From a virus (lineage: Duplodnaviria; Caudoviricetes): 64,000 nucleotides of DNA. Made by a program: the position numbers and the translations under genes. The stretch lies in IMG/VR virus record IMGVR_UViG_2880505610_000001, positions 32,001 to 96,000 of that record; one strand, written 5' to 3'. Shown in pieces: positions 1 to 64,000 of the stretch. How positions within the stretch are numbered: the stretch's first letter is position 1; every line of letters starts with the position of its first letter. The notes beneath the pieces are model-generated. The model saw only the letters and a program-made list of their open reading frames with translations. It had not been told where the DNA came from and made no database searches.

Positions 1-162
1 GCTCACCTCGTCGGGGACCTGTTCCAGACATTCAACGCCGTAAGCATTCGTCAGATTACCCGGGACGGCGAACTCGATCTGGACGCCTGGGGATCCGAGC
101 GCGCGGTTGCTGAAGCGTGGGCAACTCAAGCCGCTATTCCACTCTCCACAGGTAGCCGCTGA
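1..162 (+). CDS. 3' end of hypothetical protein (truncated by window)
   Basis: Open frame 1 (AHLVGDLFQ...STGSR) ending TGA at 160-162. Confidence 0.4.
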   Translation, partial: AHLVGDLFQTFNAVSIRQITRDGELDLDAWGSERAVAEAWATQAAIPLSTGSR

Positions 163-219
163 CCCGGTACCTAAGTCACCACGAGCTTCCCCTCATCAAT
201 CAGCGGCAGGAGAGAGCAC

Positions 220-957
220 ATGGGCGTTGACGCGGGCGGCCTAGTCGTCGCCGTGATTAGCGTGGCAGTGTCCGTAGCCTTCACGTTGTGGTTCACTCGG
301 CAGCAAACGACCGCTGCGAAGAAGCAGGCCAAGGCCGCAATCGATCAGGCAGAGTCCGCCAAGGCGCAGGCCAGGTCTGCGGAAGAGTCTGCTCGAGCGG
401 CTCAGCGCCAAGTCGAACTCACCGAGCAAGTACGCAGAGAGCAGGCAGAACCCTACGTGGTCGTTGACATTCGCCCGTCCGATCACGTCAGTTCTGTCTT
501 CCTGCTGATCATTGAGAACGTTGGCCCCACGGTCGCGCGCAACGTGCAGATCCAGTTCGACCCACTACTCGAGCGGACTCTTGAGACAAGCAGGGCCAGT
601 TGGAAGCCCATTCGGGACGCACTGCTCTTCACAAGCGGGATCCCCCTCATGCCACCTGGGCGCCGCATGGAGTGGTTCTTCGACATGACTCCGGCGCGCT
701 TCAGCTCCACCTTGCCGATGCATTACACGGTGACCGTCGAAGCAGATGGTCCCTTCGGTGCCGTGGAACCACTGGTCTACCAGATCGATCTCGCGATCTA
801 CGGCGGCATAAACCGGCTCGGTGTCAAGAACGTCCACGACGGCGTCAAGGCACTCGAGCAGCTGGTGAAGGAGACGAGCAGAGTCTCGGCTGCGCTTGCC
901 CGCCCGCTACCCGTGTGGTTCGTGCAAATGGACACCCCCGAATCGGGGGATGAGTAG
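220..957 (+). CDS. Membrane-anchored hypothetical protein (N-terminal TM, coiled coil, beta-rich domain)
   Basis: RBS AGGAGAG; hydrophobic N-terminus followed by Ala/Gln coiled coil. Confidence 0.75.
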   Translation: MGVDAGGLVVAVISVAVSVAFTLWFTRQQTTAAKKQAKAAIDQAESAKAQARSAEESARAAQRQVELTEQVRREQAEPYVVVDIRPSDHVSSVFLLIIENVGPTVARNVQIQFDPLLERTLETSRASWKPIRDALLFTSGIPLMPPGRRMEWFFDMTPARFSSTLPMHYTVTVEADGPFGAVEPLVYQIDLAIYGGINRLGVKNVHDGVKALEQLVKETSRVSAALARPLPVWFVQMDTPESGDE

Positions 958-997
958 TTGATCAAGAACTAATCCGTCCGGCCAAGGTCATGGACGT

Positions 998-1031
998 CTG
1001 GGTTCCGTTAAGATGCATTATAGGAACCTAG
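998..1031. promoter_or_regulatory. Putative tyrosine-recombinase crossover site (lox/dif/res-like) overlapping a -10 box
   Basis: GGTTCCGTTAA(1001-1011)-GATGCA-TTATAGGAACC(1018-1028): imperfect 11-bp inverted arms, 6-bp spacer, TAA/TTA inner ends; TAGAAT at 1029-1034. Confidence 0.7.
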
Positions 1032-1051
1032 AATTCGATGGGGGAGCCCAC

Positions 1052-1267
1052 GTGAAGACCGACAGCACAGGTCCAGAAATGACCACGTTCGAGGCCGCGC
1101 ACGAGGCGATCCTGCGTGCTGCCAGACTCCTCGATGCCGAAGCCGAGGAACTGGAGGCCGACGGCGGCCCGGGCGTCTTCAACCAAAAGGAGAAGAGCAT
1201 CGCAGCGCAGACGCTCCGCAACGCCGCTAGCAAGGTCCGCGCCATGCCAGTAGCTCCGCGATCATGA
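1052..1267 (+). CDS. Small hypothetical protein, first gene of recombinase operon
   Basis: GGGGAG RBS before GTG 1052; ATGA overlap with recombinase. Confidence 0.65.
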   Translation: MKTDSTGPEMTTFEAAHEAILRAARLLDAEAEELEADGGPGVFNQKEKSIAAQTLRNAASKVRAMPVAPRS

Positions 1268-2313
1268 CCGACCTCGAACCTGCACGCTCCCCCATCGTCG
1301 TCCGCCCCACCGAGCCTGCGCCCGTCGCGTACAGCGACATCGACTTCACCATCAGCGCCGACACCGCCGAGAGGCTCCTCAACTCCACCGCCGAGAACAC
1401 CCGTGTCACCTACGACCGAGCGTGGAGAAACTTCCGGGAGTGGTGCAAGACCGAGGGCCGCGTGTACCTGCCAGCCACAGCGCAGACGCTCACCGAGTAC
1501 GTCAACCACATGTGCAAAAGCGGGAGCGCCCCCAACACCATTGCGCAGGCCGTCTCCACAGTCCGCTCTAAGCATGCTGATGAGGGCCATCAGGACGAGC
1601 CCGACAGCCGGCAACCTCTCAGAGCCCTCAAGGACTACCGGAAAGAGTGGGCCGACGAAGGGAACCGAGAGAAGCAGGCGACACCGGTCATGCCCGACGC
1701 GCTGCGCGCCATGGTCGCGACGTGCGACCTGGGCACCCTGCAAGGAGTGCGGGACCGGGCGCTCCTGCTCCTCGGGTTCAACATGATGGCTCGGCGCTCC
1801 GAACTCGTTGGCCTCGACCAGGGCGACGTCGTTGAAGCCACCGAAGGTCTCGTCGTCTACGTCAAGCGATCCAAGACCGACCAGGAAGCCCGCGGCGTCA
1901 CGGTTGCTGTCCCCCGCGGGAAGCGCTCCGCGATGTGCCCCGTCGAAGCCGTCAACGCGTGGAAGGCGCGCCTCGCTGAGCGGGGCCTAGCGGACGGTCC
2001 CCTGTTCCGCCCCATCGACCGACACGGCCGCGTCGGAGGCGAGCCCGACATCGCCGGCAAAGCTGCTGTGCGCCTCACCGGCAAGTCCGCATGCAACATC
2101 GTTCACCGACGCGGCGTCCTCGCCAACCTTCCAGCCAAATACACATCCCATGGTCTCCGAGCTGGCTCAGCCTCAACCGCGTACGCAGCGGGTGTCCCCA
2201 TCTCCGAGATCGCCAAGCATGGCCGCTGGAACCCCAACTCCCCTGTGCTGCTCATCTACATCCGGTTCGTGGACCAGTGGAAGAACAACCCGATGAACGA
2301 GGTCGACCTGTGA
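1264..2313 (+). CDS. Cre-like tyrosine recombinase (SAM-like N-terminal domain)
   Basis: RDRALLLLGF..ARRSEL (R), KRSKTDQ (K), SHGLRAG (H-x-x-R), HGRW (W as in Cre), catalytic Y in LIYIR. Confidence 0.92.
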   Translation: MTDLEPARSPIVVRPTEPAPVAYSDIDFTISADTAERLLNSTAENTRVTYDRAWRNFREWCKTEGRVYLPATAQTLTEYVNHMCKSGSAPNTIAQAVSTVRSKHADEGHQDEPDSRQPLRALKDYRKEWADEGNREKQATPVMPDALRAMVATCDLGTLQGVRDRALLLLGFNMMARRSELVGLDQGDVVEATEGLVVYVKRSKTDQEARGVTVAVPRGKRSAMCPVEAVNAWKARLAERGLADGPLFRPIDRHGRVGGEPDIAGKAAVRLTGKSACNIVHRRGVLANLPAKYTSHGLRAGSASTAYAAGVPISEIAKHGRWNPNSPVLLIYIRFVDQWKNNPMNEVDL

Positions 2314-3164
2314 CGGGTTTGTACACGCGCTGTGGCCGCCTCACGCAGAAGGGGCGTCCCTGTCGGCTCGGAGTCCACCGGCTGCGATGGCGCGATCCCC
2401 TCGGATGGGAACCGCCACAGGCGTGTGGGGTTCATCTAACCAGCGAAGAGTGGGAAGAGATCTACAAGATCGAGGATTCCTACAACGAGCGAAAAGCGGA
2501 GGCGGAGCGGATCAAGGACAAAGAGATCCTCTCCCGCCCAGCGAACTGGTCTGGCTTCCTCGGCAGCACATGTAGCGCTCCTGATGTCTCGTGCAGACAA
2601 ACGGCAGTGGCGTGGCTGGTGACCATGGACATGCCTGATCCGAGGGTGTGCTACGACCACCTCACGCCAGAAGAGCGCGCCGCCCTCGACAGCGCCCAGG
2701 CTGCAGTGGAAGCACGGTTGAGGAGACTGGCCGAGGAGCCGGACTGCTGGTCGTGGCCGGTCCCAGAACCACGCGAGTATGCCTCCGAGGAGGAAGCCTG
2801 TGATGCGCTCTCCGCGTGGCAGCATGGCCGAGGCTGTGCGGTCTGCGGTGATCCCTCCGGACTCGTCCAGGATCACGACCACACGACCGGACTCGTGCGA
2901 GGCAAGCTCTGCCACACGTGCAACGTGAAGGAAGGGAAGGGATCCACGCGGGCGCCGTTCACCAGGTACCGCGAGCGCAATCCCGCGTCGATCCTCGGCG
3001 TGAAGGTCCGCTATTGGAGCCCCTGGACCGGCTACGCAGAGCCCGAGCCCACCCTGACCGAAGAAGAGAGGGCGGCGGAACAGCGCACACTGAGGGATGC
3101 AGTCGACCGACTCACCTTCCCTGCCTTCGGCTCTCTCCCCCTCGACGACAGGAACGATGCGTGA
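2310..3164 (+). CDS. Endonuclease VII domain protein with Cys/His-rich N-terminus
   Basis: CAVC..LVQDHDHTTGLVRGKLCHTCN motif; GTG start overlaps recombinase stop (GTGA). Confidence 0.8.
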   Translation: MTGLYTRCGRLTQKGRPCRLGVHRLRWRDPLGWEPPQACGVHLTSEEWEEIYKIEDSYNERKAEAERIKDKEILSRPANWSGFLGSTCSAPDVSCRQTAVAWLVTMDMPDPRVCYDHLTPEERAALDSAQAAVEARLRRLAEEPDCWSWPVPEPREYASEEEACDALSAWQHGRGCAVCGDPSGLVQDHDHTTGLVRGKLCHTCNVKEGKGSTRAPFTRYRERNPASILGVKVRYWSPWTGYAEPEPTLTEEERAAEQRTLRDAVDRLTFPAFGSLPLDDRNDA

Positions 3165-3598
3165 TCGAACGGGACCTCAAACGGGTGGCTCGCTTCGTCA
3201 TCGCTCAGCGAGGAAATCTGGGACTCTCTCAGTCCGAACTTGCCGAGCGGGCGGGGGTGGACTCCAAGACAATTTGGAACCTTGAGTCTGCGCAGAGATG
3301 GCCGATCTCCCGCAATCGCGTCAAGATCGAGAAGGCGCTGGGTGTAGAGCCCGACTCTCTGGCCATGGTGTCTAGAGGCATCTTCCCCGCATCTGACGGC
3401 GGCGTGTCCGATGATCTCCTCCGTGAGGCGGCTGGCAGCCCTGAGTTCGAGGGGCTGTTGGGGCAGAGAGCCGCAGAGTTGTCGGACGAGCAGCGGATCG
3501 TCCTGGACATGTTACTCGAAGAGCTCAGGGCGGCTGAGGATGCTCGGCGTCGACTCATAGCGAAGATCATCCGGTACTCCAAGGGGTCCCAACCTTGA
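3161..3598 (+). CDS. XRE-family HTH regulator
   Basis: LGLSQSELAERAGVDSKTIWNLES; GTGA overlap with upstream gene. Confidence 0.85.
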   Translation: MIERDLKRVARFVIAQRGNLGLSQSELAERAGVDSKTIWNLESAQRWPISRNRVKIEKALGVEPDSLAMVSRGIFPASDGGVSDDLLREAAGSPEFEGLLGQRAAELSDEQRIVLDMLLEELRAAEDARRRLIAKIIRYSKGSQP

Positions 3599-3644
3599 CC
3601 CCCTCCTCCGGCTACGGGTTTCTAGGGCTGTCTAGGATCAGCGC

Positions 3645-3917
3645 GTGGCCGACTTTGACTTCCCCGCTGACCTGATCGACCTCCAGCGCGCCTTCTACGC
3701 CGCGGACCGCCGCTGTGAGGAGATCGGGGCGTCGTGGCCTAGGCCCACGGCTGTCGCCGCCGGCATAGAGGAGATCAGCGAGGAGCAGCACGCTGAACTC
3801 TCCCGGGCGCGGGCTGAGCGGCTGGAGGTCGTGGAGCGGATGGCCGCGCACCCGTGGTGGGGCACGGTCGACCGGCTGAAGGCCAAAGCTGCCCTCCGCA
3901 AGGCCGCGCGGGCGTAG
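3645..3917 (+). CDS. Hypothetical protein
   Basis: 90-aa ORF with plausible codon usage. Confidence 0.7.
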   Translation: MADFDFPADLIDLQRAFYAADRRCEEIGASWPRPTAVAAGIEEISEEQHAELSRARAERLEVVERMAAHPWWGTVDRLKAKAALRKAARA

Positions 3918-3980
3918 CAGCTCCAGGCGCCGCTATTTCGACGTGCGATCTTGGAATCGGCGCGCTAGCTTGTTGATCAG

Positions 3981-4061
3981 CACCTCTCCCGAAGTGCTGG
4001 GCGACGGTTCCTTCCTTCGCATGGCAGAACAACCGCCGCCCGATCTGTTGTCGGGAGGGTC
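3981..4061 (+). ncRNA. Short Y RNA (no tRNA domain, YrlB-like)
   Basis: Terminal stem 3982-3992/4051-4060 with bulge; CCCGAAGTG / GTTGTCGGG motif shared with downstream Y RNA; upper stem 3998-4009/4031-4042; pyrimidine-rich loop. Confidence 0.75.
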
Positions 4062-4063
4062 GA

Positions 4064-4234
4064 CAACTTCAGACGAGCGGGTGCCCGAAGTGCAGGCAAC
4101 GGTTTCTTCCACTGGTTAATGGAGAGGTCGCAGGTTCGAATCCTGTCACCGGGCCTTGCCGGGTGTAGCTCAGTTGGCAGAGCACTTACGTCACCGTCGC
4201 CGACCTCGTTGTCGGGCACCCCTCGCTGAAGTTG
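4064..4234 (+). ncRNA. yrlA: YrlA-type Y RNA with circularly permuted tRNA-like domain
   Basis: Ends pair (4064-4088/4212-4234); T arm GCAGG-TTCGAAT-CCTGT 4130-4146 precedes loop-closed acceptor-like stem 4147-4165 and D arm GCTC-AGTTGGCA-GAGC 4168-4183; directly upstream of TROVE gene. Confidence 0.9.
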
Positions 4235-4266
4235 AACCCCTCCCCCAGCTCATCTGGGGTCGCAGG

Positions 4267-5892
4267 ATGGCGAAGTTCAACAAGGCCGGTGCCCGCACCG
4301 CCGTATCTACTCCGGTCAAGACCGAGACTGTCGCGTCAGGCCGCACCCATGAGGGCGCTCCCGGTTACGGGCGGGACATCAAGTCGGAACTGTTCCTGCT
4401 CGGTATCTCGAACATGGTCGGCGAGGACACCTTTTATGAGAAGGGTCAGCAGCGGGACCAGAGGTTCGCCGACCTTGTTGTCGCCGCCGGCCGGGAGGAC
4501 CCGGAGTGGACCGCGGGGTTCCTCCGCTGGCTCCGCTCCGAGGGCAACATGCGGTCCGCGCCGCTCGTGGCCGCGGCCGAGCTCGTCCGCGCGAAGCCGG
4601 AGGGCATGCGGACCCGCAAGGTGGTGGACTCGGTGCTGCAGCGTGCCGATGAGCCCAGCGAGATCCTCGCGTACTGGCTGAGCCGGTATGGCAAGCCGAT
4701 CCCGATCGCGCTCAAGCGCGGTGTCGCGGACGCGGTCGTCCGTCTCTACGACGAGCGGTCACTGCTGAAGTACGACTCGGCGGACCGCGCGGTCCGGTTC
4801 GGGGACGTCGTGGACCTGACGCAGCCCGCCTACCACCGGTCGGAGATCCGGGGGACGTGGCGGTACGACCTGCTCGGCCACGCCCTAGACCGCAGGCACG
4901 GCCGCGACAAGCCGCTGCCTGAGAGCCTTCGGCTGCTGCGCGCCCGGGCTTTGCTGATGGCGCTGCCGGTGGGTGAGCGCCGGTCCGTCCTGTCGGACCC
5001 GGCCCGGCTCAAGGCGGCGGGGATGACGTGGGAGGCGCTGGCCGGCTGGCTGCAGGGGCCGATGGACGCCGCGGCGTGGGAGGCCATCATCCCCTCAATG
5101 GGGTACATGGCGCTCCTCCGGAACCTGAGGAACTTCGACGAGGCCGGCGTGTCCGACGAGGCCGCCGAGCGGGTCGCGTCCCGGCTGGCCGACCCGGAGC
5201 ACGTGGCCAGGTCGAGGCAGCTGCCGATGCGGTTCCTGTCGGCGTACCGTGCGGCGCCGTCGCTGCGGTGGGCGCACCCGCTCGACAAGGCCCTGACCGC
5301 GTCCATCGGCAACGTCCCGTCGCTGCGTGGGCGGACGCTGGTCCTGGTGGACACCAGCTCGAGCATGGACGCCGGGTTCTCCAAGGACGGCACGCTCATG
5401 CGGTGGGACGCCGCGGCGCTGTTCGGTGTGGCGTTGGCGCAGCGGTGCGAGTCCGCCGACGTGGTGTCGTTCTCGTCCACGGCCCGGTACTGGGCTGACC
5501 CCGCCGCCGGTGCTCGGACGAAGGTGTTCCCGCTCAAGCGCGGGGAGTCGCTACTGCGGTCGCTGGACCGGTGGAAGGGTGACGGGTTCTTCCTCGGCGG
5601 CGGCACCGAGACCGCCAGCGCGGTGCGCAAGCACCTGGCCGGGCACGACCGGGTGGTGATCCTGACCGACGAGCAGGCGTCGGGTGGCGACGTCGATGCG
5701 GTGGTGCCGGAGCGGACCCCACTGGTGACGTTCAACCTGGCGGGGTATCAGCGTGGCCACGCACCCTCGGGGACGGGCCTGCGGGTGACGATCGGGGGCC
5801 TGTCGGATGCGGGGTTCCGTGTTCTGCCGTTGCTGGAGGCCGGAAGGTCCGCGGACTGGCCATGGGCTATGGAGCGCTATGGAGGGCTGTAG
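4267..5892 (+). CDS. rsr: Ro60/Rsr TROVE-domain RNA-binding protein with C-terminal vWA
   Basis: MAKFN start; RTHEGAPGY, MTWEALAGW, MGYMALLRNLRNF, SRQLPMRFLSAY, MIDAS LVDTSSSM, GGT, ILTDEQ. Confidence 0.95.
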   Translation: MAKFNKAGARTAVSTPVKTETVASGRTHEGAPGYGRDIKSELFLLGISNMVGEDTFYEKGQQRDQRFADLVVAAGREDPEWTAGFLRWLRSEGNMRSAPLVAAAELVRAKPEGMRTRKVVDSVLQRADEPSEILAYWLSRYGKPIPIALKRGVADAVVRLYDERSLLKYDSADRAVRFGDVVDLTQPAYHRSEIRGTWRYDLLGHALDRRHGRDKPLPESLRLLRARALLMALPVGERRSVLSDPARLKAAGMTWEALAGWLQGPMDAAAWEAIIPSMGYMALLRNLRNFDEAGVSDEAAERVASRLADPEHVARSRQLPMRFLSAYRAAPSLRWAHPLDKALTASIGNVPSLRGRTLVLVDTSSSMDAGFSKDGTLMRWDAAALFGVALAQRCESADVVSFSSTARYWADPAAGARTKVFPLKRGESLLRSLDRWKGDGFFLGGGTETASAVRKHLAGHDRVVILTDEQASGGDVDAVVPERTPLVTFNLAGYQRGHAPSGTGLRVTIGGLSDAGFRVLPLLEAGRSADWPWAMERYGGL

Positions 5893-6002
5893 TCCGGAAC
5901 AGCGCAGGTAACCGGGGGCAAGGTGCCTTATTGGACACACCGTTGACCACTAAAGGTCATGACCTCGACACGTTAGGACGCCCTCTGGGCATGATCGGCA
6001 CC

Positions 6003-6824
6003 ATGCACGACAACACCCCTCCCCCACCCGGCGTCGACACCACCCGCCCCTCCCCCGCACGCATGTACGACTACGCCCTCGGCGGCAAGGACAACTACCA
6101 GGTCGACCGGGAAGCCGGCTCGAAGATCCTCGCAGTCGCACCGGGGATGGCAGAGCTCGCGACCTACAACCGGGCGTGGCTGCGCCGGGTCGTCAGGTAT
6201 CTATGCCAGCAGGGAATCGGCCAGTTCATCGACATCGGGTCGGGCCTGCCGACGGTGGAGAACGTCCACGAGGTAGCGCAACGGCACCGCGCGGGTGCGC
6301 GGGTGGTGTACGTCGACCATGAACCGACCGTTCACGTGCACGCCAGGGCTCTGCTCGACGGCGACGAAGGGACAGAGTTCGTGCTGGCCGACGCACGTGA
6401 CCCTGATGCCGTTCTGAATGCGGATGAGACCACGCGGTTGATCGACTGGTCGGAGCCGACCGGGTTGATCCTGGCGAGTGTGCTGCACTTCTTCGGTGAT
6501 GCCGCCGACCCTGCCGGCACCGCTGCCCGTCTCGCTGAGCGGCTCCCCGCGGGAAGCTTCGTTGCGGTGTCGCACGCCTCGTCGGAGAGGTCGGCGCCTG
6601 AGCTACGCGCCCGCCTGGACGCGGTCTACCGGGGAGCGTCGGAGTACCTGTACCTGCGCCCCCGCGGCGACATCGCGGGCATCGTGGACGCGGTCACGGC
6701 CTCGGTGGGGCGCTGGGAGATGGTGGAGCCTGGGCTCGTGCCGGTGCAGGACTGGCGCCCCGACGAGGACGTTCCTCCGCCGCCGCTGACCATCCTGGGA
6801 GCGATGGTTCGGCGCGTAGCCTAG
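6003..6824 (+). CDS. Actinomycete SAM-dependent methyltransferase (DUF574/Methyltransf_19)
   Basis: PSPARMYDYALGGKDNYQVDR, QFIDIGSGLP, VVYVD; start at 5991 or 6003. Confidence 0.9.
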   Translation: MHDNTPPPPGVDTTRPSPARMYDYALGGKDNYQVDREAGSKILAVAPGMAELATYNRAWLRRVVRYLCQQGIGQFIDIGSGLPTVENVHEVAQRHRAGARVVYVDHEPTVHVHARALLDGDEGTEFVLADARDPDAVLNADETTRLIDWSEPTGLILASVLHFFGDAADPAGTAARLAERLPAGSFVAVSHASSERSAPELRARLDAVYRGASEYLYLRPRGDIAGIVDAVTASVGRWEMVEPGLVPVQDWRPDEDVPPPPLTILGAMVRRVA

Positions 6825-7648
6825 CGGGCTTGGTCGGCGATCTCCGCCAGCAGACGACGCGATTGCGTGCGTGTGAGGGCCGCGGCGAGTAGCTCCTCGA
6901 ATCGGTCGGTGAACGGGGTGACCTCGGCGGGGTCCTCATGCCACGCTTCGCAGCCGGGCCATGCCACGTAGACGGCCTCTGGGTCGATCACGTGGCGGAA
7001 GGTCAGGTGAATGAAAGCGTCCAGCAACGGCGCCGGCGCGGTCAGCGGATAGATCTGCAGCCGGACGTTGTTGAGGCCGGCCAGTTCCAGGAGGTGGTCG
7101 AGCTGGTCGGCGTGGGCTTCGCGCCCGCCGACCTGCTGCCGGAGTGCGCTCTCGGCCACGATCACCCAGTAGATGAGCGGATCCGGCTCGTGGAGCACCT
7201 TCTTTCGTTGGGTGATGATCGCGGCGGCAGCATCGCCTGCCGCCGTCGGATGGAGGGCGCGGGCGTACTCCGGCGTCTGGAGGAGGTCAGGGATGCGGAG
7301 CGGGGAGACTTCGCGGGCGACGACGGCTTCCTGTTCGAGACCGATGAACGTGGCCGCGGTGGAGCTGAGGTGCTTGTGCCGGCTCCACCAGCCGCGGTCG
7401 CGGGCCTGGAGGGCGAATCGGATGAGTTCGTCGCGTCGGGTGCCGGTGACGCCGTAGACGTCGAGGAGGGCCTCGACGAGGTGGACCTTGGGGATTCGCC
7501 AGTCGTTGCGTTCGATGCGGGTGAGGGTGGAGGGCGTCCATCCGAGCTGTTTGGCGACGGCGTCGGCTGTGAGGCTCGTGGTTTCACGGAGGTGGAGGAG
7601 TTCGCGGGCCAGGTGGCGGCGCCGGCCGGTCGGGCTGGTCCTGGGCAT
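6821..7648 (-). CDS. XRE HTH + DUF5753 (WhiJ/Scr1-like) regulator
   Basis: RRHLARELLHLRE, RGWW, PDLLQTPEYARAL, ESALRQQVGG. Confidence 0.9.
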   Translation of the reverse strand: MPRTSPTGRRRHLARELLHLRETTSLTADAVAKQLGWTPSTLTRIERNDWRIPKVHLVEALLDVYGVTGTRRDELIRFALQARDRGWWSRHKHLSSTAATFIGLEQEAVVAREVSPLRIPDLLQTPEYARALHPTAAGDAAAAIITQRKKVLHEPDPLIYWVIVAESALRQQVGGREAHADQLDHLLELAGLNNVRLQIYPLTAPAPLLDAFIHLTFRHVIDPEAVYVAWPGCEAWHEDPAEVTPFTDRFEELLAAALTRTQSRRLLAEIADQAR

Positions 7649-7906
7649 GCGTGTCCCTTGGGAGCAAAGAGGTTAGTGACTGTCCCCGGCTCTCATGATG
7701 GCGGAGGAATCATTCACAGGACAAGACAAGATTTGAGTCTTGCAGATTCTTCGGCGAGCGTGTCACTCTGACAACCCACTGCAACAACCGCTTCTTGAGA
7801 AGAACAGAGCGAATCGGACACCCCTACCAAGGGCCTGGCTGCATGAGGCCATGCGACTGGACATGGGCCCCCGGCGCCTGCCGTCGGGGACCCACAGCTC
7901 ATCCGG

Positions 7907-8116
7907 CTATCGAAGGTCGTAACGGCCGGTCTTCACTCCGGCGGCAAGATCCCGCCACGCACCGGCCGACATGATCACTGCCCCGATGGTAGGAGCCTTG
8001 CTGTCGCGGACGCCGACCGCGCCGGCGACGGACGCGACCTCCACGCAGTTGTTGCCGCCTCCGGTACTGCGGCGCGACCTCCGCCAGACCGCCTGTGCCA
8101 TGTCGGGCACGCTCAC
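7907..8116 (-). CDS. DUF397 (BldB-like) protein
   Basis: WRRSRRS..NNCVEVA..VRDSK. Confidence 0.92.
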   Translation of the reverse strand: MSVPDMAQAVWRRSRRSTGGGNNCVEVASVAGAVGVRDSKAPTIGAVIMSAGAWRDLAAGVKTGRYDLR

Positions 8117-8137
8117 GATGGGCTCCTTACGACTGGA

Positions 8138-8980
8138 CTACTCCCGCGTGCGAGCGGCGAGCCAGTCCGCGGATTCGGCAGGTGACAGCGCCGCTTCACA
8201 CACGCCTGCGAACGCAACCCTAAGCCGTGTGAGCTGGGCTTCACTCTCCGCGTACCACTCTCCCAGGGCTCCCTCGGAGTGGCCGACGTCCAGGCCGTGG
8301 TCGCCGGGGAAGGAGAAGAGGGTGAAGGGCCCTTCGAGCGCGTGGGGGATCGCTGCGGTGAACGGCAGGATCTGGATCGTGACGTTGGGGCGCTCGACTG
8401 CCGCCTGCCACAGCGCAGAGACCTGCTTGCGCATCAGATCGGCGTGCTCTATCTGGAATCGGAGGACGGACTCGCTGATGACGAAGTGGACGTCGGGCGG
8501 GTTCACTCTCTCGAGCACAGCCTGACGGGCGATCCTGGCGGCCACGAGCCGGTCGAGTTCGTTGGCTTCGACTCTCCGAACACCGCGGATCAGAGCGCGG
8601 GCGTAGTCGGGAGTCTGGAGCAGCCCAGGGACGGCCGTGGTCTCGTAACCCCGGATCTCCGGCGCCTGGTCCTCGAGGAGGACGTAGTTGCCAGTGAAGG
8701 CGTCACCGTAGGCGGTCCACCAGCCGCGCTGCCAGGAGTCCTCCAGCAGTTGGAGGATCGCGTCGTGGCGGTCGGAGTCGAGGCCGTACAGCTGCAGGAG
8801 CCCTTGGACGTCTTTGGCGGTGGGGCGGGTGGCGGCGTCCTCAATGCGGGATATTTTGCTCCTGCTCCAGGAGAGTCGGCGTGCTACTTCGGCCTGTCCC
8901 AGGTCGCTCCGCTCTCGGAGTCGGCGGAGTTCGAGGGCGAGGCGACGCCCGCGCAGTGTCGGCGTTTTGACGACGGCCAT
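8138..8980 (-). CDS. XRE HTH + DUF5753 (WhiJ/Scr1-like) regulator
   Basis: PTLRGRRLALELRRLRE, SKISRIE, PGLLQTPDYARAL; ATG at 8980. Confidence 0.92.
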   Translation of the reverse strand: MAVVKTPTLRGRRLALELRRLRERSDLGQAEVARRLSWSRSKISRIEDAATRPTAKDVQGLLQLYGLDSDRHDAILQLLEDSWQRGWWTAYGDAFTGNYVLLEDQAPEIRGYETTAVPGLLQTPDYARALIRGVRRVEANELDRLVAARIARQAVLERVNPPDVHFVISESVLRFQIEHADLMRKQVSALWQAAVERPNVTIQILPFTAAIPHALEGPFTLFSFPGDHGLDVGHSEGALGEWYAESEAQLTRLRVAFAGVCEAALSPAESADWLAARTRE

Positions 8981-9042
8981 GTCTCGATCATCTCGTTCCG
9001 GCTGGCGCGTTGCGCAGTATGTCCGCTTACGGTCACGATTTG

Positions 9043-9077
9043 CGTGCACGTCGCATTGCTATCGTGCACGTTGCACG
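9043..9077. promoter_or_regulatory. Repeated palindromic operator in divergent promoter region
   Basis: CGTGCACG at 9043-9050 and 9063-9070, partial TGCACG at 9072-9077. Confidence 0.55.
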
Positions 9078-9143
9078 GCATTCTAATGGTGAGGATTTGA
9101 TCAAGTACGTACGGTTAGTCGACGTGGATCGCAGGTGAGGTAG

Positions 9144-9515
9144 TTGAACCTCCTCGGGCACCGTCTCGAACTCTCCACACCGGAGACTGCACCCGACACG
9201 CGCAAGACCGTGCGGGCCCTGGCTGCTGGCATCGTGACCAACCCGGGCAGGCTCGACGACATCGAGCTCATGACCGGGGAGGGCATCGCGAACGCGCTGC
9301 TGCACGGTGAAGGACCGATCGACGTCTCGGTCAGCGTCAACGCGAACCAAGTCTGCGTAGAGATCACGAACCACGCCCGCTCGAACCGGCCGGCGAAGGG
9401 GCATCGTGGCGACCACGGCCGCGGGCTCAGCATCATCGACGCCCTCGCCACATCGTGGCGGCTCGAGCGCGCCGGCGCCGACACGATGCTGAGGTTCGAA
9501 GTGGACGTGGACTAG
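9144..9515 (+). CDS. HATPase_c anti-sigma-like ATP-binding protein (AbaA-like)
   Basis: ELMTGEGIANALLHG, DHGRGLSIIDALATSW; divergent from XRE-DUF397. Confidence 0.85.
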   Translation: MNLLGHRLELSTPETAPDTRKTVRALAAGIVTNPGRLDDIELMTGEGIANALLHGEGPIDVSVSVNANQVCVEITNHARSNRPAKGHRGDHGRGLSIIDALATSWRLERAGADTMLRFEVDVD

Positions 9516-9529
9516 ACCGTCTAGACCTG

Positions 9530-9563
9530 GGGTCGCGCCCCGCCCCGCTTCGGGGCGCGACCC
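9530..9563 (+). terminator. GC-rich hairpin after ATPase gene
   Basis: GGGTCGCGCCCCG 9530-9542 pairs perfectly with 9551-9563. Confidence 0.55.
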
Positions 9564-9793
9564 TGAGGGGGGAGGTTGCGGGTCCGGGGTCGCCATACCG
9601 GTGTGCCTACCGCCCCGGGCCCGCAACCACATTGCTTGGGCGTGCCTCGAGAGGCGCGTCTGGGGGGCGGGTTGACCCGCGTGGTTCCCGGCCCTGACCG
9701 AGTGGTTGTGCCAACGCCCTCGGCTGGGCCGGGACACCTGCCGCGGCAACCCTCGCTCAGCGGCATGTTGTTGCAGGTCATAGCATCATCGGC

Positions 9794-9988
9794 ATGGGTA
9801 AGCAGTGGGTCGGGCCGCGGGGATGGGACGTTGAGCTCATCCTGCTGGACGGCAGGCCGAAGCTGCGGGCACGCCAGTACGGCGTCCTCAGCGACTACTG
9901 CTCGACCATCATCGAGCTGGAGCGGCTACTCCTCCGCGCGGGTCTCACGGTGGCCGACCTGGTGGAGGTCCTCCCCCGCTCTCGTTAG
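9794..9988 (+). CDS. Small hypothetical protein
   Basis: 64-aa ORF converging on HTH gene. Confidence 0.6.
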   Translation: MGKQWVGPRGWDVELILLDGRPKLRARQYGVLSDYCSTIIELERLLLRAGLTVADLVEVLPRSR

Positions 9989-10920
9989 AGCTCCAGTGGC
10001 CGGACTCTGATCCCCTTTGACGCCCACGGCTCGAACTCTGGGTCCTCGGCCAGCCGCTCAAGCCAACGGATCTGATCCGCCAGATAGGTGTGCGACGGGG
10101 ATCCCTCCCCGAACGTGATGATCGGGCCCTGGGTACCGCGTTTGCCGTGCCCGTAGATCATCACCCGGCACGCGTCGTCGATCTCCTCGATCGCGAACGA
10201 GCACGGGAAGTTGAACGTGAAGATCCGGAACGCCTCGTGCCGCCCGGCCGCACGATGCAGCGGCACGAGGATCTCTCTCGTGTACCGTTCCGGGTCCTCC
10301 ATCGTGGCCTCGGCCGGCTCGATCCGGTACCGGTCCCGCCGCGAGCAGCAGCCCGGGTCCATCACGTACACGTGCACCGGGACACCGGCCCCGGCACGTT
10401 CCTCCAGCAGCGGCAGCACCTCACCGCGGACGTAGTAGTTCCGGGAAAGGCCGAACAGGTTGATCCTGTGCCGTGCGCCGGCGAGGCGGTCCCGCAGGTC
10501 CTGCTCGGACTCCTGGCATGTGTAGGGGTAGGCGTCCACGATCCCCGCCCGCTGCAGGTTGGGAACCTCCGCGCCCGTGTGGTCCGTGCCGTACCCGAGC
10601 CGGTCCGGCCGGGTCCGGTACAGCCGGCACAGGTAGTCGATGCGCTCCTCCCCCGGCCTACGCTCACCGAGTTCCCACCGGCACAGCGTCGCCGAGTCGA
10701 GCCCGGGCGGCATGAGCCCGTCCGCCTCATACAGCATGTCGATCCGCCGGGACACCTCGGTCCTCGACCAGCCGTTGGCCAGCCGCCAAGCCTCGAGCGG
10801 AAACACATCCAGCTCTCGCATGATCCGGTCCGCGGTTTCCTCAACGGCCAGGCCGCGGCGGATCCCGTCATATCGGATCTCGTTCGCCTGACGTTCGATT
10901 TCTGCGCGTTTACGCGCCAT
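9985..10920 (-). CDS. HTH protein with C-terminal DUF5919-like domain
   Basis: LEAWRLANGWS..SATLCRWELG HTH; INLFGLS..VHVYVMDP C-domain; ATG at 10920. Confidence 0.75.
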   Translation of the reverse strand: MARKRAEIERQANEIRYDGIRRGLAVEETADRIMRELDVFPLEAWRLANGWSRTEVSRRIDMLYEADGLMPPGLDSATLCRWELGERRPGEERIDYLCRLYRTRPDRLGYGTDHTGAEVPNLQRAGIVDAYPYTCQESEQDLRDRLAGARHRINLFGLSRNYYVRGEVLPLLEERAGAGVPVHVYVMDPGCCSRRDRYRIEPAEATMEDPERYTREILVPLHRAAGRHEAFRIFTFNFPCSFAIEEIDDACRVMIYGHGKRGTQGPIITFGEGSPSHTYLADQIRWLERLAEDPEFEPWASKGIRVRPLEL

Positions 10921-11071
10921 GTCCGCCACCCTCCACCCGATTGCCGCCGCACGGCAATCGCATTGCCGTGATCTGTCATTGCCCCCGTTGACGCTGTGCG
11001 ACAACCTCGGAGCGGGTGAGAACAGTGACGCGGAAAGCAGGTAGCTGGGTGAACACTCGGGATAGTAGGCG

Positions 11072-11296
11072 ATGACTGCGGACGAATCACATCCCCCGCA
11101 AGGGCAGAACATCGACGAGATCAAAGCCCGGCTGTGTGAGGAGTTCGGCCCGAGCTGGTCGATCGTCTACAGCAGCAGAGGCCGATGGTGGGCGTTCCGC
11201 GGCCCTATGACGTCTGAGACGTTCAACGAGGTCAGCGATGTCGAGGCTGACTCTCCCGAGGACCTGCGCGCCAAGCTTCTCGAGGTCATGTCCTAG
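11072..11296 (+). CDS. Small hypothetical protein
   Basis: 74-aa ORF with WSI..RGRWWAFR. Confidence 0.65.
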   Translation: MTADESHPPQGQNIDEIKARLCEEFGPSWSIVYSSRGRWWAFRGPMTSETFNEVSDVEADSPEDLRAKLLEVMS

Positions 11297-11374
11297 CCGC
11301 GGTGGCCCGGGCGGAGGCGCGCGGCCGGGGCTGCGATACCACTCCAGGGAGCGCGCCGAGAAGGAGAAGGCCCC

Positions 11375-11950
11375 ATGCTCAAGACCGCACGGCCCGCGCC
11401 TAGCGACGTCGGCCCCGTCGCCGCACGCATCCTCCACACCCTCAGGGACGACCCCGAGTACGGGCGGCTGGTTGACACCTGCGGCAGCTACAACGAGGAC
11501 TGGACCTGCACGGCCGGCACACTCACCATCGACCAGTGGGACATCGCCGACGACGCCGAACCGCTCATCGAGGAGGCGCTGCGGGCTCTGGCGTTGAAGG
11601 CCGCCGTGTACGAGCTCACCGACGACGAGGAGGCCGCGGAGCTACCTATCGCCCGGCCGGTCGACGAGGTCCTGCACGCGGCCCTCGCCCAGCGCACCCT
11701 CACCGAGCGGATGGCGCAGCGCTGCCGGATCCAGATCGTCCACATGACCGACACCGAAACGGCCGGGCCAGCCTACGAGACGGGCGACTACACGACGGCG
11801 TGCTACGCCAAGGCGTGGGGGCAGGAACCACCGGCCCGGTACTGGATCGGCGCCGAAGAGCACGCCCGCCGCGTGAAGGTCCTGGACGCTCGCCTGCAGG
11901 AGATCGGGATCCGCGACCTCGGGCACCGGCACGCCATCACCTTCAACTAG
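11375..11950 (+). CDS. Hypothetical protein (VDE..H motif, GRDP-like)
   Basis: RBS AAGGAGAAGG; PVDEVLHA..IVH..YAKAWG..YW. Confidence 0.7.
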   Translation: MLKTARPAPSDVGPVAARILHTLRDDPEYGRLVDTCGSYNEDWTCTAGTLTIDQWDIADDAEPLIEEALRALALKAAVYELTDDEEAAELPIARPVDEVLHAALAQRTLTERMAQRCRIQIVHMTDTETAGPAYETGDYTTACYAKAWGQEPPARYWIGAEEHARRVKVLDARLQEIGIRDLGHRHAITFN

Positions 11951-12441
11951 CCGCGGGCAGCGCGGCCGAGTTCCGTCGAGAGAACCCGGCGGAGCGCGTT
12001 CACGATCTCCTCGCCGGTGAACCGCTGCGCGGCGATGGCCTCCGCCTGCTCCAGGGCGGAGGCCATCGCATGATGCGGGGCAGCGCGGAGCACCGCGATG
12101 ACCCAGCCCTCCAGGTCGGCCACCGACTCGGGCAGCTCGAGCTGGTCCGCGGACGGGTAGAAGACGGCGGCGCCGGTAGCACCTACCGGCTGACGGTCGC
12201 TGGCGTACAGGCCCGGCTCGAGCCCGACCCGGAACGGGTGCACACACACTGGCGCCCCGGTGGCCTGGTCCACCCGGCAGCCGGCAGCGCGGTCGAAGGT
12301 GTACCGGGGGGCGGGCCTGTCGACGACATCGAACTCACCCGGGCCCCGGCGCTGGGCAGGGCAGATAACGCAGCAGTCAGCAACCCACTCCGGTTTCGGT
12401 CCCACAGGTCGAGCATGCCAGGCGGCTTTGTTTCCAGGCAC
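11947..12441 (-). CDS. Hypothetical protein, start uncertain
   Basis: ORF with CCVIC and CVHP motifs. Confidence 0.55.
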   Translation of the reverse strand: MPGNKAAWHARPVGPKPEWVADCCVICPAQRRGPGEFDVVDRPAPRYTFDRAAGCRVDQATGAPVCVHPFRVGLEPGLYASDRQPVGATGAAVFYPSADQLELPESVADLEGWVIAVLRAAPHHAMASALEQAEAIAAQRFTGEEIVNALRRVLSTELGRAARG

Positions 12442-12446
12442 GACGA

Positions 12447-12482
12447 AACGCCCCCGCCCACCCGAAGGTGAGCGAGGGCGTT
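12447..12482 (-). terminator. Intrinsic terminator of late/lysis operon
   Basis: AACGCCC..CACC-CGAA-GGTG..GGGCGTT hairpin just downstream of holin. Confidence 0.65.
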
Positions 12483-12512
12483 CAGGCGCCAGGGCCCGTT
12501 CAGGGCTCCAGG

Positions 12513-12869
12513 CTACGCCGGGGGCGGCGTCGCCCGCGTGCCGACGACCGGCGCCGGGCTGACGTTCTGTCGCAGCAGCAGCGCCAGCACGATGCTCAGC
12601 GCCGTCACTGTCGCACCGATCTGCTCCGTGCTCAGTTCCAGCCCGAACGCGGCCACGGCCGCGAGGACGGTGGCCGCCGCGCCCGTGATGGTCGACACCA
12701 CCACCGGCCGGGTCATCGCCGCCGCGACGGCCGCCAGGATCGCCGTGTTGATGACGCTGACCGCGCTCACCTGGTCCTGGGACAGGTCCAGCCCGTAGGC
12801 CACCAGCAGCGCTACGGCCGCGTTCACCGCGTAGGCGATGACGGCCGGCTCGTAACCGAAGATCTTCAT
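12513..12869 (-). CDS. Holin
   Basis: MKIFGYEPA, four hydrophobic segments, RQNVSP tail; downstream of endolysin. Confidence 0.85.
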   Translation of the reverse strand: MKIFGYEPAVIAYAVNAAVALLVAYGLDLSQDQVSAVSVINTAILAAVAAAMTRPVVVSTITGAAATVLAAVAAFGLELSTEQIGATVTALSIVLALLLRQNVSPAPVVGTRATPPPA

Positions 12870-13086
12870 GAGTGACCTCCTCGGGTCACGGGCCTTTCCC
12901 TGGTCCGGGAAAAGCCTGGTCAGGGGCAACGATCAACTCAGAGTTGATCGTTGGGTTCTGTCGACTTGCTCCAAGTTGCTCCAACCTCTTGGAGCAACTG
13001 GGGCGTTGCTGCAGGTAGCGAGGCTGGTTTCGTCGCGGGTTACTCACGGCCCAGCAGGACGTGCGGCTTCCGCGCACGGGCATGGG

Positions 13087-13287
13087 TCAGCGGGACCCGC
13101 TCAGAGCCTCCACAGCGAGGTCTACTGCCTCACCCAGATGATCGATCGCCTTGTCCCGCTCGGGACCGGCGGGAAGAGTGATCAGCCAGTGCTCCGCCAC
13201 TGCAAGGCCTACGCCTCGAACGTGACGGACCGGCTGCGCGTCATCCGCGAGCGCAGCGAACCTGCGGAGAATGTCGTCGAGAGAGAT
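13087..13287 (-). CDS. 66-aa helical-hairpin protein, weakly Acb2/Tad1-like; ATC start (non-canonical or mutated)
   Basis: GAAAGCAGG RBS-like sequence before ATC; SLDDILRRF..LPAGPERDKAIDHLGEAV. Confidence 0.45.
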   Translation of the reverse strand: MSLDDILRRFAALADDAQPVRHVRGVGLAVAEHWLITLPAGPERDKAIDHLGEAVDLAVEALSGSR

Positions 13288-13369
13288 TGGTGGCCTGCTT
13301 TCGGCCGAGGCCGACCAGCGGCCACGAAAACCGGGAGGTCCTCCAACGTACCCGCCCGCGCCGACACTC

Positions 13370-14419
13370 TCAGGAAGCGTCCCAGGCAACCGGCACAGCA
13401 CCGTCGTCCTCGCGCTGAACCGACACCCCATCGGTCGTCGTCGGGTCACGGAACTTGAACCACGGCTTCGGCCGGGTCGAGTCCACCACGATGTGCTGGG
13501 CGTACCACCCCTTCGCGTCGTGGACCGCCACACGCAGCTTCGCCGGCGGCAGCTTCGCCAGGTCGTTGTCACCAACGAAACCGATCGCGCCAACGTCGCC
13601 CGGGTGCAGCGAGATCGGGGTGATCGCGCTCGGCCCATCGGTGAGCTGTCCGTAGTACCGCACTTCCTCGTCCTCCTCAGGAACCTGTGGGGCCAGCGCG
13701 CGCTGCAGCAGCGCCGCGGTGGCCACGTCGTAAACGCCCGACGCTGTGAGCGAGCGGGAGCGCTGGAACGTCTTCACCGCAGTTTCGGTCTCGCCGCCGT
13801 AGTCGCCGTCGGCGCCGTAGACGGGGAGCGTCTGCCCGGCTCTCAGTAGGGCGTTCTGCAGGTCTCGGACCTTGTCCCCCACGTCACCGGGTCGCAGCGT
13901 CGCGGCCGGCGCCTTCCCGGACCATTTGTAGGGCGCGTCCGTGCCGCTGCCGCTGTAGTACGGCCGGCCGTACCCGGCGATGGTCGACGCATCCCGGACA
14001 CGCCGCTTGCAGGCGTCACCGGTGTTGCCCTCGATCGTCTGCACCCGGCCCCCGCCGAGGACCTTCTCGATGATGCCGACGTGGTCGATGGCGCCGATCG
14101 AGTTGCTGGCCCCCCAGTCGAAGAACACGATGTCCCCGGGCTTAGCCCGGTCGACGTTCGCCGCCGTCCCGGTGTGCCAGCGACCCGCATTCTGGAAGTC
14201 CTGGGCGTGCCACACCGTGAACGCACGGTCGCCTCCGAGCAGGACCGCCGCGGCGTTCCCCGACCGGCGCGCCCAGTAGGTCACGGCCATGTCGCACCAG
14301 GGCGCGCGCAGGAACTCGTCGCCGTACCGGGAGGCGTAGTCGCGGGTGATGTAGTTCGGGCGCCCCGCCAGGCCCAGGGACTTGCGGGCCTCGGCGAGCA
14401 TCCCATCAGCCGTTCCCAT
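13370..14419 (-). CDS. Endolysin (CHAP + peptidoglycan-binding domain)
   Basis: PWCDM, PGDIVFFDW, HVGIIE, TIEGNT; GADGDYGGETETAVKTFQ. Confidence 0.92.
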   Translation of the reverse strand: MGTADGMLAEARKSLGLAGRPNYITRDYASRYGDEFLRAPWCDMAVTYWARRSGNAAAVLLGGDRAFTVWHAQDFQNAGRWHTGTAANVDRAKPGDIVFFDWGASNSIGAIDHVGIIEKVLGGGRVQTIEGNTGDACKRRVRDASTIAGYGRPYYSGSGTDAPYKWSGKAPAATLRPGDVGDKVRDLQNALLRAGQTLPVYGADGDYGGETETAVKTFQRSRSLTASGVYDVATAALLQRALAPQVPEEDEEVRYYGQLTDGPSAITPISLHPGDVGAIGFVGDNDLAKLPPAKLRVAVHDAKGWYAQHIVVDSTRPKPWFKFRDPTTTDGVSVQREDDGAVPVAWDAS

Positions 14420-14585
14420 CGGCCCGCCCCCCGGTCACGAACAGCTCACCGGGAGCGCAGACCCCGTCCACCCACCACGTGCCGTCGCTTGCCTTGTGAT
14501 CGCCGTCGTGGCCCCGCTCCAGGGAGCACGCCCAGGACTCGCCGCCCAGCTTCCACACCGGGCCGACGACCTTTCCGCAGTGCAT
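14406..14585 (-). CDS. 59-aa protein with CxxxxGHxGxH motif (below ORF-track cutoff)
   Basis: MHCGKVV..CSLERGHDGDH..; coupled to neighbours. Confidence 0.6.
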   Translation of the reverse strand: MHCGKVVGPVWKLGGESWACSLERGHDGDHKASDGTWWVDGVCAPGELFVTGGRADGNG

Positions 14586-14767
14586 CAGCCCTCACCTCGG
14601 AACACGCCGTCGTCGTCCGGCTCGCCGTACAGCTCGCGCAGCGCGGCCTCCTCATCGGGCACCGTCGCCTGGTGAGCGCCCGGGTGCCGGTCGACCTGGC
14701 CCATGTGCTCGAACTCCGAGCCGACGGGCCCTTCCTCGGAGGCCACGCCACCATGCGGCTCGTTCAC
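14585..14767 (-). CDS. Small acidic hypothetical protein
   Basis: RBS AAGGAGG, GTG 14767. Confidence 0.65.
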   Translation of the reverse strand: MNEPHGGVASEEGPVGSEFEHMGQVDRHPGAHQATVPDEEAALRELYGEPDDDGVFRGEG

Positions 14768-15417
14768 TGTTCCTCCTTGCTGACGCTGCAGCGCCATGCC
14801 TCCCCAGTCACCTGGCCAGGCGGATCGGGAGGCGTGCAGTAGATCGGATGCGTTGACAGGTACTCCTGGACGGCAGCGCGGATCTGCGCCTCAGTAGGCG
14901 GCGGGCCTGGCTCGCCATCGCGACCGGCGGCGCCGTCCTGCCCGTCCTTACCTGGTGCGCCGCTTGGACCGGCAGGACCCGATGGGCCGATGGGACCTGT
15001 GGGTCCGGCGGCTGGCGGGTGCTCCCGCAGGTACCCAGCCACCGCGGCAATGATCTCCGCCATCGTCGGTGCACGGCCTTGCGGCGGCGGGTGGTCCCGC
15101 AGATACCGGGTGACGGCTGCGGCGATCTCTGCTTGTGTCGGTGCCCGCCCGGGGCGCCCCGAAGCCCCTGTGTCACCCGGCCGGCCCGATGAGCCGGTCC
15201 GCGGAGATCCGCCGGGCCGGGACGGAGAAGGCGCGGGTGAGACGAGCGGCACCCCGCCCAGATCTCGGACCTGACCGGCCAGCACATCGATCTCGTGCTG
15301 CTGCCGCCACTGAAGCCAGGCCACCAACCCGATAACCACCGCAATGACCACGGCAATCGCTAGTGGGGCCCCGTACACGCGTGGCTGACAGCCAGGATCC
15401 TCAGGGCTGGCCTTCAC
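14764..15417 (-). CDS. Membrane-anchored collagen-like protein
   Basis: TM helix, Gly-X-Y repeats, three PTxAE/QIxAAV..YL..HP repeats. Confidence 0.8.
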   Translation of the reverse strand: MKASPEDPGCQPRVYGAPLAIAVVIAVVIGLVAWLQWRQQHEIDVLAGQVRDLGGVPLVSPAPSPSRPGGSPRTGSSGRPGDTGASGRPGRAPTQAEIAAAVTRYLRDHPPPQGRAPTMAEIIAAVAGYLREHPPAAGPTGPIGPSGPAGPSGAPGKDGQDGAAGRDGEPGPPPTEAQIRAAVQEYLSTHPIYCTPPDPPGQVTGEAWRCSVSKEEQ

Positions 15418-15752
15418 GGCGCCGTCCCCTTGCCTCGCAAATAGAGCTGCAGTATCAGCAGCGTCAATGGCGCCAGAACCGACGTGAACAGGGCCAGCAA
15501 GATCATGCGCCGGTCTGCCGAACGCTGCCGCTGGTCGGCGTCGAGACGGGCCACCACATCGGTGATGTCCTTGGCCAGTTCGTCATGTTCGCGCCTGGCC
15601 GTCTCCACATGCGCTTGGTACAGCGGCAGTCCCACCATCTCTCTTGCCAGCGCGTCCAGGCGCTGGCTGAGTGCCGCGTGACGGTCTCGTAGGTCGTGGC
15701 GGAGGTCGGAGATGTTGCGCTGGAGCTCTCCTGGGGTGGGGTCATCGGCCAC
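15414..15752 (-). CDS. Lysis-region membrane protein
   Basis: PTPGEL N-terminus, coiled coil, C-terminal TM. Confidence 0.75.
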   Translation of the reverse strand: MADDPTPGELQRNISDLRHDLRDRHAALSQRLDALAREMVGLPLYQAHVETARREHDELAKDITDVVARLDADQRQRSADRRMILLALFTSVLAPLTLLILQLYLRGKGTAP

Positions 15753-15782
15753 GCGACCCCCTCATGGTCATCGTGGGCTCCG

Positions 15783-16958
15783 TCAGGCGACGCTCAGCGT
15801 CCAGTCATCGGCGGCGTACTTCGAAACGATTCCGCTGGACTGCTGTTGCAGGAGCCTGGTGCCCGCGTTCGGTGCCAGCGGGGCGGTCACCTTCACGTTG
15901 GTCACGCCCGTAGCGGCGTAGATGGCGGGCGTCCCCGGCGGGGTGTACCCCGTCTGGGCGGCGAAGCCGCTGAACTGGCAGCCGTCGAACAGCAGGTCGC
16001 CGGCGGACCCTCGGATGAAGACCTGCCCCCGGTCGACCGGGTTCCGGCCGGTGCTGGCCGGGCGGACGGCGTTGTTGAAGAACCACAGCTTGTCGAAGAC
16101 CATCCCCTTGCCGCCGGTGATGAGGATCGCGGCGCCCTGGCACGCGCGGGTCTGGTCCCGGCCGGTGCAGTCCAGCAGCGTCCCGTTGAAGACCAGGCCG
16201 CCGTAGCTGCCGTCGATCCGGATGCCGGTCGCCTTCTCCGGCGTGATGTAGAGCGGGCCGAACTGCGACCGGCTCATGTGGGTGAGCCAGACGTAGAACT
16301 TGGTGGCGGCGAGCCTTGTCGAGGACAGAAACCCGCCGGACTGCCAGTAGAAGTTGTCGCTGCCGGCCAGCTTGAACTGGGTGTCGGTCCCCTCGTTCAC
16401 GTACGTGCGGTCGATCCGGACCCGGAGGTGCCGGGCGTGCATGACCGTCGCGAACCCGACCCAGGCCGAGTCCACGAACGTTGCGTCCTCGATCACCGGC
16501 CCCCGCGCCATGTCGGTGACCGGAGTCTGGAAGTGCACGCTGCTCGATGCGGCGCGGAACTGGAGCCCGGACACCCACACGTTCCGGACCCCCGCGGCAG
16601 GGACCGAGAACAGCGCGCTGCCGCCCACGGTCGCCACGCACTGCGGCCCATCCGAGGCGAACTCCCGCTCGGTCGTACCGAGCGACCCGACCAGCCGTAA
16701 CCCGTCGTAGAGCTCGTACGGGCCGCCGGTGAACGTGTGTGCCCGGCTGGCCAGAACGATCGCTGGTGGCCGGGTCTGCGCCGCGGCGTAACTCATCGCC
16801 GCCTTGAGCTTGGCGTCGTCGTCCGCGCCGGCGAAGGCGTCCAGGGGCGCACCGTAGGTGATCTCGTGAACCGAGAGGCGTTTCTCTATGCCGTCGATGG
16901 GTGCTTGGAGGGAGGCGCCCCAGCTCTTGGCGAGTGGCTGGTAGGGGTAGCCGGTCAC
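15783..16958 (-). CDS. Tail spike/fibre, possible beta-helix depolymerase
   Basis: GADDDAKLKAA pectin-lyase-like lead-in, beta-strand repeats; GTG 16958. Confidence 0.65.
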   Translation of the reverse strand: MTGYPYQPLAKSWGASLQAPIDGIEKRLSVHEITYGAPLDAFAGADDDAKLKAAMSYAAAQTRPPAIVLASRAHTFTGGPYELYDGLRLVGSLGTTEREFASDGPQCVATVGGSALFSVPAAGVRNVWVSGLQFRAASSSVHFQTPVTDMARGPVIEDATFVDSAWVGFATVMHARHLRVRIDRTYVNEGTDTQFKLAGSDNFYWQSGGFLSSTRLAATKFYVWLTHMSRSQFGPLYITPEKATGIRIDGSYGGLVFNGTLLDCTGRDQTRACQGAAILITGGKGMVFDKLWFFNNAVRPASTGRNPVDRGQVFIRGSAGDLLFDGCQFSGFAAQTGYTPPGTPAIYAATGVTNVKVTAPLAPNAGTRLLQQQSSGIVSKYAADDWTLSVA

Positions 16959-17581
16959 CTGGGCCACACCTTCAGGCGGGCCTGCGCGCGCCACACATGC
17001 CCCGGGTAAGGCTTGTCGTAGCCGGGGACGAGGAACTGGCCCTGCTCGTTCATGTGGTGGAACTGGGCGATGTTCACCCGCAGGCACTCGGTGCTCTTGA
17101 CCTCTTCGGCAGTGAAGTGGAACTGGACGTGCTTGGTGCACATGCGGTGCCCGGACGCGTCGGTGACGACGTTGCCGCTCTCGTCCCACAGCAGGTCGTC
17201 GTAGTGCAGCGGCGCGTAGCCCTCCTCGGAGAACAGCGTGCTGCGAGTGTTGAGGACCTCGTTGTCGGAGGTGCGCGCCTTGGTCAGCCACACCTGGTAC
17301 TCGGTGCGCTGCGTCGGGGACGGCGCCCACAGGTCACGGACCCACAGGCTGACCGTCCCGTCCACCAGGGCACCCGACGAGCCGATGTTGGGACCCCAGA
17401 CGATGCTGATGCCGCCGGAGTCGGAGTGGTGCCCCTTCGGGTCCTCCAGGTCCTCATTGAAGTACACGAACAAGCCGTTCCCACCGACGTCCGGGTCGAC
17501 CGACGGGATCGGCTGGATCGGGTCGCCGCCCGTGTTCTTGTAGCCGTAGCGGACGCGGACCGGCTGGAAGGGCAGGGGCAT
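16955..17581 (-). CDS. Minor tail/hypothetical protein
   Basis: RBS AGGAG, ATG 17581; position in tail module. Confidence 0.65.
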   Translation of the reverse strand: MPLPFQPVRVRYGYKNTGGDPIQPIPSVDPDVGGNGLFVYFNEDLEDPKGHHSDSGGISIVWGPNIGSSGALVDGTVSLWVRDLWAPSPTQRTEYQVWLTKARTSDNEVLNTRSTLFSEEGYAPLHYDDLLWDESGNVVTDASGHRMCTKHVQFHFTAEEVKSTECLRVNIAQFHHMNEQGQFLVPGYDKPYPGHVWRAQARLKVWPR

Positions 17582-17589
17582 GGAGGCTC

Positions 17590-18975
17590 CTATCGTCGTT
17601 CGAGGTTCTTCAGCCGCCGGTTGACCTGAGCGGCGCGGCGCCGCGGGTCGGGCTTGGGCCCGCCGACGGTCAGCTCCAGCGCCTCTTCGCCGTTCTCTCC
17701 GATGGAGAACTGCATCTCGTACACCCTGAGCAGGTCGTTCACCTGCAGCCTGGGTGGAGATATGATCACGACCTGGACCCAGTCGCCCAGCCAGATGTGG
17801 TCCGGCCCGTCCCACGCGTCCTGCACCAGCGTGAGAGTGTAGGTCGGTTGGACCACCTGCGATTCGGCGATCTGCCACAGCGCCCGGTCGTTCAGGGCGG
17901 GCTGCGTCGTGAGGCCGGCGTCGCCGAACACGGCGTCCCAGCGCCCTTCGGGGCGGTCGGCCAGGTCGGTGGCCTCGAGTTCTTGGGCGACGAGGGTCTC
18001 TTCGCCGGTCATCCGGATCGCGTTGGCGTAGTCGCCGACGTTGACCTCTCGGCGGGCGCCCGCGATCAGGCCGCCGTACTCGAGGACGACACCGCGGTTC
18101 ACGCCGCGCTGCGGGTAGTACACGTTCACCTGCAGCGCCGAGGCCGAGTCGGCTTCGACGTCCCAGTCGAACCCGCCGATGACCTCAGACAGTTCCTGGA
18201 TCCGCTCGCCGACGGAGTCGCCGGCCTCGTATGTGCGGTCTCTCAGCACGCCTGTCGGTGTGGTGCCGGTCCAGCCCTTGGAGAGGCCCAGGCCGCCCGC
18301 GGTGTTGCCTTGGGTGGCGGAGATGAGCCCCCACACGATCTCGGCCTGGTCGGTGGCCGTGTAGGTGAGGGGGTTGGTGGAGTACAGGCGGCGCCGGTTC
18401 AGGACGGCCCGGTAGTCCAGGGCCGCCACGTCCATCTGGTGGGATGTGCTGTCAAGGGTGTCGCCAGTGTTGCCGTTCCGGCCGCGCATCACGATGCGGG
18501 TCTGTCCGGCGTCAGGCGTCCACAGCACGTGGGTGTCGGTGGTCAACTCGTCGATAGCGGCTGCCTGAGGATGGCGGCCGTCGATGCTGTAACTGACCTC
18601 TGAGGGATCCGTCAGCCGAGCCGTGAATCTGCGTCCGCGGGCCTCGGTCAGCGCGAGCTCGTGGCCTCCTCCGGCGGGCCCGACCACGAACTGCCAGCGG
18701 ATCCGCGGACGTGGAATGGACCCGATCCCGGACTGCTTGTCGCCGGTGCCGGACAGTTCTACGACACCGGTGATGGTGGCTGTTCCGTAGGCGTTCTTTC
18801 TGCCTGTGCCGGTCAGGGTGACGGTGCCGGTGATGGTTCCCGAGCCAACGGCGTTCTTGGTTCCGGTGCCGGCCAGCATGGCTGTGCCGGTGATGACGCC
18901 CGTACCACCGGGTTGGGTCACTCGCGGCCGTGAGGTGATCGGCCGGTTCGGCTGTCCACGTCCGAGGCGGGCCAC
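17590..18975 (-). CDS. Minor tail protein (Tal/Gp37-like hub) with Gly/Thr repeat N-terminus
   Basis: GTITGTVTLTGTG repeats; ELSEVIGGFDW, YYPQRG, IWLGDWV. Confidence 0.8.
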   Translation of the reverse strand: MARLGRGQPNRPITSRPRVTQPGGTGVITGTAMLAGTGTKNAVGSGTITGTVTLTGTGRKNAYGTATITGVVELSGTGDKQSGIGSIPRPRIRWQFVVGPAGGGHELALTEARGRRFTARLTDPSEVSYSIDGRHPQAAAIDELTTDTHVLWTPDAGQTRIVMRGRNGNTGDTLDSTSHQMDVAALDYRAVLNRRRLYSTNPLTYTATDQAEIVWGLISATQGNTAGGLGLSKGWTGTTPTGVLRDRTYEAGDSVGERIQELSEVIGGFDWDVEADSASALQVNVYYPQRGVNRGVVLEYGGLIAGARREVNVGDYANAIRMTGEETLVAQELEATDLADRPEGRWDAVFGDAGLTTQPALNDRALWQIAESQVVQPTYTLTLVQDAWDGPDHIWLGDWVQVVIISPPRLQVNDLLRVYEMQFSIGENGEEALELTVGGPKPDPRRRAAQVNRRLKNLERR

Positions 18976-18978
18976 AGG

Positions 18979-19674
18979 TCACCACCTCGTTGCGCGGACG
19001 CCTGCGGTGCGGGGCTCGATCAGGGGCGCCGTGCGGCGGGTGATGGGGCCGGGCCAGCCGGTGTTGTTGACCTGCAGGCCGTCAAGCCAGCCTGTCCACG
19101 TCGCCGAGTTGAAGCTGCCGAACTGGACGGTGTCGCAGTTCACGCCAAGCCCGGCGGCGACAGTGCTGAGGTTTTCACTGGGGGTGGTCGAGTCCGGCGA
19201 GTTGTAGGTGCGCAACTCGACGACCGCGCCGGACGCGACGAACTGGATGTGCCACTCGATCCGGACCCACTGGCCGGTGGGGATGGCGGCGGCGGTCGCG
19301 ATTTCGGCGGCGTTCCCGGCATCGCTGAGCGTCAGGACCCCGGTCGACTCGTACCGGAGCCGGGCAGCCTGGCTGCCGCCGGTCACCCAGCGGACGATGC
19401 CCGTGACACCGGAAGGCGCCGAGCTCGACCACAGGTAGAAGCGGCCCCAGGTCTCGGCCTGGGTGCCATGGCTGGCCGACGTCCACGCCACCTGCTGCGC
19501 ACTCGCACCCGCGACCACCCTGTACGAGAGGGCGCCGAGCGCCTGGGTGTTGTCGAAGGTGATCGTGGGCGTGCCCACGGTGGAGTCGAAGGGGTTGCCG
19601 GAGGCGCCGCCGGAGTTGGCCGCGGACACGGTCGCGCCGTTGGTGCCGCCCTCAGCCGAGTTGTTCAGCTCCAC
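18979..19674 (-). CDS. Minor tail protein (LamG-like)
   Basis: NNSAEGG, GQWVRIEWH; beta-rich. Confidence 0.7.
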   Translation of the reverse strand: MELNNSAEGGTNGATVSAANSGGASGNPFDSTVGTPTITFDNTQALGALSYRVVAGASAQQVAWTSASHGTQAETWGRFYLWSSSAPSGVTGIVRWVTGGSQAARLRYESTGVLTLSDAGNAAEIATAAAIPTGQWVRIEWHIQFVASGAVVELRTYNSPDSTTPSENLSTVAAGLGVNCDTVQFGSFNSATWTGWLDGLQVNNTGWPGPITRRTAPLIEPRTAGVRATRW

Positions 19675-20154
19675 TCAGGCCCGTTCCCACACCAGCCCGG
19701 CGCGGACGTTCACGCCCGCCGGCGCGGTCACGCGGATCGCGAACCCCTCGGAGAACGCGCAGTCCGGGGTGTCGCCGAGCGGCCAGTCGTACACCACGAT
19801 CCCGCCCGCGGGCGACACCAGCCACTCCTCCAGCGGCGTCAGCACCGTCGGTTCGCTGGTCCAGTTCTTCCCCGCGGTGACGCCGTGAGTCTGGGCGCGG
19901 CCGTACAGCTGAGCGACCGCCGAGGTGAGCGTGGTGTTGTTGGTGCCCATCGTGCCGTTGGTCGCCCACGTGCAGTAACACACCTCGACCAGCGCGGGCA
20001 CGGCCGTGGCCGTCGTCCCGTCGAAGGACACGCGGACCTTCTTCAGGTCGAGCCCGAACGCGGCGTTGGCGCGGACGCCGAGGACGGTCTTGGCCGCGCC
20101 GCCGGTGAGAGCGACCGCGCCGCCGGTGGTGACGGTGTATCCGGCCTTGGCCAT
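19675..20154 (-). CDS. Minor tail/structural protein
   Basis: ATG 20154, coupled to neighbours. Confidence 0.7.
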   Translation of the reverse strand: MAKAGYTVTTGGAVALTGGAAKTVLGVRANAAFGLDLKKVRVSFDGTTATAVPALVEVCYCTWATNGTMGTNNTTLTSAVAQLYGRAQTHGVTAGKNWTSEPTVLTPLEEWLVSPAGGIVVYDWPLGDTPDCAFSEGFAIRVTAPAGVNVRAGLVWERA

Positions 20155-20459
20155 CAGTCGCTCACCCGGACTCCGGCCAGGTCGTCCCAGGAAGAGTTGA
20201 CCGTGAACTGGATGGCGTCGTCGGGGCTCTCGCCGGTGACCGCCGGGTTGGCCGCGACCGCCCATGTGAACCGGTCGACGAACATTGCCGAGCCGGTCAG
20301 GACGTCGTAGGCCAGGGCCTGCCTCTTGCCCGCAGTGGCATCGCTCATGCCGTCGGGGGCCTCGCCCATGATGTCCTTGGCCGCGGTCACGATCGCCATG
20401 CGGACCCGGTTCCGGAACGCCGGGTCCTCGGCAAGGGCGGCCTGGTCAGCAAATGCCAC
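20154..20459 (-). CDS. Hypothetical tail-region protein
   Basis: RBS AGGAG, GTG 20459 (MAFADQAALAED). Confidence 0.7.
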   Translation of the reverse strand: MAFADQAALAEDPAFRNRVRMAIVTAAKDIMGEAPDGMSDATAGKRQALAYDVLTGSAMFVDRFTWAVAANPAVTGESPDDAIQFTVNSSWDDLAGVRVSD

Positions 20460-20470
20460 ATCGGCTCCTG

Positions 20471-20818
20471 TCAGGTGAGGGTCGCGGTGAGGTTGAGCGT
20501 GTAGGTGCCCTGCGCCCCGAAGGACTCGACGGTGGTGGTGCCGCCGCCGCGGAAGGTTCCGCCCGAGGCCCCGGTCCATGTCCCGCAGTGCGTGACGGTG
20601 GTGCCGGCGGGCACGTCGAACGTCACGCTCGCGGTGACGGTCTTGGATCCCGCCGAGGACGGGTTCCACGTGATCGCCTTCCTGGCGTACGCGGGGGAAC
20701 CGCCCGTCACCTCGTTAGCACCGGTCGTCCCAGGGTCGGCAGTGTGAAGGCTGGCGTGGGTCGCCAACGTGTCGAGGTCGTCGAGGAAGTCGTCACGGGT
20801 TGCTGCGGTGAACGGCAT
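20471..20818 (-). CDS. Tail-associated protein
   Basis: SLHTADPGTTGANEVTGGSPAYARKAITW. Confidence 0.8.
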   Translation of the reverse strand: MPFTAATRDDFLDDLDTLATHASLHTADPGTTGANEVTGGSPAYARKAITWNPSSAGSKTVTASVTFDVPAGTTVTHCGTWTGASGGTFRGGGTTTVESFGAQGTYTLNLTATLT

Positions 20819-20819
20819 G

Positions 20820-21890
20820 TCAGGCCGCCTCGTAGGTGATCGTGATCGAGAGCTGGTCGTTGTTCGCCCAGGCGAACGGGCCGCTCGAGCCCCACAGGGT
20901 GTTCTCGGTGACGATCTCCACGGCCGTCCAGGAGGTCGCCGAGCGGATCCGGCAGATGCCGTCCCTCACGTTGTTCGCGCTGGCGTCGAAGGTCTCCGCG
21001 CTGCCGATGTGCTCGCCAACACTCAACGCCTTGGCGGCGACGGGCAGGGACACCATGTAGACGCCGGACCCGCCGGACGCCCCGCTAGTGCCGGCCTTGA
21101 TGTTCGCCCGTACCGTGACCATGGGCCCGTACCGGATGTAGGCGCCCTCCCGCAGCGCGCCGGTACCGAGCGCAGGGGTGGAGGTCACCGCAGTCAGGGC
21201 GGGTGTGTACGTCGTCCACGCCGCGCCGCCACCGTTCCGCCGGGGGATCTCGAACCAGGACCCGCCGTTGGCCATCTCGTAGGTGGTGCGGTCGGTCCGG
21301 TAGATCAGCTCCGAGTCGTACCCTGCCGGCGGCCGGGTACTGTCCGATCCCACGAGCGGGTACTTCGAGCTGATCAGCGCAGCGCTGAGCCGGGTGTCGG
21401 TGATATTGCCGTCCTGCACGCTCGACTGCCCCGCCGCCACGCTCACCGTCGCCAGCGAGATCGCCGACGCCGGGACGGCTGGCGTGCCGGAACCGCTGTC
21501 CTCCAGCACCTCCAACGTCCACTCGTAGGTCGACCACGAGCCGTTGTGAAGTTTGTCCTTCACCCGCGCCACCACCCGGTGCGTCCGGGACCCGGTGCCC
21601 GGCGGTGACGGCACCGTCAGGTTCTCCACGGCGGTGGACTGGCACATGTAGTAGCCCTGGTTGGACACGTCGTCGCCGACGATCGCGCAGCGTCCGGGGG
21701 CGATGTCGACCGAGAAGTTCGCTCCAGCCGCCCGCTGAGTCACCTTCAGTGCGCCGTACACCACGTCCGGGGCGACGATGCCTTCCTGATGCATGAGGCC
21801 CGACAGCAGGTCACGGTTGTCCAGAGCGCTGTAGCTGAAGGTCGAGTCGCCCCCGCCAGCCTGCATGTAGAGCGGGCGCTTCAGAGTCAC
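20820..21890 (-). CDS. Minor tail/baseplate protein
   Basis: LKVTQRAAGANFSVDIAPG, ITDTR; GTG 21890. Confidence 0.8.
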   Translation of the reverse strand: MTLKRPLYMQAGGGDSTFSYSALDNRDLLSGLMHQEGIVAPDVVYGALKVTQRAAGANFSVDIAPGRCAIVGDDVSNQGYYMCQSTAVENLTVPSPPGTGSRTHRVVARVKDKLHNGSWSTYEWTLEVLEDSGSGTPAVPASAISLATVSVAAGQSSVQDGNITDTRLSAALISSKYPLVGSDSTRPPAGYDSELIYRTDRTTYEMANGGSWFEIPRRNGGGAAWTTYTPALTAVTSTPALGTGALREGAYIRYGPMVTVRANIKAGTSGASGGSGVYMVSLPVAAKALSVGEHIGSAETFDASANNVRDGICRIRSATSWTAVEIVTENTLWGSSGPFAWANNDQLSITITYEAA

Positions 21891-21921
21891 AGTCAGCCTC
21901 CAGAGCAGGGTGAAGGGAGAG

Positions 21922-22788
21922 TCACAGCCACGTGGAGCGGTACTCGATCGCGGCGACCGCACCACCAGCGGCAGATAGGGGCGCGTAGCGGATCAGCTGG
22001 TCACCCGGTTCGATCCGCCACCAGCTGGTGGTGGCGAAGTCCAGGTAGTTCAGCCGGGAGGCGGTACTCATTGACAGCAGGTACGCCGTCCGGTCGCGGG
22101 TGTCGATCTCGACGTACTCGCCGGCGCCAAGGGTCAGGGCCTCGGTAAACACGATCTGCTCGCCGGTGGTCTCGTTGATCAGCCGCGGCCCCGAGCAAGG
22201 TCCGTACAGGCGGGCGATGAAGTGTGACGGGACCGACCCGAGATTGCTCACCTCGCTCGCTCCCGTCGAGGTTGTCGCGTCCCAGGTGATCGGGAAGGTG
22301 ATCGGGAACGTCAGCCCGACTGTGGTTGGAACGTCGGCGCTGATCTCAGGCAGGGTGGTCAGCTCTGCCGCCTCCCAGACGCCGTCCGGGGCACGCCATT
22401 GCAGTTGGACCTCGCGGGCCTGGGAAGCGACGTAGCCGGTGTAGGGCTCCGACCACTGGTCCACCCGCAGCCTGATGCGCCGTTCCTGCGCCCACCCGGT
22501 GTCCGTGACGTACAGGTAGGGGCGTGACCTCGGGTGCAGGAACGACTTCATCTGGTCGATGACCTGTTCGCACTCGAAGATCTCGTCCTTGAGGACCACC
22601 ACGTCCAGTGACACCGCGCGGCTCCCGAACAGCAGGGTGGTGTCGCGTTCACCGTCGTCGTCCACGCGGCTTTCGCTGACGTCGCGGATCGCCGGCGAGG
22701 ACACCTGCAGCGATTGCGGGAGGATGTGCCGGGACGGGTGGAGGATCAGCTCTCTTGCCCCGTCGACCAGCCGGACTCCCGTCTTCAC
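21922..22788 (-). CDS. Distal tail protein (Dit)
   Basis: Follows tape measure; GLTFPITFPITW, GPCSGPRL. Confidence 0.85.
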   Translation of the reverse strand: MKTGVRLVDGARELILHPSRHILPQSLQVSSPAIRDVSESRVDDDGERDTTLLFGSRAVSLDVVVLKDEIFECEQVIDQMKSFLHPRSRPYLYVTDTGWAQERRIRLRVDQWSEPYTGYVASQAREVQLQWRAPDGVWEAAELTTLPEISADVPTTVGLTFPITFPITWDATTSTGASEVSNLGSVPSHFIARLYGPCSGPRLINETTGEQIVFTEALTLGAGEYVEIDTRDRTAYLLSMSTASRLNYLDFATTSWWRIEPGDQLIRYAPLSAAGGAVAAIEYRSTWL

Positions 22789-22801
22789 CCGCGGCCCCCC
22801 T

Positions 22802-25800
22802 TTACTCGCCGAAGGTGGACGCCCGGGCGGCGAAGTCCAGCCGCTGCGCCACCGAGTCGACGTCGACGGTGTCGTGGATGTGCTGGTGCTCGACGTTCAT
22901 CAGCGTCCCGATCCGCGGGCCGTCGCCGCCCCGGGTGCTGCCGGAGAGCTTGGACCACTGCGCGTCGGTGAAGACGGGCTCGGGGGCGCCGGTGCCGTTG
23001 TAGACCAGGCTCGTGCCGGTCGGCAGCCAGCCTCCTGAGTCGAACGTCAGCGTCCCCTTCGCCAGCTCGCGGTACATGCTGGTCAGAGGGGCGGTCCGGT
23101 CGGCAGGGTCGAAGTTGCGCTGCCCGAACACCTTCGGGTCGATGACGCCGCCGAGCGCGAACCCCGGCCGCAGCACCGTCGCGGGGTTGGAGCGGGTGCC
23201 GCGCTTGACCCTGGGGCCTTCGTTACCTCCGATGGTGCGGTACGTCGACCCGCCGAGCGGCTTCTCGATCAGGTTGACGTGGCTGTTGGACCCATACGTT
23301 GCCAGGTCCCCAGGCCGGCCTGCGGAGGTGGAGATGTGCTTCATGCGGGCGTTGAACGTCGCCACCGCAGCGGTCGGGTAGCCGGGGTAGAACTTCCCGG
23401 CCTTGGCGTCCTTCACCGCCGTGGAAACGAACAACGCGCACCAGGGCGTACCCGCGGGCCACCCCCATTGGCGGGTGAACCGGTTGTTGTTGTCCATGCC
23501 GCGGTCGTCGCCGACACCGATGTACCGGCGGGCCGCAGCGACCACGCCCTTGGCGTCCCCGCCGATCTTCGCCTCGAGCGGACCGAAATAGGTCATGATC
23601 TTGCTGATGAGGGCGTGCGGGATCGCCGAGACCAGCTTCCCGAACGCGCCCATTCCGCCGGTGGTCTTGTCCGACAGCGCCAGCAGCGGCCCGAACACAC
23701 GCTGCGCGGACTTCTTCAGCCCGTCAGCGAACAGGCCCTTGGCGGCGTTCTTGAACTTGTCGACCACGCCACCAAGGAAGAAGTTGCCGCCGAACGCCCC
23801 GGTCATGAACCTGGCGGCGGCGCCGACTCCGCCGCGGCGTGCAGCAGCGTTGGCCGCGTCCACGAACCCGGGCCCGACCGCTCGTGTCCACTCCGGCCGC
23901 ATGATGGCCTCGCCGCCGGATACCCCGATGAGGCCGATGTCGCGGCCAGGGGTGTAGCCCGGGTAGATGCCGCCGGTGTTGAACCCGCGGATCGGGTCGA
24001 GCCTCCCCACGCCCGGGACCAGCGCGGCCACAGCGTTCCAGACACCGACGATGCCCTTGTTGAACACGGTGTTGACCACGAACGAGACGGGTGCCTTGGC
24101 CGCGTCCTTCAGCTTGTCCCAGGCTTTACGGATCGCGTCGACGCCGACCTTGAACGCCCTGCCCAGCTTCCCCACCGCCGACTTGATCCCATCGAAGGTG
24201 GGGCGGATGAAGGTGTTCCACACGTACCGGATGGAGGATCCGATCGCGTTCCACACCGGCCGGATGATCGTGTTGTACAGCCACCTCACCGCCGGAGCGA
24301 CGTAGGTGCGCATCACGGTCACGAACATGTTCAGCACAGGCCGGATGAACGTGTTGTAGGCCCATCGGATGACCGTGGCGATGCCGCGGAACGCTGGCGC
24401 GATTACCGAGCTCCACAGCCACTTGACGATCCCAGCGACGATCTTGAACTGGAGGATCAGCGGCGCGATCAGCACCACAGCAATGAACGAATACAGCCAC
24501 CGGGCAACGGTGGCGATGCCACGGAACGCCGGGGCGATCGCGTTGCTCCACAGCCACTGCGCCCACCGACCCACCGTCTGAAGGGCAACCCAGATGCCGT
24601 GGAAGATCGGCTGGATGACGCTCGAGACCCATGTCACCACGGAAACCATCAGCCGGAACACGGGCAGGAGCAGCCCCACCACGACCTGCCAGTACCGCAT
24701 CACGATGGTGATCGCCAACCGCAGCACCGGGACCAGGTAGCCGACAAGCACGGCAACGAGTTGCACGAGCGGCGGGATCACCGGAGCGATGGCCAGCACA
24801 AGCTGGGAGAACATCGGCAAGATCGGTGTCAGAGCCGGCAGCAGCGACGCCACCGCCAGCACGATCTGCTGCAGAGCCGGCAGTGAGGCCACCAGAGCGG
24901 ACACCAGAGCGCCACCGATCTCGACCGCGGTCTGGGCGATCAAGTTGATGATCGGGGTCAGGATCGGCAGCAGACCTTGCGCCAGTTGCGCAATAGCCAG
25001 GCCCAGCGGAACCAGGATCGGTGTCAACGCCCCAACGACCCGGCCGAACGCGGCTACCAGGACGTTCACCAACGGGATGAGCGCCATCACCACCGGATGG
25101 AGGCCCTGAAGAAGCTGCGCGACGATCCCACCGATGATGGGGAGGATCGGTGCTAGAGCCCGGCCGATCGCGCCGACCGCCTGGAAGAACGCGGTCATCG
25201 CCTGCTGCGCTGCCGCGGTCTTCAGGAATGCGTTGAGCTGGTTCAGCATCGGGCCCAGCACGCCGAAAAGACCCGACCCTGCGGCGCGTGCAGCGGTGAA
25301 GATGCTGTTAATGACCCCGCCCAGATCGACCAGCAGCGCACCAACCTGCTGAACGACGGCAAGGCCCGCGTTAATGATCTGCGTGACGCGCCCGGAGGCG
25401 GCCAGATTCGACATCCACTGCCCGAACCTGGTGGCCACATCCGCTGCGCCGCCAGCGAGCCGCTCCATGGACGAGGTACCTGCCGAGGCCATGTCCCGCA
25501 GTCCGCGAAGCACCGGATTGATCGCGGGCACCAGCGACCGCACCGAGGCGCGCAGCGCCCCAAAAACCGTGTTCAGCGCCCTGACGCTCTGCGACTCCCG
25601 AGCAAACACCAGGGCCTGACGGGCGGCAGCACCGTACTCGGTCGCCAGGCCACGAACCCCTGCTCGCAGGGGGCCGGTGAGCACCTGCGCGGTGCTGCGC
25701 AACTGGCCCGTCAGCTTTGCGAAGAACGCGTCCTGGGCGGCGTGGCGTATGCCCACCAGTTCCGGTCGGAGGGCCCGAAGTTCCCGTGCTGCCGCTTGAG

Positions 25801-26494
25801 CAGCTGGCGACAAACCCTCAAGAGACTTCTCGAACTTCTCAGCGTCCTCACCGAGAGCCGCCTTGAACGCGTCGCCAACCCCGGACAATGCCAGCTTGAG
25901 AGTCCCAACGGCGGCGACCGTGCCCCCGATCACGGCAGGGAGCGCGGCCGTCAGACCGATGACCGGGGCAAGGTTCGCGGCTAGCTGGATCAACCCTGCG
26001 CCGGCACCGATCGCTGCCGCAGCCAACGCCGGGAGCGGCAGCCCCAGGATGCCGCGGCGAAGCCCGCCGAGGCTGGAAGAGGCGCTGGTGGCGCTCCCAC
26101 TCAGGCGCAGCAGGCTGGTGATACTGCGATCAGCGTCGGTGCGGACGTTGATCGTGATCGTGCGCTGATCCAGCCTTCGCAGTATCTGCTCGAGCGCGAC
26201 CAGTTCAGCCGGGGTGTTGCCGAAATCGATGGTGACGCGGGCCTGGACGTGACGGCCGTCGATCTCCTCCAGGGCTTTCTTCAGCCTCGTCAACCGGGCC
26301 AGAGCCTGGCCCATGTCGACGCGGATGCGGACCGGCTTGATCTCCTTCTCGATGCCTTCCTGGATCCGCTTGCCAGCCTCCCTCCCGATCCTGGAGGCAT
26401 CAGGGAGGATCTGCGCGCGCACCCTCGATGCAAAGTCACGCACCGATGGCACGACGTCGACCGAGACCGACCCGACACTGATGGAGGCCACCAC
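22802..26494 (-). CDS. Tape measure protein with C-terminal CHAP-like domain
   Basis: 1230 aa, Ala/Leu-rich with Trp repeats; PWCALFVS..PGD..HV..TIGGN. Confidence 0.92.
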   Translation of the reverse strand: MVASISVGSVSVDVVPSVRDFASRVRAQILPDASRIGREAGKRIQEGIEKEIKPVRIRVDMGQALARLTRLKKALEEIDGRHVQARVTIDFGNTPAELVALEQILRRLDQRTITINVRTDADRSITSLLRLSGSATSASSSLGGLRRGILGLPLPALAAAAIGAGAGLIQLAANLAPVIGLTAALPAVIGGTVAAVGTLKLALSGVGDAFKAALGEDAEKFEKSLEGLSPAAQAAARELRALRPELVGIRHAAQDAFFAKLTGQLRSTAQVLTGPLRAGVRGLATEYGAAARQALVFARESQSVRALNTVFGALRASVRSLVPAINPVLRGLRDMASAGTSSMERLAGGAADVATRFGQWMSNLAASGRVTQIINAGLAVVQQVGALLVDLGGVINSIFTAARAAGSGLFGVLGPMLNQLNAFLKTAAAQQAMTAFFQAVGAIGRALAPILPIIGGIVAQLLQGLHPVVMALIPLVNVLVAAFGRVVGALTPILVPLGLAIAQLAQGLLPILTPIINLIAQTAVEIGGALVSALVASLPALQQIVLAVASLLPALTPILPMFSQLVLAIAPVIPPLVQLVAVLVGYLVPVLRLAITIVMRYWQVVVGLLLPVFRLMVSVVTWVSSVIQPIFHGIWVALQTVGRWAQWLWSNAIAPAFRGIATVARWLYSFIAVVLIAPLILQFKIVAGIVKWLWSSVIAPAFRGIATVIRWAYNTFIRPVLNMFVTVMRTYVAPAVRWLYNTIIRPVWNAIGSSIRYVWNTFIRPTFDGIKSAVGKLGRAFKVGVDAIRKAWDKLKDAAKAPVSFVVNTVFNKGIVGVWNAVAALVPGVGRLDPIRGFNTGGIYPGYTPGRDIGLIGVSGGEAIMRPEWTRAVGPGFVDAANAAARRGGVGAAARFMTGAFGGNFFLGGVVDKFKNAAKGLFADGLKKSAQRVFGPLLALSDKTTGGMGAFGKLVSAIPHALISKIMTYFGPLEAKIGGDAKGVVAAARRYIGVGDDRGMDNNNRFTRQWGWPAGTPWCALFVSTAVKDAKAGKFYPGYPTAAVATFNARMKHISTSAGRPGDLATYGSNSHVNLIEKPLGGSTYRTIGGNEGPRVKRGTRSNPATVLRPGFALGGVIDPKVFGQRNFDPADRTAPLTSMYRELAKGTLTFDSGGWLPTGTSLVYNGTGAPEPVFTDAQWSKLSGSTRGGDGPRIGTLMNVEHQHIHDTVDVDSVAQRLDFAARASTFGE

Positions 26495-26515
26495 CGCACC
26501 TCCTCGGCTGGTCGA

Positions 26516-26998
26516 TCAGCTGGCGGGCGGTAGTGGTGGAGCGGCGCCATTCATGTGGGCGATGAGCCACTCGGCCGTCTCTGGCGGCATCACCGGGCGG
26601 GGGGGTTTACGGCCCACGCCAGGCCGCGGAGTCGGCTCAGGCTGTTTGGGTTTTTTATCGCCCTTGCCGAGCCGGGACACCGCAGCCTCCCAGCGGGCAT
26701 AGCGGGTCTCGTCAAGCAGCATCGCGACCAGCAGTTCGAGCTGGGACCACTGCCCATCGGCCGGGTCAGCGTCGCTGTCGCTCACCTTGTCAGGGTGGTT
26801 GACGCGGAGCGCGGTCATCGTCGCGCTCTCCGGCGGAAGGAAACGGAGTAGGTTCCGCAGCCGCCGCCATGTCAACTGTGAACGGCCCCCGCCGGGGCGC
26901 CACAGGTCCCGCAGGTCAGTGGAGTAGTACCGCTGAAGGTCGGCCTCTACCTGCGCCGCCGCTTCTTCGAGGAGCGCGGTGAGGCCTGCGATTCCCCC
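26516..26998 (-). CDS. Tail assembly chaperone, -1 frameshift extension (GT)
   Basis: -1 frame after GGGGGAA reads GIAGLTALL..EADLQRYY..DLRDLW..LTWRRL. Confidence 0.85.
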   Translation of the reverse strand, partial: GGIAGLTALLEEAAAQVEADLQRYYSTDLRDLWRPGGGRSQLTWRRLRNLLRFLPPESATMTALRVNHPDKVSDSDADPADGQWSQLELLVAMLLDETRYARWEAAVSRLGKGDKKPKQPEPTPRPGVGRKPPRPVMPPETAEWLIAHMNGAAPPLPPAS

Positions 26999-27309
26999 GT
27001 CCGGATCCCGTAGTGCTTCTGCGCGCCCTCCACGATCGCGTTGAGCTTGCGGTTGGAGACCGTCTGCTCGCAGAACCGCTCGTAGTCCTCGTCACCGAGG
27101 AGCTCGCGGATGAACGCGCGCAGGCCGCCCGGTGAGTCGGTGTCGGCGGTGGCCTGCCAGTCCGCTTCATCCGGTGAGATCGCGGTGAACACCTCACCGC
27201 CGACGCGGAAGGTGAACGTGGCTTCGGTGGCCTCGTCCTCCATCGCGTCCAGGTCCAGGTGGACCACGGGTTCACCGTCCTCGGTGATGATCCTGGGTGC
27301 AGCGGTCAT
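26947..27309 (-). CDS. Tail assembly chaperone (G)
   Basis: Between tail tube and tape measure genes; ends with slippery site. Confidence 0.88.
   Translation of the reverse strand: MTAAPRIITEDGEPVVHLDLDAMEDEATEATFTFRVGGEVFTAISPDEADWQATADTDSPGGLRAFIRELLGDEDYERFCEQTVSNRKLNAIVEGAQKHYGIRTGESQASPRSSKKRRRR
26992..26998 (-). other. Programmed -1 frameshift slippery site GGGGGAA
   Basis: ACG GGG GAA in G frame; -1 frame open to 26516. Confidence 0.85.
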
Positions 27310-27386
27310 GGGCTCCCCTCAGTGGAGTGGGTTGATGGTCATGGAAGAGCAGCCGGTCGACTGTCGGCCGCCTGGGGGCGTGCCGG

Positions 27387-27983
27387 TCAGGACCCTCCGC
27401 CGGGCAGCGCCGACGGGTCGATCTTGGAGGTGTGGTACAGCAGGTTCCCGGCCGCGTCCGGGTACACGCTGACGGTCACCTCGTAGCCGGTGACCTCGTC
27501 CCCCTTGTAGACCACGTCGCCGCGCTCGGAGATCTCCGCCTCCGGCGCGAACATCCGCAGCATCGACTCGCCGTCGTAGACGTCCCACACCCAGGCACGG
27601 CGGTCCGGTGCCGGCGTCGCCGACTCGGCGAACGAGGTGAGCCCGTCTGTATCCGGGGTGACGCCAGCGACCGGCAGCCGGTACATCAGGCTCTTGACCA
27701 GGGGACGCTGCGTCTCCCACAGCGTCATCTGGAACGTCCGAACCGACCCGGTGACGACCTTCCGGAACGGGGAGGTCTGCCCCCACGCCTTGAACTCCTC
27801 GGAGTCCTCGTCGATGGCGTAGGTCAGGCCGTCCTCGGAGATCATGCCCACCGGCATCCACGGCGAGGCCAGGCTGGTGAATCCGGTCGGCGCGGTCGGG
27901 GTCGCGGTACCCAGATCGACGGCCCATGCGCCGCCGTTGATACCGATCATCGCGAGGTCGTCGGACCGCTCAATCGTGGGCAT
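27387..27983 (-). CDS. Major tail tube protein
   Basis: GMISEDG, AWGQ, EISERGDVVY; ends GGGS. Confidence 0.9.
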   Translation of the reverse strand: MPTIERSDDLAMIGINGGAWAVDLGTATPTAPTGFTSLASPWMPVGMISEDGLTYAIDEDSEEFKAWGQTSPFRKVVTGSVRTFQMTLWETQRPLVKSLMYRLPVAGVTPDTDGLTSFAESATPAPDRRAWVWDVYDGESMLRMFAPEAEISERGDVVYKGDEVTGYEVTVSVYPDAAGNLLYHTSKIDPSALPGGGS

Positions 27984-28046
27984 AGGGCCCTCCCATGCGA
28001 AAGACCCCACCGCCTGGTGGGGCCCTGGTTTCCGATTCGTCTCAGG

Positions 28047-28427
28047 TCAGGTGTGCGCGGACAGCCGGTAGGTGGCCAGGTAGCGGCACAGATTCGGGTT
28101 GGGGTCAGATAGCCAGTACGGGGCCACGTCCACCGACGCGGCGGTGACGACCCCCTCGGGGCGGCGCTGCCCGATCAGAGTCCACGTGGTGAGGTCCACG
28201 ACCTGCTGGGCGATCTGCGAGCACAAGGCCCGCTGCGCCTTGAGCGTCCACACCGACACGTCCACCAGCGGGCGGTCCAGCCGGTATCCGGCGCCGCTGG
28301 GCACACGGGCGACCTGGATGACCGGGACGGCCTGCTCCAACGTCGCCGGCAGCTCGGTGGCCGCGCGGTAGCCGGTCTCGGCCCGGTAGAACGCGACCAG
28401 CAACTTCTCGATGTCGGGGTAGGCCAC
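28047..28427 (-). CDS. Tail terminator
   Basis: YPDIE..LDRPLVDVSV..PNPNLCRY. Confidence 0.8.
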   Translation of the reverse strand: MAYPDIEKLLVAFYRAETGYRAATELPATLEQAVPVIQVARVPSGAGYRLDRPLVDVSVWTLKAQRALCSQIAQQVVDLTTWTLIGQRRPEGVVTAASVDVAPYWLSDPNPNLCRYLATYRLSAHT

Positions 28428-28429
28428 GG

Positions 28430-28750
28430 TCAATCCCCAGCGGCCCGCAGCGCGTTCCGCAGGATGTGCCGCGCCGGCGTGGTGGAGGTGCCGTACTCGA
28501 CGAACACCGCGTGCCCGGCAGTGTTGTTGACACGGCCGTAGGCGCGGTCCCGACGGACCCCGCCGCGGGCCCCAGACGACACCGTGAACGAGTTCTTGTA
28601 CTCGCCGGACTCCACCGGCGCCGTGGCCTCCGCCACCCATTTGACTCTGTCGGCGCGGCGGCGCATCTCCGCCTGCATCCACGGGGAGCGGAGCATTACT
28701 CCGACGCCACGGTAGGACGCCCGGAACGTGGTCCCCCGCGTACTAGCCAT
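28430..28750 (-). CDS. HK97 gp10-like neck protein
   Basis: APVESGEY, HAVFVEYGT. Confidence 0.85.
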   Translation of the reverse strand: MASTRGTTFRASYRGVGVMLRSPWMQAEMRRRADRVKWVAEATAPVESGEYKNSFTVSSGARGGVRRDRAYGRVNNTAGHAVFVEYGTSTTPARHILRNALRAAGD

Positions 28751-28955
28751 CGTCGCCTCCCGCCTGTACCGCGACCCCGGCGATTCCGCCGATCACCACG
28801 AAAGACACCGTCGGGAATGATCTGCGTAGCTGCGCGGTGAACGCCTGCACGTCCTCGGCGGGGATGTCCTCGGTGAGCGCGATCAGGACCCGATCCCCGG
28901 GGCGGAGGACCACCATCGGTGGCACTGAGGCGCCCTGCAGTTCAGGCATCGGCAT
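28743..28955 (-). CDS. Hypothetical protein
   Basis: 70-aa coupled ORF. Confidence 0.6.
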   Translation of the reverse strand: MPMPELQGASVPPMVVLRPGDRVLIALTEDIPAEDVQAFTAQLRRSFPTVSFVVIGGIAGVAVQAGGDDG

Positions 28956-28964
28956 CTCAGCACC

Positions 28965-29327
28965 TCACCCGGTGACGCGCGACAGTTCGATCTGCACGCC
29001 GCCCTCAGTCCCGGTCAGCGGAGACCGCCACTCCCCCGGGTCACCGTCCACCTCATACAGGACCCCGCGGACCCGTGCCCGGTCATGCGGGCGGACATCG
29101 GTGCCATAGGGGGCCAGCACATTCAGGCCCTCCAGGACCTGCAGGCGGGCCTGCACGTCCTCCGACGACGTCCGCGGCCACACCGCGCACCCCGCCACCG
29201 CGACCTCCACGTCCGGGCCGGGCACGTCGTTTCCGTAGTCGTCCTGCGTCGGAGGGCCGGGGCGGATGATCGTGACCGTCTCCCCGAACGGGTAGGGCGG
29301 CGGCACCCGGTCACCACCCCGCCTCAA
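28965..29327 (-). CDS. Head-to-tail stopper
   Basis: DDYGN, DRARVRG..YEVDG..WRSP. Confidence 0.82.
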   Translation of the reverse strand: MRRGGDRVPPPYPFGETVTIIRPGPPTQDDYGNDVPGPDVEVAVAGCAVWPRTSSEDVQARLQVLEGLNVLAPYGTDVRPHDRARVRGVLYEVDGDPGEWRSPLTGTEGGVQIELSRVTG

Positions 29328-29727
29328 GGTCGACCCAGCCGCCGCGCGGGTCGTCCCGGTCGGGATCCCACTCCTGCGGCCAGGTCACCTCCGGGTCGGC
29401 GTCTGCCGGTGTCGGGTCCACCGTAAACGCCCCACCCCGCCCAGCGAGGCGCTGCAAGGTCCGCCGCTCGTCCCGGGTCATGTACAGGCCCGCCTGCGGA
29501 CGCTGCACGCTCACCGGCCCGACCGTCTCGTACGCCACGCCCTGCGGGTTGGCGTACGCCCGGCCGGCGACGGCCAGCACCACCGCCGACGCCGCCTCCG
29601 GAAGCGGGGTGACGATCGACTCTGCCAGCAGGATCGCCTGCTCGATCATCAACTCGGCGCGGGCACCGTCGATCTCGGACAGCCCCAGATACAGGGCAAG
29701 GTCCTCTGCGGTGACGTCGACCGGCAC
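29311..29727 (-). CDS. Head-to-tail adaptor
   Basis: RAYANPQG..ETVGP..GLYMT; GTG 29727. Confidence 0.82.
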   Translation of the reverse strand: MPVDVTAEDLALYLGLSEIDGARAELMIEQAILLAESIVTPLPEAASAVVLAVAGRAYANPQGVAYETVGPVSVQRPQAGLYMTRDERRTLQRLAGRGGAFTVDPTPADADPEVTWPQEWDPDRDDPRGGWVDLEAGW

Positions 29728-29731
29728 GAGC

Positions 29732-30889
29732 TCACCCCTTCGACGTGACCGCCTCGACCGCCGTGCACCACTCCGCCAGGTCCGCGGCCGGGTCCAGTTC
29801 CTTCGCCCGGGCCAGGGACCGCTCGGACGCCGCGGCCCACTGCGCGGGGTCGGTGAGCGCCTGCACCGCCTCCACCCACGCGTCCACGTCACCGCGTTCG
29901 GCGAAGATCCCGGCCTCTCCCAGGCATTCGGCGAGACCGGTCGTGGGCGCGGCGACCACCGGGATCCCCGACGCCATCGCCTCCACCGCCACCCGGCCCC
30001 ACGACTCGCTCGCAGACGGGACCAGCAGGATCCGGGTGCGGGCATACACCTCGTCCCGCATCCGCTCGCCCGGCATGTGCTCGACGACCTCCACGTTCGG
30101 CAGACCGCCGCGGCGTTCGATCTGCTGCCCGTAGGCGCCCTTGACGCCCAGGAACCTCAGATCGGGGAGCCGTTCGGCGACCTGCCAGAACAGGGCCCCG
30201 CCCTTGTCGGCGTTGAGGTTGATCAACGTGACGTGGTCGCCCGGAGTGGTGCGGTAGTCGTCGCCCAGTACCGGCGGGCGAACCACGATCGACTGTTCCG
30301 GTCGCAGCGCCGGGGTGTACTCGCAGAAGAACGCCTCGGCCTCCGCCTGCATGTGCAGGCTGTTGTACACCGCCAGCGACACCGCGCCCCGCCCGATGTT
30401 CTTGAAGACCACCGGGGCGGTGTTGTGCGCCAGCGCCACGAACGGGCGTCCCATCCCCCGCGCCAACGCGCCGGCGGACGGGACGTTCTCATGGTGGGCG
30501 ATGATCACATCGGCGCTCTTGGCCGCGGCACCGAAGTCCTGCCGGGCCGCGTACGGCACCACGTGCACGCCGTCGACCTGGTACGGGGCCCGGTCGGGCG
30601 AGTACCGCGACAGCCACACCGACACTTCGTGGCCGCGTGCCACCAGCGCCCGCAGCATCGAATGCAGCATCCATTCCGACCCGGCGTTGTGCCGGGGCGG
30701 GTAGGCGTGGACGCGCGCCACGACGTTCAGCGGCGCCGTGGCCCGGCCGAGCCCCTCGAACACCGACACCGCCTGCGCCGCTGACGCATCCGGGGTGGCG
30801 GTCTTCTTCTTGGTGGTGCCCGGCCGGGAACGCCGCTGAGGCGACGCCCTACGCTGCCGCGGCGACGCGGGAACGTCGGTGTCGGTCAC
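29732..30889 (-). CDS. GT-B (GT4-like) glycosyltransferase
   Basis: YPP..NAGSE, KGG, PSASESWGRVAVEAMASGIPVV (E-x7-E). Confidence 0.92.
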   Translation of the reverse strand: MTDTDVPASPRQRRASPQRRSRPGTTKKKTATPDASAAQAVSVFEGLGRATAPLNVVARVHAYPPRHNAGSEWMLHSMLRALVARGHEVSVWLSRYSPDRAPYQVDGVHVVPYAARQDFGAAAKSADVIIAHHENVPSAGALARGMGRPFVALAHNTAPVVFKNIGRGAVSLAVYNSLHMQAEAEAFFCEYTPALRPEQSIVVRPPVLGDDYRTTPGDHVTLINLNADKGGALFWQVAERLPDLRFLGVKGAYGQQIERRGGLPNVEVVEHMPGERMRDEVYARTRILLVPSASESWGRVAVEAMASGIPVVAAPTTGLAECLGEAGIFAERGDVDAWVEAVQALTDPAQWAAASERSLARAKELDPAADLAEWCTAVEAVTSKG

Positions 30890-31842
30890 GAACCGACACC
30901 GTCGGCGGTGTAGGTCACGAACGCGTCGGCGTCGCCCATGACGAAGCCGTAGAACGCCTCCGCCAGCAGCAGCACCAGGTTCTCCTGGAACGCCGAGTGG
31001 ACGCCGCCTTCCTCGTCCACGTAGGTCGCCTCGCTGGAGATGCGGACGGTGATGTCCATCCCGATGCCGTAGGCGGCCTGCGACCAGTCGCCGCCGACCG
31101 CGCGAAGCCCAGTGTCGGCGCTGGAGGACTGGCGGCGCTGCTTGCCCGACACCCCACGCGAGTACGCCAGCGGCTCTCCGATCAGGGTGCCGCCCATCGC
31201 CTGGTTCAGGCCCGGGGTGGTGGTGTCGACGAAGATCGGCCGGCCGTTGGCGTCGGTCGCCAGCATCAGCTTCGGCTTCAGCCGCGGGTCAGCGACGGTG
31301 CCGGTGTAGTCCCAGTCGTCGTCGACGACCATGGCCATGCCGTTGACCAGGTCCGCCCACAGGCCGCCGGAGGTCTGCGCCGCGGTGTCGAGTTCGACGG
31401 TGTTGGTGGTGGAGGCCAGGTAGTCGCCGAACGGGCCGGCCGCGCCCTTCATCGTCTTGCCGTGGATCGCGGCGTGGTCGAAGGCCCGCGCGAACGCGGT
31501 CGGCAGGTCCCGCTGCAGCTGCGTCCACAGGCCGGCGGCGTTGGTCCGCACGACCTCTTCCGACACCGGGATCAGCACCGCGATCTTCTTCGGCGTCATC
31601 TGCTTGACGTCGATCCCGCCGCTGGACAACGGCTTGCGCGCCCCGGAGCCGACCCAGTCGGCGGTGGGCACGTCCAGTGGGATCGGAATGGAGGTGTTGG
31701 CGTCGATGGACAGCGGCGCGCGCTGCGCCAGCGACATGATCGCCGACTGCTCCACCGACTTCTCGAAGATGGGACCCGCCAGCGTCCGCGGCAGGAGGTT
31801 GCTGTCGATATCCGACAGCAGGATCGGGTCGGTGGTGGCCAC
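30886..31842 (-). CDS. Major capsid protein (HK97 fold)
   Basis: KKIAVLIPVSEE, AFDHAAIHG, DANGRPIF, GDWSQ, FQENLV; ends GVGS. Confidence 0.95.
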   Translation of the reverse strand: MATTDPILLSDIDSNLLPRTLAGPIFEKSVEQSAIMSLAQRAPLSIDANTSIPIPLDVPTADWVGSGARKPLSSGGIDVKQMTPKKIAVLIPVSEEVVRTNAAGLWTQLQRDLPTAFARAFDHAAIHGKTMKGAAGPFGDYLASTTNTVELDTAAQTSGGLWADLVNGMAMVVDDDWDYTGTVADPRLKPKLMLATDANGRPIFVDTTTPGLNQAMGGTLIGEPLAYSRGVSGKQRRQSSSADTGLRAVGGDWSQAAYGIGMDITVRISSEATYVDEEGGVHSAFQENLVLLLAEAFYGFVMGDADAFVTYTADGVGS

Positions 31843-31856
31843 CGGTCACCCCTCTC

Positions 31857-32507
31857 TCAGCGGCCCTTGCTCTTCAGCAGCCGCGAATTGACGAACCCCG
31901 CGAACTCGTCCGCGGGGTCCTTGGCTCTGGTCTGGTTGGCGCCCGATGCCTGCGTCCGGTCCGGCGCCGGGCGGCGCCGCTCCGGTTCGGCAGGCTTGAG
32001 CTTGCCGAGATGCGGTTTGCGCTCGAGCAGGTCTGCGAGGTCGGCCTTGATCGCGTCCGCGTCGATGTCACCGACGTCGGTCACGTAGGCGTTCAGGTCC
32101 AGGTGCGCCTCGGGGTCGGTCGGGTCCGCGAACGCGGCAGCCGCCAGGGCTCGCACCTCGCTCTTGACCGCCCGCTTCCGCAGCGCGCCGATCTCCCTCT
32201 CCCGCTCGTCCAGCCGGGCCTGGAGCCGTTCGGCCTCCGTCTTCTGCGCGTCCTCGAGCTCCTTGGCTTTGGCCGCGAGCGGCTCGAGGTCCTTCAGGCG
32301 CTTGCGGAGGTTCGCGGCCTCCTGGTTGGCCTTGTGGATCTTCGCCTTGTACTGGGCCTCGTTGAACGGCTGCTCGGCCGGCGGGCCCTCCTGGGGCTTG
32401 GTGGCCGTGGTCTCATCGCCGTTGTCGGTGGCCTCGTCCTGCTTCTCCACCGCGCCCTCGTCGGCGCTGGTGGGCTCGGTGCTGTTCTCGGCAGCCTCAT
32501 CGGGCAT
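31857..32507 (-). CDS. Scaffolding protein
   Basis: Acidic N-terminus, coiled coil, KTEAER, KPHL; upstream of capsid gene. Confidence 0.85.
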   Translation of the reverse strand: MPDEAAENSTEPTSADEGAVEKQDEATDNGDETTATKPQEGPPAEQPFNEAQYKAKIHKANQEAANLRKRLKDLEPLAAKAKELEDAQKTEAERLQARLDEREREIGALRKRAVKSEVRALAAAAFADPTDPEAHLDLNAYVTDVGDIDADAIKADLADLLERKPHLGKLKPAEPERRRPAPDRTQASGANQTRAKDPADEFAGFVNSRLLKSKGR

Positions 32508-32512
32508 TCGGG

Positions 32513-32971
32513 TTAACCCTCCAGGGGTTGGGACAGGGAAAGCTCCCGCTCCAGGCGGGAAGTCGAAGGCCGGTAGCGGTCCCACCACCGGTCGATCACA
32601 GGGCCCGTCCACGCAGGCCGGCCAGCATCGGCGGCCCGGGACTTGGCCTCATCCAGGGGAGTCGCCAGCACCACCACCTCGGTGGCGCCGAGCGCCGCAG
32701 CGTGCCGGGTGCGACGTTCCGGCTCGGGCATCGTGCGGATCACCCACGCCGTGCCGGTCTGCATCCGGGACACGAGGGTCTCCTCCGCTGCGCGGACACG
32801 ACGCGCCCGGCCACGAATGTGTTCCGGGTGGTTGTGGGGGTCTGGGGACCCCAGCCGCCGGCAGATGGCGTCCAGGTCCACGACCCGGTCACCTGATGCG
32901 GCGTGCTCGGCGACCCACGTCGACTTCCCGGCAGCAGGCGGGCCGCACACCAACACGACCCTGCGGCTCAT
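32513..32971 (-). CDS. P-loop kinase (AAA_33/PNK-like)
   Basis: VVLVCGPPAAGKSTW..VDLD. Confidence 0.85.
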   Translation of the reverse strand: MSRRVVLVCGPPAAGKSTWVAEHAASGDRVVDLDAICRRLGSPDPHNHPEHIRGRARRVRAAEETLVSRMQTGTAWVIRTMPEPERRTRHAAALGATEVVVLATPLDEAKSRAADAGRPAWTGPVIDRWWDRYRPSTSRLERELSLSQPLEG

Positions 32972-33870
32972 CCACCCGCCCGCAGGATCCGCGAGAGATT
33001 CGCGATCGTGTCACCACGCATCGCCCGGGCCCGCTCGTACTGGCGCTGCCACAACTTGATCTCCGGTTGCGGCTGCCATTCCTCGCCCTCGAAGTACGGG
33101 GCCGCCCAGCACCGGCAATGGTCGTGGTACTTGAACTCGCCAGCCCCCTGGAACCGGGCGTTGGTGCGGCGGCCCGCGGTCCGCTCGTCCTTGTACACCG
33201 GCCCGCGGATCGACATCACGCGGCAGAACGCGCACGCGTCCGCCGCGGCCATCCGCGCGACCCCGACCGCCTGCCGATCCTCGGCCACGGCGTCCACGAT
33301 CGCGCCACGCCCCACGTCAGTGACCAGCCGGGACGCGATCCCGTCCACCTTCGTCCGCGTCACGCGGACCTGCCCGGCCACATCACCTCGCGCCGGCGCA
33401 GGCTCCGGATCGGAGAGGTCCTCCTCGACCCGGTCCTCGCCCACGCCGGCGAGGGCCTCCTCGTCCAGATTCGACAGGTCCGCGGACTCTTCCTCACGGG
33501 CGATCTCAGCGAGCAGCCGTTCCACCTCGGCAGCCGAATCCAGCAACTCCTGGTCCCAGAAGTTCCTCGTCGCCCACCGCAACGACTCCTCCACCTGCCC
33601 CGGGTCAGGTTCCCGCAGCAGCGGCGAAGGTCGCCTCCCCGGCACGCCCGCGGCGTCACGCTCAAGGTCGTAGTAGTCCAACGCCATCGCCCCGGACGCC
33701 TCCGCGTACCGTGCGATGACAGCCCGGACCGCTGCGGCCCACCGCGGCATCGTCCGCGCCAGCCGCCGCGAGTCCAGCAGCGTCCACGTCCCGGCCAGCT
33801 CACGCAGCATCAACACGATCAGGCCGCTTTGCGCGGCCTGCTGCTCACGCGACCTGGTCGGCGTCGCCAC
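32968..33870 (-). CDS. MuF-like minor head / capsid maturation protein
   Basis: ACAFC..RGPVY..YHDHCRC. Confidence 0.82.
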   Translation of the reverse strand: MATPTRSREQQAAQSGLIVLMLRELAGTWTLLDSRRLARTMPRWAAAVRAVIARYAEASGAMALDYYDLERDAAGVPGRRPSPLLREPDPGQVEESLRWATRNFWDQELLDSAAEVERLLAEIAREEESADLSNLDEEALAGVGEDRVEEDLSDPEPAPARGDVAGQVRVTRTKVDGIASRLVTDVGRGAIVDAVAEDRQAVGVARMAAADACAFCRVMSIRGPVYKDERTAGRRTNARFQGAGEFKYHDHCRCWAAPYFEGEEWQPQPEIKLWQRQYERARAMRGDTIANLSRILRAGG

Positions 33871-35266
33871 CCGACACCTCTACGGCGCGCTGCCGGCCGA
33901 GCCGTTCCCCGATCCGGGCGAGCTGGGCACGGCCCTGCGCGCGCTGCCGGTCCGACCGGACCCGCTGACGCTGCGCCTCCGACAGCCCGACCATCTCCAG
34001 CGCCACCTCCGAGTCCGCAGGGATGATGCCGGCCTGCACGAGCTTCACCGCCGCGTCGGTCTGCGCCGCCATCGTCGGCGTCGCCGGGTTCCGCCACACC
34101 GTCTCCAGCTTGCGGGCCCGGTCCGGCACCTCGCCCCGCCAGATCAGCAGCGCCAGCCGCAGCACCTGCGCCCACGGAGTGCTCAGCATCGCCTGCTTAC
34201 GCTCAGCGCGTTTCACCAGCTGCGCCTCCGTCGAGCGGATCGCGTCGGCCGAGGCAGGGTTGTCAGTGGTGTAGCCCAGGTAATGCGGCGGCAGGCCAAG
34301 CTGCGTCGCCATGATCCGCGCGTACAGGTCAACGATCTTCGTATACGCCGACGGGTCATACGCGGCGAACGTACCGACCTGCGGGATCTCCCCGTCCTCG
34401 TCCCGCTCCAGAGCCAGCACACGGCCGATGTAGGTCTCCCACGCCGACTTGGCGTTCCCCTCAGCGTCCTGAAACGCCGACTCGCTGGCGCCGAGGATGT
34501 ACCGCTGAGGTGCGCCGTAGAACTCCCGGGCGACCTCCATGCCCAGCAGCGTCCGGCACGCCGCATCGGTGATCCCCATCACCGCAGAGTTGATCTCCGA
34601 CTTCCCGACCCGCTCCGCGGCCCGCGGCCGGTTAGCGAACCGCACCACCGGGACCATGCCCAGCTCGTGGGCGTCGCGGCTGATGACTTCCCACCCGCCA
34701 GTGTCCGACTGCACCACGTGGATCGTCTGATCCGGCAGGTACAGCACCGCCGCCTGAGCATCCTCGATCTTGTACAGCCGCAGCGCCGACCGCACCGCAC
34801 GCAACCGGGCGTCGTAGTCCACGGTCATGTCCATCGGTGACTCGACCGAGATGACCGGCGGTGCCTCATCCTCCTCACCGGACCCGACCGCGGCGTAGGA
34901 CCGGCCGTAGATGAACGAGTCCAGGTGCGCGAGCTGCGCCTCGGTGAGCAGGTCGTTGGCCTGCACCACCTCTTCCAGCTCGTCGGAGGCGTCCGGCTCA
35001 CCCGCATACCGCCACGTCTCAATGTCCAGACGCTGCTCGAGCGCGTCCACACCGATCTGCGGCCACCCGATCACCGTGTGAAGCCCCTGCAACTGCGGCG
35101 GAATGCTGATCTTCAAGTCACGGATGACCTGCTCGCCGTTGTAGTAGCAGTCCCGCAACTCCAGCGGGAACCGTGCGGTGACCAGGTCCTGGCGGAGTAC
35201 GTCGATCAGCTGCGTCTCATCATCGGTGAGGTTCACCAGCGGCAGCTCCGGAATCACCGCGGTCAC
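33845..35266 (-). CDS. Portal protein (SPP1 gp6-like)
   Basis: YYNGEQ, GWPQIGVD, EFYGAPQR, NPASADAI, WRNP. Confidence 0.93.
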   Translation of the reverse strand: MTAVIPELPLVNLTDDETQLIDVLRQDLVTARFPLELRDCYYNGEQVIRDLKISIPPQLQGLHTVIGWPQIGVDALEQRLDIETWRYAGEPDASDELEEVVQANDLLTEAQLAHLDSFIYGRSYAAVGSGEEDEAPPVISVESPMDMTVDYDARLRAVRSALRLYKIEDAQAAVLYLPDQTIHVVQSDTGGWEVISRDAHELGMVPVVRFANRPRAAERVGKSEINSAVMGITDAACRTLLGMEVAREFYGAPQRYILGASESAFQDAEGNAKSAWETYIGRVLALERDEDGEIPQVGTFAAYDPSAYTKIVDLYARIMATQLGLPPHYLGYTTDNPASADAIRSTEAQLVKRAERKQAMLSTPWAQVLRLALLIWRGEVPDRARKLETVWRNPATPTMAAQTDAAVKLVQAGIIPADSEVALEMVGLSEAQRQRVRSDRQRAQGRAQLARIGERLGRQRAVEVSGGDADQVA

Positions 35267-36918
35267 GACAGCACCACCGCCCGCCCTCTACCGCGCCGGC
35301 CCACGCCCTTCGCCACCGCATCCAGCCGGGCCTGCCACGCCAACGTCGCCGCGACCGCCGCGTCGATCTTCCGCCGCGAATCCGGGTGCTCCTTAGCGAT
35401 CTGCAGCCCCGACCGGGACACCCGCCGCCGCGCGTTCAACACGTGCCGCGTCAACGCGTACGAGCCGTCGTGGGTGAGCTCACCGTTCACCACAGCCGCG
35501 TGGAACTGCTCCAGCGCACGCACGACCAACTGGGTTCGGTTCATCCACCACTCGATCGGATGCTGCTGCGACGCCCTCACCCGCAACCGGCGCCCGTAGG
35601 TGTACTCCCATTCGGCGACGAACGAGCGCCAGTCCGCGGCCGGGTCAGCGTAGAACCCGACGACCTTGTACCTGGAGAACGCCTTCCGGACCGCGGCGTT
35701 GACCTCCATGACCGGCACCCACCAGTCCTTGCCCGCCAGGCCGTCCGGCTGCTCCCACACCGCGATCTCGAACACGAACCCGTCCGACACCCGGCATCCG
35801 ATCAGCGCAGTAGCGTCGGTCACCCCGCGGTTGCGGTGCCTCGAGCCGTCAAAGCCCAACGTGATCCGTTCCCCATCGGCAACGGCCTCACCGGGCGACG
35901 CGCACGACGCCCATTCCGGTTGAGACAGCCACGCATCCGAGGCGTGCGTGATCTGATTCAGGAAGTCCGCTCGAGCCGTCTGCGGATCGGTTCCCAGATC
36001 CCAGATGTCGGCGACGATACGGTCCAGCGGCGACCAGCCCGGCTGGCACGGCGGCTCATGCAGCACGCACCCGTCCGGGTGGTCGGCGGAGTCTCCGTAG
36101 GCGAGCCGGAGCCCTGCCATCAACGACTCGCGGTCATCCAGATCCGTCTCGGGAGGCGCCTCGCGATGGTCGTACAGCAGACCCCCGTCCTTCGCCTTCC
36201 CCTCCAGGATGTTCTTGTAGAACTCGGCGGACTGCTCCGCCACCGACTCCTCGCCCGGCGTGAACGCGTTCGGCGACTCGATAGTCGCGCCGCCCAGCTT
36301 CGCCGCGTTGATCCGCATCACCTCGGCCAGCCGGACCCCGCCGTTCGACGGAACCCACTCCTCCGTCTGGTCGAGAATCGCGAAGACCGCCTTGTTGCCC
36401 TTCACAGACCGGGCCGACGAGGTGACGGGCTCGATCCGCCCCCGCGGCAGGTTCACGAAGGTGTCCAGCGGCTCCAGCCGCGGGTACGCGTCGATCAGCG
36501 CATCCGAGTCCAGCATCTCCAGCAGCGGAGCCCACGAGTTCTTCGTCTGGGCCTCCGACACTGCGGCGACCTGAACAAACGGGGTCCGGATCTGCGACCA
36601 CGGCTTCCCCACCGGCTGGCCATCGGCGTCCCAGCCATCCGGCACAACCGGCGCCAACGCCTCAGCAATCGCCAACGCGGCCAAGAACGGCGACTTACCC
36701 CACCCTCGCGGGCGGCTGATAACCCCGCGGCGGTGCTTGCGCCGGCCCGTGTGCGGATCGATCTCAAACCAGCGCAGGATGAACTGGGCCTGCTCCAGCG
36801 TCGGCACGAACGGCTCGAACTCGGCGCGGTCCGGCGCCGCCAGATACTCGATGATCCAGTCGAGGATCAGCGGACCCAGCGTCGGCCGCTCCCCTGGCCG
36901 GCTCGGACGCCACGGCAC
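35263..36918 (-). CDS. terL: Terminase large subunit
   Basis: RPRGWGKS Walker A, LGFDGS..DAT, KIDAAVA. Confidence 0.95.
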   Translation of the reverse strand: MPWRPSRPGERPTLGPLILDWIIEYLAAPDRAEFEPFVPTLEQAQFILRWFEIDPHTGRRKHRRGVISRPRGWGKSPFLAALAIAEALAPVVPDGWDADGQPVGKPWSQIRTPFVQVAAVSEAQTKNSWAPLLEMLDSDALIDAYPRLEPLDTFVNLPRGRIEPVTSSARSVKGNKAVFAILDQTEEWVPSNGGVRLAEVMRINAAKLGGATIESPNAFTPGEESVAEQSAEFYKNILEGKAKDGGLLYDHREAPPETDLDDRESLMAGLRLAYGDSADHPDGCVLHEPPCQPGWSPLDRIVADIWDLGTDPQTARADFLNQITHASDAWLSQPEWASCASPGEAVADGERITLGFDGSRHRNRGVTDATALIGCRVSDGFVFEIAVWEQPDGLAGKDWWVPVMEVNAAVRKAFSRYKVVGFYADPAADWRSFVAEWEYTYGRRLRVRASQQHPIEWWMNRTQLVVRALEQFHAAVVNGELTHDGSYALTRHVLNARRRVSRSGLQIAKEHPDSRRKIDAAVAATLAWQARLDAVAKGVGRRGRGRAVVLS

Positions 36919-36921
36919 CGG

Positions 36922-37380
36922 CTACTCCTGGCCCGATGCGCGGCTCGACCGGTCCGGAAGCAGACGCAGATCGCCGTACCGCTGTACCGAGGCCGGCTGC
37001 TTCGCTGCCCGCTTCTCGTCCTTCTCATCGGCGTCCGCGAACACCATCCGCAGACGGGCCCGGTCCTCAGGAGTCGCACCGTACTTCGCGACCCGCAGCC
37101 GAACCTCCGCCGCCAGCGTCCACTGCCCCTTCGACCACATCGCGTGGTGCATCAGCGCCGTGTCCAACAGGAACGCCCAGTCGGTCTCAGTGAACGTCTC
37201 AGCCTGAGCCGACCGGCCCCACATCGCCCACCACGCCTGCGTCCGCGGATGCCACTCCACGTCCTCGGGCAGCTCGGGCTGCTCTGCACGCACGAACCGC
37301 AGCACTGTCTGCGCGACCGGGTCCTTGTTCGCTCGGGCCCGCCGGTTCGGGTCCTTGGGAGCAGGCCCACGTCCAGCCAC
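36922..37380 (-). CDS. terS: Terminase small subunit
   Basis: MAGRGPAPK, WHPRT..WW, GATPEDRARLR. Confidence 0.9.
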   Translation of the reverse strand: MAGRGPAPKDPNRRARANKDPVAQTVLRFVRAEQPELPEDVEWHPRTQAWWAMWGRSAQAETFTETDWAFLLDTALMHHAMWSKGQWTLAAEVRLRVAKYGATPEDRARLRMVFADADEKDEKRAAKQPASVQRYGDLRLLPDRSSRASGQE

Positions 37381-37469
37381 GGAGAGTCACCACCTCTCCG
37401 CTCAGTCCTTGATCATCCAAGCCCCAGACCCGTAGCCAGGGGGAGCCTCAATACGTGGCCGATTCCCTG

Positions 37470-37543
37470 ACCATGATCATCGGGGGTGGCCCCCACCCTT
37501 GGTGACGCTGTGTGACCGGCGGCCTGGGGTGGTTGATCATGGT
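37470..37543. other. Candidate cos packaging site
   Basis: Non-coding gap between HNH and terS; GGGTGG-CCC-CCACCC 37484-37498 inside inverted repeat ACCATGATCA(37470-79)/TGATCATGGT(37534-43). Confidence 0.5.
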
Positions 37544-37861
37544 TGGTGACGTCCACCCGGCCCTGCGAGGGGCGGTCACGGCGAGGTCACTCGGCTCAGC
37601 CACGTAGCGATCACGGCGCTGCTGAGAGGCTCGCGATCACCGTTGCGTGCGAGCAGATGGTCATCGGCGTTGGCTGGTGTGGCTGCTGCCCTGTGGCCGG
37701 TGCCCGCGTGTGGGTGGTGCCGTGCCGGCTGCTCTGCACCCTCACGCCTGTCGGGTGTCCCCCTGTGCGTGCACCCCGAGCGTGTGGTGCTCACGGACCT
37801 GGCCGTTCGGGGTGGCCTGCTGCGGTGAGGGGTCAACCTTGGCTCGCTGCGTTCGCGGTCC

Positions 37862-38044
37862 TCAGCGTCGTGGTCGTCCTGCCTTGCGGGTCCCCTTGCG
37901 TACGGGGAGCCGGCGGTACCGGACCTTGCGGGGGCCCGGTGTCTCCCTAGCCTTGCGCCTTGCCCAGGGCTGCTTGGTGGCGAAGGCCCAGCGCCATTGC
38001 TTGCGGCTGACGAACCCCTTCTTCTGCCCGCCGCGCTTGGCCAT
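37862..38044 (-). CDS. Small very basic protein
   Basis: RBS GGAGG; K/R-rich, GFVSRKQWRWAFA. Confidence 0.65.
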   Translation of the reverse strand: MAKRGGQKKGFVSRKQWRWAFATKQPWARRKARETPGPRKVRYRRLPVRKGTRKAGRPRR

Positions 38045-38050
38045 GTGCCT

Positions 38051-38362
38051 TCACCTCCGGAGGCCGGGGTGTGGTTCGGGTGGGCGGTGCCGCTTGGGCC
38101 GGCGGGCCTGTGCTGCCTTACCGCCCTCGCTGGAGGACTTGTAGACGTGGCAGCGTTGCACCGTGCGGCGTCCATGGATGGGGGCTAGCGCTTCGATCCG
38201 GTGGTCATCGCCAGCCACGATGTGGTCGATCTCGTCCGCGCCGGGCTGGCCGCACACGTGGCAGATGGTGCCGTGGATCCGGAACGCCTCGGTACGGCGG
38301 TCGGCCCAGTCTGCTGGCAGTCGGGCTGCGCGGTCCGAGCCAGCCCATTGTCCGTTCGGCAC
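38051..38362 (-). CDS. HNH endonuclease (packaging-associated)
   Basis: CHVCG..EIDHI..CHVYKS; upstream of terS. Confidence 0.85.
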   Translation of the reverse strand: MPNGQWAGSDRAARLPADWADRRTEAFRIHGTICHVCGQPGADEIDHIVAGDDHRIEALAPIHGRRTVQRCHVYKSSSEGGKAAQARRPKRHRPPEPHPGLRR

Positions 38363-38381
38363 CGCCCCTCCAAGATCTTTC

Positions 38382-39113
38382 TTATCCGCCGGTGGACGAT
38401 CGTGAGCTGTCCCAGGTCAGCGCGTTGGCGTTCTCTGTGACGAGGACGCGCATAGCCGTCGGGTCGCCCTCTGCCTGGAGGTAGCGGTAGCAGCGCGCGG
38501 CATTCGCCTCGTACTGGTTACCCGTCTTCACTGCGGACTCGTGATGCAGCGCGTACACGCGGCCCTCATGGCGGACGGGTTCGGTGCCGAGGAGAGTCTT
38601 GTGCGCGGCGAGCCACGCGGCGTCCTCGAAGCCCCAGCCTCGGAAGTGTTCGTCTTGGCCACCGTGGACCCACCAGGTGGCGGGGTTGAGGACGTAGATT
38701 CCGGAGCAGGCGCCGTCTACGACCAGGTGGTTGCAGTCCTCGAGCGGGGCGCCAGCGAGGAACTGGTCGGTGCCGTCGCGGCGGAGGGAGCGGTACTGGG
38801 TGTAGGGCAGGTGCACGTACCGGGACGTGGTGGCGTCCTGGACCGCCTGCTGCAGTGGCTCAGGCTCGGGCAGGGTGTCCGCGTCAGCGAGGACCACCAC
38901 CTCGTAGCCGCCGGCCTCGGCCATGCGAACGGCCTTGTTCCGGCAGGCGGCGAGACAGAACGCTTCGTGCTCGGTGTCGACGTCCACTATGTGCGCCTCA
39001 GGGAGCAGCACCCGGTAGGTGTCCACCGTCAGGTCGTGGGCGTAGACGCGGTGTGGCTGTGGGCGCCACGGTATGCCGACCAGCACGCGGCACGTGCGTT
39101 CAGCGAGGCCCAC
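38382..39113 (-). CDS. GT-A glycosyltransferase (galactosyltransferase/GT7-like C-terminus)
   Basis: LADAD (DxD), GGQDEHFRGWGFED, ALHH; GTG 39113. Confidence 0.88.
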   Translation of the reverse strand: MGLAERTCRVLVGIPWRPQPHRVYAHDLTVDTYRVLLPEAHIVDVDTEHEAFCLAACRNKAVRMAEAGGYEVVVLADADTLPEPEPLQQAVQDATTSRYVHLPYTQYRSLRRDGTDQFLAGAPLEDCNHLVVDGACSGIYVLNPATWWVHGGQDEHFRGWGFEDAAWLAAHKTLLGTEPVRHEGRVYALHHESAVKTGNQYEANAARCYRYLQAEGDPTAMRVLVTENANALTWDSSRSSTGG

Positions 39114-39534
39114 GCCCCTCCTCCGTGATCTTGTGCCACTGCTCGGTGGTCGGAACCGGCTCGGCACGCCCGGAGGTGTTGATCGCGTATGCAAGGCCGG
39201 ACAGGTTTCCGACGATCGCGCCCAGCGTCTCGGTGAGGCGGTCCACGCGTTCGCGTTCGGCGTCGTAGTCGCGGCGGAGCGCCCGTGTGTCCTCAGCGCC
39301 GTTGTAGTGGCGCGCGAGTGCCTCCAGAAGTGCGTGGGCCTCGCTGTCTCTGAGCCGGAGCGTGGGGTCGATGTTGGGGTCGGGATGGTCGGGCAGCTCT
39401 TCCCAGCCGAGGATGGTGTTGCTGCCGCCCTCAACGATCCGCAGGATGTGCCGGGTCCGCCCTTCCGATTCCTGGACCAGGGTGATCGCAAGGGTCATGC
39501 CTGCGATGTCTTCTCTGATGTAGGCGCGGATCAT
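39100..39534 (-). CDS. Hypothetical protein
   Basis: MIRAYIRED; ATGA coupling. Confidence 0.7.
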   Translation of the reverse strand: MIRAYIREDIAGMTLAITLVQESEGRTRHILRIVEGGSNTILGWEELPDHPDPNIDPTLRLRDSEAHALLEALARHYNGAEDTRALRRDYDAERERVDRLTETLGAIVGNLSGLAYAINTSGRAEPVPTTEQWHKITEEGRGPR

Positions 39535-39797
39535 CGCTGCGCAGCCTTTTCCACGGTGCCCTGAACGTGCTCCACGACGCGGCGGAGGTCGCCCTCGTCC
39601 CACTCAGGCCTCAGGTGGATCCGGACTTCGCCGATCGACGGGGTGGTGTCGTCGAGGTCGGCTTGGACCTCAACGTCCTCGATCAGTGAGGGGGCGGCGC
39701 TTTCGACGAGTTGGCCGGCCTCGTGGTCGCTGAAGCCTGCAGCGCAGAGTTCCTCGCGGTAGGCGGATAGTCTCTGCGCGGTCGTGAGGTTACTCAT
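39531..39797 (-). CDS. Hypothetical protein
   Basis: RBS GAAAGG. Confidence 0.65.
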   Translation of the reverse strand: MSNLTTAQRLSAYREELCAAGFSDHEAGQLVESAAPSLIEDVEVQADLDDTTPSIGEVRIHLRPEWDEGDLRRVVEHVQGTVEKAAQR

Positions 39798-40032
39798 GGG
39801 AGAGCCTTTCGAGCGGAGTGGGTGAGGCCCGGCCTGTGTCCAGCGCCACCCACTCCAGAGGGAGCGGACACAGGCCGGGAGTATGTAACGATTGAATAAC
39901 TCCCTGGAGCGGTTCGCGTCGGTTCACCAATGTTCAGGGAGTTTCAGGGCGTCTCCACACGTCTCAGGACGTCACATTTGAAGACTCCGCACCCGCAAAT
40001 GACCAGCCAGTCATCATGCGATAGTCCAGGTC

Positions 40033-40512
40033 ATGCATGGATGGAACGAGCGCCTGGCAGCGGGCGCAGCGCACGAGGAGCGAGTTGCCCAAGCCCTCAT
40101 CGACCGCGGATGGGAAGTCGCTCCATGGGGCCAGGGCGTCTTGCCGCCGGGTATCCAAGAAGCCCTGAGTCGTAGCGCCTCGAAGTGGCGCCACTTCCCT
40201 GACCTTGTCGCCGCCCGTGAAGGCGAAATCATCACCGTGGACGCCAAAGACCGTATGTGGTCCACTCAGTCCGGCCGGTATGCAGTCAGCCGAGACTGCG
40301 TGAGTTTCGGCCTCCAGTTCATCGCCGCTTTCGGGGTGCCTGTTTTCTACGTGTTCGGCAACCTCAGGGTGCTATCGCCCGTCGAAGTTCAGGCCTACGG
40401 GTCCCTTGGCCCTCGCATCCGCGGGGGCGCCTACTTCCTTGTGCCGGAACGGCTCGGGCATCACTTCGACGACGTGTTCGGGGTTGTCTACCATCACAAT
40501 GAAGCCGCGTGA
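40033..40512 (+). CDS. PD-(D/E)xK nuclease-like moron, antisense to late operon
   Basis: G..HEERV, FPDL..ITVDAK. Confidence 0.7.
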   Translation: MHGWNERLAAGAAHEERVAQALIDRGWEVAPWGQGVLPPGIQEALSRSASKWRHFPDLVAAREGEIITVDAKDRMWSTQSGRYAVSRDCVSFGLQFIAAFGVPVFYVFGNLRVLSPVEVQAYGSLGPRIRGGAYFLVPERLGHHFDDVFGVVYHHNEAA

Positions 40513-41211
40513 TCAATAGCCCGAGCCGACTCGTGCGTCGCCGATGTGCTCGACGCGTGGAGGGTCGGTGCGCCGGCCCCAGTACGCGGCACGAGCGTGG
40601 GGGTTCTGGAAAAGGTGCCGGCCGAAGCGGGACTCGGACCAGTCGCCCTCTGGCCAGTCGTGCTCAAGGGTTCGGCGTGGGATCAGACACGGGTTGCCGG
40701 TGAACACGGCGCGGTGCTCGATCCACCACTGGCGGCCGTTCGTGCACTCAGTGAACCGCTGGCCCTGTGCCTCCAGAGCCTCGATTAGGCCGCCGTGCTC
40801 GACCTCATTCGTGAACCAGGGCTGCCTGAGCAGCGCCATCTGCATCAGGTCACGTCGGGCGTCCAGAACCTCGGCGAGCTCGTCGAGGTCCACGTCCTCA
40901 GTGAGGACGAAATCGTCCTCCCAGAACGCGAACGCGGGCTCGTCCCAGTGGCGGGCCAACGCCCACACTGCCTGCATCGCCCGCCAGTACCCGTGCGGGG
41001 CCGGAAGGTGGAGGACCTTGGTGTCCCAGGGACCGCCCACGTACTCGTCCTCGAGCCACTGGCCGTAGACGTCGTCGCCGGAGTCGTCCACGATCACCAT
41101 GCTGCTCACGCCGGTCAGGTGGGCGATGGCGGACGGGATCGTCTTAGCGATGCAGTCGGGCCGGCCGTTGGTCAGGCAGATGATCGGGACGGGCATGGAG
41201 CTCCGATCCAT
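40513..41211 (-). CDS. GT2-like glycosyltransferase
   Basis: TNGRPD, IVDDSG, WEDDF, VEHIG. Confidence 0.85.
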   Translation of the reverse strand: MDRSSMPVPIICLTNGRPDCIAKTIPSAIAHLTGVSSMVIVDDSGDDVYGQWLEDEYVGGPWDTKVLHLPAPHGYWRAMQAVWALARHWDEPAFAFWEDDFVLTEDVDLDELAEVLDARRDLMQMALLRQPWFTNEVEHGGLIEALEAQGQRFTECTNGRQWWIEHRAVFTGNPCLIPRRTLEHDWPEGDWSESRFGRHLFQNPHARAAYWGRRTDPPRVEHIGDARVGSGY

Positions 41212-41250
41212 CGGTCGTGGCCCGGGCGACGCGGGTGGAGCTGGGTGACG

Positions 41251-41955
41251 TCACATCAGGACGGGTCGTTCGTAGCCCCACTTGGTGATCCACGTCTTGT
41301 GGTCGCGGTCGGTCTGCTCAGACAGGACCGGGTCCGCGCGGGTTTGTACATCTGGGGCACGGTGTTCCACGCGGACGCCGGGCACGAGGAGCGACCCGCC
41401 GGCTTGACGGCTTTCCCAATCGATCGTGTCGTCGCCGAACCACCACACGAAGTCTTCGTCGGCGCGGATGCCCGCCTCACCGCGGAGCATGAAGCAGTAC
41501 CCGCAGATCCGCTCCTGGACCAGTGTCGGCTGTGCCGCGGTGTGCAGCATTCGTTGGCCGACGCCGAACTGGTCCGGGTACGCGCACACCGCGGTCGTGG
41601 CGCGCATTGCGGCCGACAACGTGACCACCAGTTCGTCCGGTGCGACGATGTCGTCGTTGACGACGAGGACGTTCCAGGCGCCCCAGCCGTTGGTCTCGGC
41701 GGTTCGGGCGACTTCGTCGATGCCGAGGTTCCACAGGCGGGAAATGTTCGGTGGGTACTCGGCGTGCCGGATGATCCGCAGGTCCGAGCTCAGGCCCGGG
41801 AACGCCGAGGTCGGCGGGTTCGAGCCGTTGTCGACGATGAGGATGCCGTGGACTTGTCCGTCCAGGGAGTTCACGCAGTCGGCGAGGAACTCCGGCCGGT
41901 TCTTGGTCGGTATGACGGCGAGCGTCGGCGCAGTCATGGCGTCTTCTTCGCCCAT
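41251..41955 (-). CDS. GT2 glycosyltransferase
   Basis: VIPTKNR, IVDNGS, WNLG, VNDD, WWFGDD. Confidence 0.9.
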   Translation of the reverse strand: MGEEDAMTAPTLAVIPTKNRPEFLADCVNSLDGQVHGILIVDNGSNPPTSAFPGLSSDLRIIRHAEYPPNISRLWNLGIDEVARTAETNGWGAWNVLVVNDDIVAPDELVVTLSAAMRATTAVCAYPDQFGVGQRMLHTAAQPTLVQERICGYCFMLRGEAGIRADEDFVWWFGDDTIDWESRQAGGSLLVPGVRVEHRAPDVQTRADPVLSEQTDRDHKTWITKWGYERPVLM

Positions 41956-42446
41956 GCGTACAGGTCGCCGGGCGGGTAGGCGTACTCCAGCCCGAACGAG
42001 CGCGGGAACGTGTCGGCGAGCGCCGCGGCCAGTTCGGCAGGCTGGACGTTGCAGTAGTGCTCGCCCGGCTCAGGCCACGGGCCTCCGCTCATACCATGCG
42101 GCGGGCGCCGGTCCGAGGCGCACGTGACGATCAGCAGGCCGCCGGGCGCGAGTGCGCGTTCGGCGGTGGCGATGATCGCCGGCCAGCCTTTCACGTGCTC
42201 GAACACCTCGGTGCACAGTACGAGGTCGTAGGTGCGGTCGGGGACCCAGGTGCGGGCGTCGGCGACCACGTCGACGCCATTCCCCGGGGTGGAGTCGACG
42301 GCCGTCCAGTCGTGGGTGGCGAACATGCCGCGGAGGCTGCCGTTGACGTTGCGGCCTCCCAGGTCGCACGCGGCAAGGGTGGCGTGGGTGAGGAGGCCGT
42401 GCGTGTCTGCGAGCCGCTTCACTGCGGCGCGGGCCTCATCATGCAT
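41934..42446 (-). CDS. Class I SAM methyltransferase
   Basis: DLGGRNVNG, YDLVLCTEVFEH, LAPGG; ATG 42446. Confidence 0.88.
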   Translation of the reverse strand: MHDEARAAVKRLADTHGLLTHATLAACDLGGRNVNGSLRGMFATHDWTAVDSTPGNGVDVVADARTWVPDRTYDLVLCTEVFEHVKGWPAIIATAERALAPGGLLIVTCASDRRPPHGMSGGPWPEPGEHYCNVQPAELAAALADTFPRSFGLEYAYPPGDLYAWAKKTP

Positions 42447-42646
42447 TGAGGGTCTCCTGGGAAGGAGCTGTGGGCCCGGCCATCCCACCCCCCGGGGGAT
42501 AGCCGGACCCAGCAGCGGTGCGCAGGCCGCTGGGGAGCGATGCCTACGCGTGAGGGGGCACACCACGCGGACGGGGTGTACGGCACACCCGAACCCCTGC
42601 ACGTGAACAGTGCGTGAGCAGCAGGGGCCGGGTGCGCGTTCTTGGG

Positions 42647-42922
42647 TTAGGCGGCGGCGGAGCGCTCGGCTTCCCGGAGCGGGCAGCGGTGCGCGATCGC
42701 CGCGCGTTCTTCCGGGGTGGCGGGGACCTCGTGGCCGTGGCTGATTTCCCGTTCGATCACGCGAAGGTCTCGCATGTCGTAGTAGACGGCGCGTCCCCAC
42801 CGGTTGAGCTGGACGGCGTTGTACCGCTTGGCCCACCAGCGGATCGTGGATGCGGCGCGCCTGTCCAGTCGCTTCCCGGCTTCGGCTGCGGTCACCGGCT
42901 CGGGTCGGTCTTCCAGGGGCAT
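42647..42922 (-). CDS. Small HTH DNA-binding protein
   Basis: VTAAEAG..ASTIRWWAKR. Confidence 0.7.
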   Translation of the reverse strand: MPLEDRPEPVTAAEAGKRLDRRAASTIRWWAKRYNAVQLNRWGRAVYYDMRDLRVIEREISHGHEVPATPEERAAIAHRCPLREAERSAAA

Positions 42923-43095
42923 AGCCACCCCCTGAACAGCAGAAATCCCCAGGCCCTTGGGGTTCCTGGGGACATACGTGTGGTACTTCACGAAGTGTGG
43001 CAGAGCGCCGCCCGATTCGCAATTTGCAGGTCAGCGGCGTGTCCGGGCGACTTCGTGGCTGCGGCTTCGAGAGGGCACCCCGCCCGCCTGCAATG

Positions 43096-43110
43096 CGAAC
43101 GCATGTTCGA
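43096..43110. promoter_or_regulatory. Actinobacterial LexA (SOS) box
   Basis: CGAAC-GCAT-GTTCGA. Confidence 0.75.
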
Positions 43111-43121
43111 TGATGGCTCTC

Positions 43122-43394
43122 ATGGATGCAGGTCAGTCGCGTGATGCCGTGGAGATGCCGCTAGCCCCGCACCGTGGCGATCACATCCCCGCCCGGCACC
43201 CCGCGTGCTGGATTCACCTGGCCGGTGGTTGGCGGCGAGGGTGGATCCAGCACTGGCTGGTCGGCACGTCGGGGTGGCTGGCGTGGGTGCAGTACGAGGA
43301 CCCGGACGGGAGGCCGTGGCCGCGGTTCGGGATGTTCGCCTACGATGAGGAGGCGGTCCGTCCGCGTGAGGAGGGGCAGGGGCCGCCCGATTAG
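43122..43394 (+). CDS. Small Trp-rich protein, probably SOS-regulated
   Basis: Directly after SOS box; start at 43122 or 43155. Confidence 0.65.
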   Translation: MDAGQSRDAVEMPLAPHRGDHIPARHPACWIHLAGGWRRGWIQHWLVGTSGWLAWVQYEDPDGRPWPRFGMFAYDEEAVRPREEGQGPPD

Positions 43395-43783
43395 GGCCGC
43401 CACTCCTCCAGGTAGTCGGGGTCGTTGGCGTACGGTTGGGCGAGCAGCCGCAGGATGCGCTCCAGCGTCTTCGAAAGCCCTTCGCCGACAGCCCGGACAC
43501 TCGCTTCGTACTCGTCGACGATTCGCCGCTTGGACTCAATGTCCGCCAGCGTGAACGAGTCAGGAGCAGGATCGCAGAATCGCTCGCTGAACTCGGCGTT
43601 CGACATGATGTGACCGCAGGGCTGAAACTCCGTGCGGTTGTCCCCCGACTGCATGCCAAAGGACTCGACCCTCTCGCCGCAGGTCGGGCAGATAACCTGG
43701 AACGGCTTGAACTTGAACTTGCCTCGTTCGACGCGTTCACTCTCGTTCAGCCGGGCGTGCAGGAACTTCACCAGGTCACTCAT
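43391..43783 (-). CDS. DUF6221-family protein with Zn ribbon
   Basis: LVKFLHARL, ADIESKRRIV, LAQPY..DPDYLEEWRP. Confidence 0.8.
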   Translation of the reverse strand: MSDLVKFLHARLNESERVERGKFKFKPFQVICPTCGERVESFGMQSGDNRTEFQPCGHIMSNAEFSERFCDPAPDSFTLADIESKRRIVDEYEASVRAVGEGLSKTLERILRLLAQPYANDPDYLEEWRP

Positions 43784-44019
43784 CGCCGGGCCTCCTGGTC
43801 GGCCATCTCAGCCAGCGCGCGGGCGGACATGGACAGGATCTCGATCTGCTTGCGCGGCAGCTTGGCGATCTCTGCGTGGGCCTTGTCGAACTCGCCCTGG
43901 TAGGCCCAGCCCATCGCTCCTTGGGCGGTCAGGATGGGTCCGGCCCGCGCGAACGCGTCCGTGACTCCCTCCAGGGCTTCCTGTAGTTGCTTGGCCCAGT
44001 CGGGCGTCTCGTCTCTCAT
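43780..44019 (-). CDS. Hypothetical protein
   Basis: ATG 44019, ATGA overlap. Confidence 0.65.
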   Translation of the reverse strand: MRDETPDWAKQLQEALEGVTDAFARAGPILTAQGAMGWAYQGEFDKAHAEIAKLPRKQIEILSMSARALAEMADQEARR

Positions 44020-44029
44020 GCCGGCCACC

Positions 44030-44137
44030 TCACGTGTAGTTGGTGACGATCCTGATGATCGCCCACACCACCAGTCCGAGCATTCCGATGCCCAGCAGGG
44101 CACAGAACGCGAACCAGACCTTGAATCCGCTGCTCAC
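44030..44137 (-). CDS. 35-aa single-TM peptide (below ORF-track cutoff)
   Basis: GTG..SSGFKVWFAFCALLGIGMLGLVVWAIIRIVTNYT; RBS GAGGGGGA. Confidence 0.6.
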   Translation of the reverse strand: MSSGFKVWFAFCALLGIGMLGLVVWAIIRIVTNYT

Positions 44138-44146
44138 CTATCCCCC

Positions 44147-45034
44147 TCATGCGCTGTGACGGAGTTTGTCGAGTTCGGCCTCGTAGACGGCGCGGAGCAG
44201 GTTGGTGTACTCGGCGCCGAAGTAGCGGGTGCCGCACGCGGAGCATTCGGCGTAGTCCTCGAGGCCCGCGGACAGGTCGGGGCGGACGAGGACGTCCAGT
44301 TGGTCGCAGGAGAAGCACCTGCCGGCGATCTTCTCGTCTTTGCCGGTGTGGCCGAGGGTCCAGCGGCAGCGGGCGTTGAGGCGGAACATTTCCAGGGCCG
44401 CGTCGCCGCCGTCGAGTTCCAGGATGGCCTCGGCGGTGCCGGTCCAGTGGTTGCGGCGGACGGGTGTGCCTTCGGGGAGGTCGTCGGCGTCCACGGTCGT
44501 CATGGTCCGGGTCATGGGTTCGGCGGGCAGGGCGAGGAGCGCGTCCAGGCGTGCGGCGAGGGTTTCGCACATCTCCTCGAAGGGCTGGTCTGGGTAGGCG
44601 GCGAAGGGGGCGCCGTACCGGGCGCGGTCTTCCAGGGACCGGTCGGTTTCGCGGCCGGCGAGTCCGGCGACGCGGTAGATGCGGCCGGCCCAGGAGGAGA
44701 TGACGTTGACGAGTTCGACGCGGAGCGTGTCGAAGGTCAGGTTGATCGGGATCGGGGCGTTCTTGCTGCCGGAGACTTTGGGGCCGTGCCCGGTGCTGCT
44801 CTTGTCACCGATCCGCTCCCCCAGTTCCCGGTGGTAGGCGGGGAGCTGTTCGAGGCAGCGGAGCGTGAACTCGCGGTCGGCGTCACAGAGTGCGCGGTAT
44901 CCGAGTGCTGGCTCGATGATCCGCTGTCCGCCCGTGAACGTCACGGTGGCGTTGATGCACCGGTCTCCCCGTGCGCAGGGCCGCTGGCCGCCATCGTCGC
45001 GGTCGGCCGGGATGCTGTGAATCGTGCTGGCCAT
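44147..45034 (-). CDS. Zn-ribbon protein, possible late regulator
   Basis: CFSC..CSACG at C-terminus; last large early gene. Confidence 0.65.
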   Translation of the reverse strand: MASTIHSIPADRDDGGQRPCARGDRCINATVTFTGGQRIIEPALGYRALCDADREFTLRCLEQLPAYHRELGERIGDKSSTGHGPKVSGSKNAPIPINLTFDTLRVELVNVISSWAGRIYRVAGLAGRETDRSLEDRARYGAPFAAYPDQPFEEMCETLAARLDALLALPAEPMTRTMTTVDADDLPEGTPVRRNHWTGTAEAILELDGGDAALEMFRLNARCRWTLGHTGKDEKIAGRCFSCDQLDVLVRPDLSAGLEDYAECSACGTRYFGAEYTNLLRAVYEAELDKLRHSA

Positions 45035-45057
45035 GGTTCCCCCCATTAGTGCCGGGC

Positions 45058-45234
45058 TCAGCCCGCCACCTCGATTCGCTTGATGCTCGACCGCCACGTC
45101 GCGGTCATCTTCACGGTGGTGTCGCCAGGGATCTCCTGCCTCATGGCTTCCTGGACGAACTGGGCAAGCTCGTCCAATGTCATTCCGTACTTGAGGTCGG
45201 CGGCTTCGGCGCGGACCGTCTTCTCAGTGATCAC
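45058..45234 (-). CDS. Small hypothetical protein
   Basis: GTGA coupling with ligase; GMTLDELAQFV. Confidence 0.6.
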   Translation of the reverse strand: MITEKTVRAEAADLKYGMTLDELAQFVQEAMRQEIPGDTTVKMTATWRSSIKRIEVAG

Positions 45235-46310
45235 GCGACATCCTCCGAGACAGTGATCGGGCGGTCTTCGCCGGAAGGGCGGAGGGTCTGCCAGATCTTC
45301 GGGGCGGGATCCTTGCCATCGAGCAGGAGGAACAACGACGCCTTGTGCTCGGACTTCACGGCGAGCGCGGCGTAGTCCTTCCGGGTCCAGCCGACGGGGA
45401 GCTGGTTCAGGATGCGCTTGTGTTCGGCCTCGGCCGCGGCGATCCGGCTGTGCAGCTCGACCCCGAGCCGGTCGTTGAGGTCTCTCACCCAGGCGTGGAA
45501 TTCGTCGGGCAGCGGTTCGCAGATGTCGGCGACGGTCTGGCCGTCGCCAAGTGCTTCCCAGACAGCGCGGGCGTTGAGGCCGGTGACGATGCGGTGGAGC
45601 CGGACGTAGTCCTCCTGCTTGATCTTCACCATGGTGCCGGTGTCGACGAGCCGTACCACGACGCCCTCGGCGCCCGGGCGCGATGGCAGCGTGAGCGCCT
45701 CGCCGATGGTGCTGGCGGGGAAGGTCTCGGCTCGGGGGCCTTGCCAGTTCGGGACGTGGTCGGGGCCGAGGGGTGTGCCGGTGGCGGTGTGGACGGCGCC
45801 GAGCAGGATGAGGTCGTCGGTGTCGCCGTAGTCGCACACGATGCGGTTGGCGGGGTAGACAATCTCGACCAGGACGGTGACGCCGTCCGGTGGCCGGAAG
45901 CCGGCGTAGCGGTCGCGCAGGATGCGGGTGGCGTGCTCGGCCTGGGTGGAGGTGAACGAGCCGCGTGTGGCGATCGCCCAGTCGTCGCCGTGCGGGTAGA
46001 GGGTGCCGAGACTCCCGTCGATCTTGTCGATGGTTTCGGCTTTGGCGTCGAGGTCGAGCGTGCCGCAGGCGGGTTCGCCGTAGTTGAAGAACTTGCGCCA
46101 GGGCCTGGCGATGATGTGGCCGTCGTGGTGGGTGATGAGGCCCCGGCAGTTGAGGGTGACGTTGGTCCAGGCGCGTTCGTACTGACAGCGCTCGGTGTAG
46201 TTCAGGATCCGGAGCGGCAGCGTCGGGTGCTGTTGTTCGCGGACGTGGCCTTCGGCGATTGCGGTGTTGAGTGCGGTGATGTCGAACAGGTCGCTGATGT
46301 GGGGGATCAC
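45231..46310 (-). CDS. RNA ligase, T4 Rnl1 (RnlA) family
   Basis: ILNYT, CRGLI, KFFN, motif I KIDGS, ATRGSF, EGVVV, KIK..Y..LH. Confidence 0.92.
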   Translation of the reverse strand: MIPHISDLFDITALNTAIAEGHVREQQHPTLPLRILNYTERCQYERAWTNVTLNCRGLITHHDGHIIARPWRKFFNYGEPACGTLDLDAKAETIDKIDGSLGTLYPHGDDWAIATRGSFTSTQAEHATRILRDRYAGFRPPDGVTVLVEIVYPANRIVCDYGDTDDLILLGAVHTATGTPLGPDHVPNWQGPRAETFPASTIGEALTLPSRPGAEGVVVRLVDTGTMVKIKQEDYVRLHRIVTGLNARAVWEALGDGQTVADICEPLPDEFHAWVRDLNDRLGVELHSRIAAAEAEHKRILNQLPVGWTRKDYAALAVKSEHKASLFLLLDGKDPAPKIWQTLRPSGEDRPITVSEDVA

Positions 46311-47071
46311 GGCGTCTCCTCGGTGGTCTGCGCGCCGCGTGCGACCGGACGGGCGTCGAGAGCGCTCAGGATGTGGCAGGCGGGGCAGCCGCCGACCGGG
46401 CTGGGATGGGCGACGCGGTGGATCGTCTCCGCCTCCCGGACGCGCTCCAGGACGGCCGCGCCCTGGTCAACGGCCGCGCGGAACTCGCTGTCGTCGACCC
46501 GGATGGCCACGGTGACCTCGCCCGGCTCGTCGAGGGCGGCGAGGACGTCATCGGCTGGCACGGAGGCGGGCCAGGGTGCGCCGCCGAACTGGCGGGAGAG
46601 CGACCGGTCCTGGGGGTCCTTGGCAGCCTGAGCGAGCGCCCGCACCCGCTCGACGGTGGCCTCGGCTTGCTCGCCGCGCTTCTGCCAGCGGGCGCGTGCG
46701 GCTTCGGCGGCCTCGGCGCGTTCGCGCAGCGCGGTGTACGCCTGCTCGGCGTTGCGGAGCTGGTCCTCGGCCTGCTCGGCGCGCTTCTCTCTGGCCTCCG
46801 CCACCTCGTGCCAGTCCTGGGCGTTCTGCCGTGCGGACTTCGCATCGGCCTCGGCTTCCTCCAGGCGTGCGGCGAGGGTGTCGGCGCGCTCGGTGGCGTC
46901 GACCTGGGCGGCGAGGAGGGCTGGCTCGACGACGGCCATTGCGACGGTGGCCTGATGCGTGTGCCACTCGGTGGTGGCGGGATTCCACTCGCCGCATGAG
47001 CACTCGTTCCCGGTGTCGCCGACCGGGTAGTGGGCTTCGAGGCTGACGGTGATCCGGTTGTGCAGGCTCAT
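46307..47071 (-). CDS. Coiled-coil hypothetical protein
   Basis: RAEQAE repeats, CSC and CPAC. Confidence 0.7.
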   Translation of the reverse strand: MSLHNRITVSLEAHYPVGDTGNECSCGEWNPATTEWHTHQATVAMAVVEPALLAAQVDATERADTLAARLEEAEADAKSARQNAQDWHEVAEAREKRAEQAEDQLRNAEQAYTALRERAEAAEAARARWQKRGEQAEATVERVRALAQAAKDPQDRSLSRQFGGAPWPASVPADDVLAALDEPGEVTVAIRVDDSEFRAAVDQGAAVLERVREAETIHRVAHPSPVGGCPACHILSALDARPVARGAQTTEETP

Positions 47072-47328
47072 GCCTCACCGTCCAGCAGCTTCTCCAGCTC
47101 CCGCACGGACGCCAGGGGCACGCTCCGCCCCAGGATCCGCGGGTCCTTCCCCGGCCTGGGGACGATGAGGATGACCCGGCGCCGGTCGTCTCCGGGCGCC
47201 AAACCAAGCTCGACGACCTGGTTGTAGATCCGGGTGGCAACGGGCGCGGGGACGTTGTCGGTCAGCGTGGTCATGCCGGCGCCATCTGGGGTGCAGATGT
47301 GAAGGGCTACGGTGCGGTCGCTGCTCAT
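47068..47328 (-). CDS. Hypothetical protein
   Basis: ATGA coupling. Confidence 0.6.
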   Translation of the reverse strand: MSSDRTVALHICTPDGAGMTTLTDNVPAPVATRIYNQVVELGLAPGDDRRRVILIVPRPGKDPRILGRSVPLASVRELEKLLDGEA

Positions 47329-47690
47329 CGGAGGTTCTCGCCTTCGCTGGGCCGGGGGCGCCACTGGCCGGACGGTGCTTCTTCTCCCCTGGCCCAGAAG
47401 AACGCCGGGTCGTCGGCGATGGCGCGGGCAAGGTGCGGGTCGACTGCGGCTAGGTCGACGCCGGCGGCGTCCAGGTGCTGGAGGAGGCGGAGGGCGGTGC
47501 CGCGGGCCTGGTCGACCCACGAGGACCGGCCCGGCTGGGTGCCGGCCTCGCCGTGGCAGGGGCACACGCAGTACTCCGGGCGGCCCGGGGCGGCGTATTT
47601 GCAGGAGTTCCTGCAGCTGGTGTGGAGGTCGGGGAGGCCGTCGTTCTGGGCGTGCCAGCAGGCCGTGGACAGGTACTCGTGGGCGCTCAT
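47325..47690 (-). CDS. Cys/His-rich hypothetical protein
   Basis: HEYLSTACWH..CKY..CVCPCH. Confidence 0.7.
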   Translation of the reverse strand: MSAHEYLSTACWHAQNDGLPDLHTSCRNSCKYAAPGRPEYCVCPCHGEAGTQPGRSSWVDQARGTALRLLQHLDAAGVDLAAVDPHLARAIADDPAFFWARGEEAPSGQWRPRPSEGENLR

Positions 47691-48124
47691 AGGAGACCTC
47701 CCGTGGGGACGTCCTCGACGTGCCGGACGTAGATCGGCGTGCACACGCAGACGTACTCGAGGCAGTCGGGGCAGAAGTCGTCGGTCTCGTCCGCGTTCAC
47801 ACGCTGGAGGAGTTCGTCGACGTGGCAGGGGTCGGTGAGTTTGCACCAGCAGCAGAGGTCGCGGCCGGCCAGGTCGCGCCGGGCCTGCTCGATCAGCTCC
47901 GGGTTCTCATCCAGGTCGGTGGCGTACAAGGCGAGGGACTCGCCCAGCGTGTGGACGGCGCCGCCGCACTGCTGACAGGGCTTGCCGACGCGGTGGCGGT
48001 TCCGGTACGGGCTCTGGGGCAAGCCCGGGGCGGCCCGGCCCACGTACACGGCGCCGTCGGGGACACGGCCGTGGAACAGGTCGCCTTCCACCTTCACCCG
48101 GCGGGCCTCAGACATGCCGGCCAC
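47687..48124 (-). CDS. DUF4326 protein
   Basis: VPDGAVYVGR, LAGRDLCCWC..CHVD. Confidence 0.85.
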   Translation of the reverse strand: MAGMSEARRVKVEGDLFHGRVPDGAVYVGRAAPGLPQSPYRNRHRVGKPCQQCGGAVHTLGESLALYATDLDENPELIEQARRDLAGRDLCCWCKLTDPCHVDELLQRVNADETDDFCPDCLEYVCVCTPIYVRHVEDVPTGGLL

Positions 48125-48392
48125 CTCGCCAGGCCGTTCTCTTTCGCGCCACCTCCGGGCACTGGTTCATGTGCCCGTCGAGCGCCTTGATCTGTCGGCG
48201 GAGTTCCTTCTCCAGATCGTCCGACCGTTGTTGGGTGCGTGCGTGCTCGTCCTTCAGTTCCGCGACCTGCTGCTCGGCCCGTGCCTCGGCGGCGGCGATA
48301 CGAGGGGCTGCGATCTCCCTGGCCCTGGCCTCGATGTAGTTGTCGAGGTTCGCGGTGATCTCCGCGAGCCGGGTAGTCATGTCGTCAGTCAT
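48108..48392 (-). CDS. Coiled-coil hypothetical protein
   Basis: Coupled ORF. Confidence 0.6.
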   Translation of the reverse strand: MTDDMTTRLAEITANLDNYIEARAREIAAPRIAAAEARAEQQVAELKDEHARTQQRSDDLEKELRRQIKALDGHMNQCPEVARKRTAWRGGRHV

Positions 48393-48693
48393 CGACGAGC
48401 ACCGCCTCGGTCTCTTCGTGCGGACACGCCCGCTTGAGCATCAGCGGGTACACCTCGCGGGAGTACCGCTCGTGGGTCATCAGCTCCATGCGAAGCCCTT
48501 CACGCTGGACCCGGTCCCGCTCGCGCTTACGGGCGAAGAACTCCTTCCACGCGTCGTCCTCCGTGATGACCGGGTCCGGGCGGTCCGGGCTGGCGTAGGT
48601 CACCCCGCGGGGGCAGCCGCACGCCTCCCACAGCACGTACTGGCAGCCGGCCAGCGGAACGGTCTTGCCTTCGAGTTCGACCATGAGGTTCAT
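48385..48693 (-). CDS. Hypothetical protein
   Basis: RBS AAGGAG; CGCP. Confidence 0.7.
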   Translation of the reverse strand: MNLMVELEGKTVPLAGCQYVLWEACGCPRGVTYASPDRPDPVITEDDAWKEFFARKRERDRVQREGLRMELMTHERYSREVYPLMLKRACPHEETEAVLVDD

Positions 48694-48784
48694 CGGTTCT
48701 CCTTCTGGGGGGTTAGTGAGTCCTTGGAGCGCCTTGTGGAGCTATGCCGTGTGCGGATTGGCCAGCTCCCGGCGCGGCGGCCGG

Positions 48785-50464
48785 TCACGCGGCGGTAGCA
48801 AAGTCGGGTCCGCTGTCTTGACGGGTGTGGATGACGGCTCGCAGCCGGGCCCCGATCCACGCACCAACCTGCGGGGACACGGCGTTACCGAACCCGTCCA
48901 CCTGGTTGCGGGCGGAGCCCCACACGACGAAAGTCCCGCTGTAACCAGGGAAGTCGACGTCGAAGCCACAACCGCGGCCGATCTCGTGCTTGGCCATCAT
49001 GCGGAAGTAGCAGTCCTCGAGCGACAGGCTCGCGAGCGTGGCCCGCCACTGAGCCATGACCTGCGCGTCGACCCCACTGCGGTCGATCGACCCAGCGGCT
49101 GAGAGCAGCCCGGGGACCTGGTCCGAGGTGAACGTCGGCATCGCCTCGTGGTGCACCGCAGGAACCGTGTTCTTCCGATACGGGATGACCCCGGAGGACA
49201 CCACAGCAAGCGTCTCCGAACCCACCTGAGTGGGCAACGGTTCGCCGACACCGCGCGGGCCGCCCTGATAGTTGTCCACCGCCAGGAGGAGCGCCTTCTC
49301 GTGGGTGCTCGTTGCCGTGTCCATCGGCAAGGCGATGTTCTTCCCGTCCCCGTTGTGGCGGTGCGCCGCGAACACCGCACCGGTAGACAGGAGCGTGGTC
49401 TCCTGCTGGCTGGTCTGCGTCGCCAGCGGCTGCAGCGGATGACGCTCCGAGCCGTGCACGGCCTTCGCCGGCATGAGCACCGCGGGGAAGTCCGCGAAAC
49501 GCTGACGGCACCGCTCGGCGCGGGCCATGGTCCCCGGCTTTAGAGGCTTCGCCCGGTCGCCGATCCGGGTCCCGAGGTCGGTGAGGTCGAGCGCGGCCAG
49601 CGATGGCGTCATCGGCGGAACGACCGGACGGCGGCACGATGGGCAGCGGTACTCGTACTGCTTGCCGTACCGCACCGACCCGGTCGGCGGGATCCCGGTG
49701 CGCCACGTCCACACTGCTTCCACGTCCTTGTCGCAGTGGTGGCACCGCGACACCGGCCTGTGCTCCAGGTCGGGTTCGGGAAGGGACTTGTCCCAGAAAG
49801 CGATGTACAGCCGGTCTCGCGACTGCGGAACGCCGAAGAACATCGAGTTCAGGTACAGCACCTTGTACCGGTAGTTGAGCAGGTCGAATTGCTTGAGCCA
49901 CCACCGGTAGGTGGAGCCGTCCCCGACCTTCGGGCGGCCGGGAATCGCCGGCCCCCACGAGGTGAGTTCGGTCGTGCATTCGACGAGGATCAGCCGCGGG
50001 TGGTGCTGGGCGACGTAGTGCAGGACGCAGGACGCGGTCGCCCGGTCCCGCTCGGACCTGGTGACCCGAGCCTCGAAGTCCGGGTCATCGAGCTCGAACA
50101 AGGTCAGGCCCTGCTCATAAGCCTTGACCGTGTTCGCCTGCGAGTGATTAACGCATGAAATTCCCGCGACCAGCAGGTCCCCCGCAGGGAGGTCTCGAGC
50201 GGAGTGGTAGTCCGCCGCCTCGGGGTCGACCAGGTCAGCGATCCAGTGCTCGGCGTGCGGGTGGTTCGCCTCGTGGACTTCGACCTTGTAGCTGTTGTGG
50301 TTCGCCGCCATGATCGTGGTGAACCCGGCTATCTCGATACCGCGGGTGAGGCCCCCGAAGCCGGAGAACAGGTCGACCGCAACGAGGTCGTCATGGCGGA
50401 ATCGACGGCGCCTGGTGGCCGGTCGGTGCGTGGCAGTGCGGCTCTTCTTCGGCGCGTTAGCCAT
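48785..50464 (-). CDS. DNA (cytosine-5) methyltransferase
   Basis: DLFSGFGG, ISC (motif IV variant), PQSRDR, GNAVSP. Confidence 0.9.
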   Translation of the reverse strand: MANAPKKSRTATHRPATRRRRFRHDDLVAVDLFSGFGGLTRGIEIAGFTTIMAANHNSYKVEVHEANHPHAEHWIADLVDPEAADYHSARDLPAGDLLVAGISCVNHSQANTVKAYEQGLTLFELDDPDFEARVTRSERDRATASCVLHYVAQHHPRLILVECTTELTSWGPAIPGRPKVGDGSTYRWWLKQFDLLNYRYKVLYLNSMFFGVPQSRDRLYIAFWDKSLPEPDLEHRPVSRCHHCDKDVEAVWTWRTGIPPTGSVRYGKQYEYRCPSCRRPVVPPMTPSLAALDLTDLGTRIGDRAKPLKPGTMARAERCRQRFADFPAVLMPAKAVHGSERHPLQPLATQTSQQETTLLSTGAVFAAHRHNGDGKNIALPMDTATSTHEKALLLAVDNYQGGPRGVGEPLPTQVGSETLAVVSSGVIPYRKNTVPAVHHEAMPTFTSDQVPGLLSAAGSIDRSGVDAQVMAQWRATLASLSLEDCYFRMMAKHEIGRGCGFDVDFPGYSGTFVVWGSARNQVDGFGNAVSPQVGAWIGARLRAVIHTRQDSGPDFATAA

Positions 50465-50555
50465 CAGGCGACTCCTTCATGGTTTCGAGGTGGGTGGTTG
50501 ATGGCTCGCTGGAGGTGTTGGCCTGTGGCGTCTAGGACCTTCTCGATGCAGCGGC

Positions 50556-52015
50556 TCATGCCCGTGCCTCTTCCGCAGAGCGGGCCCACGCCCGCACGAT
50601 CGCTCGGGCTTCCGCTCGAGCCGACCCGTTACCAGATGCGGCCCGGTCCAGCACGGCGGCCCGGCGGCGCCACTCCCTCAGCTCGGGGCACCTGGGTCCG
50701 TGCTCGACCCGGATCAGCGCAGCCACCACGGCGAACCCGTCCTCCGGCGACTCGATCGTCGGGGCGTTCACGGCTGCTCCCGCTGCGGCTGCACGAGGTG
50801 CACGTACGGCTCGCACCGGTGGTCCTGCTGCCACCGCTTGGCGTCTTCGATGGTGAACGGGTCTTCCGCGTAGCCGTCCTCCTCGGAGGCGGCGCTGTCG
50901 CACGTTTCGCAGCGGGCGTCCCACTTCGGTTCGCTCTTCTCGCGGCCGGCGCACCACGGGCAGTACACCCGCGTGACCTGCTTGCCGCCGAGGGTGTTGC
51001 CTTCCCAGACCGTCCACCCGGCGGCGCGGGCGGCGTCAGCGCCGGGCAGGGTGTACCGGCCGCGCGGCTCTTCGAACGTGACCGGGCAGTTCTGGCAGCG
51101 GATGCTTGTGAGGGGAAGCGTGGCAGTGGTCATGAGGGGTTCTCCTTGCTCGCGTTCTCGTGGCGAACAGCGGCCTTCATCCGGCGCCGCTCGCGGAAGT
51201 TCTCGGCTGCCTGCTGGTGCAGCGCAGCCGCGTCATGGTGCTGGCCGACCGCGGCCACGAGTGCGTGGTAGCGGTCCTCCTGCCGGTCCGGTTCCGCCTT
51301 GAGTTCGGTGAGACGCTCCTCGAGTTCCGTCACTTCTTCGGCGGTTGTCTTGCAGGTGCAGGGTGCTTCCCAGTCCTGGACGCGCTCCATGCAGCCCGGC
51401 ACCAGAAGCCGGGTGTTCGGATCCTCCGAGGGGGCGATCCACGCGCAGCGGAGTTCACGCGGCCCGGTCACTGTGAAGCCTCCGTCCGGGAGGTTCCTGT
51501 GCGTCGGGCGTCCAGCGGCGTCACATCGGCTGCCAGGCCATCGGCCCAGTCAGCTGCGGCAAGCAGCGCCATCGCCAGGCGGCGGGCATCGTCGGAGGTA
51601 AGGGCGTCGAAATCGGCTGCGGCCCCGCTCCGCCCGTGCTCAGGACAGGTCACGTACACGTGCCGAGGTTCGACCAGGTCGTCGTCGATCGTTCGGACGG
51701 TCCAGTTCCTTACCGGATGCCACGCGGCGCCCGGGCTCGGCTCCGGGTGCTGGGTGACCACGGTGGGGCGGGGTTTGGCAGTGGTGTCGATCTGCGACAG
51801 CAGGCCGGCGATCTGCGCGCGGAGGGTGGCGATGGTCTGCTCGGTGGCGCTCATTGGGCACCTGGCCTGTGGTCGTCGCAGCGCCACCCGCACGCGTACA
51901 GCAGGGCGTCCTTGCCGCACTTGCGGGAGGTGTCGGAACAGTCAGCGAGGGCGCCGCACCGGTACAGCTCGATGCGAGGGCGGGGCGGGGGCGCCGGCAT
52001 GTTCGAGGCGGTCAT
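50556..52015 (-). other. Five small coupled early genes (50556-50771, 50768-51133, 51130-51471, 51468-51854, 51851-52015)
   Basis: ATGA/GTGA overlaps, several Cys motifs. Confidence 0.6.
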
Positions 52016-53226
52016 GCGATCTCCTCGAAGAGTGGGTCCTGTCCAGACGGAACAGGCGGGGGCTTCGGCACGCCCAGTGCCCGGGCCCGTTCGCCCGGGT
52101 CCGCGGTGCGCCACTGCGCGAGTCGGCAGTAGTCCGCGGACATGTCCACGCTGATGCCGTGACGGCCGTGGACGTCGGCGACGAGGGCAGTGGTGCCGGT
52201 GCCGCCGAACGGGTCGAGTACGACGGCTGGGCGCGTGGGCGCGTCCGGGGTGGAGCAGGCGCAGGCGTAGCCGACGATGCGGTCTGGCTTGGCGATGCGC
52301 CGCTGCCACCGCTCCGTTCCGCCGTCCATGGTCGAGCGGGTACGTGATCCGTCGCGGCTGGCAGGATTGTTGTCTCCGCCGAGCAGGCCCGGCTTATCAA
52401 CTACCGGCCGGCGGCCGTCGCCGCACGCGGTGCAGACACCGGACGGTGACCATCCGAGGATGATGCTGCGGATCAGCGCCGGCGGGTATGCGGCGAAGTG
52501 CTCGACATCGAGGTGCTCTGGGACCCGCAGCGGTTGAGTCCCGACCTCCCACACCGACCCCGGCAAAGCGCCGAGCGGGTGCTGCCCGTCGTAGTGGCCC
52601 GTCCCGGTCCGGACGTGGTTGACGTTCCGTGCGTTGAACGCGCTTCGGCCAGCCACCCGCCGCGGCGCTGCGTGCGGCTTGCGGATCTCATCGACGGCCG
52701 AGAAGTAGTGCGGCTCCTTGGTCAGGTGCACCCAGTCTTCATGTGACCGTCGGACTCGGTCTGTCACCGACTCGGGCATCGCCGAGGGCTTGTCCCAGAT
52801 GACGACCGCCCGGGCGATGAGCCCCAGCTTGTCCACCGCGCCGATGCGGTACCTCTCCGGCAGCAGCATCAGCGACTTCTCCGGCATGTCCTTCGGGCGC
52901 ACGTACCGCGGGCTGGCCGCCCGCCAGGTGAAGCCGTCGGAGGACCCCCGCCAGGCGCCGCGGGTGCGGTTAACGTACTTGTCACCGAGTAGGACGAAGA
53001 TGGATCCGGAAGGCTTGAGGACCCGCGACCACTCGGCCGTGCAATCGAGCAGCGCAGTGATGTAGTCCTGCGGGTCAGGCTCGGCGCCGATTTGCCCCTC
53101 GTAGTGGCGTCCACCATCGGTGTAGGAGCGGAGCCCCCAGTAGGGCGGGCTGGTGACGATGAGATCCACGGACTCGTCCGGGAGTGGGAGACGGCGCGCG
53201 TCGGCGCGGAGGATCACGGCGGTCAT
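52012..53226 (-). CDS. DNA amino-methyltransferase (N4C/N6A, beta class)
   Basis: TSPPY before VLDPFGGTGTT; HFAAYP. Confidence 0.92.
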   Translation of the reverse strand: MTAVILRADARRLPLPDESVDLIVTSPPYWGLRSYTDGGRHYEGQIGAEPDPQDYITALLDCTAEWSRVLKPSGSIFVLLGDKYVNRTRGAWRGSSDGFTWRAASPRYVRPKDMPEKSLMLLPERYRIGAVDKLGLIARAVVIWDKPSAMPESVTDRVRRSHEDWVHLTKEPHYFSAVDEIRKPHAAPRRVAGRSAFNARNVNHVRTGTGHYDGQHPLGALPGSVWEVGTQPLRVPEHLDVEHFAAYPPALIRSIILGWSPSGVCTACGDGRRPVVDKPGLLGGDNNPASRDGSRTRSTMDGGTERWQRRIAKPDRIVGYACACSTPDAPTRPAVVLDPFGGTGTTALVADVHGRHGISVDMSADYCRLAQWRTADPGERARALGVPKPPPVPSGQDPLFEEIA

Positions 53227-53441
53227 GCGACGTCACCCGCCGACGAGGCGTCCTCTGGCAGCGCTGCGATGTTCCACCAGCACGGCCACACGTGGCCGCA
53301 CTCCTGGCAGCGGTAGGCGCCCACCAGGCTCTCCCCGCGGATGTCCGTCTCGTACGGCTCGAACGGCCCGGCCAGGCACTCCGGGCAGCAGTCGGCGTAC
53401 GCCCCCGTGCCGCTCATGACAGGGCCCCGCTCGGTGACCAC
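53223..53441 (-). CDS. Small Zn-ribbon protein
   Basis: CPEC..YRCQECGHVW. Confidence 0.65.
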   Translation of the reverse strand: MVTERGPVMSGTGAYADCCPECLAGPFEPYETDIRGESLVGAYRCQECGHVWPCWWNIAALPEDASSAGDVA

Positions 53442-54763
53442 TCCTTGGCCATGTCCATCGCCCGGGAGTAGTGGCCCTGGAACACCACCACGATGGTGCC
53501 CGTCGCGCCGTTCCGGTTCTTCTCGACGAGCAGGTCCATCTCGCCGGCCCGCGGGGACTCCTTGTCGTAGGCGTCCTCGCGGTGCAGCAGGATCACGATG
53601 TCGGCGTCCTGCTCCACTGCACCGCTGTCCCTCAGCTCCGACATTGCCGGGCGCCGGTCCGTGCGTTTGGTCGACTCCCGGTTGAGCTGGGACAGGGCGA
53701 CAATGGGGACCTCAAACTCCTTGGCGAGGAGCTTCAGCCCGCGGGACAGTTCGGCGACCTGGCGTTCCCGGCTGTCAGCCTTCGGGGCCTCCATCAGGCC
53801 CATGTAGTCCACGATCACGAGCCGGGCCGGGTCGGTTCGGGACATGCCGCGGAGCCGCGCGCGGATCCTGCCCAGGGAGCAGTGGGGGGTGTCGTCCACC
53901 ACCAGCGGGGCCTGCAGGATCCGGTCGTGCTTGGCCGCGATCCGGTCCCAGTCGGCGTCGGTGAGGTTGTTGTCCCGGATCCGGTCCAGCGTCACCTGCG
54001 CTTCGGCGGCCAGGACACGGTCGGCAAGTTCCGCGGCCTGCATCTCCAGCGAGAAGAACAGGGTGCGGTACTTCAGCCGGATCGCGGCGTTCCGTGCGAT
54101 GTCCATCCCGATGACGCTCTTACCGACGGACGGCCGCGCGCCGATGATGACGAGTTGGCCGGGTCGCAGACCGGCCAGCAGCATCTGAAGGTCGGTGTAG
54201 GGGGCCTCGACGAACTCGACCGGGGCCTGGTTCTCCAGGGCCTCCAACCTGGCCGTCACGGCGTCGCCGATGGTGCAGAGGTCGGTTCCTGTCACGCGGG
54301 CCGTGGCCTTGTCCAGGCGCTGCCGGATCATGTCCACGTCGCGGTCCAGGTCGAAGTTGCGGCTCGCGACGAGCTGGCCGATCAGCGGGCCGACCTCGGC
54401 GACGCCCCGGCGGATCGCGTCGTCACGGACGACCGTCGCGGCGTACTCCCAGGCGGCTGTGCCGGCCCGGGCCATCAGGTCCATCAAGGCTGGCCCGGCG
54501 CCGACCTTCGTGACCGTGCCCTGCCGGGTGAGCTCGGCCAACACTGACACCGGGTCCACGTCGGCGCCTCGGTCGATCAGGGAGACCACGGCCTCGAATA
54601 CCAGCCGGTGCCGCGACTTGTAGAAGTCCGCGGGCTGTACGGTCTCGGCCACGGTCTCGGCGGCGATCCGGGACTGGATGACCGATCCGATCAGCGCCTG
54701 CTCGGCAGCGATCACAGCATCCGTTGGGGCCCAGCCGGGGACGGTGATCTCGTCGATGGTCAC
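53414..54763 (-). CDS. dnaB: Replicative DNA helicase
   Basis: GARPSVGKS, FSLEM, LSQLNR, LRDSGAVEQDAD, KNRNG. Confidence 0.96.
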   Translation of the reverse strand: MTIDEITVPGWAPTDAVIAAEQALIGSVIQSRIAAETVAETVQPADFYKSRHRLVFEAVVSLIDRGADVDPVSVLAELTRQGTVTKVGAGPALMDLMARAGTAAWEYAATVVRDDAIRRGVAEVGPLIGQLVASRNFDLDRDVDMIRQRLDKATARVTGTDLCTIGDAVTARLEALENQAPVEFVEAPYTDLQMLLAGLRPGQLVIIGARPSVGKSVIGMDIARNAAIRLKYRTLFFSLEMQAAELADRVLAAEAQVTLDRIRDNNLTDADWDRIAAKHDRILQAPLVVDDTPHCSLGRIRARLRGMSRTDPARLVIVDYMGLMEAPKADSRERQVAELSRGLKLLAKEFEVPIVALSQLNRESTKRTDRRPAMSELRDSGAVEQDADIVILLHREDAYDKESPRAGEMDLLVEKNRNGATGTIVVVFQGHYSRAMDMAKEWSPSGALS

Positions 54764-55443
54764 GTCGCCCTCCTACGGTCTTCGCCCTTGATCGAGACCT
54801 GCTGGCACATCTCCACCAGCCGCGACGCGACCCGCTCCCCCATTTCGGCCCTGAGCTGCTTGGGGAGGGCGTTGGAGGTGAACAGCGTGGGTCGCGCCGC
54901 CTCGTACCGCCGGTTCACCAGCCGGGTGTTGACCTCTTCCACCCACTCGGAGTTCTTTGCCGCGGCCAGGTCGTCCACGGCCAGCAGCGGCGCATTCACC
55001 ACTGCGGCGAACTCGGCCTCGGCGTCGACCTGGTGCCGTGGACGCAGCCGCGCGTACAGGTCGGCCGCGGAGATCACCAGCCAGCGGGCGTGGAGGCCGA
55101 ACAGGCCGATGACCCGCATGGCGCCGTAGGTCTCGTGTGTCTTGCCGACGCCGGTCGGGCCGAGCAGAAGCAGCGACGGCCCGCGCTGTACCGTCGCGAT
55201 CTGCTGTCCGCGCGCCTGCGACTGGGTGACCGCGGAACGGATCACCTCGGCCGCCCATGCCTGTACCTCGGGAACGGTGGGCAGGGCGTGCTCGAACCGT
55301 GCCGGGACGTGTTCTGCGGCGTATTCCGCCGCCTTCTGCGCGCGCTCAGAGATCAGGCGCTCGTCGGCGCCCAGCGGCATGTCCAGGCTGTGCCGGGCTT
55401 TGAAGTCGGTCAGCCACTCGTCCGTTGAGGGGGGTGTGGTCAT
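54760..55443 (-). CDS. DnaC/IstB-like helicase loader
   Basis: GPTGVGKT, LAVDDL, FTSN, RVASRL, GEDRR. Confidence 0.92.
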   Translation of the reverse strand: MTTPPSTDEWLTDFKARHSLDMPLGADERLISERAQKAAEYAAEHVPARFEHALPTVPEVQAWAAEVIRSAVTQSQARGQQIATVQRGPSLLLLGPTGVGKTHETYGAMRVIGLFGLHARWLVISAADLYARLRPRHQVDAEAEFAAVVNAPLLAVDDLAAAKNSEWVEEVNTRLVNRRYEAARPTLFTSNALPKQLRAEMGERVASRLVEMCQQVSIKGEDRRRAT

Positions 55444-55444
55444 G

Positions 55445-56509
55445 TCAGAGGCTTTCGTCGTAGGCGGATTGGTCCGCGGGGTTCTGGTAGGGCCGGTGGC
55501 CGCCTGAGGTGCCGGTTGGCCTCAGGCCGCGGCGCTGACGCACGTCTGTGATCGCGAACGTGAGGGTGTTCTGGGTGACTGGTCTTCCGTCCTGGCCGAG
55601 GGTGTTGAGAGCGAACGCCAGGTCGTCGCGGTCGATCTCGTTTCTCAGCGCGGTCAGGATGATCTGCCGGATCGCGATCCACGACTGGGCGGTCGTCTTG
55701 GAGTACCGCTCCCAGTAGCCATTGGTCAGGCCGTCAGCGACGTCGTCCTCAGGGGTCCGGTTCGGCTTTCGTTTGGAGCGGCGCTTCTTCGGTTTGGCCT
55801 GCGCACCGGAGATCAGGAACAGGTCGGGTGCGTCGCTTCCCGGCGTCGACGGTGATCCGGCGGAGGGCTCGGGCGGAGGGGGTTCCTCCTCCTTGCTGCC
55901 GTCGTCCGCCTCCGGCGATCGGTTGGGGGAAGGGCTCGGCTGAGGGTTGCTGGAAGGGTCAGCGGAACCCTTAGGCGGAGGGGTCCCCGATCCCTTGCCG
56001 AGGCTGCGTTCAAGGTCGGCGATGAACCCGTCCAGGATTGGCTTGACGTTGTGAGACTTGCTCTGGTGGACGGGGATGCGCCGGAGTTCCTCAAGCAGTT
56101 CGGCGAGGATCGTGGGCGACTCCACAAGGGTCGCCGCTTCCCTCGCAGCCTTCAGCACGTTGGGCATCGCCCAGATCCCATCGAGACGGATCAAGGAGCG
56201 GACGAACACCTCCTCGGTGTCCTCGTCCACCACGATCAGCGGCCGGCTCGGCTCCACCGGGTCACCATCGGCGGAAGAGCGCTGGAACGGTCGCGACAGA
56301 GCCTTAAGGTCCTCTTCGACCTGCGCGGCCGTGAGCCCCTCGGCGGAACGTGCCCAGCGCCGCATGCGCAGCGAGATCACTCCGCAGTAGCTGAGGTCCT
56401 TCTGCGACAGCAGGAAGAAGTACAGGCGCTGCTCGCGCGGAGTGAGGGCGAGGAAAACCTCGTCGTTCCAGATGGAGGCGAAGATCCTCGCCTCTTTGCG
56501 ACCGGCCAT
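55445..56509 (-). CDS. Replication initiator protein
   Basis: ARIFASIW..QRLYFFLLSQ..LSYCG; Pro/Ser linker; upstream of loader and helicase. Confidence 0.8.
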   Translation of the reverse strand: MAGRKEARIFASIWNDEVFLALTPREQRLYFFLLSQKDLSYCGVISLRMRRWARSAEGLTAAQVEEDLKALSRPFQRSSADGDPVEPSRPLIVVDEDTEEVFVRSLIRLDGIWAMPNVLKAAREAATLVESPTILAELLEELRRIPVHQSKSHNVKPILDGFIADLERSLGKGSGTPPPKGSADPSSNPQPSPSPNRSPEADDGSKEEEPPPPEPSAGSPSTPGSDAPDLFLISGAQAKPKKRRSKRKPNRTPEDDVADGLTNGYWERYSKTTAQSWIAIRQIILTALRNEIDRDDLAFALNTLGQDGRPVTQNTLTFAITDVRQRRGLRPTGTSGGHRPYQNPADQSAYDESL

Positions 56510-56647
56510 CAGGTGTTGTGCTCCCCCTGCTAGTTCGCGGATAGGTGGTTGGTGACGCCTGCGAACCTATGCCAACCGTACATGTGGCATTGGCCAATAG
56601 GCAACGTGGCATACTGGCCACATGCGCATGCGTGCGACCATGGAGAG

Positions 56648-56887
56648 GTGTCGGATCCGATGACCGCCGTCCTCGCCGCCCGCGAGCACTTCCAGCAGGC
56701 CCAGAAGGACGCCAAGCGCGCGGTAGACCGTGCTCGAGCCGCCTTCGGCAAGAGCATCAAGGAGGCCCGTGAACCCGGCGGCGCCACCCAGGAGCGGATC
56801 AGGGCTGAGCTGAAGCTCACCCGTGAACAGGTCCGCCGGTACGAGCGGTTCTACGAACAGTGGCGCGAGAAGAACGGCGAGCCCTGA
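56648..56887 (+). CDS. Small HTH protein divergent from replication initiator
   Basis: RAAFGKSIKEAR..TQERIRAELKLTREQVRR; start at 56648 or 56660. Confidence 0.75.
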   Translation: MSDPMTAVLAAREHFQQAQKDAKRAVDRARAAFGKSIKEAREPGGATQERIRAELKLTREQVRRYERFYEQWREKNGEP

Positions 56888-56889
56888 CA

Positions 56890-57309
56890 TCACGCCGCTC
56901 CCCTCTCGGCCGGCGCCTCTGACGCCCCGGCCTTGAGTTCTGCTCGGCAGTGCTTGCATCGGGACCGGAGGCCGTCACGCTTGGACCTGTCCACGCCGAA
57001 GTCGCGGACCGACCGGACCTGCTGGCAGCCAGCGCACCACTTCTCCCCCGGTGCGATTACAAGCTGCCCGTATGGGAGCTGGTCCTGGCCGTGGGTCCAG
57101 GCGATCAGTTCGGAGAACGTCGCGTCGTCCGGGACCAGGACGGCGAGGGCGATGATCAGCGCAGCGATGCGGTCACGGTGGCCGGCGTCCAAGAGCGGGC
57201 CCAGGACTGCGGCGACAGCGGAGGCATCGCGGTCCCGGACGGTCACGGCCAGTTGGGTCGCCGACGGCAGCGCGTCATCGATGAGGGCGTCGAGAGGGTG
57301 CGCGGTCAT
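56890..57309 (-). CDS. Hypothetical protein with C-terminal CxxC..CxxC domain
   Basis: KWCAGC..FGVDRSKRDGL..CKHC. Confidence 0.7.
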   Translation of the reverse strand: MTAHPLDALIDDALPSATQLAVTVRDRDASAVAAVLGPLLDAGHRDRIAALIIALAVLVPDDATFSELIAWTHGQDQLPYGQLVIAPGEKWCAGCQQVRSVRDFGVDRSKRDGLRSRCKHCRAELKAGASEAPAERGAA

Positions 57310-57617
57310 GCCGCCCTCCCCCGCTCACGCCGCATCCTCCGCTTGCGCTCAGCGGCCCGTTCGTCGGCATCCAGGCCGCCCCACACGCCATGCTGAGGGG
57401 CCTCTGCCAGCGCGGCGTCGAGGCACTTGGTCCGGACAGGGCAGCCGGAGCACACCAGCTTCGCGCGCTTCTCCCGGGCGACGCGGTCGTGGTTGCGTTC
57501 GCCCTCGGGCCCGAAGAACAGCTCGAGGTTCATTCCGGAGCAGTTGGCCTTGTCCTGCCACGTCCAGTCCGCGCCGACGGCCCGGCGCGGCTCCGCCAGC
57601 TCCGGCTTGTGGGTCAC
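57306..57617 (-). CDS. whiB: WhiB-family Fe-S transcription factor
   Basis: WQDKANC..FF..CSGCPVRTKC..GVWGG. Confidence 0.95.
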   Translation of the reverse strand: MTHKPELAEPRRAVGADWTWQDKANCSGMNLELFFGPEGERNHDRVAREKRAKLVCSGCPVRTKCLDAALAEAPQHGVWGGLDADERAAERKRRMRRERGRAA

Positions 57618-58435
57618 TGGGTCACCGCCTTGAGCCGGGGGAACTCACGAACACGAAGCTCGGCCGGCCAGTACTGCATGTCGCCGCCCTTCGGGTCTCC
57701 GTGCGCCGCAACCGTCTTCCCAGCCGTGAGCCAGTCGCTCGCCCAGACGCTGCCCATCTGCTTGACGAACACGGGCACATCGACGTCCTGGCAGGTCTGG
57801 ACGATGTCGATCGCCCACGCGAGATCCATCTCGCGGGCGCCAGGGCCGCTCTCACCGCCGACGATGGCCCAGGACACGGCAGTGAGATCGAGTGCGTGCA
57901 GCGGTCCGAGGAGCGGCTCAAGGGACAGGAACCGGACAGCGGCCGGCGTCGTGGCGAGATCCGCTACCCGGTGGAGCTGGGTAGCGTCCTCCACGGACAC
58001 GCCCATCCACACGTTCGGTGGCCACTCCAGGTCGGCGGCCATGCGTCGAAGCCGCATCGACCGCTTCGTCAGCACCTGATACGTGTGCTGCGGCGTGTCC
58101 GCCATCACCTCGAACACCCGGCGGATGAAGTCCTTCGGGACGCGTGCGTGGAACAGGTCGCTCATCGAGTTCACGAACACGGTCCGCGGCTTGCGCCACC
58201 GGTACGGGAGGTTGAGGGCGTCCTCATGGACGGACAGACCGAACCCGGGTCCAGACGTGCGGGGGTCGCCGTCGTTCTGATACTTGGCCTGGCCCATCGC
58301 CTTTAGGCGCTTTGCCATCGTGAGGGCGTAGCAGTTATCGCATCCTGCGGAGATCCGGTCACAACCGGTAGATGGATTCCAGGTCTCACCTGCGAAGCCG
58401 TCGCGGTGGGTCCACTCAATGTTCGTTGCCGCCAT
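57614..58435 (-). CDS. DUF5131 (phage Gp37/Gp68) protein
   Basis: IEWT, WNP.TGCDRISAGCDNCYA, FVNSMSDLFH, GGESG. Confidence 0.93.
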   Translation of the reverse strand: MAATNIEWTHRDGFAGETWNPSTGCDRISAGCDNCYALTMAKRLKAMGQAKYQNDGDPRTSGPGFGLSVHEDALNLPYRWRKPRTVFVNSMSDLFHARVPKDFIRRVFEVMADTPQHTYQVLTKRSMRLRRMAADLEWPPNVWMGVSVEDATQLHRVADLATTPAAVRFLSLEPLLGPLHALDLTAVSWAIVGGESGPGAREMDLAWAIDIVQTCQDVDVPVFVKQMGSVWASDWLTAGKTVAAHGDPKGGDMQYWPAELRVREFPRLKAVTQ

Positions 58436-58926
58436 CAGGCAGCCCTCCGCTCTGCCTCGCGGGCGTGGTGGCATGTGGTGCAGACGGGCTCGACGTCCTC
58501 GTGGTGCTCGGGGGCGTAGCCGAGGTGGTGGTCGTACTCGTGGCGTCGCTGCTCGGGCGTGTAGACGTGGCCGCAGTCCACGCAAGGCAGTTCGTTGGGG
58601 TCGGGGATGAGTCCCGCGTCGACCAGATAGTTCACTCGGCCGCGGGCCTGGCGCGCGTCGCCGTCACGGGCCGGAACGAACCTTCGCCCCTTCTCCGGAC
58701 GCGGTCGCGGCTGATAGAGCTGCTGGGAGCGGCGTGAACGGTGGTTCCTGCACGCTGCGGTGAGTCCGTCGTAGCGGCTGCGGTCCACAGCGAATTCGCC
58801 CCGGTCATGCCAGGTCTTGCATCCGCCGCACCACTTCTCGCCGGCGTTTACTCGCTTGCGGTATTCGTCGAGCGTCAGGCCGATACGCGCGGCAGCGGCT
58901 TTCTCGACACCAGCAGCACTACCCAT
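58435..58926 (-). CDS. HNH-like Zn-binding protein
   Basis: CVDCG..HEYDHH..VCTTCHH. Confidence 0.7.
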   Translation of the reverse strand: MGSAAGVEKAAAARIGLTLDEYRKRVNAGEKWCGGCKTWHDRGEFAVDRSRYDGLTAACRNHRSRRSQQLYQPRPRPEKGRRFVPARDGDARQARGRVNYLVDAGLIPDPNELPCVDCGHVYTPEQRRHEYDHHLGYAPEHHEDVEPVCTTCHHAREAERRAA

Positions 58927-59434
58927 GAGTGGTCTCCGTGGGGGTGTTGATCGAGCGAGCAACGAGCTGGGCGCGGACGGCCTCGTCCACCTCGGCCGGG
59001 AGTCGCCACAGGCCCAGGGCGCCCTTGCACGGCACTGGCTCGGCCAGGGGGCGGACGTTCGCCAGTTGCCAGTGCCACTGGCCGGCGACGGCCCATGGCG
59101 AGCAGAGGTTCGTGGCCCCGAGCCCGTACGGGATCACCTGGTCGTCGTAGCCGCCGCAGGGGACGTCGGGGTCTCCGTCCTCGTGGCAGCCGACGATCTC
59201 GGCGACGGCAACCACAGCGCCACGGACGTCCTGCTGGGCGGCCTGCCGGGGCGTCAGCCCGGTCATCTCGGCGATCCAGTCGAGCGTGGCCGGTGAGACG
59301 TCGTCGAACGCCTTGGAGGCGTGTACCGCGATGAGTCCGCGGTACCGGGTCGGGCGGGACCTGTTCTCAACGTCCTTGCCGTGGCAGATGGCCATGCTCC
59401 ACGGCTGCTTCACCGAGAGGGCGCGGAGAGTCAT
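58919..59434 (-). CDS. ASCH domain protein
   Basis: ALSVKQPW..GKDVENR..IAVHA..KGALGLW. Confidence 0.9.
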   Translation of the reverse strand: MTLRALSVKQPWSMAICHGKDVENRSRPTRYRGLIAVHASKAFDDVSPATLDWIAEMTGLTPRQAAQQDVRGAVVAVAEIVGCHEDGDPDVPCGGYDDQVIPYGLGATNLCSPWAVAGQWHWQLANVRPLAEPVPCKGALGLWRLPAEVDEAVRAQLVARSINTPTETTHG

Positions 59435-61207
59435 GACGCACCGGCCTTCCCGGTGACGTACACCCAGTCGTCGCCACCCCGCTGGCCCGCGGCTGCCTTG
59501 AACGCGGCGCGCACCGTGTCGTAGTGCGGGTAGCTAGCCTGAGCGCGCGCGACTTTGTCAGCGTCCGCCGCGGGCAGCGGCGGCTTCTCGATCCGCTCGT
59601 CTTCGTCCTCGTCCTTGTACGTCCAGCAGTCGCGGCAGACGATGCGGCCCTCGATGCGGATCCAGCCCTGGACGTCTTCGCAGTCGTCCGCAGGGAAGAA
59701 CTTGTCGACCTCTTCCTTGGTCCACAGGACGCGGCTGCCTTCGTAGTCGTCGTCCTCGAAGGGGCGGTTGCAGCGCGAGCAGTGGAGGATGACGCGGAGG
59801 GTGGGTTCGAGGATCATGATGTCTTCGCCTCCTCGGCCTCGAGGGCGGCGTAGTACTCCGACAGCTTGATCCGCTGCCACACGGCCGGGTCGATCTTGTC
59901 GGCGTCGCTGACGGCCGGGTCGATCGACCAGGTCACGTACACCGCGTCGCCGTGCTTGGCGACTCCGGGATAGGCGAACCGGCGCATGTCGAAGCCGACC
60001 TCGGGCATCCCGCCGGGGAGGTCCTTGCGCGGGTCGGGCCGGGTCAACGTCGCGAGCCGAGCGTCGATCTTCCTGCCGGCGGAGGTGCGGAGTGCGGGCA
60101 CGATCGCTTCCGGCAGGCTCCGGTCGCGGCGCCACCCTTCGGGGATGTCCTCGTCCTGGGGGTGCTCGACACCGATGACACGCGTGCTGCCCTGGGTGGC
60201 GAAGCGGCGGCCGAGGAAACCCAGGTCCGCGATGGTCTCTTCGACCGTTTCGCGCCACTGGCGCTGCGCCGAAGTGCTGGCGGTGTTCTCCCAGTGGGCG
60301 AGCACGTCCGGATGGGCGCTCTTGTAGACAACTTCAGGCATGGAAGGTCTCCTGCTTGGGGGGTGTGTAGCGGCGGCAGCCGCAGGGGGTGGCCTCAGGC
60401 CCGGTGGAGGTCGAGCAGCCGGTGCGGGTCCGGCGGTCGCCGGCGAGGCCGTGGAACACGTCCAAGTGCTGGCACGCGTCGCACGGGATACCGGGCCGGG
60501 TGGTGGCCTCGCCTGCCGCAGGGGCGGCGCCTTCCGGCAGGCGAGGAGACTGGGGACGGCGGGTCATGACGCATCCCGCCTCAAAAGCTGGCCCGCGGGC
60601 ACCTGGAGGGACGCGACCGTCTCCTCCAGGGCGTAGATGCGGCACCAGGGGCATGCGAGGTTCTCGCCCGCGGCCCACCAGGGTTCGTGCTGGCCGGCGG
60701 GGCAGGTCTGCAGGCTGACGCGGGGACGGCCGTTGAACCCGTCGATCAGTGCGGTGCGGGCCTTCGCCAGCACCAGGTGCGGGTCAGCCCCGCCGTTGTC
60801 GATGATGTGGAGTGCCACAGACGCGGCGCCCACGGCGCGGACCGCGTCCAGGTCCGGGTTGGGGGTCTGGTGGTCGTTCACCGGTCACCGTCCTCAGGGA
60901 TGGTGATGATCTGCGCCGTCGTCGCGGACGCGTCGCCGCGCTCGACGTGCCGGAGCCGCTCGAGGAGGTAGCCGTTGACTCTGTGGAGTTCGGCGGACTC
61001 GGCGCGCAGCGCGTCGATCCGGCCGCGGCCTTGGGTGGCGCCGGTGAGGTAGGCGGCGGCCACCGACACGACCAGAAGGGCGACGGAGGGCTGCCACACG
61101 AACAGCGCGGCCGAGACGCCCAGCGCCGCGGCGGCGAGGGTCAGCAGCGGCCGGCGCGTCACCGCGTCCACGGCCCGGTCGACGGTCTTGGGGATGCGGA
61201 TGCTCAT
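59431..61207 (-). other. Five small coupled early genes (59431-59817, 59814-60341, 60334-60567, 60564-60881, 60878-61207 membrane protein)
   Basis: Overlapping starts and stops. Confidence 0.6.
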
Positions 61208-61806
61208 GCCGCCCTCCCCACCGGCGTGACCGCCCCGTCGTGGTCGAGTAGGACGAGGCCGAGCTTCCAGTGCAGGACCGGCGTAGTGGCAGGGTCCTGT
61301 CCGAACCGCAGCCAGTAGCCAGCCAGGTTGTCGGCGGAGGCGCGCTGCTCGACGCGGCCATGGCATCCCGTGATTCCAGATCCTCCGAGCAGGAGCAGGT
61401 TCGCCGGCGAGTGGATCAGCGGATCCGTGGATCCGCCCATGCCCCGGGCCCGGCGGTGCTGGAGACTGTGCGGCTGCCCAGTCAGCGGGGCGCCGCAGCA
61501 GAAGCAGACGCAGCCGTCGCGTTCCATGACCAGCGTCCGGATCCTCCTGGGGATATCCGTGGACGGAGATGGGCCGCGCAGCGAGGTCAGGTGCCACCAG
61601 CCGTAGCCGCACTTGTAGGCCCGCTGGGGGCGCTTGTCCGCGTCGCTGAGCATGGCGATCCTGTTCAGCGCCGCCAGCGCCGCGGCCTCGGTGGCGTACG
61701 CCTTCTTGTCGCAGCACCGGCCCGGCTGCACCAGCCGGGTGCGGCGCCGCAGCGGCATCCTCGTGTTCAGTCGGGTGCGGCGGGACAAGCGGCTCGAGCG
61801 CTTCAC
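61204..61806 (-). CDS. HNH-like protein
   Basis: RAYKC..WWHLTS; ERDG.CFCC..HRRARGMGG..NLLLL..GCHG. Confidence 0.75.
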   Translation of the reverse strand: MKRSSRLSRRTRLNTRMPLRRRTRLVQPGRCCDKKAYATEAAALAALNRIAMLSDADKRPQRAYKCGYGWWHLTSLRGPSPSTDIPRRIRTLVMERDGCVCFCCGAPLTGQPHSLQHRRARGMGGSTDPLIHSPANLLLLGGSGITGCHGRVEQRASADNLAGYWLRFGQDPATTPVLHWKLGLVLLDHDGAVTPVGRAA

Positions 61807-62150
61807 GGCGACCACCCCGACTGAGCCAGCGACGCCTCCGCACGCGCAGTGCTTGCCAAGGTCCGTCCGACGTCGATGCGGGCGTGAAGAGCGCGGATGT
61901 GCTCCTTCTGCAGCCGAACCAACGCGGCAGCCTTGCCCCAGATCCGCCACTCCTCGTCGCACTCGAAGATGGCGATCTGCTTGCGGTCCTCAACCGACCC
62001 AGCCGCTCCGCGGAAAATCTTGGAGTACTTGACGCGGAAGGCGCCCTCGGCCTCGATCGCCTCGTTCTCCAGGCGACCGAGGTCGTCCTTGGCCTTATCG
62101 AGGTCGACGCCGAGTTTGCCGAGCTGCTCAGCGATCGTGAACGGGTTCAC
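61803..62150 (-). CDS. Coiled-coil hypothetical protein
   Basis: GSVEDRK..IDVGRT. Confidence 0.7.
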   Translation of the reverse strand: MNPFTIAEQLGKLGVDLDKAKDDLGRLENEAIEAEGAFRVKYSKIFRGAAGSVEDRKQIAIFECDEEWRIWGKAAALVRLQKEHIRALHARIDVGRTLASTARAEASLAQSGWSP

Positions 62151-63175
62151 TGCTTCTCACCCCCGGCCTGCGGTAGAGCCCGCCAGCGGTCGCGGAGGAA
62201 GTCGGCGAGGTCTTCGAAGGTGTCGGGGCTGGTAGCGACCAGGTCTTCGCCCACTCGCTCGTCCTTGGCGAGATCGACGAGAGCCTCGATCTCCTGCCTG
62301 GTACTGGCGGACTTCGCACGGTCGGCGATCTGTTGGGCAGTCAGTGGCGCCTCCCCTGTCTGCGGGAGCTGGCTAGGCGTGGGGTGGGGAGCCTGGACGC
62401 CGCTGGTGAGCTGCCGCTGCTGTCCGGCTGGTGGCGGCGGAAGCTGTGCCTGCAGTCCGCCGGCCTCCAGTTGGCCCGACGCGATCTGCCGGAACGTCGC
62501 CATGACCTCGAGCACCGGCACCGGGAACTTCTTGGTCCGTCCGCGGGCAACACGCTGCCGGTGCTCGATCCGCAAGACCGCGGGCAGGAACACGCCCTGG
62601 TCTCGGGCGGCCTGCATCAACGCCGCGGCATCACCGATCTCCACGGCCGCGTAGTAGGAGTGGGTGTCGAGGCGGAACACGCCCAGGCCGGGCAGGTCCG
62701 GAATCATCACCGAGATCCGGGTGATCGCCTTGCATGCCTGGGGCGGATTCAGTGCTGCGAGGCGGGCTCGTTCCTTCGCTGCCGCCTCGATCTGAGACAG
62801 GTCGTTCGGGTCATCGGCGTGCGGGCACTGGCAGGGGCCACCGCTGATCTGCTCGATCTGGGAGTCGCAGCGGCGGGAACAGCCGCCCTTACTCCACATT
62901 TCGTACCACTGCGACACGACCTGGTCGCGGGGCGGGACGGTCACGCCGATCGTGTCGCGGCCCGTGATGACTTCGAACTCGTTGTTCCAGTCCTTCACCG
63001 TCCCGCCGTACAGCTCGGCGATCGCGTCGGCGGCGACCCGGGACTGCGTGGTGAAGCGGAAGGTGTCCAGGCGGGCTGGCCGCATCTTGTTCGGGTCCTG
63101 CTTCGAGGGCACCTGCTGGCCGATCCGGAGGCGGCCGATCTGCTGACCGCGGCGCTGTATGTCGAGAAGGGGCAT
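62147..63175 (-). CDS. Recombination directionality factor-like protein (phiC31/phiBT1 gp3-like family)
   Basis: LDIQRR..IGRLRIG, FRFT, YEMW..GC.RRC, GVFRLDTHSYYA. Confidence 0.75.
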   Translation of the reverse strand: MPLLDIQRRGQQIGRLRIGQQVPSKQDPNKMRPARLDTFRFTTQSRVAADAIAELYGGTVKDWNNEFEVITGRDTIGVTVPPRDQVVSQWYEMWSKGGCSRRCDSQIEQISGGPCQCPHADDPNDLSQIEAAAKERARLAALNPPQACKAITRISVMIPDLPGLGVFRLDTHSYYAAVEIGDAAALMQAARDQGVFLPAVLRIEHRQRVARGRTKKFPVPVLEVMATFRQIASGQLEAGGLQAQLPPPPAGQQRQLTSGVQAPHPTPSQLPQTGEAPLTAQQIADRAKSASTRQEIEALVDLAKDERVGEDLVATSPDTFEDLADFLRDRWRALPQAGGEKQ

Positions 63176-63176
63176 G

Positions 63177-64000
63177 TCAGGCCACCTGTTCTTCGTGCTC
63201 GGGGGATTCGTCAGCGAGGTGGCGTCCGTGGTCGGCGAGCATCTGCCGGACGGTGTCGGCGGTCTTCTTGCCAATCCGGTTCACCGCCAGCAGCTCGGCG
63301 CTGGTCAGTGACGCGACCTCGTCCAGGTCCGTGAGACCGGCCTGCCGGAGGGGGCCGAGGACGCGGCCGTAGCCTTCGCCGTCCAGGTCACTGAGCAGCG
63401 GCGCGGGGACAGTGCCGTCGGCGCGGAGTGGGCGGGCGACCTTGCCGGGCTTGGCGCCCACCTGGGATCGGCCCTCGATCAGTTCCACGGCGCGGCGGAA
63501 CCTGTTCCACGCGTGCGCGTCATCCCTCGGGGCGATCGGGATCAGCCGGTAGCCGTCGGCGTGTTCGGGCCGTAGGTGCAGTACTGCGCCCGCGTCGGTG
63601 GGGGGCAACGGGACGACCTGACCCATCGGCATCAGCGCCTCCCGCATCCGCCGGTAAGCGGCGAGCTGCTCGGGGATGGTGGCGTCGAGGTAGCGGCCAG
63701 TTTTGGTGTCGACGCACAGCCGCAGCATCTGCTCCGGCGCCGCAACCAGGCGCCCGGCCGGAGAGAGTGCGACACCGCGCAGCCCGAGGATCGTGTCGAG
63801 GGTTCCGGCGACCTTCAGGAGCCGGTTGAACACGGTCATCTCGGCGGCCTCGAACACCGGGTCGAAGTCCGCGACGAACTGGATGAATCCGGCGACCATG
63901 AAGTCGATGACGTCCTCGATCGGCTCACCGTCGTACAGGGCGCCGTGCAGTTGGTCCGGGAGCGTCGGGAGAGGGATGTCGCTGCCAGCGCGGTCGGGTG
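63177..64000 (-). CDS. PD-(D/E)xK exonuclease-like protein with C-terminal HhH (5' truncated)
   Basis: EMTV..AGTLD..VDTKTG..QLAAY; ELLAVNRIGKK. Confidence 0.8.
   Translation of the reverse strand, partial: PDRAGSDIPLPTLPDQLHGALYDGEPIEDVIDFMVAGFIQFVADFDPVFEAAEMTVFNRLLKVAGTLDTILGLRGVALSPAGRLVAAPEQMLRLCVDTKTGRYLDATIPEQLAAYRRMREALMPMGQVVPLPPTDAGAVLHLRPEHADGYRLIPIAPRDDAHAWNRFRRAVELIEGRSQVGAKPGKVARPLRADGTVPAPLLSDLDGEGYGRVLGPLRQAGLTDLDEVASLTSAELLAVNRIGKKTADTVRQMLADHGRHLADESPEHEEQVA

Follow-up and report, generated by a model that had tools for sequence, protein, structure and literature searches.

A prophage-carried Ro60 gene behind a short Y RNA and a YrlA-type Y RNA: a probable ribonucleoprotein module of known bacterial type

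Y RNAs of the YrlA type are defined by tRNA halves in reversed order (Chen 2014; PMC4201824) and by being encoded no more than 4 kb from a Ro60 ortholog and on its strand (PMC4201824). They carry the motif GNCGAAN0-1G near the 5' end, which is the presumed Ro60 contact, and they have been reported in 22 phages (PMC4201824). In Mycobacterium smegmatis, YrlA and YrlB are cut from one precursor and are bound by Rsr (PMC4201824). A YrlA together with a shorter second Y RNA beside rsr is known in both M. smegmatis and Salmonella. In addition, phage phiLo encodes a Ro60 preceded by two Y RNAs, Yrl1 and Yrl2, and its biochemistry, including a complex with PNPase, was described in 2025 (PMC12135203).

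Here, we describe a Ro60/two-Y-RNA module probably located inside a prophage of an Actinomadura-like chromosome, using a viral stretch of 64,000 nucleotides (hereafter, the window). Two tandem stem-loop RNAs (3981-4062 and 4064-4234) have a common Ro-binding-type stem, and a TROVE-vWA (Ro60/Rsr) gene is found downstream at 4267-5892; the gap between the 3' end of unit 2 and the Ro60 ATG (4267) is 32 nt, on the same (+) strand. We consider it likely that this locus represents a known bacterial type of Ro60/Y RNA ribonucleoprotein module, carried here by a prophage. Its features and those of the surrounding prophage are as follows.

1264-2313, + strand: tyrosine integrase, the likely prophage end; followed by an EndoVII-domain gene, an XRE gene and a 90-aa ORF (to 3917)
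3943-3971, + strand: promoter-like element with a -35-like (G)TGCGA(T) at 3943-3949 and a -10 TAGCTT at 3966-3971
3981-4062, + strand: Y RNA unit 1, short and YrlB-like (fold, R1 model, stem covariation)
4064-4234, + strand: Y RNA unit 2, YrlA-type (outer stem, Ro-binding-type internal loop and permuted tRNA-like domain)
4107-4124, + strand: anticodon-arm-like hairpin (the 'V' stem-loop of Chen 2014), TTCCA / CTGGTTAA / TGGAG, with a 5-bp stem
4125-4129, + strand: variable-loop-like linker AGGUC, 5 nt, between the hairpin and the T arm
4130-4146, + strand: T arm, GCAGG-UUCGAAU-CCUGU, which aligns to YrlA and tRNA models
4147-4165, + strand: loop-closed acceptor-like stem of 8 pairs, including one G-G mismatch, with a 3-nt loop
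4166-4184, + strand: U8-A9 equivalent (TA), D arm GCUC-AGUUGGCA-GAGC and position-26 equivalent
4267-5892, + strand: Ro60/Rsr gene, 541 aa, with a TROVE ring and a vWA domain (MIDAS motif DTSSS)
13370-37380, - strand: late genes, i.e., endolysin, minor tail proteins, tape measure, major tail, major head, protease, portal and large terminase (PHROGs, E = 1e-13 to 1e-143)

As in the M. smegmatis rsr locus (PMC4201824), two co-oriented Y RNAs directly precede rsr in an actinobacterial host, and the T arm, closed acceptor stem and D arm follow each other in the order seen in M. smegmatis YrlA. The M. smegmatis Y RNAs were likewise masked by a mis-called ORF start; here, the Ro60 open frame extends upstream as far as a TTG at 4156, over unit 2. 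The two loci differ in that M. smegmatis has the order YrlA-YrlB-rsr and a T arm in YrlB, whereas in our locus the short unit precedes the YrlA-type one and lacks a T arm, and in that the copy described here is on a prophage. Given the G-G mismatch in the acceptor-like stem, it is uncertain whether processing occurs as in the M. smegmatis system.

The Thermus phage phiLo (PMC12135203; PDB 9KOP and 9L5Y) also encodes a Ro60, with two Y RNA-like RNAs before it and CGAA at a bulged stem; however, its Ro60 is distant from the one studied here, and the phiLo paper mentions neither YrlA nor the term 'tRNA-like' (PMC12135203). The rsr-yrlBA-rtcBA operon of Salmonella Typhimurium (bioRxiv 10.1101/312249; PDB 6CU1) pairs a YrlA tRNA mimic with a shorter YrlB, and its link to RNA repair has a likeness in the T4 Rnl1-type RNA ligase carried by our prophage. 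Salmonella YrlA lacks an anticodon loop, its Ro-proximal stem standing in for the anticodon stem (bioRxiv 10.1101/312249), whereas unit 2 has an extra hairpin, shaped like an anticodon arm, on the 5' side of the T arm. RtcR and sigma-54 control the Salmonella operon, whereas the putative promoter here looks ordinary actinobacterial. Several Y RNAs are also found upstream of rsr in Deinococcus radiodurans, whose Rsr with Yrn1/Yrn2 and PNPase (RYPER) underlies the working model of a Y RNA as the tether between Ro60 and an exonuclease; however, the D. radiodurans Y RNAs form a separate lineage with another orientation of the tRNA-like parts (PMC4201824).

The original prediction had identified the downstream gene as Ro60 by its TROVE-vWA composition, and profile searches bear this out. 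Pfam TROVE matched at 62.6 bits (cut-off, 23), and phrog_850 matched the protein over its full length (E = 5e-57). VWA_2 scored 20.4 bits, under its cut-off of 27; the DTSSS motif and the later GGGTE and TDEQ motifs are present, and the protein combines the TROVE and vWA/MIDAS parts that mark Ro60/Rsr. The sole sequence match in the PDB was phage phiLo Ro60 (9KOP/9L5Y; E = 3e-26), with residues 24-202 only as the best stretch.

Unit 1 is built of a long stem, an internal loop with CCCGAAGUGC (3988-3997; letters, CCCGAAGTGC) and a small pyrimidine-rich apical hairpin, with ...GTTGTCGGG close to its 3' end. Being adjacent to YrlA and rsr and having the same Ro-binding-type stem as unit 2, it shows the features of a second, short Y RNA. 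Its fold (-36 kcal/mol; z = -2.2, with 4 of 200 shuffles as stable) is weaker than that of unit 2 (z = -4.8, with none of 200 shuffles as stable). Unit 2 reads GCCCGAAGTGCAGGC at 4083-4097 and GTTGTCGGGC at 4208-4217, and it has hallmarks of YrlA: a loop-closed acceptor-like stem separates its T arm from its D arm, and a co-oriented Ro60 gene lies less than 4 kb away. Its tRNA tertiary-contact nucleotides comprise U8, A14, G15, G18-G19, C48 and the UUCGAAU loop. Both units carry CCCGAAG (CGAA then G) where the stem meets the internal loop; in this sequence the leading G-N of GNCGAAN0-1G is unmatched, and other actinobacterial units mostly read CCCGGUGCG at the Ro site.

A search with the Rfam YrlA model, which had been proposed as a check, succeeded in part. 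In a relaxed search, RF02553 matched unit 2 at 32.6 bits (E = 2.6e-5) over model positions 24-84, i.e., the core only, and this score is under the gathering threshold of 69 bits, as is that of the host paralog (56.3 bits). The outer part of the RF02553 model does not match the actinobacterial stems seen here. The covariance model that we made of the YrlA-type unit (R2) scored unit 2 at 155.6 bits. When the halves of unit 2 were rejoined in tRNA order (positions 26/27), ARAGORN called a tRNA with a full cloverleaf, and this result and the core match together uphold the predicted circularly permuted tRNA-like domain. An origin of this domain from host tRNA-Asn was considered and rejected; only generic D-arm and T-arm segments match assorted host tRNAs. 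As had also been foreseen, standard callers miss both RNAs: ARAGORN reported 0 tRNAs in the window and Rfam at gathering thresholds reported 0 matches.

The three closest loci, L033, L034 and L036 (Ro60 identities of 84%, 82-83% and 61-65%, respectively), each have both units, with compensatory changes, in identical order and one base apart. R2 and the covariance model of the short unit (R1) matched the same positions in these loci at 80-168 bits. More specifically, R1 scored 92 bits at unit 1 and 80-85 bits at the equivalent position in L033, L034 and L036, and the short unit is conserved in these homologous loci. The shared stem motif reads as originally described, and the R1 and R2 matches back the tandem pair. 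Unit models and covariation across Ro60-adjacent loci likewise recovered the units: 93% of cells were paired in the Y RNA pairs, 42 of 48 pairs had double changes and none of 500 shuffles equaled this, placing the result well over both controls. Within unit 2, the T arm had 99% of cells paired over 146 sequences, all 8 pairs of the acceptor-like stem covary (95% of cells paired) and the helix of the anticodon-like hairpin had double changes at 6 of 6 pairs. The frequent G-U pairs favor the + strand. This comparative evidence is stronger than the fold statistics for the units being more than chance.

In our survey of ~150 actinobacterial and IMG/VR Ro60 genes (93 genome loci and 55 IMG/VR loci), nearly every gene had units before it on its own strand. 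Two units were the commonest count (40 of the 93 genome loci and 21 of the 55 viral loci), and a short unit followed by YrlA was a common order. Indeed, tandem arrays of 2 to 7 Y RNA units are the rule before actinobacterial and actinophage Ro60 genes. Two small Y RNAs before Ro60, one of them tRNA-like, are the usual actinobacterial/phage Ro60 layout, which is already published. The novelty implied by the original prediction is therefore not supported, since reversed tRNA halves, paired Y RNAs and two Y RNAs ahead of a phage-encoded Ro60 have all been published; by itself, the locus is no new kind of element.

The promoter-like element upstream of unit 1 aligns with L033, L034 and L036, in which TGCG(A/T) and TA(G/C)NNT are kept at constant spacing and the spacer has diverged, and the transcript start is predicted at ~3978-3981. 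Because a generic sigma-70 promoter and terminator scan of the locus found no promoter (and no terminator), we infer the promoter upstream of 3981 from these aligned hexamers. A small conserved hairpin (4243-4259) overlaps the likely ribosome-binding region, and the minimum-energy fold of the whole leader does not keep unit 1.

The anticodon-like hairpin of unit 2 has an 8-nt loop, CUGGUUAA, and the closest relatives have a 7-nt loop, CUGUUAA, in the same hairpin. Family-wide, the hairpin 5' of the T arm displays the anticodon-loop signature C-U-NNN-A-A, and a limited literature search found no prior description of this signature in the YrlA hairpin. A more far-reaching proposal, which we regard as rather doubtful, is that the 'V' hairpin of actinobacterial/actinophage YrlA, unit 2 included, is a true anticodon-arm mimic (5-bp stem, 7-nt loop, C32/U33/A37/A38 conserved round a freely varying triplet, and a 4-5-nt linker), that these RNAs are complete tRNAs permuted at 26/27 on a Ro-binding stem, and that phage Ro60 pairs with its own Y RNAs via a distinct Ro site (CCCGAAGUGC in the phage set vs CCCGGUGCGC in the host set).

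The full cloverleaf that ARAGORN accepts after rejoining at 26/27 could also mean that unit 2 is a tRNA gene in circularly permuted form that matures into a functional tRNA. This is extremely improbable: the anticodon-like loop has 8 nt, the 'anticodon' triplet of the relatives varies freely, the acceptor-like stem has a 3-nt closing loop, a G-G mismatch and no CCA, and the termini are locked in a long covarying Ro-type stem. A different reading starts from the position of the two units, directly between the putative promoter and the ATG with no terminator found, and from the conserved hairpin over the likely ribosome-binding region; both structures would then be only a cis-acting rsr mRNA leader (e.g., an autoregulatory Ro60-binding 5' UTR) and would not be released as trans-acting Y RNAs. 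We consider this quite unlikely, given that the same layout in M. smegmatis yields processed, Rsr-bound YrlA and YrlB (PMC4201824). In addition, the tRNA-like tertiary-contact nucleotides are kept over ~250 units, which argues for a factor-binding RNA and not a leader alone.

Whether the module is phage cargo has likewise to be weighed. In a first reading, the locus was placed outside any phage, which was dropped once PHROGs matches at 13-64 kb of the window revealed a full prophage. The structural, lysis and replication genes of the window form a complete complement (terminase, portal, capsid, tail and lysin among them) in one co-linear block of temperate siphovirus type, integrase included, and the module is probably phage-borne in the prophage sense. 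Even so, the module might be a separate integrase-linked island or host DNA beside the prophage. No att repeats beyond chance length and no nearby or flanking tRNA gene were found at the prophage ends, and the 16 kb searched upstream of the window resemble a conjugative element (a weak FtsK/TraB-like match, a Nudix gene and a pyrophosphatase gene) and hold no virion genes. The Ro60 is nearer to cellular actinobacterial Ro60 (60-65% identity) than to isolated-phage Ro60 (38-48%). Four of five related proviruses have no Ro60 gene, and the one in the fifth (G062) was not counted as evidence of phage carriage: with four units and 61% identity, it resembles a core locus of the host enclosed by loose provirus borders. 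However, we find an island or host DNA unlikely, since its position, its GC content and the synteny with two other genomes favor placing the module inside the prophage. In keeping with this, no relative in 36 same-genus genomes exceeded 62% identity. The module lies between the integrase and the endolysin, and its GC content equals that of the prophage (64-69% vs 72.7% for the genome). In L034 and L036, too, the Y-Y-Ro60 module is preceded by an integrase. In a Spirillospora genome and the L036 genome, a portal gene lies ~27 kb downstream of the integrase-Y-Y-Ro60 module on the opposite strand, as here, and these two portals are 29-30% identical to ours.

For the favored prophage-carried Ro60/Y RNA module, we propose that a promoter just 5' of 3981 would drive a single transcript that runs through the two Y RNAs, the short one first, and on into the rsr mRNA, as suggested by the conserved -35/-10 hexamers and the gap of just 32 nt between unit 2 and the ATG. 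Both RNAs would be excised from this transcript, by analogy with M. smegmatis YrlA/YrlB. The conserved CGAA-type motif suggests that each RNA may bind the Ro60 ring via the shared bulged stem, with CCCGAAG on its 5' strand. From established knowledge of Rsr and Y RNAs, the YrlA unit may mimic the L shape of a tRNA and so attract a factor that binds tRNAs, and the short unit may act as a gate or may tether a nuclease such as PNPase. The function suggested in the original prediction, a tRNA decoy against anticodon nucleases together with a tether for another factor, is likewise hypothetical. The phage would thereby bring its own RNA surveillance/decay particle, with a distinct Ro-site sequence, into a host whose own core rsr locus comes with four Y RNAs.

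Such loci present an annotation hazard, as standard callers overlook the Y RNAs and the Ro60 frame may be wrongly stretched upstream across the YrlA unit. If the anticodon-arm mimicry is true, anticodon-loop enzymes or nucleases could read the mimic, and with the Rnl1-type RNA ligase in the prophage, it could be a decoy or sensor in tRNA-cleavage conflicts. More broadly, temperate phages add a Ro60/Y RNA set of their own to the one already present in the host, and a lysogen of this kind, with host and phage sets differing at the Ro site, would be a convenient system for studying the role of the phage Ro60 particle.

Re-reading of the window at both RNA units agreed with the original prediction, which described two tandem stem-loop RNAs just upstream of a Ro60 gene. 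The 5' strand of unit 1 carries CCCGAAGUGC, and its 3' strand carries GUUGUCGGG.

Features of the Y-Y-Ro60 module (window positions)
3981-4062, + strand: unit 1, short Y RNA, an 82-nt stem-loop
4064-4234, + strand: unit 2, YrlA-type Y RNA, starting one base after unit 1 and repeating its stem
4107-4124, + strand: unit 2 hairpin UUCCA/CUGGUUAA/UGGAG, the first interior element
After the hairpin and before the T arm, + strand: unit 2 linker AGGUC, 5 nt
4130-4146, + strand: unit 2 T arm
4147-4165, + strand: unit 2 acceptor-like stem, loop-closed, after the T arm
4166-4183, + strand: unit 2 UA and D arm, the last interior element
4267-5892, + strand: Ro60 gene, 541 aa, with its ATG 32 nt downstream of unit 2

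The encoded protein has a TROVE domain (Pfam, 62.6 bits) and a vWA domain that scores under the Pfam cut-off and has an intact MIDAS motif (DTSSS). It is matched over its full length by phrog_850, an "RNA-binding protein" in PHROGs, and its sole PDB relative by sequence is 9KOP/9L5Y, named as the Ro60 of Thermus phage phiLo (PMC12135203). Like the window, phiLo has a phage Ro60 with two Y RNAs upstream, for which biochemistry and cryo-EM are published (PMC12135203). As in published YrlA, the tRNA halves of unit 2 are reversed, which is the defining feature of these RNAs; published occurrences of YrlA span 254 bacterial species and 22 phages, actinobacteria and mycobacteriophages among them (PMC4201824). 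The identification of tandem Y RNAs with Ro60, supported by the TROVE domain and MIDAS motif, the match to the YrlA core, and covariation in related loci, is correct; the type of system is already known, and its novelty is low.

The fold of unit 2 was far more stable than that of shuffled sequence (z -4.8) and that of unit 1 modestly better (z -2.2), and the minimum-energy fold of the whole leader does not keep unit 1. Comparison between loci gives the decisive support for the units. With ARAGORN, and with Rfam at curated thresholds, the window returned no match, in line with the prediction that gene callers would miss both RNAs. The proposed search with the YrlA model (RF02553) aligned its core to 4123-4186 (32.6 bits, E 2.6e-5), only under relaxed Rfam settings. 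We built covariance models for the short unit (R1) and the YrlA-type unit (R2), using the window and four related loci as the training set.

Closest related Ro60 loci
L033: Jiangellaceae MAG, Ro60 84% identical to the window copy
L034: Spirillospora, Ro60 82-83% identical to the window copy
L036: MAG contig, Ro60 61-65% identical to the window copy

All three loci host both units in the same order with one base between them, scoring 80-85 bits with R1 and 160-168 bits with R2. The L036 contig (CAZYSQ010000001.1), labelled an uncultured Acholeplasmataceae MAG, has a GC content of 67% and genes of actinobacterial type (XRE-DUF5753, and a Ro60 module with CCCGAAGUGC); it probably represents actinobacterial or prophage DNA that was mis-binned. 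In an alignment of 146 distinct YrlA-type units, standard pairs fill 93% of pair cells and 42 of the 48 pairs show changes on both sides; none of 500 shuffles was as good, and slid controls were only ~40% paired. The short-unit stem behaved in the same way; covariation across TROVE-adjacent loci had been proposed as a check. Since many G-U pairs are conserved and opposite-strand scores are very low, the RNAs lie on the + strand.

Almost all matches to R1 and R2, across 93 actinobacterial genome loci and 55 from IMG/VR, are upstream of the Ro60 gene and share its strand. After merging of hits, there were 1 to 6 tandem units per genome locus and up to 7 per viral locus, two being the modal number (40/93 and 21/55, respectively), and the most upstream unit was short (<100 nt) in 42 of 81 multi-unit genome loci and 35 of 48 viral ones. 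Therefore, this very common architecture occurs in the window in its most frequent form. A second rsr locus of the host genome, the core one, is at 3.278-3.281 Mb; its Ro60 is 58% identical to the window copy, and the unit closest to the gene reaches 56 bits with Rfam YrlA.

Host core locus
G000:C1:3278443-3280640 (L005:1493-2040), minus strand: core rsr locus with four tandem Y RNA units

These units run in the order short, YrlA type, middle-sized with a T arm only, and YrlA, a pattern shared by A. madurae (L103) and further members of the genus. The Ro-site sequence is GCCCGAAGUGCAGGC in the four-locus phage clade and commonly GCCCGGUGCGCAGGC in host loci, a lead that hints at matched protein-RNA pairs.

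The hairpin 5' of the T arm has been described as a poorly conserved "V" stem-loop (Chen 2014, PMC4201824), and YrlA is said to have no anticodon loop (Salmonella structure, bioRxiv 10.1101/312249). In the YrlA-type alignments, this hairpin covaries, with both-sided changes in 6/6 pairs, and is followed by a linker of 4-5 nt, like that of class I tRNA. Family-wide (alignments A4 and A5; ~150 loci), the loop has a modal length of 7 nt, with C32, U33, A37, and A38 conserved around a variable triplet (general form C-U-NNN-A-A; CUGUUAA is commonest). With the halves rejoined at 26/27, ARAGORN recognised 99 of 150 units as tRNAs and assigned them a wide variety of "anticodons"; the program is lenient, because it already called 36/150 units left as they stand. 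Unit 2 of the window has an atypical 8-nt loop, and its ARAGORN call was tRNA-?(ggtt). The hairpin could stack as an anticodon arm or project as a long variable arm. As a lead drawn from these alignments, the anticodon-loop signature appears to go beyond the accessible literature. In Xanthomonas and Xylella phages, the tRNA-like core of unit 2 also matches unannotated DNA, probably YrlA RNAs missed in annotation, ~110 bp ahead of Ro60-like genes; another match is a feature annotated as tRNA-Thr in the Mycobacterium prophage prophiGD43A-5. Given the ARAGORN calls on intact units, Y RNAs may be among the phage features annotated as "tRNAs".

TGCG(A/T) and TA(G/C)NNT are conserved and keep a constant spacing in the four closest loci while the spacer drifts, which points to a promoter just upstream of unit 1; a terminator scan found none between the RNAs and rsr. 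In M. smegmatis, cleavage of a single precursor gives YrlA and YrlB, which co-precipitate with Rsr (PMC4201824); by analogy, processing of one transcript here would give two RNAs bound by Ro60, plus the rsr mRNA. Ro60 presumably binds the stem common to both units, where CGAA sits at the junction between stem and internal loop (PMC4201824, PMC12135203). The YrlA domain would adopt the L-shape of a tRNA, as seen in the crystal structure from Salmonella (bioRxiv 10.1101/312249), and attract a factor that binds tRNA. A hairpin immediately 5' of the Ro60 start codon (CCCCAG-CUCAU-CUGGGG, 4243-4259), kept in L033 and L034, may mask the ribosome-binding region. The leader also has an alternative fold, in which GGGAGGG in the unit 1 3' strand (4054-4060) can pair with CCCUCCC at 4239-4245. 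The short RNA would serve as a gate or would tether Ro60 to a nuclease, for example PNPase; precedents have been shown in D. radiodurans and in phage phiLo.

The window is located at 4.33 Mb in a 9.0-Mb single-contig chromosome (72.7% GC), within a low-GC region from about -33 kb to about +73 kb. The host is probably an Actinomadura, given that locus L103 of A. madurae coincides with genome G008, which belongs to the host's genus.

Features bearing on phage or host origin
L008:201-8060, ~2-10 kb before window position 1: co-oriented gene run
1264-2313: tyrosine integrase, on one side of the module, with endolysin on the other
45231-46307, - strand: T4 Rnl1-type RNA ligase (Pfam RNA_lig_T4_1, 40 bits; phrog_562, E 3e-69)

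Only a weak FtsK/TraB-like match, a Nudix gene, and a pyrophosphatase gene turned up in a search of 16 kb upstream of the window, which raised the suspicion that the module lies outside any phage. This was overturned by the minus strand at 13-64 kb, which encodes endolysin, minor tail, tape measure, major tail, major head, protease, portal, and large terminase, together with DnaB, a replication initiator, two DNA methyltransferases, and the RNA ligase. The gene run in L008, upstream of the window, encodes a weak FtsK/SpoIIIE-like match (709 aa), a MazG-like pyrophosphatase, a Nudix hydrolase, and some ORFs without matches; the run resembles part of either a conjugative element or additional accessory DNA of the phage. 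The module has the GC of the prophage (64-69%), and a search of 36 genomes of the same genus found no relative of >62% identity. An integrase lies upstream of the module in L034 and L036, an XRE-DUF5753 gene lies downstream in L033, L034, L036, and the window, and the L034 and L036 genomes match the window in having a portal gene ~27 kb downstream on the opposite strand, these portals being just 29-30% identical to that of the window. Spirillospora has an additional host-type Ro60 gene. A search for att sites found none; a Ro60 gene is absent from 4 of 5 related proviruses, and the match in the fifth resembles a host locus. From the phage genes, the position between integrase and endolysin, the GC content, and the L034/L036 synteny, we conclude that the module is probably temperate-phage cargo, in agreement with the original prediction of a phage-borne locus. 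No kinase or phosphatase match was found for the 253-aa ORF (46307-47068) neighbouring the ligase gene. The RNA ligase, Ro60, and the Y RNAs form a small RNA repair and surveillance gene set of the prophage.
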